From the sequence record DRR723986_13724: 34,989 nt of DNA. One strand, 5' to 3'. A program made the position numbers and the translations under genes. Below the pieces are notes generated by a model. The model was not told where the DNA came from. It saw only the letters and a program-made list of their open reading frames with translations, and did not search any database. Shown here piece after piece: positions 1 to 34,989 of this stretch (positions within the stretch are counted from its first letter, which is position 1; the number at the start of each line of letters is the position of its first letter).

Positions 1-124
1 ATCCCGGCCAAGCGCAGCGCGAGCCGGGATCGGGGGGCCTTTCAATCGGCTGAAAGGTTCAGCCACTGATCTTGCGCCAGGGTTCCCCGGCCCCGGATCT
101 CCGCTTCACTGCGTCCGGGGTGAC
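1..124. repeat. REP/REPIN-like palindromic element (alphaproteobacterial GTCATxCCGG...CCGGxxTGAC type), left end probably cut by the window edge
   Basis: Hairpin ATCCCGGC(1-8)/GCCGGGAT(23-30), hairpin CCTTTCA(38-44)/TGAAAGG(51-57), hairpin CCCCGGA(91-97)/TCCGGGG(114-120) followed by TGAC(121-124). The two ends are inverted relative to each other. Confidence 0.7.
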
Positions 125-183
125 CGAGGAGAGGACGCCCATGGAACAAGCGCTCGACCGTCAGCATTCAGGAACCTCCATTG

Positions 184-813
184 ATGCTCCAGAAGATCTT
201 CTACATATTCGTCAAGATCGCGGTCCTGTTCCTGCTCGGGCTGAACGTGCGTCGCAAGGAACTGCTGCCGGCCAAAGGTCCGGCCATCATCGTTGCCAAC
301 CACAACAGCCATCTGGATACGATGGTGCTGATGGCCTTGATGCCCCTGTCGAAGCTGAAGGACATCAAGCCGGTTGCGGCGGCAGATTATTTCTTCTCCT
401 CCCCTCTCAAGGCCTGGCTGTCGGAACATGTCCTCGGCATTATCCCGGTGGAGCGTGGCCGGAAAGAGAAGAATGTCGACCCGCTGGAAGGCTGCTACGA
501 GGTTCTGCGTCAGGGCAAGGTTCTGATCCTGTTTCCGGAAGGTTCGCGCGGCGAACCGGAACAGATGACGGATCTCAAGAAAGGCGTATCCTTTCTTGCC
601 GAACGGTTCCCGGAAGCACCGGTCGTGCCCGTCTTCACCCATGGTCTCGGCAAGGCCTTGCCGAAGGGATCGTTCCTGCTGGTGCCGTTCTTCTGCGATA
701 TTTTCGTCGGGGAACCAATTACTTGGAACGAGGACCGGACTCATTTTATGACCGGATTGAAGGAGCGCTTTAACGCTCTCTCGACGGAAAAGACCTTTGC
801 ATCCTGGGAATAG
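184..813 (+). CDS. lysophospholipid / 1-acyl-sn-glycerol-3-phosphate acyltransferase (PlsC family)
   Basis: Catalytic NHNSHLD (NHxxxxD) motif and FPEGSRG motif. ATG at 184 (ORF-track TTG at 181) with AGGA upstream. Confidence 0.92.
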   Translation: MLQKIFYIFVKIAVLFLLGLNVRRKELLPAKGPAIIVANHNSHLDTMVLMALMPLSKLKDIKPVAAADYFFSSPLKAWLSEHVLGIIPVERGRKEKNVDPLEGCYEVLRQGKVLILFPEGSRGEPEQMTDLKKGVSFLAERFPEAPVVPVFTHGLGKALPKGSFLLVPFFCDIFVGEPITWNEDRTHFMTGLKERFNALSTEKTFASWE

Positions 814-1357
814 TAAGTTGGCACTTTTCTGCCTGGCTGCGCTCTGGAGCTTTGCCGAGGCAACGCTGTTCTTCATCGCTCCTGACGCGCTTTTGAGCAT
901 CATCGCGCTTCGCTCCCTGGGCAAGGCCATGACAGCGGCGCTTCTGGCGTCCTTCGCGGCCGCGTTCGGCGGTCTGCTGGTCTGGACCTGCGCACAGCAT
1001 TTTCCGGAAGAAACGCTTCAGGTGCTGCTGCTGGTGCCAGGGATTTCGGGATCAACATTTGAAATGGCCAGGCAGCTGCTGCAGGCAGGCCTGTTCGAGG
1101 GATTGCTCGGGGGAGCCTTCAGCGGCATCCCTTACAAGGTTCTTTCGGCTGAAGCGGGCTACGCCTCGATCCCCGCACAATCGCTTTTTCTTGTCTCGCC
1201 GGTGGCACGGCTACCAAGGTTTGTCCTTGTCGCCTTGATTTCCTGGTCAGTGTCCCGGCTTGTCGGCGCCCGTCTCAGCGACAGGAGAAAGCTCGCCCTT
1301 TGCCTTGCAGTCTGGCCATTTGTCTATGCCAACTATTTTCTCACCGCGGGCTGGTGA
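797..1357 (+). CDS. YqaA/DedA-like (SNARE-associated) membrane protein
   Basis: Hydrophobic 186 aa with WSFAEATLFFIAPD and GIPYKV motifs typical of YqaA-like proteins. Overlaps the acyltransferase end by 17 bp; start uncertain. Confidence 0.7.
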   Translation: MHPGNSKLALFCLAALWSFAEATLFFIAPDALLSIIALRSLGKAMTAALLASFAAAFGGLLVWTCAQHFPEETLQVLLLVPGISGSTFEMARQLLQAGLFEGLLGGAFSGIPYKVLSAEAGYASIPAQSLFLVSPVARLPRFVLVALISWSVSRLVGARLSDRRKLALCLAVWPFVYANYFLTAGW

Positions 1358-1373
1358 GCGGACACGCGTCCCT

Positions 1374-2702
1374 TCACCCCACTTGTGACAGCAGCACCCC
1401 GCCAAGTGCCGCCGTCAGCAGCACCCAGATCAGCCCCACGTGAAACCGCAGGAGCAACAGGCCACACAGGGCCGCGAGGACCGGCACGCGCCAGTCGAGG
1501 CTGGCAAGGTCCGGGATCCAGAGTGTCACGACACCCCACTTTGTCGCCGTGACCTCTTCGAAGAAGACATGCAGCGCGAACCAGACCGACAGATTGAGCA
1601 CGACGCCGACCACCGCCGCTACGATGGCCGAAAGTGCCGACTTGAGCCTCGGCTGCGCCGAGATCCATTCGATGTAAGGCGCCCCGGCAAAGATCCAGAG
1701 AAAACAGGGAGCAAAGGTCGCCCAGAGCGCAACCAGCCCCCCTGCGAGACCAAGCAGAAGCCCACCTTCGTGAAAGGCCGCCAGAAAGCCGACGAACTGG
1801 GTCACCAGAATGAGCGGCCCCGGCGTTGTTTCCGCCAGACCCAGCCCGTCCATCATTTCACCGGCGCTCAGCCAGCCGTGAATGGCGACGACGTCCTGGG
1901 CCATATAGGCAAGCACCGCATAGGCGCCGCCAAAGGTGACGACAGCGAGCTTTGAAAAGAACCAGCCGATATCCGCCAGCAAGGGCACGTCGCCGGCCAG
2001 ATCCAGCAGCGCCAGCGGCGCGATCCAGATGAAGGCCCAGAGAAACACCGTGCGGAGCGTTTTCGTAATCGGTCTGCCAATCGCAACGACAGGCTCACCG
2101 AGGCTTTCAGTCTGCGCCAAGCTGAACGCGGCACCGTAAAGCCCGGCGGCCAGAACAATCAGCGGGAACGGCAGGGCCAGAAAGAAAATTCCGACAAAGG
2201 CCAGAGCTGCGATGACCCATTGCCGCCTGATGGTGAGTGCCCGTTTGGAGAGGCGCAGCAGCGCCTCCAGAACCACGATCAGGACGGCTGCCTTGATGCC
2301 CAGAAACAGCTGACTGACCAGCGGCACATTGCCGAAGGTTCCGTAAACCGCGGCAAGTGCGAAAATTGCGAGTGCGCCGGGAACGACAAACAGAAGGCCC
2401 GCCAGCAGACCACCGGCAACGCCGCGCAGTTTCCAGCCACAGTACGTCGCCAGTTGCATGGCTTCCGGACCCGGCAGCAACATGCAGAATCCGAGAGCGT
2501 TGACGTAGCTTTTTTCCGAAAGCCAGCCGGTCTCATCAACCAGCTTGCGGTGCATCAGCGCGATCTGTGCGGCCGGACCACCGAAAGACAGCAGACCAAT
2601 GCTGCCAAAGACGGATATCAGCCGCCGCCAGGATGCTTCCTGGTCGAAAGCTGTTCCATCCTTGCCCGGAGCGCCTTCACCAGATGCATGATGTGCGGTC
2701 AA
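1374..2702 (-). CDS. chrA: chromate efflux transporter (long-chain CHR family)
   Basis: Two homologous halves with SFGGPAAQIA...CMLLPGP and TFGGAYAVL...AETTPGP motifs; highly hydrophobic. Confidence 0.92.
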   Translation of the reverse strand: MTAHHASGEGAPGKDGTAFDQEASWRRLISVFGSIGLLSFGGPAAQIALMHRKLVDETGWLSEKSYVNALGFCMLLPGPEAMQLATYCGWKLRGVAGGLLAGLLFVVPGALAIFALAAVYGTFGNVPLVSQLFLGIKAAVLIVVLEALLRLSKRALTIRRQWVIAALAFVGIFFLALPFPLIVLAAGLYGAAFSLAQTESLGEPVVAIGRPITKTLRTVFLWAFIWIAPLALLDLAGDVPLLADIGWFFSKLAVVTFGGAYAVLAYMAQDVVAIHGWLSAGEMMDGLGLAETTPGPLILVTQFVGFLAAFHEGGLLLGLAGGLVALWATFAPCFLWIFAGAPYIEWISAQPRLKSALSAIVAAVVGVVLNLSVWFALHVFFEEVTATKWGVVTLWIPDLASLDWRVPVLAALCGLLLLRFHVGLIWVLLTAALGGVLLSQVG

Positions 2703-2855
2703 CGTGTCAGCCCTTTTCGTCGCAGACAGCCTGTCGTGACCTTCCTCTAGCGCATTCGGGATGGAAGGGTAACTGCAATCCTTACCCGAATGCCGTCAGA
2801 CCTGAACCGGTGCAACACAGTGGCAGGCGGCAGCGACCAGAGCCTGTATGAAGTG

Positions 2856-3191
2856 CTATCCCCTGACCGGATAGCGGTCAGGCTCCTCGAAGACATCGAT
2901 CACCTTGGTTCCGGCCTTGATGATCGCACTGTGCTCCGCCCCGCTGGGAATATCGTAGATAGCGCCCGGACCCATCGTCCTTGTTTCACCAGAGATGGTG
3001 AATTCGATCTCGCCGCTCAGGACAGTGCCCCATTGCGCCAGATGCGAATGCGGCGGCAGGACCATGTCCTTCACGAAATCGAAAAAAACGACCAGTCCGG
3101 CGTCCGAGCGCACTGCGTAGGATCTGACAACGTCCTCGGGAAAGGGAACATCGAGAGCGGGAAACTTTCGGATGAAATCTGGAAGCTGCAT
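2856..3191 (-). CDS. cupin domain protein
   Basis: PPHSH...WGTVLSGEIEF and IPSGAEHSA cupin metal-binding motifs; 111 aa; AGAGG ribosome-binding site. Confidence 0.85.
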   Translation of the reverse strand: MQLPDFIRKFPALDVPFPEDVVRSYAVRSDAGLVVFFDFVKDMVLPPHSHLAQWGTVLSGEIEFTISGETRTMGPGAIYDIPSGAEHSAIIKAGTKVIDVFEEPDRYPVRG

Positions 3192-3243
3192 GGACCTCTT
3201 GCCTCAAACGGATCGTGTTGAGGCAAGTCTGGACCAGGTCGGC

Positions 3244-5796
3244 CTATCCGTTCAAGACATCCTTCACAGTCGTCGCAAGCTGCTTCAGCGTGAAAGGCTT
3301 GGGCAGGAAGAAGAACTGTTCGCCCGGTGGCAGGTTTTCCTCGAAGGCGTCCTCGGCATAACCGGACACGAAGATGATCTTGAGGTCCGGCCGGGTCTTG
3401 CGCAGCTCGACCAGAAGCGTCGGCCCGTCCATTTCCGGCATGACCACATCGGAGACCACGAGATCGATCTTGCCGTCGGTCTCTTCCATGACCTCCAGTG
3501 CCTCGTTGCCCGAGCCCGCCTCGTAGACGGTGTAGCCGCGCGACGCGAGGGCACGGGCGCCAAAGGCACGCACGGCCTCCTCGTCTTCCACCAGCAGGAT
3601 CGACGCGGAACCGGTCAGATCCTTGACCTTTTCCGGCTCGACTTCCTTCGGCTCCGGCTTTTTCTTCTCCACGACCTTCGGAATGTGGCGTGGCAGGAAC
3701 AGACGGAACGTCGTGCCGACATCGACTTCGGAGGTACAGAAAATGAAACCGCCGGTCTGTTTGACGATGCCGTAAACCGTCGACAGGCCAAGGCCCGTTC
3801 CCTTGCCGACTTCCTTGGTGGAGAAGAACGGATCGAAGATCTTCTCCATCACGTCGGGCGGAATGCCGTGGCCCGTGTCGTCCACCTCGACAAGGGTGTA
3901 TTCGCCCGGTGGCATGCCGCGGATGTTGTCGAACTGAGTGCTTTCGGCTTCGTTGACGTTGCGCGTACGGATGGTCAGACGGCCACCGTCGGACATTGCA
4001 TCGCCCGCGTTTACCGCCAGGTTGACGATCACCTGCTCCAGCTGGTTCAGGTCGGCCATGACCGGCCACAGGTCCCGGCCGTGGATCACCTTCAGTTCCA
4101 CCTTCTCGCCCAGCAGGCGGTCAAGCAGGATGGAGAGATCTGCCAGAACGTCGTTCAGCTCCAGTTGCTGCGGACGCAGCGTCTGACGACGCGAGAAGGC
4201 CAGAAGCTGCCGCACGAGGCCGGCTGCACGGTTGGCGTTCTGCTTGATGTTCATGATGTCCTGGAAGGACGGATCGGTCGGCCTGTGGCTTGCCAGGAGC
4301 AGATCCGAGAAGCCGATGATCGCAGTCAGGACGTTGTTGAAGTCATGCGCGACACCCCCGGCCAGCTGGCCGATGGCCTGCATCTTCTGGCTCTGGGCGA
4401 ACTGGGCTTCCAGGGCTCGCTGCTGGGTGGTTTCAAGCGCGTAGACGATGGCGGCTTCGCCGTCACCCTCACCTTCCTGCACTGCGGAGACGTAGAAGGT
4501 TGCGGAACGCGGGTCATTGCCCTCGACCAGGGGAATGTCTATCGGCGCAATCTCGCCGATCCCGTTGGCAGCAGCCTGGAGAGATTTCGCCAGCTCCTGC
4601 CGCCCGCTCTCGGCCACATAAGCCTCCAGCTTGGGAGATTCGTCATCCGTATCGACCGCACCGAACAGCTTCAGGAACGGCGCGTTGGTTCTCAGGACCC
4701 GGCCTTCCTTGTCGAGCGAGGCAATGGCGATCGGCGTGTTGTTGAAGAAACGGGCAAAGCGGACTTCCGCCGCCCGAAGCGCCTCGGAGGCTTCCTCTCC
4801 GCGAGACCTGTTGAGAACCAGTGTGCGGCTGTCACCCGGCTGGCCGTTTTCACCGAAAGGCACACGGTGAAGCAGTCGTACCGGCAGGCCGCGTCCGTTG
4901 CGGGTGACGAAGTCGAGATCAAAGGTTTCGCTCTTGACCTCGCCCGCCTGACCCTTGATCGAGCGGATCAGCTCGGTGCCGTCGCCGCGCACGATGCTCG
5001 AAAGATCGAGGTCGCCGGCGTCGAACTGGGCAAGATCGTAGCCAAGCCAGTCGGCCAGGGTGGCGTTGAGATAGACGATGCGGCCTTCCGCATCACAGGA
5101 GAAGAAACCGGCCGGCGCGTGATCCAGGAAATTGATGACGCGCTGCAGTTCCTGAAACGAGTTTTCCTGTTCGGCCCGGTCGCGGGTGATATCGGCCAGC
5201 TGCCAGACCGCCATGGGCTTGCCACCGCCGCGTTCCTTGGACACCTGCAACGGGCGGATCGACACCCGATACCAGCGCGCAGCGCCGTCGGCCCTGCCGA
5301 GCGGGAACGGCATGCGGATCTCTTCTTGCGCCCTGCGGCTGTCGCGCATGGCCTGGGACAGGCGGAAAATGGCGTCGGCGGCATCCGGATCGGAGGAAAA
5401 CACACGCTCGACCACACGGATGTCGGCAGCGGTTTCAGCGCCGGTCAGATCAGCATAGGCCTTGTTGGCATAGACAAGCCGGCCGTCCAGGTCGGTAATG
5501 AGCGCTCCGTCTTCAAGAGTATCGACAAAAGCGGAGGCAAGCGGATTGGCTTCGCCTGGGCGGGCCGACAGACGCAGAAAGCCTATGGCTCCGGCAAACA
5601 GGCAGAAAACGCCGACGACAGCCAGGATACCGAGCAGCGCAAGAATAAACGGCTGCGCCACTTCGCGGTCCATGACCGCAAAGGCAGCAGCAGCGCCGAC
5701 GAGCAGCAGTGCGAGGCCTATGAGAAGGCCTATATTACCGGAACGTTCCGGGCGGCTGATCATCGGCCCGCTCGGCGTCCCGTCCATGTCACTCAT
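3244..5796 (-). CDS. cckA: cell-cycle hybrid histidine kinase CckA
   Basis: Two N-terminal TM helices, PAS domains, H-box [43 protein letters not shown], and a C-terminal receiver ([15 protein letters not shown]). Lies directly downstream of flhB. Confidence 0.93.
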
Positions 5797-5949
5797 CAAT
5801 CCTGTCTCCCGGGCCCGATTCGGTTCTTGAAGGGGCCGTACATAAGCATTCTGTGCTTAATAGCCGATTTCAACTGATATGCGACCAAGTCCTGTTGAAA
5901 TTCACCTGTTTGCCGCGGACTTTTTCAGTCCGCTATCCTTGAGAGCAAC

Positions 5950-7029
5950 TTAGTTGGCACGCCAGGATGCGCGCTTGCGCATGCGGAAGACGAAGCCGAT
6001 GACTTCGGCAACGGCCTTGTAGTGTTCTTCCGGAACTTCCTGGTCGATCTCGACTGTCGCATAAAGCGCGCGGGCCAGAGGCGGATTTTCGACGACCGGA
6101 ATATCGCTTTCCTTGGCGAGCTCACGAATTTTGAGCGCGACCGCATCGGTACCTTTCGCAAGGCAGAGCGGTGCTCCCATGCCTTCTTCATACTTCAACG
6201 CCACAGCATAGTGCGTCGGGTTGGTCACGACCACTGTGGCCTGCGGCACCGCCGCCATCATGCGCTTGCGCGACCGCTCCATGCGCAGCTGGCGGATCTT
6301 GCCCTTGACCTGCGGATCACCTTCGGTCTGTTTGTATTCTTCCTTGACCTCGCGCAGGGACATCTTCTGCTTGTTGAACCATTTGTTGCGCTGGTAGATG
6401 AAGTCGGCCGCGGCGACCACCGTCATCACAGCCAGCACGGCAGCCAGAAGCTGCAGGATCAGGATCCGTGCCTCCTCCAGGATGATGTTCGTATCGGCGA
6501 ACACCATAACTTCCGCTTCGTCGCGGTGCGGCCACATCACCGCCACCATGATGGCGCCGACAACGGCGATCTTCACCATTCCCTTGGCAAAGTTGACGAG
6601 ACTGTCGGCGGAAAACAGCCGCTTGAAACCGGAAGCCGGTGAAACCTTCGAGAATTTCGGCTTGATCGTTTCCGCGGTCAGCAGTGGCTGGTGCTGCACG
6701 AGATTGCCCGCAACAGCCATGATTACCAGCGCCAGCAGCGGAATGCCGACGATAAGAGCCACCGACTGCCCCGTGTCCCGCCACAGGGCTTTCAGTGCGT
6801 AGCCGTCCACCGCAATCTGGTGGGCATGCTCCATGTAGCCCTTCATCAACTCGCCCAGCGACACGGCGGTGCTGGGCGCGAAAATGGCAATCATCAGCGT
6901 CGCACCGGCCAGTGTGAACCAGGTGCTGACTTCCTGAGATTTCGGTACGTCCCCCTTGTCATGCGCCTCTTTCAGGCGCTTGTGCGTGGGGTCCTCTGTT
7001 TTTTCCGAGTCGTCGGTATCGTCAGCCAT
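5950..7029 (-). CDS. flhB: flagellar export apparatus protein FlhB
   Basis: EKTEDPT N-terminus, KQTEGDP, and NPTH autocleavage motif. Confidence 0.98.
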   Translation of the reverse strand: MADDTDDSEKTEDPTHKRLKEAHDKGDVPKSQEVSTWFTLAGATLMIAIFAPSTAVSLGELMKGYMEHAHQIAVDGYALKALWRDTGQSVALIVGIPLLALVIMAVAGNLVQHQPLLTAETIKPKFSKVSPASGFKRLFSADSLVNFAKGMVKIAVVGAIMVAVMWPHRDEAEVMVFADTNIILEEARILILQLLAAVLAVMTVVAAADFIYQRNKWFNKQKMSLREVKEEYKQTEGDPQVKGKIRQLRMERSRKRMMAAVPQATVVVTNPTHYAVALKYEEGMGAPLCLAKGTDAVALKIRELAKESDIPVVENPPLARALYATVEIDQEVPEEHYKAVAEVIGFVFRMRKRASWRAN

Positions 7030-7038
7030 AGCGCAGCG

Positions 7039-7812
7039 CTACCCCACGATGAACTTGCCGAGCGATTCCTGAAAATGATCCAGATAGAACATCATCAGGG
7101 TTGCGATCAGCACCATGAGCAGGAACAGCCCGATCGCGATATTCACGGGCATGGCGATAAAGAAGATCTGCATCTGCGGCATCAGCTTGTTGAGCAGGCC
7201 AAGGCCGAAATAGAAAACCAGACCGACAACCAGAAAAGGCGCGCTCATGCGCACCGCGATGGAAAACACATGCGCAACGGTTTCCGTCGCGTTCTGTGAA
7301 AAGTCCCCGACCGGCGGAGCAAGGCCAGGCGGAAAGATCGTGAAACTGTCGTGGAGCGCCGCGATCACCAGGAAGTGGCTGTCGCTGACGAAGACCAGCG
7401 TAATACCGAGAATGGACAGGAAGTTGCCGAACAGCGCCCCCTGCTGGCCCTGGTTGGCGAAATCCGTTCCAAGCGCGAAGGCAAGGCCGGACTGGTTGGC
7501 CATGATCATGCCGGCGATCTGCAAGACGGACGTGATCATCTTGGCGCACAGGCCGATACCGAAGCCGATGGCCAGTTCTCCGAACAGGAGCGCAATCATG
7601 CGATAGGTATTGGATGTCAGGTCGGCAGGGTAATACTGCGAACCGTGGGGGTAGAGAACAATCGTCAACGCCAGGGCAATGGTCAGCCGAAACCGTGTCG
7701 GGATCGTGCTTTCGCCCAGAGCCGGCAGCAACATGACCATCGTGCCCATACGTGCAAACATCAGCATGAAGATGGCTGCGATGTTCGGCAGATAATCGAG
7801 CTGGATGGTCAT
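7039..7812 (-). CDS. fliR: flagellar export protein FliR
   Basis: Hydrophobic 257 aa; LLNKLMPQMQIFFIAMP motif; lies between fliQ and flhB. Confidence 0.96.
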   Translation of the reverse strand: MTIQLDYLPNIAAIFMLMFARMGTMVMLLPALGESTIPTRFRLTIALALTIVLYPHGSQYYPADLTSNTYRMIALLFGELAIGFGIGLCAKMITSVLQIAGMIMANQSGLAFALGTDFANQGQQGALFGNFLSILGITLVFVSDSHFLVIAALHDSFTIFPPGLAPPVGDFSQNATETVAHVFSIAVRMSAPFLVVGLVFYFGLGLLNKLMPQMQIFFIAMPVNIAIGLFLLMVLIATLMMFYLDHFQESLGKFIVG

Positions 7813-7825
7813 GAAGGTCCACGTC

Positions 7826-8092
7826 CTAACCGGTGGTCAGGATCATTTCGGCAACCCTGCCCATGAAGGCCTCCAGAACCTGGCTCATGAAGGGCAGCGC
7901 AATCAGGATCGTCACGAAGATCGCGAGGATCTTGGGAACGAAAACCAGTGTCATTTCCTGGATTTGCGTCAGAGCCTGGAACAAGGCGATGACGACACCC
8001 ACCAACAGACCGATGACCATGACCGGTCCGGCCACCAGGATCATGGTCCAAACGCCTTCACGGGCGAGATCGAGAACTTCACCAGCGGTCAT
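7826..8092 (-). CDS. fliQ: flagellar export protein FliQ
   Basis: FQALTQIQEMTLVFVPK signature. Confidence 0.97.
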   Translation of the reverse strand: MTAGEVLDLAREGVWTMILVAGPVMVIGLLVGVVIALFQALTQIQEMTLVFVPKILAIFVTILIALPFMSQVLEAFMGRVAEMILTTG

Positions 8093-8116
8093 CAAAGGCC
8101 CCCTTGCCGCATCGGA

Positions 8117-8437
8117 TCAGATCGGCATCCGCATGATTTCCTCATAGGCGGAAATCACTCGATCGCGAACGGCGACCATCGTTTCAAGAGCAACTTCCGT
8201 TTCGGCGATCGCGGTGACAACGTCGACCACGTCAGCCTTGCCCTCGACAAGGCCGACAGCCTTGTCATCTGCGACACGGCCCTTGTCGACGACACCGCCG
8301 ACAGCCTCTTCCACCAGCTTGGTAAAATCGAGACCGGCAGCTTCGGGAGCGCCCGCCTTGTCCTCGATCGCACGCGCCTGCTGCTGCAGCTTGGCGGCCA
8401 TCTGGTAGGCATTATTTGCGATCGACGGAGTAGACAT
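8117..8437 (-). CDS. fliE: flagellar hook-basal body protein FliE
   Basis: C-terminal VRDRVISAYEEIMRMPI signature. Confidence 0.96.
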   Translation of the reverse strand: MSTPSIANNAYQMAAKLQQQARAIEDKAGAPEAAGLDFTKLVEEAVGGVVDKGRVADDKAVGLVEGKADVVDVVTAIAETEVALETMVAVRDRVISAYEEIMRMPI

Positions 8438-8471
8438 GACTAAGGCTCCCTTCCCGGATTAGGACTGCCGC

Positions 8472-8882
8472 TCAGGCGCGCAGGATATCGATGGTCCGCT
8501 GCAGCATCCGCCGCGTGGAATCGATGACGTTCAGATTGGCTTCATAGGATCGCTGCGCTTCGCGCATGTCCGTCGTTTCAATCAGCGTGTTGACGTTGGG
8601 CTGCAGCACGTAACCGTTGGCATCGGCCGCCGGGTGCCCGGGCATGTGCACCGAACGGAAGTCCGTGTTGTCTTCCGCGATCTTGCCCAGCTCGACCATA
8701 TCAGCGCCCATTTCCCTGTCGAAATGGCTCTTGAAGGTCGGGATCTTGCGCCGGTACGGCAGTTCTTCAGGCGTCTTGGCAGTGGAGTTCGCATTCGCGA
8801 TGTTCTCCGCGATGATGCGCATGCGCCCGTTCTGAGCTCTCAACCCGCTTGCCGAGATGAACAGGGATTTGATCAGGTCCAT
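8472..8882 (-). CDS. flgC: flagellar basal-body rod protein FlgC
   Basis: IAENIANANS, PGHPAADANGYV and AQRSYEANL motifs. Confidence 0.97.
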   Translation of the reverse strand: MDLIKSLFISASGLRAQNGRMRIIAENIANANSTAKTPEELPYRRKIPTFKSHFDREMGADMVELGKIAEDNTDFRSVHMPGHPAADANGYVLQPNVNTLIETTDMREAQRSYEANLNVIDSTRRMLQRTIDILRA

Positions 8883-8914
8883 GTTATCGGTCCTCTAGCT
8901 TGTGCTGCCTTGCC

Positions 8915-9319
8915 TCATACACTCTTGGAAAGCGCGGTCCGGATCAGACCGAGCCCCTTGGTGTAAAGCGTTGTCGCAGCCTGGTAATCCATCTGGTTCT
9001 CGGTAATGTGCATCATCTGCTCTTCCAGATTGACGCTGTTGCCGCTCGGCGTGACTTCGAAGGTGTCGTCTTCCTCGATCTTGGCCGAACCGGTATTTCC
9101 CAGCTTCCCGGGAATGTGCCCGGCCACCGTCGTCGTCGTCGCCAGGTTCAGTGACTGCCGCCCGATGTGATCCTTGAAGGTATATTCCTTCACGTCCCGC
9201 GCCATGTATCCGGGCGTATCCGCGTTGGCGATGTTCTGCGCCAGCACGCTCTGTCTCGTCTGGTGCCACTGCATCTTGGATTTCAATGCCTGGAACAGCG
9301 GCAGATCCGTTATGGCCAT
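8915..9319 (-). CDS. flgB: flagellar basal-body rod protein FlgB
   Basis: AQNIANADTPGY and SGNSVNLEEQM motifs. Confidence 0.97.
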   Translation of the reverse strand: MAITDLPLFQALKSKMQWHQTRQSVLAQNIANADTPGYMARDVKEYTFKDHIGRQSLNLATTTTVAGHIPGKLGNTGSAKIEEDDTFEVTPSGNSVNLEEQMMHITENQMDYQAATTLYTKGLGLIRTALSKSV

Positions 9320-9324
9320 TCCGA

Positions 9325-9340
9325 TTCACCATTCGTTAAC
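9325..9340. promoter_or_regulatory. near-consensus CtrA box next to the flgB start
   Basis: TTCA-CCATTCG-TTAAC versus consensus TTAA-N7-TTAAC; overlaps GATTC at 9323-9327. Confidence 0.55.
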
Positions 9341-9345
9341 CAACC

Positions 9346-9360
9346 CGGCAATGATTGCCG
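9346..9360. promoter_or_regulatory. ftr-like (putative FlbD) palindrome
   Basis: CGGCAA-TGA-TTGCCG; the same GGCAA-N3-TTGCC core recurs at 9478, 22094 and 31029. Confidence 0.55.
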
Positions 9361-9369
9361 CTCAAATGG

Positions 9370-9385
9370 TTAATGAAAAGTTAAC
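9370..9385. promoter_or_regulatory. CtrA binding box in the flgB/fliO divergent promoter region
   Basis: Perfect TTAA-TGAAAAG-TTAAC; it also matches the consensus on the reverse strand. Confidence 0.85.
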
Positions 9386-9477
9386 AGCCATTTACCTCTT
9401 CCGGCCCAAACCCTTCAAAAACCAGTGGAGGAGGCAACTTTCCTTTGCATTTCGCAAAAAGAGAGGCGCCGCCAACA

Positions 9478-9490
9478 GGCAAAATTTGCC
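9478..9490. promoter_or_regulatory. ftr-like (putative FlbD) palindrome
   Basis: GGCAA-AAT-TTGCC. Confidence 0.5.
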
Positions 9491-9742
9491 TGCCTCTGTT
9501 AACTTTAAGTCCTAGAGAGATTCGAAGCAGATCAGCAAGCGGCTGAACCGGTACCGACGGGGCAAAACATTCCCGCCGCAACGGGGAAAAACAAAAAAGC
9601 CGAGAGGTTTGCGAGACAGGAGCCTGCACAGGCTCAACCGCCGGAATTACTGGGGATAAAGGCAAACCTCCCCAATTGAGGCAAAAAACCGGAGTAACCG
9701 GCACACGCGATCAAACCGCAAGCGGGGCGGCACGAGGGTAAG

Positions 9743-11602
9743 ATGTATAACTGGATTGAGACCACATTCAACGTGAGCGGGGGCATCACGCAGGCTATTG
9801 CAGTCATCCTGGCTTTGGCCGTTGTGCTGCTGCTGTTCGGACTGTTTATTTTCATTCTAAAGCGCCTGATGGGGGCAAGTGCTCCACAAAGCCGCAACCG
9901 GCAGCCCCGGATTGCCATCATGGACAGTGCTTCTGTCGACGCTCGCCGCCGGCTGCTGCTCATTCGCCGGGACAATATCGAGCATCTCATCCTGGTCGGC
10001 GGCCCGAGCGACGTTGTGGTGGAACAGAATATCGTTCGCAACACCCCGCTGGCCCAGGCCCGGCCCGGACAACCGTCTCCCTCGAACCTGCCGATGCCGG
10101 TCAAGGCCGCAGTTGCCCCAGGACCGGAGATCCCGGCCCGGCCCGACGACTTCCTCGAAGAACAGGAAGTCGCAGCGCCCGCAGTCCAGGCACGTACGCC
10201 AGTTCCGTCTGCCGCGCCGCTAGCGCAGCCGGCTCCACCGGCGCCACAACAGGCCGCCCCGGAACCGCAACCTGCCACTCCGGCGGCACAGCCATCCGCG
10301 CCCGCGTCACCATCGTATCAGGCACCAGCCGCCCCGGTTGCCACGCCGGCAGCCCCCAGTGTGAGTTCGGCTGCACCGCAACGCAATTATTCGGAACCCG
10401 CTCCCTCCCGGCTTACCGCCACGCGTGCGGCCGAGAGTGCTCCGGCAACCGTACAAGCCCCGACGCCCCCGGCCCAACAGGCAACGCCACCCAAGACCAC
10501 CCCCGACAAGCCGGAAAGCGGTGGAGGACTGGGCCGCGCGAGCGATCTGCTACGTGCCGCCACTCAGAACGGCTTCAACCGGGCCGCTTCGAAACCAGCC
10601 GCTCCCGCGCCTGCTTCGCCGGAAGTTTCGCCTCCGCGAAGCACCGACGAAGGCAAGGTCGACATTGCTGCTGCCCTGGAAGCTGAGATACAGGGGAGTG
10701 AACCTGCAACAGCATCCGTAAAAGCGCCGGAAGTGCGCCCTGCCGTTCCGGCTCCCTCTGCCCCGCAGGAAAGCAAGACGGCTGCCACACTGAAGTCCCT
10801 GGCACGCCCGTTCACGGCCCGTGACCGGCCTTCCTATGGCGGTACGATCTCCCCGCCCGCTTCCGGACCGGCGGCACGTGCCAAAACCGCTCTCTTGAAG
10901 CCGGTTGAGCAGGTTCTGCCGGAACACAAGGTGGAGCCGGTGCTCGTTGCCGCAACCTTGACCGCAGCATCCACACCTCAACAAGCCCCCGCGCAGGAAG
11001 CTCCGGCGGAAGAAAGCATGCCGAAACCGGACCAGCCCGCCGACCTTGGCCAGGCGATGGCGGACACGGCGGACGAAAACGTCCAGATGGCCGATGCACA
11101 ACACTCTTCAAGCGATGTTTCAGAGCCCGAAGTGACTGAGGCAATCGAACCTGCCGACGTCACGGCGGATGATGAAGCCCGGACAGCGGCTTCCTTGGAA
11201 GAGGAAGCTGCCGAAACCGAAACACAGTCGGCCGCAGAAGCCGCCCCTTCCAGGGAACTCTCGCTGGATATCGGCGATCTCCTGGAAGACGTGCCGGAAG
11301 CGTCCCCCCCGGCTCAGGACAAACCCGAAGCGTCTTCCGCAGCGGAAATGCCAACTGACGAGGCATCTGCCGACGAGGCTGAAGAGACGCAGGAAGAAAC
11401 CGCAAGCGCTACTGCAACGGTCGCGCCGTCTGCTGTGGCATCGGTAGCGGCTCCTGCCCCGGTAACCGGCGGTCCCGTGACGAGCTCTGCGCCACCGGTC
11501 AAGGCGCCTGTCAGGCCTTCCGCCGGTTTGGGCGACAGAAATCCCATCGAGGAAGAAATGGCGAAGATCCTGGACGAACTGGGTGGACAGTCAAACGGAT
11601 GA
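9743..11602 (+). CDS. fliO: FliO-family flagellar biosynthesis protein with a long Pro/Ala/Glu-rich C-terminal extension
   Basis: N-terminal TM helix, then QPRIAIMDSASVDARRRLLLIRRDNIEHLILVGGPSDVVVE (alphaproteobacterial FliO core). ATGA-coupled to fliP; GAGGG ribosome-binding site. Confidence 0.85.
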   Translation: MYNWIETTFNVSGGITQAIAVILALAVVLLLFGLFIFILKRLMGASAPQSRNRQPRIAIMDSASVDARRRLLLIRRDNIEHLILVGGPSDVVVEQNIVRNTPLAQARPGQPSPSNLPMPVKAAVAPGPEIPARPDDFLEEQEVAAPAVQARTPVPSAAPLAQPAPPAPQQAAPEPQPATPAAQPSAPASPSYQAPAAPVATPAAPSVSSAAPQRNYSEPAPSRLTATRAAESAPATVQAPTPPAQQATPPKTTPDKPESGGGLGRASDLLRAATQNGFNRAASKPAAPAPASPEVSPPRSTDEGKVDIAAALEAEIQGSEPATASVKAPEVRPAVPAPSAPQESKTAATLKSLARPFTARDRPSYGGTISPPASGPAARAKTALLKPVEQVLPEHKVEPVLVAATLTAASTPQQAPAQEAPAEESMPKPDQPADLGQAMADTADENVQMADAQHSSSDVSEPEVTEAIEPADVTADDEARTAASLEEEAAETETQSAAEAAPSRELSLDIGDLLEDVPEASPPAQDKPEASSAAEMPTDEASADEAEETQEETASATATVAPSAVASVAAPAPVTGGPVTSSAPPVKAPVRPSAGLGDRNPIEEEMAKILDELGGQSNG

Positions 11603-12369
11603 TGCGCTTGCAATCGCTCTTGCGGCCTGGCGGTCTGATCCGCCTGATGCTTTTGCTGACCGCACTGCTCGCGGTTCTGGCCGGACCGGCTGCGGCGCAG
11701 GAAATCTCGGTCGGTTTTGGCGATGATACCACCTTGACGGAACGCGCCGTCCAGATGGTTGTCCTTCTGACCATCCTGTCGCTGGCGCCTTCCATTCTCG
11801 TCATGGTGACCAGCTTCACCCGTATCGTGGTGGTGCTGTCGCTCTTGCGGTCTGCCATCGGTCTGCAGACGGCCCCGCCCAACATGGTGATGGTCAGCCT
11901 TGCACTGTTCCTGTCGGCCTTCATCATGATGCCTACCTTGCAGGCCTCCTATGATGCCGGCGTTCAACCACTCATCGACGGGGACATAGAATTCGAGCAG
12001 GCCTTCGAGCGTGCCTCCGATCCGTTCCGGACGTTCATGCTGTCCCAGGTCCGCGAAAAGGACCTCGCCCTGTTCGAGGAACTCTCCGGCAGAGAAGAAG
12101 CACCGGAAGGCCCGGAAGACCTTTCCATGGCCACGCTCATTCCCGCTTTCATGATCTCCGAACTGCGACGTGCATTCGAAATCGGCTTCCTGCTCTACCT
12201 GCCGTTTCTCATCATCGACCTCGTGATTGCATCCGTCTTGATGTCCATGGGTATGATGATGTTGCCGCCGGTGGTAATCTCTCTTCCGTTCAAGCTGATC
12301 TTCTTCGTACTTGTCGATGGCTGGAACCTGGTGGCAGGCTCGCTGGTCAAGAGCTTCGGCGGCGGCTGA
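11599..12369 (+). CDS. fliP: flagellar export pore protein FliP
   Basis: MVTSFTRIVVVLSLLR, IPAFMISELRRAFEIGF and GMMMLPPVVISLPFKL motifs; signal peptide. Confidence 0.98.
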   Translation: MMRLQSLLRPGGLIRLMLLLTALLAVLAGPAAAQEISVGFGDDTTLTERAVQMVVLLTILSLAPSILVMVTSFTRIVVVLSLLRSAIGLQTAPPNMVMVSLALFLSAFIMMPTLQASYDAGVQPLIDGDIEFEQAFERASDPFRTFMLSQVREKDLALFEELSGREEAPEGPEDLSMATLIPAFMISELRRAFEIGFLLYLPFLIIDLVIASVLMSMGMMMLPPVVISLPFKLIFFVLVDGWNLVAGSLVKSFGGG

Positions 12370-12474
12370 AGCACCCGGCCAAGTCGTTAAAAGTAGAAGA
12401 AAATTAAGATAGGACTGTAATAGTTACAGCCGTGCGGGCTCGAATTGTGCCCCTTCGTTAATAGCGGCAGGACA

Positions 12475-13551
12475 GTGTTAAGAGAACAATTAGAACAGCT
12501 CGCCCGGATCAAAGAACCAGAGGCGAGATCAAAACTCATCCGCACGCTCGTCGGCGAATATGCGCGGTCGGAAGACCACGAGCCGACGGAGATGGAGCGG
12601 GAACTGTTTTCGCGAATTGTTCTCTCGGTTTTCGACCAGTTGGACCGCGCTGCACGCTACGAACTTGTCGTACGCCTTGCAAAAACCGACCGCATCATCC
12701 CCGACCTTGCGGACCGGCTCGCCCAGGAAGATTACGAACTGTCGGAACCGGTGATCGAATGCTCGCCGATGATCAGCCAGAACGGTCTCATGCAGATCGC
12801 CAAGAACGGCGGCAACGACAAGCGCAAGTCAACGGCAAAGAGACCTGATCTTTCCGAAGAGGTGACCGACACGATGATTGCGCGGGCCAGCCGGGATGTG
12901 GTCCACGAGCTCCTCCATAATATGGCAGCGCCCTTTTCCGTCCGAGGCACACTCGCCCTGCTGATCTTTGCAAACACGGAAGCAGACGTGCTCGCCGGCA
13001 TTGCAAGGCGTGCACTGGAAGACGAGGCATTTCTCCAAACCCAGATGGACATTCTGGAGACCAACTGTCCGCTGATCCCGCCTCCCCTCAAGAAGGCCCT
13101 GGAAACCGGCGAACTGCAGCGCCTGGCGAAGACCATCGAAGAGCGGCACGATGGCAGCATCGATCTCGACGGCGTCACTTACTCGCGCCACGAGGCCAGC
13201 ATCCAGATTGCCAACGGGGAACTCTCCTTCGATGCAATTCTGCGGACACTGTTCGAAGAAGGCCGCCTTGATGCGGCCATCTGGCTGATCAGCCGCAAGA
13301 TCAACCTCGCCGACGAGGTTGTTTCCGACACGCTGAAATCCGATGCGGATGGTGCAATCATGCGCCTGATGCTGCAGACCGGCATCCATGAAAAGACCTA
13401 TCGCGACTTCCTGAAAGCACGCTGCGAGTGGCTGGACCGAAGCACGCGGTCCATTCCCGAACTCGTCATGCGCTACAAGTCCGAACTCAAGAAACCGCAT
13501 AAGAACCCTGGTCAGCCGCCGTCACAGTCGCCTCTGAAGGCAGTCACCTGA
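12475..13551 (+). CDS. DUF2336-like all-helical protein
   Basis: Pattern LARIKEPEARSKLIR...ERELFSRIV...LVVRLA...LAQEDYELSEPVIECSP resembles the DUF2336 N-terminus. GTG at 12475 after AGGA is preferred over the track TTG at 12445. Confidence 0.7.
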   Translation: MLREQLEQLARIKEPEARSKLIRTLVGEYARSEDHEPTEMERELFSRIVLSVFDQLDRAARYELVVRLAKTDRIIPDLADRLAQEDYELSEPVIECSPMISQNGLMQIAKNGGNDKRKSTAKRPDLSEEVTDTMIARASRDVVHELLHNMAAPFSVRGTLALLIFANTEADVLAGIARRALEDEAFLQTQMDILETNCPLIPPPLKKALETGELQRLAKTIEERHDGSIDLDGVTYSRHEASIQIANGELSFDAILRTLFEEGRLDAAIWLISRKINLADEVVSDTLKSDADGAIMRLMLQTGIHEKTYRDFLKARCEWLDRSTRSIPELVMRYKSELKKPHKNPGQPPSQSPLKAVT

Positions 13552-13587
13552 CACGAGTGCGTGGTCAGCCCGCTGCCCTCCGCAATG

Positions 13588-14352
13588 TCACGATGCCAGA
13601 AGATTTCTGTCCAGAAATGTCAGCAGGTTCTCGTGATGCAGGTTTTCTGCAGCACTGGTCGGGATATGGTCCTGGCCTTCGTAGATATGAACCTCCGGCT
13701 TCCGGCCACGGGCAAGAAGCCGCGACTCCAGACGCTTTGTCATGTCCACTGACCAGACCCGGTCGGCCGACCCGTGGCTCAGGAAAATCGGTCCGTCGTA
13801 GCGTTCTATTTCGATCTGTTTCGTAGGAAGAAGGTTCTCGGAAGACCCGCGCCAGGACCATGCCCGCTCACCGGGGTCCCATGGCTGCCAGCCTGGATCT
13901 CCAGCGTCGCGGTAAGCCTTGCTGTCGAACGCCCCGCACACAACGTCTGGCGGACTGTGCACAGCCACCGCGTCAGGCAGGCCGTCAAGACCTTCCTCCG
14001 CCATCAGGGCTGTCAGCAAAAGGGCATGTTCAGCCCCCCGCGACACGCCATAGAATGCCGCCTTTTCACCAACGGCCTCAAATGCACGCAGCGCCCGGAA
14101 GGCATCCAGACTTCTGTCCAGTGACACGTTTTCAATGCTGCCGGCATTCCAGGCATTGCCCCCCTTCGAATAGCCGAAAGGAAAGGCAAGATAACCATGT
14201 GCTGCCAGGAGAACCGCATTTCGATGGCTCCAGCCTGACCATGCCCCCTCTGAGCCATGAAACACCATGACGGCAGGAAAGGGTCCCTCGCCTGCAGGAC
14301 CATAGGTCGTGCCCCATTCCGGGATAAGACGCCGGACGATTTTCAAGGACAT
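13588..14352 (-). CDS. alpha/beta hydrolase (BAAT/acyl-CoA thioesterase C-terminal-like)
   Basis: HGSEG oxyanion region, GVSRG nucleophile elbow, GSADRVW and EGQDH for the Asp/His. ATG at 14352 with AAGGA upstream; the track's upstream extension is probably non-coding. Confidence 0.85.
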   Translation of the reverse strand: MSLKIVRRLIPEWGTTYGPAGEGPFPAVMVFHGSEGAWSGWSHRNAVLLAAHGYLAFPFGYSKGGNAWNAGSIENVSLDRSLDAFRALRAFEAVGEKAAFYGVSRGAEHALLLTALMAEEGLDGLPDAVAVHSPPDVVCGAFDSKAYRDAGDPGWQPWDPGERAWSWRGSSENLLPTKQIEIERYDGPIFLSHGSADRVWSVDMTKRLESRLLARGRKPEVHIYEGQDHIPTSAAENLHHENLLTFLDRNLLAS

Positions 14353-14572
14353 GAAGGAGTTCCTTTGTTCCGGTGTTCCAAAGCCAACGAACCGACACAT
14401 CCACCGCTGCAAAACGGAAAGGTGGGGCCATGAGGCCGGATAATCAGGTTCTTTGTGAGAACGTGCGGCGGATCGCGACACGTGTGGAAGGGTAACCGAC
14501 CGCAACTGAACAGGAGTTGGCACCGGTGCGCAAGTCCCCCTGCAACCGGACAACCTTCACACAGCGTCAGCT

Positions 14573-17500
14573 TCAGCCGGCGTTTTCTTCCGTGACGGGC
14601 GCAGCGGCAGACTGATCCGGGCTGCGATCGGGAGACATGTACTGACGCCGGTATTCTTTCAGGAAGGTTTCCAGTGAATCGACATCGGCAAGCCTGTTGG
14701 CGACTTCGAGGAACTCGACACCCTGCGCCTCGATCGGCCGGGTCACGACCTCAAAGGACATTGCCTCGGGGCTGTCGGACATCTTGGACATGTACTTTGT
14801 CTGCAGGCGTTCCAGGCTGAGCTGGTCGCCCGCCAGTGAATAGGCGATGGCCGCCCGCAGGATGTCGCGGCGTTCAAGATCGTCGAGCGGAATGTTGTCG
14901 GACCAGCGCGAGCCATGCATCGCTTCCAGCTGCTCACCCGCATCCCGCCAGCTTTCGGCTGCCCAGAATGTATCTGCCCGCAACCGATCGACATCCGAAC
15001 CGCGCATGTTGCGAACCAGTTCCAGGGCAAGATCCGGGCGCCCGCTTTCGGTCAGGGCACGGGCTTCAACGATGTTGCGCTGACGCTCCAGGGTCGACGG
15101 AAGGCTCGCCTGCCGTGTCCGGTTGAGCACCCGCAGTGCTTCCTCGGCCTTGCGATCCATCAGGTAGATCGCGGCAAGATCCGCTGCAATCTGCGCCCGC
15201 GCGGCACCTTTCAAGCGGTTGTCAACCTGATGGCGCAGCAACTCGGTTGCCTGGTCCAGCAAGTCGACTTCCACCAGTCTCTTGGCCAGAAGGCGGACCA
15301 TCTCGTCTCCCTGACGACCGATCGGCACAAGTTCGCGGAAATCATAAAAGAGTGCCAGCGCCTTCACCGGCTGCATCTCGTCCGCCTTGCCGTCCAGGAA
15401 CAACGCGTTGAAGAGGCCGTTCATCTCTTCCTGCAGCAGCCGCGTGGTATCTGCATCGGGTTCAGCCTGAACGGCAGATTTCATGGCTTCGAACGCTTCG
15501 CGGTACTGGCCCTGCTCGGCATAGAGCTGTGCCAGGAACCTCAATGTCTTCAATTCGATTTCATCACCGCGCCAGGACGTTGCCAGCCCGGCAAGCTGAT
15601 CGATGGCTTGCTCCATGTTGAGTTCGCCATCCCGGTAACGGATCCGGAGCGCGCGGTATTCCGCTTCGGCCGCCCGCGGCCGGTCGTCGGACCTGGTCAC
15701 GAGATCGAACACGGTCAAGGCTTCCTGCGACCGGCCGGAGGCATCGGCAACGCGGCCACGCAGGATATCGTAACGGGCAGCCTGCGTCCGCGTCACTTCG
15801 GCCGGCTCGATCTCGGCCAGCACGCTGTTGGCAACACCGAAATCATTGACCTCGACCATGGCCTGTGCGGCGGCGAGCTTGAATTCTGTCTGGATGGCTT
15901 CCGGGTAGTTGCCGACCACGGCCCGTCCGCGCGGCATGGCAATACGGGCAGACGTCCAGTTACCCAGTTTCACATCAACAATCGTCTGCCAGACAGCAGC
16001 ATCGGGGCTGTTCTTCAGGTCTGGTCGGTTCAGATGCGCATAGGCCGCGTCGGGCCGGTTGGCCAGGGTCTGGGCCGCCCCCATCATCAGGTTGAAGGAA
16101 CTGTCTTCGGCAAGTGCCGGTTCTTCTTCCAGCGCAAGCTTCATCAGCCCCAGCGCTTCCTGTGCAAACTGATGCGCCAGATAGAACCGCGACAAAGCCA
16201 TCAAGGGCTTGCGGCGCTTGCCTGTCGGCGACTTCGCCAGCTTGTCCTGCAGCTCCAGCAGGCGGGTGCGGTAAGCCCCCGGACCTTCGGTGCTCAGGGA
16301 AACGAACTCGATGAAATTGCTGTCTTCCGGATCGACGATTGTCTGGCTCGATCCGGATCCGCCTCGCAGATGCTGGCTGGAAAGCGCAAGACCGCCTTCC
16401 TTTTCGATGATCACGTCATCGCCAAGGATCTTCATCTTCAAGCCGTCAGACTTCGGCACGACGGCAATGCCCTGCGCGGAACTCAGGGCGTCCAGGTCGA
16501 CAAACGTCTGAGGCTTCAACAGACCGCGTGGCGGACCGAAGCCGGTGACAAGAGATATCGTGTCGCCAACGAACGGGTCGGTAATCTGACGGATGTTCTG
16601 CGGATCCTGATAGAGCACACGCAGCACGGAGCCGCCATCGCCTCGCACAGTCCGTTCCAGCTGCAGCGGAATGGAGGGTTCCAGGATCAGGTCGCCGATA
16701 ACGAGCGACCAGGCATTGCCGTCAACACCCACCGTCGCCAGTACAGGATCGGTCATGTCCATCCGCAGGATCTGGTAATCGTCGAACTGCTGAACCTCGA
16801 TCGTTTCCGCCGTTTCGGCCAGCGCCGAGACCATCCCCCGGGTGTCGATCGTGGCATCGGTATCGAAGATCAGCCAGATGCTGTCATTGCGCCGGAACAC
16901 CGCGCTGGAAACCGGCTCGGAGAACGGAAACACAACGCGGACTGTGTTACCGATGCGCCGGGCTTCAGCAGAAACGAAATTGCGCACTTCCTCAGCGAAG
17001 TTTTCCGGCGGCTGCTCCGGTGAGGGACGCCCCTGGTTCAAATCCTGACCGCCGTTGGCGCGCCAGGTTTCCGGTGCTGATTGCTGCGTGCCGGGAAGCT
17101 GGATCCCGGCTGGAACGTCGCCGCTACCAAGCGTCGGCGTGTTCAGGATCTGCACTGGCGTTGCGCCATACGGCGCATTCGGCTGGCTACCCCGGTTGAT
17201 TGTCTCGACCTGCTGTAGTGTCGGAATGCCGTTGTTCTCGGGCGCGGCTTCCTGTTGCTGGTCGCCGATCTGCTGCGTGGACAAGTCCAGCATCGGCGCT
17301 TCCCGGACGATTTCCTCATCCTCCGGCAGCACTTCGTTCAACGGCAAAGCACCGGGTTCAGCCTGGGCAACGGTTACCAGACCAGCGTTGGACGGGGCAA
17401 CGGCGTCGTTTCCGTTGGTTGCTTCGGCCGCGGGAATGGCCGCTGTCGTCAGAAATTCAGCTGCGCCATCAACCGAAATCGGCAGGACAGCGGCAGCAAG

Positions 17501-18862
17501 CTCTGGTGCAGGAAGCGTTTCGACCGCCAAGGCGGTCGGAGTGACGTCAACACCAGCGGCAGCGATCTCGGTTCCGCTACCTGGCCCTGGCAGCGCTTCT
17601 TCCCCAACCAACGGTTTGATGCGCGGGACCATGGCAAGCTGAGTTTCGGCCGGAGCGTTCGCACGTCCGGCTTCCGGATCGGGCTCGGCCGACAGTGCGG
17701 CGGACTGATCAGAGTTTTCAACGGCTGACGGCTGTGGTGCTTGCGGCGCCTCGGCTCCCTCATCCGTCTTGCCGCCTCCCAGCGGAACAATCGTATAGGC
17801 CGGCGATTCATCGGCCTTGGACTCCTTCAGGACCCCGCCTCCGCTCGCAGTGCTGCCGCCGGACGTCGGATTCCCGCGCGGGTTCTTGACCTCACGCGTG
17901 TCGCGCAGGCCCGGCGCGGTAATCATGTCCTTGCGGTTTTCGTTGTCCTCGACGGACAGTTCCTTGTTGATCAGCGCATTTGCCGGATCATTCACTTCCA
18001 TGTTTTCCGGCGTCACGTCGATAACGTAGGTCTGTTCCTCCCGGAACGCCCGAATGTCGACCGAAGGCTCGACGCGCATAAGGAACTTCAGCTTGCCCTG
18101 ATCCAGGAAGGAAGTCGCGTCGATCACCCCTTGGGGCAGATGCGCGCGCAGGTGGGCAATGTCCAGCTGTGCCGGATGGTTGAACGTCACCTTGATGATG
18201 TCGTTTTCGCGCACGAAAGCGGTGTCGAACTTGATAGACCAGTCAAACACCAGACGGGTGAATGTCGGATGCTCACCCACATGCAGCGTCACCTCCGGCC
18301 CTTCCTGAGCCTTGAGTCGCGCCTGTTCGAGGGCGCGAACCTTGCGCATCGCCTCTTCGGCACGCTTTGCAAGATCACGCACGACATCGTCGGGAAGTCC
18401 TGGCGGCAAGCCCTGCCAGTCCATCGGCAGGATATCGACAAACAGCTTTTCGCCGGCTTCCAGAGTATTGATCTGGAACTGGTTCTTCAGTGCAAAGCGG
18501 ATGGCACTTCCGTCCGGATCTCGCCGGGCAATGGTCACGTAGTCGCCCAGGTCCAGCGGAACATCGTCAACGTTGATGTCGATCGGATCTTCAAATGAAA
18601 TCCGCAGGACCCCGCCTGTGATGACCGCATCATAGATCGGAAGCAGCGTGCGGTCCTTGAACGTCAGGACGATACGGCCATAACCCTCCCCCGGAGAAAC
18701 GGTCAGATCAACCGGTTCCAGATTGTCGGATTGGGCCAGAGCGGCACCCGTGACGCAGGCCAGAACAAGCCAGAACGAAACCAGCAGGCGCGCGAAAGTT
18801 CGCACCCTGTCCGAAAACGCGGGAGTTCCGCCGGTCTGGGATGTCAGGAACGGTCCTGGCAA
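14573..18862 (-). CDS. large secreted TPR-repeat protein of the fliL-fliM-motE operon (putative periplasmic motor scaffold)
   Basis: Signal-peptide-like N-terminus (ALA/Q); repeated beta-rich modules (YGRIVLTF, FTRLVFDW, TVRVVFPF); a low-complexity central linker; C-terminal helical TPR-like repeats (LAQLYAEQGQYREAFEAM). TTG start with GAGGA upstream. Confidence 0.85.
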   Translation of the reverse strand: MPGPFLTSQTGGTPAFSDRVRTFARLLVSFWLVLACVTGAALAQSDNLEPVDLTVSPGEGYGRIVLTFKDRTLLPIYDAVITGGVLRISFEDPIDINVDDVPLDLGDYVTIARRDPDGSAIRFALKNQFQINTLEAGEKLFVDILPMDWQGLPPGLPDDVVRDLAKRAEEAMRKVRALEQARLKAQEGPEVTLHVGEHPTFTRLVFDWSIKFDTAFVRENDIIKVTFNHPAQLDIAHLRAHLPQGVIDATSFLDQGKLKFLMRVEPSVDIRAFREEQTYVIDVTPENMEVNDPANALINKELSVEDNENRKDMITAPGLRDTREVKNPRGNPTSGGSTASGGGVLKESKADESPAYTIVPLGGGKTDEGAEAPQAPQPSAVENSDQSAALSAEPDPEAGRANAPAETQLAMVPRIKPLVGEEALPGPGSGTEIAAAGVDVTPTALAVETLPAPELAAAVLPISVDGAAEFLTTAAIPAAEATNGNDAVAPSNAGLVTVAQAEPGALPLNEVLPEDEEIVREAPMLDLSTQQIGDQQQEAAPENNGIPTLQQVETINRGSQPNAPYGATPVQILNTPTLGSGDVPAGIQLPGTQQSAPETWRANGGQDLNQGRPSPEQPPENFAEEVRNFVSAEARRIGNTVRVVFPFSEPVSSAVFRRNDSIWLIFDTDATIDTRGMVSALAETAETIEVQQFDDYQILRMDMTDPVLATVGVDGNAWSLVIGDLILEPSIPLQLERTVRGDGGSVLRVLYQDPQNIRQITDPFVGDTISLVTGFGPPRGLLKPQTFVDLDALSSAQGIAVVPKSDGLKMKILGDDVIIEKEGGLALSSQHLRGGSGSSQTIVDPEDSNFIEFVSLSTEGPGAYRTRLLELQDKLAKSPTGKRRKPLMALSRFYLAHQFAQEALGLMKLALEEEPALAEDSSFNLMMGAAQTLANRPDAAYAHLNRPDLKNSPDAAVWQTIVDVKLGNWTSARIAMPRGRAVVGNYPEAIQTEFKLAAAQAMVEVNDFGVANSVLAEIEPAEVTRTQAARYDILRGRVADASGRSQEALTVFDLVTRSDDRPRAAEAEYRALRIRYRDGELNMEQAIDQLAGLATSWRGDEIELKTLRFLAQLYAEQGQYREAFEAMKSAVQAEPDADTTRLLQEEMNGLFNALFLDGKADEMQPVKALALFYDFRELVPIGRQGDEMVRLLAKRLVEVDLLDQATELLRHQVDNRLKGAARAQIAADLAAIYLMDRKAEEALRVLNRTRQASLPSTLERQRNIVEARALTESGRPDLALELVRNMRGSDVDRLRADTFWAAESWRDAGEQLEAMHGSRWSDNIPLDDLERRDILRAAIAYSLAGDQLSLERLQTKYMSKMSDSPEAMSFEVVTRPIEAQGVEFLEVANRLADVDSLETFLKEYRRQYMSPDRSPDQSAAAPVTEENAG

Positions 18863-18955
18863 GATGTTCTGTCCTCGGATGACGCCAACACACTATTGTT
18901 AGTCAGGTCTTGTTAACGTGCCCTTACGCGATACGCCGAAATCCGGTCTTCTCGG

Positions 18956-19687
18956 TCAGTTTGACGGAATTTTCGGCAAGGCCTCCGGCGCTTGCGCCTG
19001 TGCCTGCACCGGTTTTGTGTCCGCTGAGGGCAACGGAGAGGCGTTCGCGATTGCCACTGTCATGCGCTCGGCCGCTTCGGGATCCATTTTCCCGAGGATA
19101 TCTGCCATCTTTCGAGGTTTCATCTGGCGCACCACCTTCAAAAGGACCGGCAGGCTCAAGCGATCGAAGATCCGGGCTGCATCTTTCGGCTTCATGCTTT
19201 CGTACATGGTCACGAGGCCGGCAATTTCGTTTTCTTCCTGCTCCTGCTTCTGTCCGACAGCTGCCTCGATGCGCTCTTCGAGCTTCTTCAGTTCGTCAAC
19301 GCGCTTTTGAATGCGCTCTTCGGTGGCCTGCAGAAGCTTTTCACGCAGGTCCAGCTGGCCTTCATGCTCCTGCAGCGACTCGCGCCGTCTGCCAAGACTT
19401 TCCAGAACAGCGCGCTCCGCGGCCGAACCCCCGATTTCAAGACTGTCCGGCAGGGCCGGCTGGTCGGGCAGCCCGCCCCCCGGCGGCGGTGGTGGCGGCG
19501 GACCATCCGCGGCCATTTCAGCCGTTGGATCAGCCATGTCACCGCCGTCAGCTCCCGGCGTTTCCTGTGCGACTGCGCCATTGATGGGCAGGTTGCCGCT
19601 TTGCGGGCCCAGCGCGAAGCCAAGCAGCTTCAGGGCCAGCAGAGCGCTTGCCGAAACACCCAACAAAGGCAGCAGTCTCAAGTTCAT
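18956..19687 (-). CDS. motE: MotE-family periplasmic flagellar motility protein
   Basis: Signal/anchor, Pro-rich linker, coiled coil, then an MgtE_N-like LVTMYESMKPKDAARIF...MKPRKMADILGKMDPEAA region. Confidence 0.85.
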   Translation of the reverse strand: MNLRLLPLLGVSASALLALKLLGFALGPQSGNLPINGAVAQETPGADGGDMADPTAEMAADGPPPPPPPGGGLPDQPALPDSLEIGGSAAERAVLESLGRRRESLQEHEGQLDLREKLLQATEERIQKRVDELKKLEERIEAAVGQKQEQEENEIAGLVTMYESMKPKDAARIFDRLSLPVLLKVVRQMKPRKMADILGKMDPEAAERMTVAIANASPLPSADTKPVQAQAQAPEALPKIPSN

Positions 19688-20241
19688 GCAGCAGCACCGT
19701 TCCGTTTACGGAATTGTTCCAGCCGCGCAGTTGCTTCCGCCGCAGCACTGCGAATGTCGGAAGCCCGGCTGCTCCTGCGGCGCTCCGGCTCCACGGCCGG
19801 AGCTGCCTGGCCATAGCCTGCAGCCTGTTGCGCGTATTGTTGCGGTTCCGGTTGCGGCTGAGCCGCATAAGGATCGCTCCTCGTCACCGCCTCGCGCTGC
19901 GGCGCAGCCGAACGGGCCGCCTCCGCAATCTGCGAAATTCTCGTGAATACTATCTCACCTTCGCCGACTTGTTCGGCAAGAGTGTGAGACATGGTTTCCG
20001 CTTGCTTAAGACGGCTGCCAAGTGTCTTGTCAGCCTCTGCCGCGGTCGTCTTCAGACCGAGGATGGCACGCTCGGCAATTTCCGTGGCCGTCATGAGCTC
20101 CGAAATGGTCGCACGCAGTACCTCTTCGTCGGCCCGCAAGCGCTGCAGACGGCGGTTCAGCGTGAAGCAGTAGCCGATGGTAATCACCAGAAGAACCGCG
20201 ACCAGTCCTTCAATGATCATTCCGAGTGGCAAAGTGCTCAT
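19684..20241 (-). CDS. single-TM coiled-coil protein, PflI/DUF6468-like
   Basis: N-terminal TM (LVAVLLVITIGYCFTLNRRLQRLR), coiled coil and Pro/Gln-rich tail. ATGA-coupled to both fliM and motE; same position as pflI after fliM in Caulobacter. Confidence 0.75.
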   Translation of the reverse strand: MSTLPLGMIIEGLVAVLLVITIGYCFTLNRRLQRLRADEEVLRATISELMTATEIAERAILGLKTTAAEADKTLGSRLKQAETMSHTLAEQVGEGEIVFTRISQIAEAARSAAPQREAVTRSDPYAAQPQPEPQQYAQQAAGYGQAAPAVEPERRRSSRASDIRSAAAEATARLEQFRKRNGAAA

Positions 20242-21476
20242 TGGTCCCCCATTTCGCTTTGCATGGCGCGCTCGAAGGCGGCCAGCGTCATTTTTGGCTT
20301 GCGCAAATTCTTTGCGACACGGATGGCAATGGAATCCTCCACCTTGCCGAGCGTTCCCTCGGTCAGTGGAATGTTGCCGCATTTGATCATCACCGGATCG
20401 GTCGGTTCCTTGTCGAAGACAAGCGTCTGGCCGACATCGAGACTGAGCACCCGTCCGAGCGGCAGATAGGTCTCGTAAAGAACCGCATCGACCTCGACTT
20501 CCGCGGCATGAATTTCGGTCGCCAAATGGCCTTCCCAGATCGGATCCCGGCCGAATTTTTCCCCCATGAACATCTGCAGAAGCAGATCGCGGATCGGCTC
20601 CAGCGTTGCATAGGGCATCATGATTTCGACGGACCCGCCCCGGTCTTCCATGTCGATTCTGAGCTCGACGAGAATGGCGGCGTTTGCGGGCCGGGAAATC
20701 GCGGCAAAGCGCGGGTTCGTCTCAAGACGTTCCAAGTTGAAATGGACCGGAGAAAGCGGCGCGAAGGCGTGCTCGGCATCCTGAAGGATCAGCGCCACCA
20801 TCTGCTGGACCAGACCGGTCTCGATCGTGGTGTAGGGCCGGCCCTCGACGCGCACGGCCGATGTCCCCCGACCTCCACCAAGAAGCACGTCGATAATCGA
20901 ATAGATCAGGCTGGATTCAACGGTAATCAGACCAAACCCGTCCCATTCCTCGGCCTTGAAGACACCGAGAATGGCTGGCAGCGGGATGGAATTCAGATAG
21001 TCGCCGAAACGAACCGAGCTGATGGAATCGAGCGAGACTTCCACGTTGTCGGACGTGAAGTTGCGCAAGGACGTGGTCGTCAGACGCACAAGACGGTCGA
21101 ACACGATTTCGAGCATCGGCAGACGCTCGTAGGATACCATTGCCGAGTTAATCAGCGCGCGGATGCCGCTCTGGTCGCCAGCAATCGTGTCCTCGATGTT
21201 GAAGCCGAGGAGGTTGTCGATTTCTTCCTGGTTCAGGACACGGTCGGCACCGCGCGTGGCATTTTCAAGGTCCGGTTCGCTGTCGTCGATCATGGCTGCC
21301 CATTGGGCCGCCATGTCGTCGGAACTGCCGGCGCCCTGCTCCTCTAGAGCAGCACCCCACGCCGCGGCGAGATCTTCGTCGTCGTCGCTGCCGGCACCCT
21401 GCTCTGCAAGAGCGGCGCCCCAGGCATCGGCCATGTCCTCTTCGGACAGGTCGTCATCGTCGTCGATATCAGCCAT
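20238..21476 (-). CDS. fliM: flagellar motor switch protein FliM
   Basis: CheY-binding VLNQEEIDNLL, ERLPMLEIVFDR, LLGGGRG, RPYTTIE and ETNPRF motifs. Confidence 0.97.
   Translation of the reverse strand: MADIDDDDDLSEEDMADAWGAALAEQGAGSDDDEDLAAAWGAALEEQGAGSSDDMAAQWAAMIDDSEPDLENATRGADRVLNQEEIDNLLGFNIEDTIAGDQSGIRALINSAMVSYERLPMLEIVFDRLVRLTTTSLRNFTSDNVEVSLDSISSVRFGDYLNSIPLPAILGVFKAEEWDGFGLITVESSLIYSIIDVLLGGGRGTSAVRVEGRPYTTIETGLVQQMVALILQDAEHAFAPLSPVHFNLERLETNPRFAAISRPANAAILVELRIDMEDRGGSVEIMMPYATLEPIRDLLLQMFMGEKFGRDPIWEGHLATEIHAAEVEVDAVLYETYLPLGRVLSLDVGQTLVFDKEPTDPVMIKCGNIPLTEGTLGKVEDSIAIRVAKNLRKPKMTLAAFERAMQSEMGDQ
21325..21435. repeat. 63-bp-period degenerate tandem repeat in the fliM 5' end
   Basis: CTGCCGGC(g/a)CCCTGCTC at 21325 and 21388; encodes two copies of AxAWGAALxEQGAGS. 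Confidence 0.75.
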
Positions 21477-21484
21477 TCACAAAG

Positions 21485-21997
21485 TCACTGGACAAGGATT
21501 TCCTTGAACAGCACCCCTTCAACTTTCGCCGGATAAACCGACAGATTGATCCGTCTGAGCAATTCTTCCTTCAGGCGGAACAAACCGGCAGACCCTTCCA
21601 GGTCCGCAGGGCGAAGCTCGCGCAGATAGATCTGAAACGCATCCAGGATGCGCGGCAGATACGGCTGGATCTGATCGATCATCGCACGGTTCTCGACTTC
21701 CAGGGCAATCCTGACCTTCAGATAGGTCGTGCGCCCTTCCGTCGCCAAATTCACCGTCATTTCCGGAAGGTCATAGAAGACCACCGGTTTTTGCACTTCC
21801 TGCGGCGCTTCCGTCTCTCCGGGAACCGGTGCCGGTGCACTCGACCCCATCAGGAAATAATAGGCCGCCCCACCCGCGGCGAGCAGAACCACCAGACCGA
21901 TGCCGCCGAACAGGATAAGCTTCTTCTTGCGGCCACCGCCACCAGCTTCAGCTCCATCCTCGCCGTCTTCTCCGGCTGCGGCGTTTTCGTCTGTCAT
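21485..21997 (-). CDS. fliL: flagellar basal body-associated protein FliL
   Basis: KKKL plus TM helix; FYDLPEMTVNL, DLEGSAGLFRLKEEL and VLFKEILVQ motifs. Confidence 0.96.
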   Translation of the reverse strand: MTDENAAAGEDGEDGAEAGGGGRKKKLILFGGIGLVVLLAAGGAAYYFLMGSSAPAPVPGETEAPQEVQKPVVFYDLPEMTVNLATEGRTTYLKVRIALEVENRAMIDQIQPYLPRILDAFQIYLRELRPADLEGSAGLFRLKEELLRRINLSVYPAKVEGVLFKEILVQ

Positions 21998-22037
21998 TCC
22001 GCACTCCGATCTGCAGGCGCTCGCGCGCGCTTATTTA

Positions 22038-22082
22038 TTACTAAAGAGTTAATGGTTAACGAATGGTTACCGAGCCATTAAC
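22038..22082. promoter_or_regulatory. cluster of CtrA-like boxes upstream of fliL
   Basis: TTAC-N7-TTAA (22038-22052), TTAA-N7-TTAC (22056-22070) and TTAC-N7-TTAAC (22067-22082). Confidence 0.75.
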
Positions 22083-22093
22083 GCGAGTCACCG

Positions 22094-22106
22094 GGCAAAA
22101 ATTGCC
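22094..22106. promoter_or_regulatory. ftr-like enhancer (putative FlbD site) for flgF
   Basis: GGCAA-AAA-TTGCC about 85 bp upstream of the sigma54 promoter; a degenerate partner GGAAT-CTC-TTGCC lies at 22125-22137. Confidence 0.6.
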
Positions 22107-22190
22107 AAGTGGTTAACTTCTGCCGGAATCTCTTGCCGCGTGCACCCGCCCCTTTTGATTTTTACCCAGATTTCCCAAGGATTTAAAAAC

Positions 22191-22206
22191 TGGCACGCCT
22201 CGTGCA
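22191..22206 (+). promoter_or_regulatory. sigma54 (-24/-12) promoter of flgFGAH
   Basis: TGGCAC-GCCTC-GTGCA with exact GG-N10-GC spacing, about 75 bp before flgF. Confidence 0.85.
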
Positions 22207-22279
22207 TTAACCTTAACGAGCCAGCGGATCTGGGGAGATCGGCCGGCTTATTCGGGGAGCACGAAGGGAACCGTTCACT

Positions 22280-23020
22280 ATGGAGAACGCTCAACTAGTT
22301 GCCTTATCAAGGCAATCGATCCTGCGGAACCATCTGGATGTGATCGCCAACAACATGGCGAACATCAATACGTCCGGGTTCAAGTCGCAGAATCTGCATT
22401 TTTCGGAATACGTCATGCCGGTGGCAGACGGCTCGGCTTTTGAGCCGCAGGACCGCGCCATTTCCTATGTCGACATGTTTACGACACGGACCGACTTCAC
22501 GCATGGCCCGATCAAGATGACGGGTAACGAATTCGACCTGTCCCTCAACAGTGATGGTTTTTTCGCGGTCCAGATGCCGGACGGTACCGAAGCCTATACG
22601 CGCAGCGGCGCGTTTCGGCTCGACTCGACCGGCCAGCTAATCTCGGCAGACGGCAGCCCTGTCATGACCGACCAGGGTCCGATCTCCTTCAACGAACAGG
22701 ATGGCCGCGTCGAGATTGCCCAGGACGGCACGATCTCAACCCGTCTGGGCATTCGCGGCCGCATCAAGGTCGTCGACTTCGAAGACGTTCGGACGATGGA
22801 GAAGATCGGCAACACGATGTTCAAGGCTGATAACCCGATACCGGCCCAGGAAGTCCGCATGGTGCAGGGCGCCGTCGAAGGCTCCAACGTCTACGGCATC
22901 ACGGAAGTCACGCGCCTCATCGAAGTGACGCGCGCTTACGACTCCACTTCCAAGATCGTGAAAGACCTGGATGAGTTGCGCCGGCAGGCGATCTCCACTC
23001 TCGGCAAGATTCAGGCCTAA
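22280..23020 (+). CDS. flgF: flagellar basal-body rod protein FlgF
   Basis: IANNMANINTSGFK, YTRSGAF and VEGSNV motifs; precedes flgG. Confidence 0.95.
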   Translation: MENAQLVALSRQSILRNHLDVIANNMANINTSGFKSQNLHFSEYVMPVADGSAFEPQDRAISYVDMFTTRTDFTHGPIKMTGNEFDLSLNSDGFFAVQMPDGTEAYTRSGAFRLDSTGQLISADGSPVMTDQGPISFNEQDGRVEIAQDGTISTRLGIRGRIKVVDFEDVRTMEKIGNTMFKADNPIPAQEVRMVQGAVEGSNVYGITEVTRLIEVTRAYDSTSKIVKDLDELRRQAISTLGKIQA

Positions 23021-23042
23021 GCGCCTTTAAGGGATCACTACC

Positions 23043-23825
23043 ATGAAAGCACTTCATATCGCCGCAACTGGCATGAAGGCCCAGGAACTGAACGTCGAAG
23101 TCATTTCGAACAACGTCGCCAACATGCGCACGACAGGCTTCAAGAAGCAGCGGGCCGACTTTCAGGACCTGCTCTACCAGAACCTGCGTCGCATGGGCAC
23201 GGAAACATCGGATTCCGGTACCATCGTCCCGACCGGTATCCAGATCGGTTCCGGCGTGAAGATCGCAGCCACCGGCCGCATCATGTCCCAGGGCTCTCTT
23301 GAGCAGACCGGCAAGGAACTGGATCTGGCCATCCGCGGCGAAGGCTTCTTCCAGATCGACATGCCGGACGGAACCACGGCCTATACCCGTGACGGTTCCT
23401 TTGAGCGCGATGCCAACGGGCAGCTGGTGACCATCGACGGCTATTCCGTCAATCCGGGCATCACCATTCCGCAAACGGTCAAGGACGTCACGATTTCCAA
23501 CACCGGTGTCGTTCAGGGTGTCGACCAGGGCGGCAATACTGTTCAGCTCGGCCAGATCCAGCTTGCCCGTTTCGTCAACAAGGCTGGTCTCGAAGCCATT
23601 GGCGACAACCTCTACCTGGAAACAGACGCCAGCGGCGCACCCGATACCAGCAATCCGGGCGACGAGAGCTACGGCACGGTGCAGCAGTATTTTCTTGAAA
23701 TGGCCAACGTGGATGCAGTCACGGAAATCGCCGACCTGATTTCCGCACAGCGCGCCTATGAGATGAACTCACAGATCATCCAGGCAGCCGACGAGATGTA
23801 TTCCACCACCACGAACCTCCGCTAG
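23043..23825 (+). CDS. flgG: flagellar distal rod protein FlgG
   Basis: ISNNVANMRTTGFK, FQDLLYQ, YTRDGSF and AQRAYEMNS motifs. Confidence 0.97.
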   Translation: MKALHIAATGMKAQELNVEVISNNVANMRTTGFKKQRADFQDLLYQNLRRMGTETSDSGTIVPTGIQIGSGVKIAATGRIMSQGSLEQTGKELDLAIRGEGFFQIDMPDGTTAYTRDGSFERDANGQLVTIDGYSVNPGITIPQTVKDVTISNTGVVQGVDQGGNTVQLGQIQLARFVNKAGLEAIGDNLYLETDASGAPDTSNPGDESYGTVQQYFLEMANVDAVTEIADLISAQRAYEMNSQIIQAADEMYSTTTNLR

Positions 23826-23842
23826 GACCGAGGCTTGAGACG

Positions 23843-24820
23843 ATGATGAGACATCTGCTGAAAGTCGGGTTGCTGCTGGCGGGCTTGCTGTCCCTGCCCG
23901 CCCTGGCGGACGAAAAACCCGTGCTCCGGTCGCAGGTCATGACCCTGTCGGACATCGTGACGGTTGGCGACTTCTATTCCAATGCCGGGCTGCTGGCATC
24001 CAAGCCGCTGTTCCGTTCTCCGGATATGGGAACCTCCGGCAATGTGCCTGCGGATGTCGTCGCCGAACGCGCTCGCGCGGCCGGCCTCGAAACGGCCGGC
24101 ACCGATGGCCTGCGAACCGTCGTTGTCTTTCGCGGGGCAACAAGGCTGAACCGTGACCAGCTTGCCGGCCTTGCCCGCAAGGCTCTGGCCGACCGCAATG
24201 CCGGCATTGATCCCGAGCGCCTGGATATCCGCCTTATGCAGGCGCCCGATCAGGTTCTCGCCGATCCCAAGGTACACGATCCGATCCGCATCGACCGGGT
24301 AGAATGGTCCCAGTCGAACGGCCGCTTCACCATCCACGCAGCCGTCGCGGTCGAGTTCGGAACCGAGCCTCTGACCCTGACCGGCGTTGCGACGGAGATG
24401 GTCGATGTGCTGGTTCTGGTGCAGCCCGTGCGCCGCGGCGACATTGTTCGTGAAGAAGACCTGAACATCATTCGCGAAGCCCGCACCAAGGTACCGGCAG
24501 GTGCCCTCACCGAAATGGAAGACATTGTCGGCAAGCAGGCCCGCACCACCTTGCGTGCGAATTCGCCCCTGTCGCGCAATGACGTCCAGCGCCCAATCCT
24601 GATCGAGCGCGGTGAGAAGATCACCGTCACCTATGACATGCCGGGCATGAAACTGACTTCACGGGCCCAGGCCATGGATACCGGTGCCAAGGGCGACGTG
24701 ATCGATGTCATGAACCTGCAGTCGCGGCGCATCGTGCCGGCGACGATTACCTCCCGCGGCCAAGTACGCGTTCACGCCGCCAATCCAATTGTTGCAAGCT
24801 TGAACAGCGAGAAAAACTAA
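23843..24820 (+). CDS. flgA: flagellar P-ring formation chaperone FlgA
   Basis: Signal peptide, SAF-like domain and C-terminal GAKGDVIDVMNLQSRR; lies between flgG and flgH. Confidence 0.93.
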   Translation: MMRHLLKVGLLLAGLLSLPALADEKPVLRSQVMTLSDIVTVGDFYSNAGLLASKPLFRSPDMGTSGNVPADVVAERARAAGLETAGTDGLRTVVVFRGATRLNRDQLAGLARKALADRNAGIDPERLDIRLMQAPDQVLADPKVHDPIRIDRVEWSQSNGRFTIHAAVAVEFGTEPLTLTGVATEMVDVLVLVQPVRRGDIVREEDLNIIREARTKVPAGALTEMEDIVGKQARTTLRANSPLSRNDVQRPILIERGEKITVTYDMPGMKLTSRAQAMDTGAKGDVIDVMNLQSRRIVPATITSRGQVRVHAANPIVASLNSEKN

Positions 24821-25570
24821 ATGCTGAGCACCTTTCCCAGACACCTGCTGGCAAGCATCGCCCTTTCCGCCCTCGCCGCGGGGTGCGGCACTGCGGACAA
24901 ACTCGCAAATGTCGGCCAGCAGCCAGCCCTGAACGCCATTCAGGATCCGACCACCACTCCGGGCTACCGGCCGGTGCAGATGCCCATGCCGGAACCGCAG
25001 CAGGCCCATTACAATCCGAATTCGCTGTGGCAGTCCGGCAGCCGCGCCTTCTTCAAGGACCAGCGCGCCAGCCAGGTCGGTGACATCCTGACTGTCGTCG
25101 TCACCATCGACGACCAGGCCGAGATCGACAACAAGACCGAGCGGAGCCGGTCTGAGTCCAGCGGCGCCGATGTTGGTGGTGCACTCGGAACGGCAATCGA
25201 CACCATCTTCCTGCCGGCAAGTTCTGCCGCCAGCGACCTTGCCAACGTCAACAGCAACTCCAGCTTCTCGGGCGACGGCAGCGTCGACCGCAACGAAGTC
25301 CTGCAGACCACCGTCGCCGCCGTGGTGACCCAGGTTCTGCCGAACGGCAACATGGTGATCGAAGGCCGTCAGGAAGTTCGTGTGAACTTCGAAGTCCGCG
25401 AACTGATCGTCGCCGGTATCGTCAGACCTGAGGACATCACGTCGGATAACCGCATCGCCAGCGAGCAGATCGCCGAAGCGCGGATCGGATATGGTGGCCG
25501 CGGCCAGATTACCGATGTCCAGCAGCCACGGGTCGGCAATCAGGTACTGGATATCCTGCTCCCCTTCTGA
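24821..25570 (+). CDS. flgH: flagellar L-ring lipoprotein FlgH
   Basis: Lipobox AAGC; FFKDQRASQVGDILTV and VLPNGNMVIEG motifs. Confidence 0.97.
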   Translation: MLSTFPRHLLASIALSALAAGCGTADKLANVGQQPALNAIQDPTTTPGYRPVQMPMPEPQQAHYNPNSLWQSGSRAFFKDQRASQVGDILTVVVTIDDQAEIDNKTERSRSESSGADVGGALGTAIDTIFLPASSAASDLANVNSNSSFSGDGSVDRNEVLQTTVAAVVTQVLPNGNMVIEGRQEVRVNFEVRELIVAGIVRPEDITSDNRIASEQIAEARIGYGGRGQITDVQQPRVGNQVLDILLPF

Positions 25571-25601
25571 TCCCAAACCTTTCTCAGTCCCCCGGCCGAT
25601 T

Positions 25602-25630
25602 CCGGCGACGCGTTCTAGAAGCGTCGCCGG
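25602..25630. terminator. GC-rich hairpin after flgH (possible terminator)
   Basis: CCGGCGACGC/GCGTCGCCGG 10-bp stem; no clear U-tract. Confidence 0.4.
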
Positions 25631-25759
25631 CCCGGCTGATGACGGGCACGATGTCTCGCTCCCCGAGCATCGTGCCCGTTCTCATTTCCAGGCCGGAAAA
25701 GACCGTTTAGGGTGTGGCCCGTTGCCTGATTTGTCGCTCATTCCGGAAGACCCCACCGC

Positions 25760-26524
25760 GTGACCACCACCCTCATCGTTCTCGCCCACCCTGCTCAAAC
25801 TTCCTTCAACGCTGCCTGGGCGCGCGCAACCGAAGCCGCGTGCCGATCTGAAGGCGATGAGGTGCTTTGGTCAGACCTCTACCAGCTTGGCTTCGATCCA
25901 GCGGAGCGCGCAGCGCATTACGTGGAGGAGATCGTCACTGACCCTTACGACGTTCTGAAAACACAGGAAGCTGCCTCAAAAACCGGGAACCTTCCCGCGG
26001 CCGTTACGGAAGAAGTCGAGAAGCTGCGCCAGGCGGACCGGATCGTGTTTCATTTTCCGGTCTGGTGGTTCGCCCCACCTGCCATCCTGAAGGGCTGGTG
26101 CGAGCGCGTTCTGGCCAACGGCGGCCTGCACGACACCTCCAACCGTTTCGATACCGGCCATTTCAGGAACAAGCCGGTTCTTTTCTGCGTCACGACCGGA
26201 TCCAAGGCGAGCGAAAGTGCCCACAACGGCAAGGAAGGCGACATTCAGATGCTGCTTTGGCCACTGGCCTACACACTGCGCTATCTGGGTTTCGATGTTC
26301 TGGTTCCCAGGATCGTCCACGGTGTTCACGGTTATCACAAGGGGGCGGCACGGGAAGACCTGGAAACACGACTTCAAAACGAGATCGAAAGCCACCGGGA
26401 AACGATCGCAAGGTTCGAAACGCTGCCGAAGATCAGCTTCAACGCCGACAGCGAATTCGACCGCGCCGGCACCCTTAGCCCGGGTGCGCCATCTTACAGC
26501 CACTTCATCCGGCACGACCCCTGA
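25760..26524 (+). CDS. NAD(P)H-dependent (quinone) oxidoreductase, flavodoxin-like fold (NQO/MdaB/KefF-like)
   Basis: LIVLAHP...SFN, DLY, ADRIVFHFPVWWFAPPAILKGW and TTG motifs. Confidence 0.92.
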   Translation: MTTTLIVLAHPAQTSFNAAWARATEAACRSEGDEVLWSDLYQLGFDPAERAAHYVEEIVTDPYDVLKTQEAASKTGNLPAAVTEEVEKLRQADRIVFHFPVWWFAPPAILKGWCERVLANGGLHDTSNRFDTGHFRNKPVLFCVTTGSKASESAHNGKEGDIQMLLWPLAYTLRYLGFDVLVPRIVHGVHGYHKGAAREDLETRLQNEIESHRETIARFETLPKISFNADSEFDRAGTLSPGAPSYSHFIRHDP

Positions 26525-26656
26525 TTTTGCGACAACCGGCAAAGACAAGACCGGATTTGTCCGCTTCCACACCTCTTTTTCCTGTATCTGCCGGATGACG
26601 CTACCGTTTTTTCGGATAGAATACCGGTAATCTTATATTGGCCCAGCGGGGATTCG

Positions 26657-27463
26657 ATGCGCCTCCTTTCTGCATTCGTCTTTGGTTTTGTTCTTCTGTC
26701 CGCACCTTCTGCCTGGAGTGCAAGCTGCGGCAACGGCCCTGGCGGATTTGAAGCCTGGAAACAGTCGTTCATTGCAAATTCCCAAAGCTACGGCCTCAAG
26801 AAAAGGGTCGTTGAACCGTCGTTGAAAAACGTGAAGTACAACAAGAAGGTGGTCTCGCTCGACCGGAACCAGAAATCCTTCAAGCTCAGCTTCAACCAGT
26901 TCTATGCCAAGCGGGTCAACAACGCGATGATCCGGCGGGGCAAGCAGCTCGGCAAGACCTACGCCCGCATCTTCCGTGGCATCGAAAAGAAATATGGCGT
27001 TCCCGCACCTGTACTTCTGGCGATCTGGGGGCTTGAAACCAACTACGGCAGCTTCTCCGGCAACATGCCGGTCCTGCAATCCCTTGCCACGCTGGCCTAT
27101 GATTGCCGCCGGTCCGATTTCTTCACCGCCGAACTGGTCGCCGCGCTCAAGATCGTGCAGAGCCGCGACATGCAGCCGGCGGAAATGAAAGGCGCCTGGG
27201 CCGGGGAACTCGGCCAGACCCAGTTTCTCGCAACCAGCTATGTCCGTTATGCGGTCGATTATGACCGCGACGGCCGCAAGGACCTGATCCGCTCGATCCC
27301 GGATGTGCTGGCTTCCACCGCAAATTATCTTGCCCAGAAAGGCTGGCGCCGCGGCCAGGGCTGGGGCCCCGGCACCGCCAATTACAACGTTCTGAAACAA
27401 TGGAACAAGGCCAGTGTCTACGTGGAAACGATCTCGGTCATGGCTGGCCAGATCAGCGAGTAG
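26657..27463 (+). CDS. lytic murein transglycosylase (MltB/Slt35-like), secreted
   Basis: Signal peptide; catalytic AIWGLETNYG; GAWAGELGQTQF; EF-hand-like DYDRDGRKDL; STANYL. Confidence 0.93.
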   Translation: MRLLSAFVFGFVLLSAPSAWSASCGNGPGGFEAWKQSFIANSQSYGLKKRVVEPSLKNVKYNKKVVSLDRNQKSFKLSFNQFYAKRVNNAMIRRGKQLGKTYARIFRGIEKKYGVPAPVLLAIWGLETNYGSFSGNMPVLQSLATLAYDCRRSDFFTAELVAALKIVQSRDMQPAEMKGAWAGELGQTQFLATSYVRYAVDYDRDGRKDLIRSIPDVLASTANYLAQKGWRRGQGWGPGTANYNVLKQWNKASVYVETISVMAGQISE

Positions 27464-27669
27464 AGCCCGCTTGACGCCCCATAAACCTGCTTGACAAAAC
27501 TGACGATCCGGGCAGCAATTTGCGTCATACGGTTGTAATCCTTGCGGATCAAAACCGTGTTCCGCGGAAACATGCCGCCCGGCTGGCACCGGCAGCTATC
27601 GGTCCGGCTTGCGCTGTTCCGCAAGGCTAAACGACACCAATCGCCGAGCGACCGAACAGGAGCCATTCC

Positions 27670-29652
27670 ATGTCCAGTATCAAAGACTTATCGATTTCAC
27701 GGCGCACCCTTTTGATGGGCGCGGCGGCAACTGGCTTCACGGCAGCTCTGCACCCCTATTCCGTTCTGGCCAAGGAAGGTACGGCTCACCTTCGCCTGAT
27801 GGAGACGACGGACCTCCATGTCCATGTCTTCCCTTACGACTACTACAGCGACAAACCTGTCGACACCGCCGGTCTCGCCCGGACAGCCACACTGATCCGC
27901 GATATCCGGAACGAGGCCACAAACTCGGTTCTGGTCGACAATGGCGACTTTCTGCAAGGCAACCCGATGGGGGACTATGTCGCCTATGAACGCGGCATAA
28001 ACGAAGGTGACCTTCACCCAGTCATCAAAGGCATGAACGTTCTCGAATTCGACGCGGCAACACTCGGCAACCACGAATTCAACTACGGCCTGGACTTCAT
28101 GATGAAGGTGCTGGCCGGTGCCAATTTCCCCGTCGTCTGCGCCAATCTTGTCAAGGGAAGCACGCTGGCCGGCAACCCGCGAAACGACGCCCTTTTCCTG
28201 AAGCCCTATGTGATCGTTGAAAAACAGGTCACCGACGGTGCCGGCAAGTCCTATCCGATCAAGATCGGCTTCATCGGTTTCGTGCCACCGCAGATCATGA
28301 ACTGGGACCGTCGCCACCTGGAAGGCAACGCCAATGCGCGTGACATCATCGAAACCGCCAAGGCCTTCGTCCCGGAAATGCGCGAACAGGGCTGCGACCT
28401 GGTTATCGCCCTTTCCCACTCGGGGATTGACGCCAACGATTATTCCGAAGGCATGGAAAACGCCTCCCTGCACCTTGCCGGCGTGGACGGGATCGACGCC
28501 GTCTTTACCGGTCACCAGCATCTGGTCTTCCCCGGTCCCCAGTATGAGGGGCTGCCGGGTATCGACAGCGAGAAAGGCACGTTGTTCGGCAAGCCTGCCG
28601 CGATGGGCGGTTTCTGGGGATCGCATCTGGGCGTCATCGACCTGATGATCGAGCGCGACGGCAACGGCTGGCGTGTCGCCAATTTCATGACCGAAGCACG
28701 CCCGATCTACGAAAAAGAAGGTCGAACCGTAACACCGCTGGTGGAGAGCCAGCAGGATGTACTCGATGCGGTGAAGGAAGATCACGAGGCAACCCTTGCC
28801 TATGTCCGCCGCCCCGTCGGCAAGACGTCGGCTCCCTTGCATTCCTATTTCGCCCTCGTGGCCGACGACCCGAGCGTCCAGATCGTTTCAAAGGCGCAGA
28901 TCTGGTACATCGAACAGATGCTGAAGGGTACGGAATGGGAAGACCTGCCGGTACTTTCCGCAGCAGCGCCTTTCAAGGCCGGCGGTCGTGGCGGCCCGGA
29001 CTACTACACCGATGTTCCGGTCGGCGATGTCGCCATCAAGAACGTGGCCGATCTCTACCTGTATCCGAACACCATTCGCGCGGTCGCCATCAAGGGCAGC
29101 ACGGTGAAGGAATGGCTGGAACGTTCAGCCGGAATTTTCCAGGAAGTCGAGCCGGGCAAGGCCGACCAGACACTGATCAACCCGGAGTTTCCAAGCTATA
29201 ATTTCGATGTGATCGACGGTGTCACCTATCAGATCGATCTGAGCCAGCCGTCGAAATATGACTCCAAGGGCGAAGTGATCAATCCGGACGCGAGCCGCAT
29301 CGTCAATCTGCAGTTTGATGGCGCGCCGTTCGACCCCGAAGCAACCTTCGTGGTCGCGACCAACAATTACCGTGCTGGTGGCGGCGGCAATTTCCCCGGC
29401 ATCAGCGACGACGTCGTCGTTTTCGTCGGCCCGGACACCAATCGCGACGTCCTGGTGCGCTACATTGTCGAACAGGGCACGATCAACCCTTCGGCAGATG
29501 CCAACTGGTCGTTCAAACCGATGCCGGATACCAGCGTCCTGTTCGAAACCGGCCCGGGCGGTACACAGCACGCCGCCTCGGTGCAAGGTGTCCGGATCGA
29601 ACCGGCAGGCGACGGAGCAGATGGTTTCGCCCGTTACCGGATCACGCTTTGA
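27670..29652 (+). CDS. cpdB: 2',3'-cyclic-nucleotide 2'-phosphodiesterase/3'-nucleotidase, Tat-exported
   Basis: Tat motif [32 protein letters not shown] and GHQH motifs; C-terminal [12 protein letters not shown] and TNNYRA. Confidence 0.95.
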
Positions 29653-29701
29653 ACGGTCTCGACTTTCGCAAGCCTGCTTGAACGAGCAGGCTCCCCAAAA
29701 A

Positions 29702-29806
29702 CTTATCCTGAGGAAGCGCATAGCGCTGTCTCGAAGGATGGGCCGCATGCTTGTGAGCGTGCTGCCAATCCTCCGAGGCGGACCTCATGGTCCTCCTCAG
29801 GGTGAG
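29702..29806. repeat. REP/REPIN-like palindromic element (CTCATCCTGAGG...CTCGAAGGATG type)
   Basis: Outer inverted repeat CTTATCCTGAGGA/TCCTCAGGGTGAG and inner inverted repeat GTCTCGAAGGAT(29728-39)/ATCCTCCGAGGC(29768-79), each with 2 mismatches; lies between convergent cpdB and dksA. Confidence 0.75.
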
Positions 29807-29846
29807 GCGTGCGGGCGGTCGGCATGGGAAAGCAGTCAACAGACAT

Positions 29847-29873
29847 AAAAAAACCTTCCCACGAGGGGAAGGT
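29847..29873 (-). terminator. Rho-independent terminator of dksA
   Basis: Stem ACCTTCCC/GGGAAGGT with a 5-nt loop and a T-run on the minus strand, about 57 bp after the dksA stop. Confidence 0.8.
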
Positions 29874-29929
29874 CTTGAAAGTCGTTACGGATCTGCCGTC
29901 TGTGCGGCAAACCGGCCGTTTTCTGGAAA

Positions 29930-30346
29930 TCAGTCGTCGCGATACACTTTTTCCCGACGCTCGTGGGCTTCCTGAGCCTCGATCGACAAAGTCGCGATCG
30001 GGCGCGCCTCGAGGCGCCGAAGAGAGATCGGCTCACCGGTCTCTTCGCAATAGCCATAGCTTCCGTCTGTAATGCGTTCCAAGGCATCATCGATCTTCGA
30101 GATCAGTTTCCGCTGACGGTCCCTGGCGCGAAGTTCAATGGACCGATCCGTTTCGGACGACGCACGGTCGGCAAAGTCAGGATGGTTCTGGCTTTCCTCC
30201 TGAAGATTGGCGAGGGTTTCCTTGCTTTCCTTCAGGATCTCTTCTTTCCACACAAGCAGCTTGTTCCGAAAGTACTCGCGCTGCCTGTCATTCATGAACG
30301 GCTCGTCTTCCGAGGGTCGATATTCAGACTCAATTTCAACCGTCAT
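29930..30346 (-). CDS. dksA: RNA polymerase-binding protein DksA (single-Cys alphaproteobacterial type)
   Basis: PDFADRAS coiled-coil tip, RDRQRKLISKI, and YGYCEETGEPISLRRLEARPIATLSIEAQ. ATG at 30346 with GGAG upstream. Confidence 0.96.
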   Translation of the reverse strand: MTVEIESEYRPSEDEPFMNDRQREYFRNKLLVWKEEILKESKETLANLQEESQNHPDFADRASSETDRSIELRARDRQRKLISKIDDALERITDGSYGYCEETGEPISLRRLEARPIATLSIEAQEAHERREKVYRDD

Positions 30347-30511
30347 CGATAGCTCCGGATTACCGTTATGCCGGGCGCAATATATAGGCGGTTCCGCCAG
30401 CGGACAACGGTTCATTTGCTAAAAATGGCGTCAAGGAAAGTTTATACCTTTCAAGACGTTGCGTAAATTTTGAACACTAAGCCGACAAATTTTATCGATT
30501 TGTGTGCACGC

Positions 30512-30931
30512 TCAATCCTGGAATCGGCCGAGCTTTGCAAGCTCGACTTTGACCCGCAATTCGATCTCCTCGAGCACCGAATCAACCTCAGGATCACCAC
30601 TCGACTGGCGTTTGGAAACCTGCCTGGCGAGCAGCTCCAGCCGATCCTCCGACACGTGTCCGGCAAGCAGATCCGCCCGCACCGACTCCAGTGTGTCCAG
30701 CAGATTGTGCCCGTGCTTGGTGGCGCGGGATCGGCGCTCGGCGCGGTCGTCAACCTCCTGCAGGGCCAGCAAGGCATCCATGCCCTGAATGGACGCACCG
30801 CCCGCGGTCTGGGAAGACTGTGAAACCTCACCCCCAAGGTCCGGTGCGAACTGGTCGCCGTTTGAAGAAACGCTTTTCTTGGCGCCTCGTCCCTGAACGC
30901 CGGAAATGGGTTTATTGCCTGTAATACGCAT
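30512..30931 (-). CDS. fliX: flagellar trans-acting factor FliX
   Basis: MDALLALQ...G(H)NLLDTLE...LL.G...VLEEIELRVKVELAK signature; dksA-fliX/flgI divergent synteny; ATG at 30931. Confidence 0.9.
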   Translation of the reverse strand: MRITGNKPISGVQGRGAKKSVSSNGDQFAPDLGGEVSQSSQTAGGASIQGMDALLALQEVDDRAERRSRATKHGHNLLDTLESVRADLLAGHVSEDRLELLARQVSKRQSSGDPEVDSVLEEIELRVKVELAKLGRFQD

Positions 30932-30985
30932 GATCGATCTTCCAGTCGGACTGACGGCAATTCTGGCGCATGGAGTGGCTCTGCC

Positions 30986-31041
30986 CGTCAGATTCTGCCG
31001 AGAAGGGTAAATGAGTCCTTGGGGGTGAGGCAATATTTGCC
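30986..31041. promoter_or_regulatory. pair of ftr-like (putative FlbD) palindromes in the fliX/flgI intergenic region
   Basis: CGTCAG-ATT-CTGCCG (30986-31000) and GGCAA-TAT-TTGCC (31029-31041). Confidence 0.55.
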
Positions 31042-31164
31042 GACCAACAGGTACATTTCTTTAACCTCAAGCGACAGTTTTGCGTGGATATGCTCGTGAT
31101 CATACCAGCAAAGAGCCCGGATTTCCGCCACTTTTATGGAAAGAACCAACGCCTTTGTAAAAAG

Positions 31165-31180
31165 TGGCACGGCTCTCGCA
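31165..31180 (+). promoter_or_regulatory. sigma54 (-24/-12) promoter of the flgI operon
   Basis: TGGCAC-GGCTC-TCGCA with exact GG-N10-GC spacing. Confidence 0.8.
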
Positions 31181-31264
31181 TTGCGCATTTCGAATATATG
31201 TATCCCGGCAGCAAAGCCGGAAACACGATGGCGGGCCAGATCGGTAATGCGAAAAATTGGTGAA

Positions 31265-32389
31265 ATGATCTGCGGAGGGTTCAAGCGGCTGGCACTTCTG
31301 GGTGCTGCCGCCGCCGTTGCTGCGACAACCTTGCTGGCACCGGTACACGCCGCCTCCCGTATCAAGGATATTGCCGATTTCGAAGGCATTCGCGAAAACC
31401 AGCTGATCGGTTACGGCCTCGTGGTCGGCCTGAATGGCACCGGCGACTCGCTCAACAATTCGCCTTTCACGCAGCAGAGCCTGCAGGCCATGCTCGAACG
31501 TCTCGGTGTCAACACCCGCAACATCGACCTGAACACCAACACCGTCGCGGCCGTCATGGTGACTGCCAACCTGCCGCCCTTCTCCACACAGGGTACCCGG
31601 ATCGACGTCAACGTCAGCGCCCTCGGCGATTCAGAATCGCTTCAGGGCGGCACGCTTCTGGTCACACCGCTGGTCGGTGCCGATGGTGAAGTCTACGCTA
31701 TCGCCCAAGGTTCGATCGCGATCGGCGGCTTTTCGGCACAGGCGGATGCCGCGTCGGTTGTTCGCGGTGTCCCCACCGCCGGACGGATCGCCAACGGCGG
31801 CCTTGTTGAACGCGAACTGGAATTCAAGCTGGCTTCGCTGACCACGCTTCGTCTCGCCCTGCGCAATCCGGATCTGACCACCGCGCGGCGCATCGCGCTC
31901 TCCGTCAACGAACTGATCGGCATGCCGACAGCCGAACCGCTTGATCCGGCAACCGTACGCATCGACCTTCCGCAGCAATATGATGGCAACATCGTCGATC
32001 TTCTCACGGACATCGAGCAGCTGATCGTCGAACCGGATCTGGCAGCCCGCATCGTCATCGACGAGAACTCCGGCATCATCGTCATGGGACAGGACGTGAA
32101 GGTTTCCATGGTCGCCGTTGCCCAGGGCAACCTGACCGTGACGATTGCTGAATCTCCGCAGGTCTCGCAGCCGCTGCCTTTCGCAAACGGCCAGACCGCC
32201 GTGGTGCCGCGTTCTGACGTCACCGTGGATGAGGAAGGCTCCAAACTCGCCATCGTTCCGCAGACCGTCACGCTGAAGCAGCTTGTTGATGGTCTGAACG
32301 CCCTCGGGATCGGTCCGCGCGACATGATCTCGATCCTGCAGGCCATCAAGGCCGCAGGTGCCCTCCAGGCCGATATCGAGGTGCTGTGA
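31265..32389 (+). CDS. flgI: flagellar P-ring protein FlgI
   Basis: RIKDIA, NQLIGYGLVVGLNGTGD, SLQGGTLLVTPL and ILQAIKAAGAL motifs. If the sigma54 site is real, the start lies downstream of it (ATG 31247 or 31265), not at 31136. Confidence 0.97.
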   Translation: MICGGFKRLALLGAAAAVAATTLLAPVHAASRIKDIADFEGIRENQLIGYGLVVGLNGTGDSLNNSPFTQQSLQAMLERLGVNTRNIDLNTNTVAAVMVTANLPPFSTQGTRIDVNVSALGDSESLQGGTLLVTPLVGADGEVYAIAQGSIAIGGFSAQADAASVVRGVPTAGRIANGGLVERELEFKLASLTTLRLALRNPDLTTARRIALSVNELIGMPTAEPLDPATVRIDLPQQYDGNIVDLLTDIEQLIVEPDLAARIVIDENSGIIVMGQDVKVSMVAVAQGNLTVTIAESPQVSQPLPFANGQTAVVPRSDVTVDEEGSKLAIVPQTVTLKQLVDGLNALGIGPRDMISILQAIKAAGALQADIEVL

Positions 32390-32700
32390 TGGCCGAGCTT
32401 GTTTCACCGACCTCCTTTCAACAAAGCCCGCTGGACACGCTGCGCGGCGTTGACCGGACCAACAAGACGCGGGTTCGCGAGGCCGCCGAAGAGTTTGAGG
32501 CCGTTTTCCTGAACACCATGCTCCAGAACATGTTCACCGGCCTTGAGAACGGCGGCACCTGGGGCAAAGGCCACGGGGCGGATGCCTGGCAGAGCCTTCT
32601 GGTCGACGAATATGCACGCAACATCGCCCAAACAGGCGGCATCGGCCTTGCCGACAGCGTGGAACGTGAACTGCTCGCATTGCAGGAGGGGTCAAGATGA
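32389..32700 (+). CDS. flgJ: short rod-binding FlgJ (no muramidase domain)
   Basis: AAEEFEAVFLNTMLQNM...GGIGLAD rod-binding motif; only about 103 aa; coupled to flgI. Confidence 0.88.
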   Translation: MAELVSPTSFQQSPLDTLRGVDRTNKTRVREAAEEFEAVFLNTMLQNMFTGLENGGTWGKGHGADAWQSLLVDEYARNIAQTGGIGLADSVERELLALQEGSR

Positions 32701-33191
32701 CCGCACAACCCAACGCATCCACCTTTCCGTTTTCCCTTGAGCGGCCTACCAGCCAGCAGGAAGCCGAGCAGTTTTGCTCTGCCTTGTCCGGCACCATGGA
32801 AGCCCTCCTGTCCGTGATCGAAATGGAAACCGATCTGGTCAGGGCCGGTAAACTCCGGGAAGCCGGCGAGCTGCAGCCCGACAAGGCCCGGCTGATCCAC
32901 GAATACACCCGCGGCATGATGACAGCGAAGGAACACGCGGTCGCCCTGGGCAATCTTTCCCCGGCATCCACCCAGTCGCTGCGTCGCCAGCACAGCGAAT
33001 TCCAGCCGGTTCTGCGCATCAACCTGGCGGTGCTTTCAACGGCAAGAGACGTTGCCAATAACATCGTTGCAACCGTCGCGAAGGTCGCCGGTGCCAAGAA
33101 TGCCAATGCACCGACCACCTACGGACGAAACGGTTCTGCGCCAACCGGACCGCAATCCGCTCGGGGCATCGCTGTCAATCAGTCGCTCTGA
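32697..33191 (+). CDS. FlgN-like flagellar export chaperone (FlbY position)
   Basis: Helical; IEMETDLVRAG...K, INLAVL, C-terminal TTYGRNG and VNQSL, all typical of alphaproteobacterial FlgN-like proteins; ATGA-coupled to flgJ. Confidence 0.7.
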   Translation: MTAQPNASTFPFSLERPTSQQEAEQFCSALSGTMEALLSVIEMETDLVRAGKLREAGELQPDKARLIHEYTRGMMTAKEHAVALGNLSPASTQSLRRQHSEFQPVLRINLAVLSTARDVANNIVATVAKVAGAKNANAPTTYGRNGSAPTGPQSARGIAVNQSL

Positions 33192-33238
33192 TGATTGCTG
33201 ACAGCTAGCAAGAACCACGCCGGGTATCCTGTAACGAT

Positions 33239-33264
33239 GAAAAGCTCCCCGCCGGGAGCTTTTC
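33239..33264 (+). terminator. Rho-independent terminator after the flgI operon
   Basis: GAAAAGCTCCC-CGCC-GGGAGCTTTTC perfect 11-bp stem. Confidence 0.75.
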
Positions 33265-33388
33265 GTGTATTTATCCCCCTCGCGAAACCTGCCCAGAGGT
33301 TTCCCCGAACGGCAGGACGGGACTGCGAGAGCGAATCAGGAACAGGTGCAACCGGATAGATCGCAATCCTTAAAAGTCTAATCATTCC

Positions 33389-33404
33389 GTTAACAGACGA
33401 TTCA
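33389..33404. promoter_or_regulatory. near-consensus CtrA box upstream of the flaG-like gene
   Basis: GTTAA-CAGACGA-TTCA; overlaps GATTC at 33399-33403. Confidence 0.5.
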
Positions 33405-33465
33405 TTCCCTTACGTTATCTTTCCAGATTGATCGGGTAAAAGTTGTTAGTCACCCGGAGGAAAAG

Positions 33466-33861
33466 ATGTTGGACACGGGATTGGCCCGGCCGCCATCGCC
33501 GACATATACGGCGATTACGCCGGTAGCGCGGGCTCCGGAGCGCAATGCTCCTTCAGTTGAGACGGACCTTCCGGTCGAAGAGACCGTAAGACCATCTACC
33601 GAGACGCAAAACGCACAGCGCAGTGCGAACAACGAGCGCGACCAGCGTTCCTTTGGCGAACGGTTTTCTTCCACGGTCGAACGCCAGAACATCATCGACC
33701 CGGAATATGATGCCCTGGTCTATGTCGCGACCAATACCGAAACCGGTCAGGTCGTCCGGCAGATACCTGCAGAGACATTGCTTCGTCTGCGGGCGTACAA
33801 CGAGTCGATAGAAACCCGGCAAACCCAGCCTCAGGCAGAACCGGTTCAACGCGTTATCTGA
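33466..33861 (+). CDS. FlaG-like flagellar protein
   Basis: C-terminal VYVATNTETGQVVRQIPAETLLRL resembles the FlaG motif; strong GGAGG ribosome-binding site; lies upstream of flagellin. Confidence 0.7.
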   Translation: MLDTGLARPPSPTYTAITPVARAPERNAPSVETDLPVEETVRPSTETQNAQRSANNERDQRSFGERFSSTVERQNIIDPEYDALVYVATNTETGQVVRQIPAETLLRLRAYNESIETRQTQPQAEPVQRVI

Positions 33862-34363
33862 TCAGGCGCAGCCATCCACATACCTTGCCCGTTTCCCGAC
33901 GGCGCCCGGCTTTGCTGTGACCTTGGTAATCCCCTGTCTGCTCGACTTTCCCCAATCCCCTCCCGCAGGTTTGCTGCCCTCCTCCAGCGACGCCTTCAGC
34001 TTCGCCCCCACACGGTCTTTGAACTGATCGCTTGCAGCCTCCTCACGCCCCCCCCCCTGACGCTTGCTCTATAAAGCTGCTGGCAAACCCCGCGTGCAAT
34101 CGGCCCGGCGCGTCTTGCCGGCGCATCTGTCTATCGTCCTCGATTTCGGCACCTTCACCTGCCTCGTTCCGCACACGAGTTAACAAATCCGTCAGGTTTC
34201 AGACAAGTCGACCGCCCTTAGGGGAAATTTGCGCTGCCCGAGCACCTGGCGAGAGGCATTCTTCAAGCTTTCGCTGGTCCCCGTTAAGATCTTTACTCAG
34301 CTAAAATTTATCTTTCAAAACAATATACTCAACTTTTTCTGGCAATGATTTTAGTTGCTCGGC

Positions 34364-34397
34364 TTAGGGGGCTGTTAAGGTTAATTTACGCTAACCA
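34364..34397. promoter_or_regulatory. CtrA-like site array upstream of flagellin
   Basis: In-phase TTAG-N7-TTAA-N7-TTAC (34364-34389), plus TTAA at 34381 and CTAACCA at 34391. Confidence 0.55.
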
Positions 34398-34491
34398 TCT
34401 TTGTTTAGAACTTCTTACAAGAAAGCGCCGATAGATGTCCCTCGGACCCAGGAAGGGTCCTCGTATCTTGTACTCCTAGAAAGGACACAAA

Positions 34492-34989
34492 ATGGCCGAC
34501 ATTACTCTGTCGAGCGCGGTTCGCGCGAACCTCAACACCCTTCAGTCCACCGCACAGTTCATGTCGGACGTCCAGAACAAACTGGCGACCGGTAAAAAGG
34601 TGAACTCCGCTCTGGACAATCCGAACAGCTTCTTCACGGCTTCCGGCCTGACCTCCCGTGCAAACGACCTGTCCACTCTTCTGGACGACATGGGCCAGTC
34701 CACGCAGACCCTGAAGGCAGCCGACCAGGGTATTTCGAGCATCACCAAGCTCGTTGAATCTGCAAAAGCAAAGGCCAACCAGGCCCTGCAGACCCAGAGC
34801 CAGTACGAGCGCAAGCAGTTTGCTGCTCAGTACAACGACCTGCTGACACAGATCGAAGATCTGGCGAAGGACTCCGGTTATAAAGGCAAGAACCTGCTTG
34901 CAGGTGAAGGCAACGACCTGAGAACCATCTTCAACGAAGACTCCACTTCGAAGCTCGACATTGAAGCTGTTGACTACACCGACACCGCA
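34492..34989 (+). CDS. fliC: flagellin, 5' part (runs off the window)
   Basis: Manual translation gives MADITLSSAVRANLNTLQSTAQFMSDVQNKLATGKKVNSALDNPNSFF...DSGYKGKNLL, open for 166 codons to the window edge; AAGGA ribosome-binding site. Confidence 0.96.
   Translation, partial: MADITLSSAVRANLNTLQSTAQFMSDVQNKLATGKKVNSALDNPNSFFTASGLTSRANDLSTLLDDMGQSTQTLKAADQGISSITKLVESAKAKANQALQTQSQYERKQFAAQYNDLLTQIEDLAKDSGYKGKNLLAGEGNDLRTIFNEDSTSKLDIEAVDYTDTA

Follow-up and report, generated by a model that had tools for sequence, protein, structure and literature searches.

The flagellar cluster examined here raises the question of what is encoded by the three genes that follow fliL and fliM, and whether their products together constitute a periplasmic scaffold for the stators of the motor. 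The window, i.e., the complete 34,989-nucleotide stretch of DNA that was analysed (sequence record DRR723986_13724), represents a polar-flagellum cluster of Roseibium (Stappiaceae, Alphaproteobacteria). A first-pass annotation, made from the sequence alone, had described three genes following fliL-fliM on the same strand, the first two of which are ATGA-coupled, and had proposed that the encoded trio builds a spoke/ring structure which positions the stators. Inspection of the open reading frames and of the gene junctions confirmed the arrangement: the order on the minus strand is fliL, fliM, a gene for a DUF6468 (PflI-like) protein, motE and a gene of 1429 codons, hereafter the AMIN-TPR gene (Table 1). 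The stop codon of fliM and the start of the pflI-like gene form an ATGA overlap, the stop of the pflI-like gene and the start of motE form a second one, and a spacer of 93 nt lies between motE and the AMIN-TPR gene. The three products are the Roseibium copies of motor-accessory proteins that have been studied in Caulobacter and Cereibacter, i.e., PflI, MotE and FssB/MotK. The window was found to be devoid of motA; in the nearest of the genomes compared (G001), which encodes a 100% identical AMIN-TPR protein and served as a stand-in for the assembly of the window, the stator genes are located outside the cluster, the closest motA-motB pair being ~1.4 Mb away.

Table 1. Genes, protein domains and CtrA-box-like sites of the fliL-fliM operon region, in window coordinates
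Feature	Position	Strand	Evidence
fliL, 170 aa, first gene of the operon	21485..21997	(-)	Pfam FliL 1.7e-20
fliM, 412 aa	20238..21476	(-)	Pfam FliM 6.6e-64 and FliMN_C 2.1e-16
PflI-like DUF6468 protein, 185 aa	19684..20241	(-)	PF20072 1.2e-23
MotE, 243 aa	18956..19687	(-)	PF03448 8.6e-5, NCBIfam FlbB 1.4e-6, BLASTP
FssB/MotK-type AMIN-TPR protein (predicted periplasmic), 1429 aa	14573..18862	(-)	
Beta-sandwich D1, aa 45-150	18413..18730	(-)	AF2 model mb0dc1b4627b3, strands 10-107 of model
Beta-sandwich D2, AMIN fold, aa 191-295	17978..18292	(-)	VIA-align
Linker, aa 296-625	16988..17977	(-)	Composition
Beta-sandwich D3, aa 626-730	16673..16987	(-)	AF2 model
Beta-sandwich D4, aa 735-825	16388..16660	(-)	AF2 model m3948a4b293de, strands 116-202 of model
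TPR-like alpha-solenoid, aa 861-1410, ~30 helices	14633..16282	(-)	AF2 model, Foldseek, VIA-align
CtrA-box-like GTAA-N7-TTAAC, motE to AMIN-TPR gene spacer	18912..18927	(-)	Exact pattern
Two overlapping CtrA-box-like sites, divergent fliL/flgF promoter region	22055..22082	(-)	Each one mismatch from TTAA-N7-TTAAC

This gene arrangement is far from chance. The AMIN-TPR gene was present in all 25 genomes of the genus that were searched, and related loci were collected using a 22-row alignment of the AMIN-TPR protein family as the query. The synteny survey that had been suggested at the outset bears out the linkage, as all four upstream genes adjoin the AMIN-TPR gene in 31 of the 40 loci collected at class and order level, and in 60 of the 66 database loci. 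In 32/40 and 62/66 of these loci, respectively, the AMIN-TPR gene is preceded, within 8 kb, by a MotE gene of the same orientation; the adjacency of pflI and motE is kept in 32/40 and 60/66, and the AMIN-TPR gene stands apart from motE in eight of the 40 class- and order-level loci. Furthermore, the co-conservation of the TPR gene and motE, to which the first-pass annotation had attached weight, was observed in a sample of 301 genomes from the class, of which 169 possess both genes, eight the AMIN-TPR gene only, eleven MotE only and 113 neither. The C-terminal region of the AMIN-TPR protein was detected in 177 of the 301 sampled Alphaproteobacteria genomes. When MotE-only genomes were re-examined with the family profile, four out of five gained a match to the AMIN-TPR protein, three of these matches being directly downstream of motE.

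The 243-aa product is a MotE/FlgY/FlbB-type protein (COG3334), and its earlier assignment to the MotE family is upheld by a BLASTP comparison with the protein encoded in the motE position of Caulobacter segnis (31% identity, E 2e-19). Its N terminus is a signal/anchor segment; this is followed by a spacer rich in Pro, a helical stretch that is conserved, a putative head of the MgtE_N/ARM-like type and, at the C terminus, a tail. Alignment indicates that a motif of the head is invariant in 42 relatives, and that the tail ends in a short LPKI-type motif which is conserved in relatives as well. The match to MgtE_N (PF03448, 8.6e-5) reaches 23.5 bits, just below the cut-off of 25.9, and that to the NCBIfam model of the collar protein FlbB (1.4e-6) is also sub-threshold.

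The 185-aa protein obtains a DUF6468 score of 83.4 bits, against a Pfam cut-off of 26.9, and in its translation a single hydrophobic span near the N terminus precedes a run of basic residues, behind which the helical DUF6468 region lies. PflI of Caulobacter crescentus likewise possesses DUF6468 and one N-terminal membrane span and is encoded between fliM and motE, although the sequences resemble each other weakly (26% identity, E 2e-5 by BLASTP, the counterpart compared being that encoded in the pflI position of C. segnis, which also matches PF20072 with 7e-10). Because the basic cluster directly follows the hydrophobic span, the positive-inside rule would place DUF6468 in the cytoplasm, i.e., the protein is probably oriented with its C terminus inside. 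Caulobacter PflI is reported to be bitopic with a cytoplasmic C-terminal domain, and its role in flagellar placement to be exerted via TipF (PMC3792480). The Roseibium protein is probably a positioning factor as well: co-translated with fliM and motE, it would represent a separate, cytoplasm-facing membrane protein which probably helps to place or nucleate the flagellum at the pole.

The AMIN-TPR gene starts with a TTG codon preceded by GAGGA 9 nt upstream, with an alternative GTG at position 18805. In its translation, an n-region with basic residues and a hydrophobic core precede an A-x-A site (approximately aa 41-44), and the protein is, judging from this Sec-type leader, secreted and periplasmic. 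Pfam returned weak TPR matches, and AlphaFold2 models (mean pLDDT of 91.9 for the N-terminal model and 86.7 for the 810-aa C-terminal model) present four AMIN-like beta-sandwiches and a TPR solenoid of ~30 helices, a linker of ~320 aa separating D2 from D3, so that the 1429-aa secreted protein with beta-rich modules and TPRs of the first-pass annotation is recovered in both of its structural parts. D1 and D2 are connected by a long helix (aa 158-186), and D3 is homologous to D2 (HHalign probability 96.6, E 5e-10). Foldseek recognized the N-terminal AMIN-like beta-sandwich with a probability of 1.0, and VIA-align superimposed D2 onto AmiC (4bin; Z 12.4, rmsd 2.3 over 100 residues), PilQ (Z 10.8-12.7; 4aqz Z 11.1) and the N-terminal domain of PflA (9leq_A; Z 8.5). 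The linker, rich in Ala, Pro, Glu and Gly, is of low complexity, poorly conserved and classed as disordered; its length ranges from 206 to 338 aa in Roseibium loci and from 22 to 226 aa elsewhere. The solenoid is best conserved at approximately aa 1165-1220, and a profile search of PDB sequences matched the TPR part to consensus TPR proteins with E-values down to 3e-16.

An N-terminal beta-sandwich combined with a long TPR superhelix is also the layout of PflA, which in Campylobacter jejuni and Helicobacter pylori occurs together with FlgY and PflB, and Foldseek and VIA-align detected this PflA-type architecture (a beta-sandwich plus a superhelix of roughly 16 TPRs) in the Roseibium protein. 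The comparison with PflA by Foldseek, as had been advised, returned for the 810-aa C-terminal model the top PDB match 9hmf_K (E 1.2e-11; runner-up 1.2e-8), i.e., chain K of the C. jejuni periplasmic scaffold entry 9HMF, which we take to be PflA from the length of the chain and from the paper of the entry. The TM-score of this match is low (0.26), and rigid superposition by VIA-align, in itself neutral with respect to PflA, yielded generic TPR proteins only (Z ~18); the likeness to PflA is thus one of architecture, and a common origin is unproven. Sequence-level similarity to PflA was not found in PDB-sequence profile searches, whose matches (A1, A2, A4), where there were any, were generic TPR proteins and included no chain of PflA, AmiC or FlgY, for PflA up to an E-value of 10. 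The two proteins also differ in that PflA has a single, PflB-binding sandwich whereas that of the window has four.

At the sequence level the AMIN-TPR protein is the local member of the FssB/MotK kind of secreted AMIN-TPR proteins. FssB of C. crescentus (CC_2058 / CCNA_02137), which is secreted and has TPRs, is the product of the gene immediately behind pflI and motE in the fliLM cluster, and the order of the C. segnis locus, fliL-fliM-pflI(161)-motE(270)-954 aa, equals the CC_2060/2059/2058 order described for C. crescentus (PMC10954123, PMC13023049). By BLASTP, the Roseibium protein and the 954-aa C. segnis protein in the fssB position share 35% identity over 752 aa (E 2e-124), in an alignment covering D3, D4 and the entire TPR part. 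The Caulobacter-type protein, as judged from this C. segnis counterpart, is 954 aa long and lacks one of the N-terminal sandwiches and nearly all of the linker, as against the 1429 aa, four sandwiches and ~320-aa linker of the protein of the window. Deletion of fssB is reported to paralyse the flagellum, filaments being present (PMC7885107).

MotK of the Fla2 system of Cereibacter sphaeroides is similarly periplasmic, with an AMIN-like N terminus and a TPR-like C terminus, and belongs to a fliL-pflI-motE-(motA)-X operon. It differs in its length of 652 aa, its single AMIN-like domain and the position of motA between motE and motK, whereas the window is without motA. Two genomes were identified by Pfam in which the order FliL, DUF6468, MgtE_N, MotA, X equals the fliL-pflI-motE-motA-motK order given in PMC10954123, and their protein X, which occupies the MotK position, was matched by HHalign to the profile of the AMIN-TPR family (probability 99.4, E 2e-21, and 96.3, E 1.7e-9, respectively). 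MotK-position proteins are therefore profile homologues of the TPR part of the Roseibium protein, the link being made through these two same-order genomes. That FssB and MotK form one family had been proposed from structure only (PMC10954123), and the present sequence bridge from Caulobacter-type to MotK-position proteins supports this proposal. Both MotK and MotE are reported to be needed for rotation, to be periplasmic and polar, and to bind each other and MotB2 (PMC10954123). A further candidate for a MotK-bearing group, the G082 family (a 655-aa short form), was rejected, as the protein occurs in only one of 14 genomes; the gap in its locus holds a transglutaminase-like gene on the opposite strand and is without motA.

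Published work ties proteins of the MotE/FlgY and FssB/MotK/PflA-like kinds to stator recruitment, the E-ring and spokes (PMC10954123, PMC7885107, PMC13023049, PMC12222027). PflA spokes are described as meeting an E-ring of the MotE-type protein FlgY and as helping to scaffold the stators (PMC12222027, PMC13023049); FlgY and FlbB form the E-ring and contact PflA and FlcB, and MotE has been proposed to form an E-ring, a role assigned in Caulobacter to CC_2059, whose PflA-like partner would be CC_2058 (PMC13023049). A small MotE/FlbB-type protein with a stator-affecting TPR partner is also found in the MotE-MotC pair of Sinorhizobium meliloti and the FlbB-FlcB pair of Borrelia (PMC13023049). These systems differ from the Roseibium one in that motE of the Rhizobiaceae is located between flgI and flgH (PMC10954123), MotC is described as being without an AMIN domain (PMC13023049), and Borrelia FlbB is membrane-anchored and part of the spirochaete collar. 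The flgY mutant of C. jejuni is reported to be still motile (PMC13023049), and an E-ring is thus not required everywhere for rotation.

Based on these homologies, it is considered probable, with a good deal of confidence, that MotE and the AMIN-TPR protein form an E-ring/spoke scaffold for the stators, the PflI-like protein being separate from it. In such a scaffold, dimers of MotE would encircle the MS-ring as a small ring with radially oriented coiled coils; the AMIN-TPR protein would dock, through its TPR solenoid, on MotE and on MotB (periplasmic part), and its AMIN-like sandwiches would tie the assembly to the cell wall or to additional scaffold components. MotE and the AMIN-TPR protein would jointly keep the MotAB stators in place, open and active, and loss of either gene should therefore result in assembled but paralysed flagella. 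With respect to the spoke/ring originally proposed for the whole trio, the part that concerns MotE and the TPR protein is supported by homology and by published genetics and cryo-EM, and the part that concerns the PflI-like protein, a probable cytoplasm-facing placement factor, is not.

The principal alternative is that MotE acts as a periplasmic chaperone of the TPR protein (or the reverse), in which case there would be neither ring nor spoke and the TPR protein alone would activate MotB. MotE of S. meliloti has indeed been suggested as a chaperone for MotC (PMC13023049), the stability of Cereibacter MotE depends on MotK (PMC10954123), and the review in PMC13023049 states that these alphaproteobacterial motors have not been imaged by cryo-ET. 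However, the same source reports that MotE-GFP reaches the flagellated pole in the absence of MotK or MotAB and that rings have been observed in three motors for FlgY and FlbB, which are related to MotE (PMC13023049); as MotE of the window moreover matches the FlbB model, albeit below threshold, the chaperone reading is regarded as unlikely. It is very unlikely that all three proteins, the PflI-like one included, constitute a single periplasmic scaffold: both the cytoplasmic C-terminal domain of Caulobacter PflI, with its TipF-dependent placement role (PMC3792480), and the basic cluster right behind the hydrophobic span of the Roseibium protein, which as read from the sequence puts DUF6468 in the cytoplasm, argue against what the ATGA coupling of pflI to fliM and motE and the pflI-motE adjacency (32/40 and 60/66 loci) might otherwise suggest.

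Almost no credence is given to the third reading, according to which the AMIN-TPR protein is a general envelope protein (related, e.g., to division, Tol-Pal or pili) that simply lies beside flagellar genes. AmiC and PilQ are the best-known carriers of AMIN domains, the protein has a sub-threshold NCBIfam match to PorW/SprE of the T9SS, and a SprE chain is among the TPR matches; yet the linkage of the gene to motE and fliLM is tight and widespread, the presence of the gene tracks that of MotE across the 301 genomes, and deletion of the Caulobacter counterpart paralyses the flagellum (PMC7885107). The E-ring/spoke scaffold of MotE and the AMIN-TPR protein thus remains the preferred reading.

The discovery is a modest one, since the idea and the key genetics have already been published. 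A Roseibium motor study was not among the matches listed in the literature search, and we know of no motor imaging in this genus. The earlier statement that such a structure is poorly characterised in this lineage accordingly holds for Roseibium only, and not for the Alphaproteobacteria, for which the same hypothesis is set out in PMC13023049. With the present findings, a marine genus of the Stappiaceae joins the growing number of bacteria in whose motors an E-ring protein of the MotE type is combined with a TPR partner of the PflA/FssB/MotK type. New features are the expansion of the linker, the presence of four AMIN-like domains and, directly ahead of the AMIN-TPR gene, a CtrA-like box that is conserved: the putative scaffold protein of Roseibium is peculiar in its extra N-terminal AMIN pair, when compared to Caulobacter, and in its ~320-aa linker, and it looks to have a CtrA-type promoter of its own. 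Variation in domain number and linker may be used to test how spokes set the radius or anchoring of the stators.

These peculiarities permit a more elaborate, rather doubtful version of the FssB/PflA-type spoke, in which D3-D4 and the TPR part would form an inner module on the E-ring and MotB, while a flexible tether of ~320 aa would lead to an outer AMIN pair (D1-D2) that may anchor to peptidoglycan or to structures at the level of the P-ring. In this two-tier version, the groove of the TPR solenoid would take up the conserved C-terminal LPKI-type tail of MotE as its peptide ligand, and the CtrA-like box would set the dosage of the scaffold, and hence the number of stators, separately from fliLM-pflI-motE.

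As regards the box itself, its core is kept in the Roseibium, Stappia and Pseudovibrio loci compared, with varying flanks, and it is likely an internal promoter element of the AMIN-TPR gene. Since this conserved box lies within the 93-nt spacer, the view that the gene is expressed from the operon only, without a promoter of its own, was rejected as the sole reading. In the window as a whole, twelve CtrA-box-like sites with at most one mismatch from TTAA-N7-TTAAC were found, 0.92 being expected; the only exact copy of this pattern is located at 9369-9385, and exact GTAA-N7-TTAAC occurs four times as compared to an expectation of 0.

The 1429-aa protein belongs, on the strength of sequence comparisons made via Caulobacter segnis and MotK-position proteins, to a joint FssB/MotK-position family. 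Its gene is the last of five consecutive minus-strand genes among the ORFs of the window, i.e., fliL, fliM and those for proteins of 185, 243 and 1429 aa, in what is a polar-type alphaproteobacterial flagellar cluster, the flanking genes being flgF-flgG-flgA-flgH (divergent), fliE-flgC-flgB, a long fliO-like gene, fliP, flhB, fliR, flgI and the start of a flagellin gene. A scan of named genomes returned 99% identity over the probe stretch to R. aggregatum IAM 12614, placing the DNA in Roseibium. The coordinates and layout described in the first-pass annotation, with three genes after fliL-fliM on the same strand and the first two ATGA-coupled, agree with the ORFs and junctions: the fliM stop overlaps the start of the DUF6468 gene in an ATGA, the stop of the latter overlaps the motE start likewise, and a 93-nt spacer precedes the gene for the 1429-aa protein, which starts with TTG and has GAGGA nine bases upstream.

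Coordinates of genes and sites discussed in the text
Feature	Position	Strand	Remark
fliL	21997-21485	-	Pfam FliL
fliM	21476-20238	-	Pfam FliM
PflI-like DUF6468 gene, 185 aa	20241-19684	-	Pfam DUF6468 1.2e-23
motE, 243 aa	19687-18956	-	Pfam MgtE_N just sub-threshold; NCBIfam FlbB sub-threshold
LPKI-type motif of MotE	18959-18985	-	
GTAA-N7-TTAAC site in motE spacer	18912-18927	-	exact pattern
Gene for 1429-aa protein	18862-14573	-	weak Pfam TPR matches
CtrA-box-like sites in flagellar promoter regions	9369-9396, 18912-18927, 22055-22082, 34374-34389		
fliO-like gene, 619 aa	9743-11602	+	only first ~100 aa match FliO
Alpha/beta-hydrolase gene (dienelactone hydrolase-like)	13588-14553	-	19 nt after gene for 1429-aa protein
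DUF2336 protein gene	12445-13551	+	NCBIfam SpbR match sub-threshold
901-aa ORF	3172-5877	+	no family match
851-aa ORF, PAS / histidine-kinase / receiver hybrid	3244-5799	-	overlaps 901-aa ORF

In C. segnis (locus L111) the order is flgH-flgA-flgG-flgF / fliL-fliM-DUF6468 (161 aa)-MotE (270 aa)-954 aa-/fliP, which is the CC_2060 (pflI) / CC_2059 / CC_2058 (fssB) arrangement described for Caulobacter (PMC10954123, PMC13023049). Between the 1429-aa and the 954-aa protein, 752 residues align at 35% identity (E 2e-124), and there is a further matching segment at sandwich 2 of the four beta-sandwiches numbered from the N-terminus of the former; the DUF6468 proteins match weakly (E 2e-5). The 243-aa protein had been assigned to the MotE family, an assignment consistent with the sub-threshold matches to MgtE_N and to the spirochaete collar protein FlbB, and with a BLASTP match to the 270-aa protein at the C. 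segnis motE position (31% identity, E 2e-19). Two further genomes carry, by Pfam, FliL, DUF6468, MgtE_N-type and MotA genes followed by one for an 816- or 832-aa protein, and this is the order fliL-pflI-motE-motA-motK reported for Paracoccaceae (PMC10954123). These MotK-position proteins align with the family profile in HHalign over 397 columns (probability 96.3, E 1.7e-9) and 469 columns (probability 99.4, E 2e-21), so that the FssB-type and MotK-position proteins form one sequence family. The Roseibium protein differs from the Caulobacter type in having an extra N-terminal AMIN sandwich and helix, and a much longer linker.

According to PMC7885107, deletion of fssB in Caulobacter leaves filaments in place and abolishes their rotation, as in a motB mutant, and fssB is assigned there to a stator-dependent pathway. 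In the Cereibacter Fla2 system, MotE and MotK are described as periplasmic and polar, and rotation depends on them; each binds the other as well as MotB2, MotK needs MotAB for its localisation, and the authors propose that a periplasmic structure recruits or activates stators, and mention CC_2058 as a distant structural homologue (PMC10954123). A 2026 review that draws on Feng et al. 2026 treats MotE, FlgY and FlbB as equivalent E-ring proteins; in its proposal, the E-ring of Caulobacter is made of CC_2059, which binds the PflA-like CC_2058 (PMC13023049); E-ring and spoke geometry is known from Campylobacterota and spirochaetes (PMC13023049, PMC12222027). Periplasmic and polar location, MotE-MotK-MotB2 binding, paralysed phenotypes and E-ring/spoke geometry all rest on this published work on relatives.

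Two parts of the 1429-aa protein were folded with alignments of relatives. The model of residues 40-300 contains two eight-stranded beta-sandwiches with a 29-residue helix between them (mean pLDDT 91.9), and that of residues 620-1429 contains two further sandwiches followed by a solenoid of ~30 helices (mean pLDDT 86.7), so that the beta-rich modules and TPRs claimed at first reading are recovered in the models. In superpositions, sandwich 2 matched the AMIN domain of AmiC (4bin; Z 12.4, rmsd 2.3 Å, 100 residues) and the AMIN/B2 domains of PilQ (Z 10.8-12.7). Profile comparison of sandwiches 2 and 3 (probability 96.6, E 5e-10) indicates homology, and the modules are thus repeats of one domain. 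An Ala/Pro/Glu/Gly-rich stretch of ~320 residues separates sandwiches 2 and 3; this linker has 206-338 residues in the loci of Roseibium, as against 22-226 in the other relatives with the N-terminal pair, and it is the linker, not extra repeats, that accounts for the "giant" size of the protein.

The best Foldseek match of the C-terminal model among 350,542 PDB chains was chain K of 9HMF (E 1.2e-11), followed by a generic TPR protein (E 1.2e-8). The 9HMF entry is the C. jejuni periplasmic motor scaffold, in which PflA is a beta-sandwich linked to 16 TPRs and in which PflA spokes with a PflB rim hold 17 stators (PMC12222027); from this description and the 773 residues of the chain, we infer that chain K is PflA. 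The solved N-terminal domain of PflA, too, can be superposed on sandwich 2 (9leq_A; Z 8.5, rmsd 3.1 Å, 91 residues). A rigid aligner returned only generic TPR proteins for the C-terminal model (Z about 18), and PflA was absent from the matches of the PDB sequence-profile searches; the likeness to PflA is accordingly architectural.

The 1429-aa protein is present in 25/25 genomes of the genus searched and in 10/16 other families of the order, while its last 810 residues have matches in 177 of 301 class-wide genomes (open frames roughly 420-1720 aa). From these matches 40 loci were picked, favouring large contigs and covering a range of E-values, and in this non-random sample motE lies at most 8 kb upstream on the same strand in 32, with fliL, fliM, the DUF6468 gene and motE all present in 31; in the remaining eight no motE occurs within the DNA retrieved. 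Upstream DNA of 5 kb or more was available for 66 of the best 80 named or MAG loci, and of these 66, motE is found in 62 and all four genes in 60. A MotE profile search was positive in 180/301 class genomes: 169 carry both genes, eight only the TPR gene, eleven only motE and 113 neither, which is co-occurrence and does not represent independent events, since both genes track flagellation and the genomes are related to one another. Re-searching five of the eleven MotE-only genomes with the family profile yielded a match in four, in three of them just downstream of motE. These counts are in line with co-conservation of motE and the TPR gene.

In-frame stops were seen in some relatives (three TGA in G066:C2:2318336-2320729, and one TAA, TAG or TGA each in some nine others), and could reflect pseudogenes, sequencing errors or split genes. 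Many other alphaproteobacterial lineages have a gap of 0.75-6 kb between motE and the TPR gene (loci L017, L019, L021, L024, L026 and L043) with cheY, cheZ and two tandem MotB_plug genes, only one of which has an OmpA domain; the 43 of 54 gap ORFs scanned included 18 MotB_plug proteins, nine single-domain receivers, one CheB with a receiver and six CheZ, with no match to MotA.

The motE spacer contains a GTAA-N7-TTAAC site that looks like a CtrA-type box, which suggests that the gene for the 1429-aa protein also has its own promoter. The window has four exact copies of this pattern, and 100 shuffles gave none; the remaining three copies are upstream of flgB/fliO, fliL/flgF and the flagellin gene. 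For TTAA-N7-TTAAC with at most one mismatch, 12 sites are counted where 0.92 would be expected. Among the loci listed, the core of the spacer box is kept in the same spacer of Roseibium, Stappia and Pseudovibrio, with drifting flanks. Furthermore, MotE proteins of this order end, after a variable tail, in a short conserved LPKI-type motif that is missing from many more distant MotE proteins in an alignment of relatives (A4), and this tail is a possible TPR-binding peptide.

The analysis itself shows the identity of the genes, the folds of the domains, membership of the family, synteny and co-occurrence. The 185-aa protein has a single hydrophobic span at residues 8-28 with four basic residues directly after it, as read from its translation, an arrangement that appears compatible with PflI topology. 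The primary PflI paper is that of Obuchowski and Jacobs-Wagner. Caulobacter PflI is described in PMC3792480 as bitopic with a cytoplasmic, proline-rich C-terminal part, recruited by TipF and required for placing the flagellum correctly. Given this probable topology, the PflI-like protein is not counted as a periplasmic scaffold part, and the close coupling of its gene with fliM and motE suggests that it is co-assembled, on the cytoplasmic side, at the nascent basal body. The proposal that the trio builds a periplasmic stator scaffold thus holds in kind for MotE and the 1429-aa protein, for which such an interpretation is already published for Alphaproteobacteria, and is not supported for the PflI-like protein; particular to the present protein are the enlarged linker and the four-AMIN layout. 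In such a scaffold, MotE dimers would ring the MS-ring, the TPR solenoid would touch MotE and MotB, with its most conserved stretch (about aa 1165-1220) as the obvious candidate contact surface, and the AMIN sandwiches would fasten the assembly to peptidoglycan. Simple transfer of this mechanism calls for caution, since a C. jejuni flgY mutant still swims and Sinorhizobium MotE was first regarded as a chaperone (PMC13023049), and since in G001, the closest genome compared, the motA-motB pair lies ~1.4 Mb from the flagellar cluster.

The hydrolase gene has a counterpart in L001 only among 12 genus loci; as a DUF2336 gene directly follows the TPR gene in 9/11 others, it looks like a recent insertion outside the module. 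Most Roseibium loci have the DUF2336 gene between the TPR gene and fliP, and it is not conserved there in other families. The 901-aa plus-strand ORF is probably spurious, given its lack of a family match and the overlapping minus-strand hybrid. In the 619-aa fliO-like product, FliO matches cover residues 37-99 (Pfam) and 25-86 (TIGR03500); the gene lies where the GC content of the window peaks (0.68), and ORFs at its position in relatives range from 86 to 742 aa.
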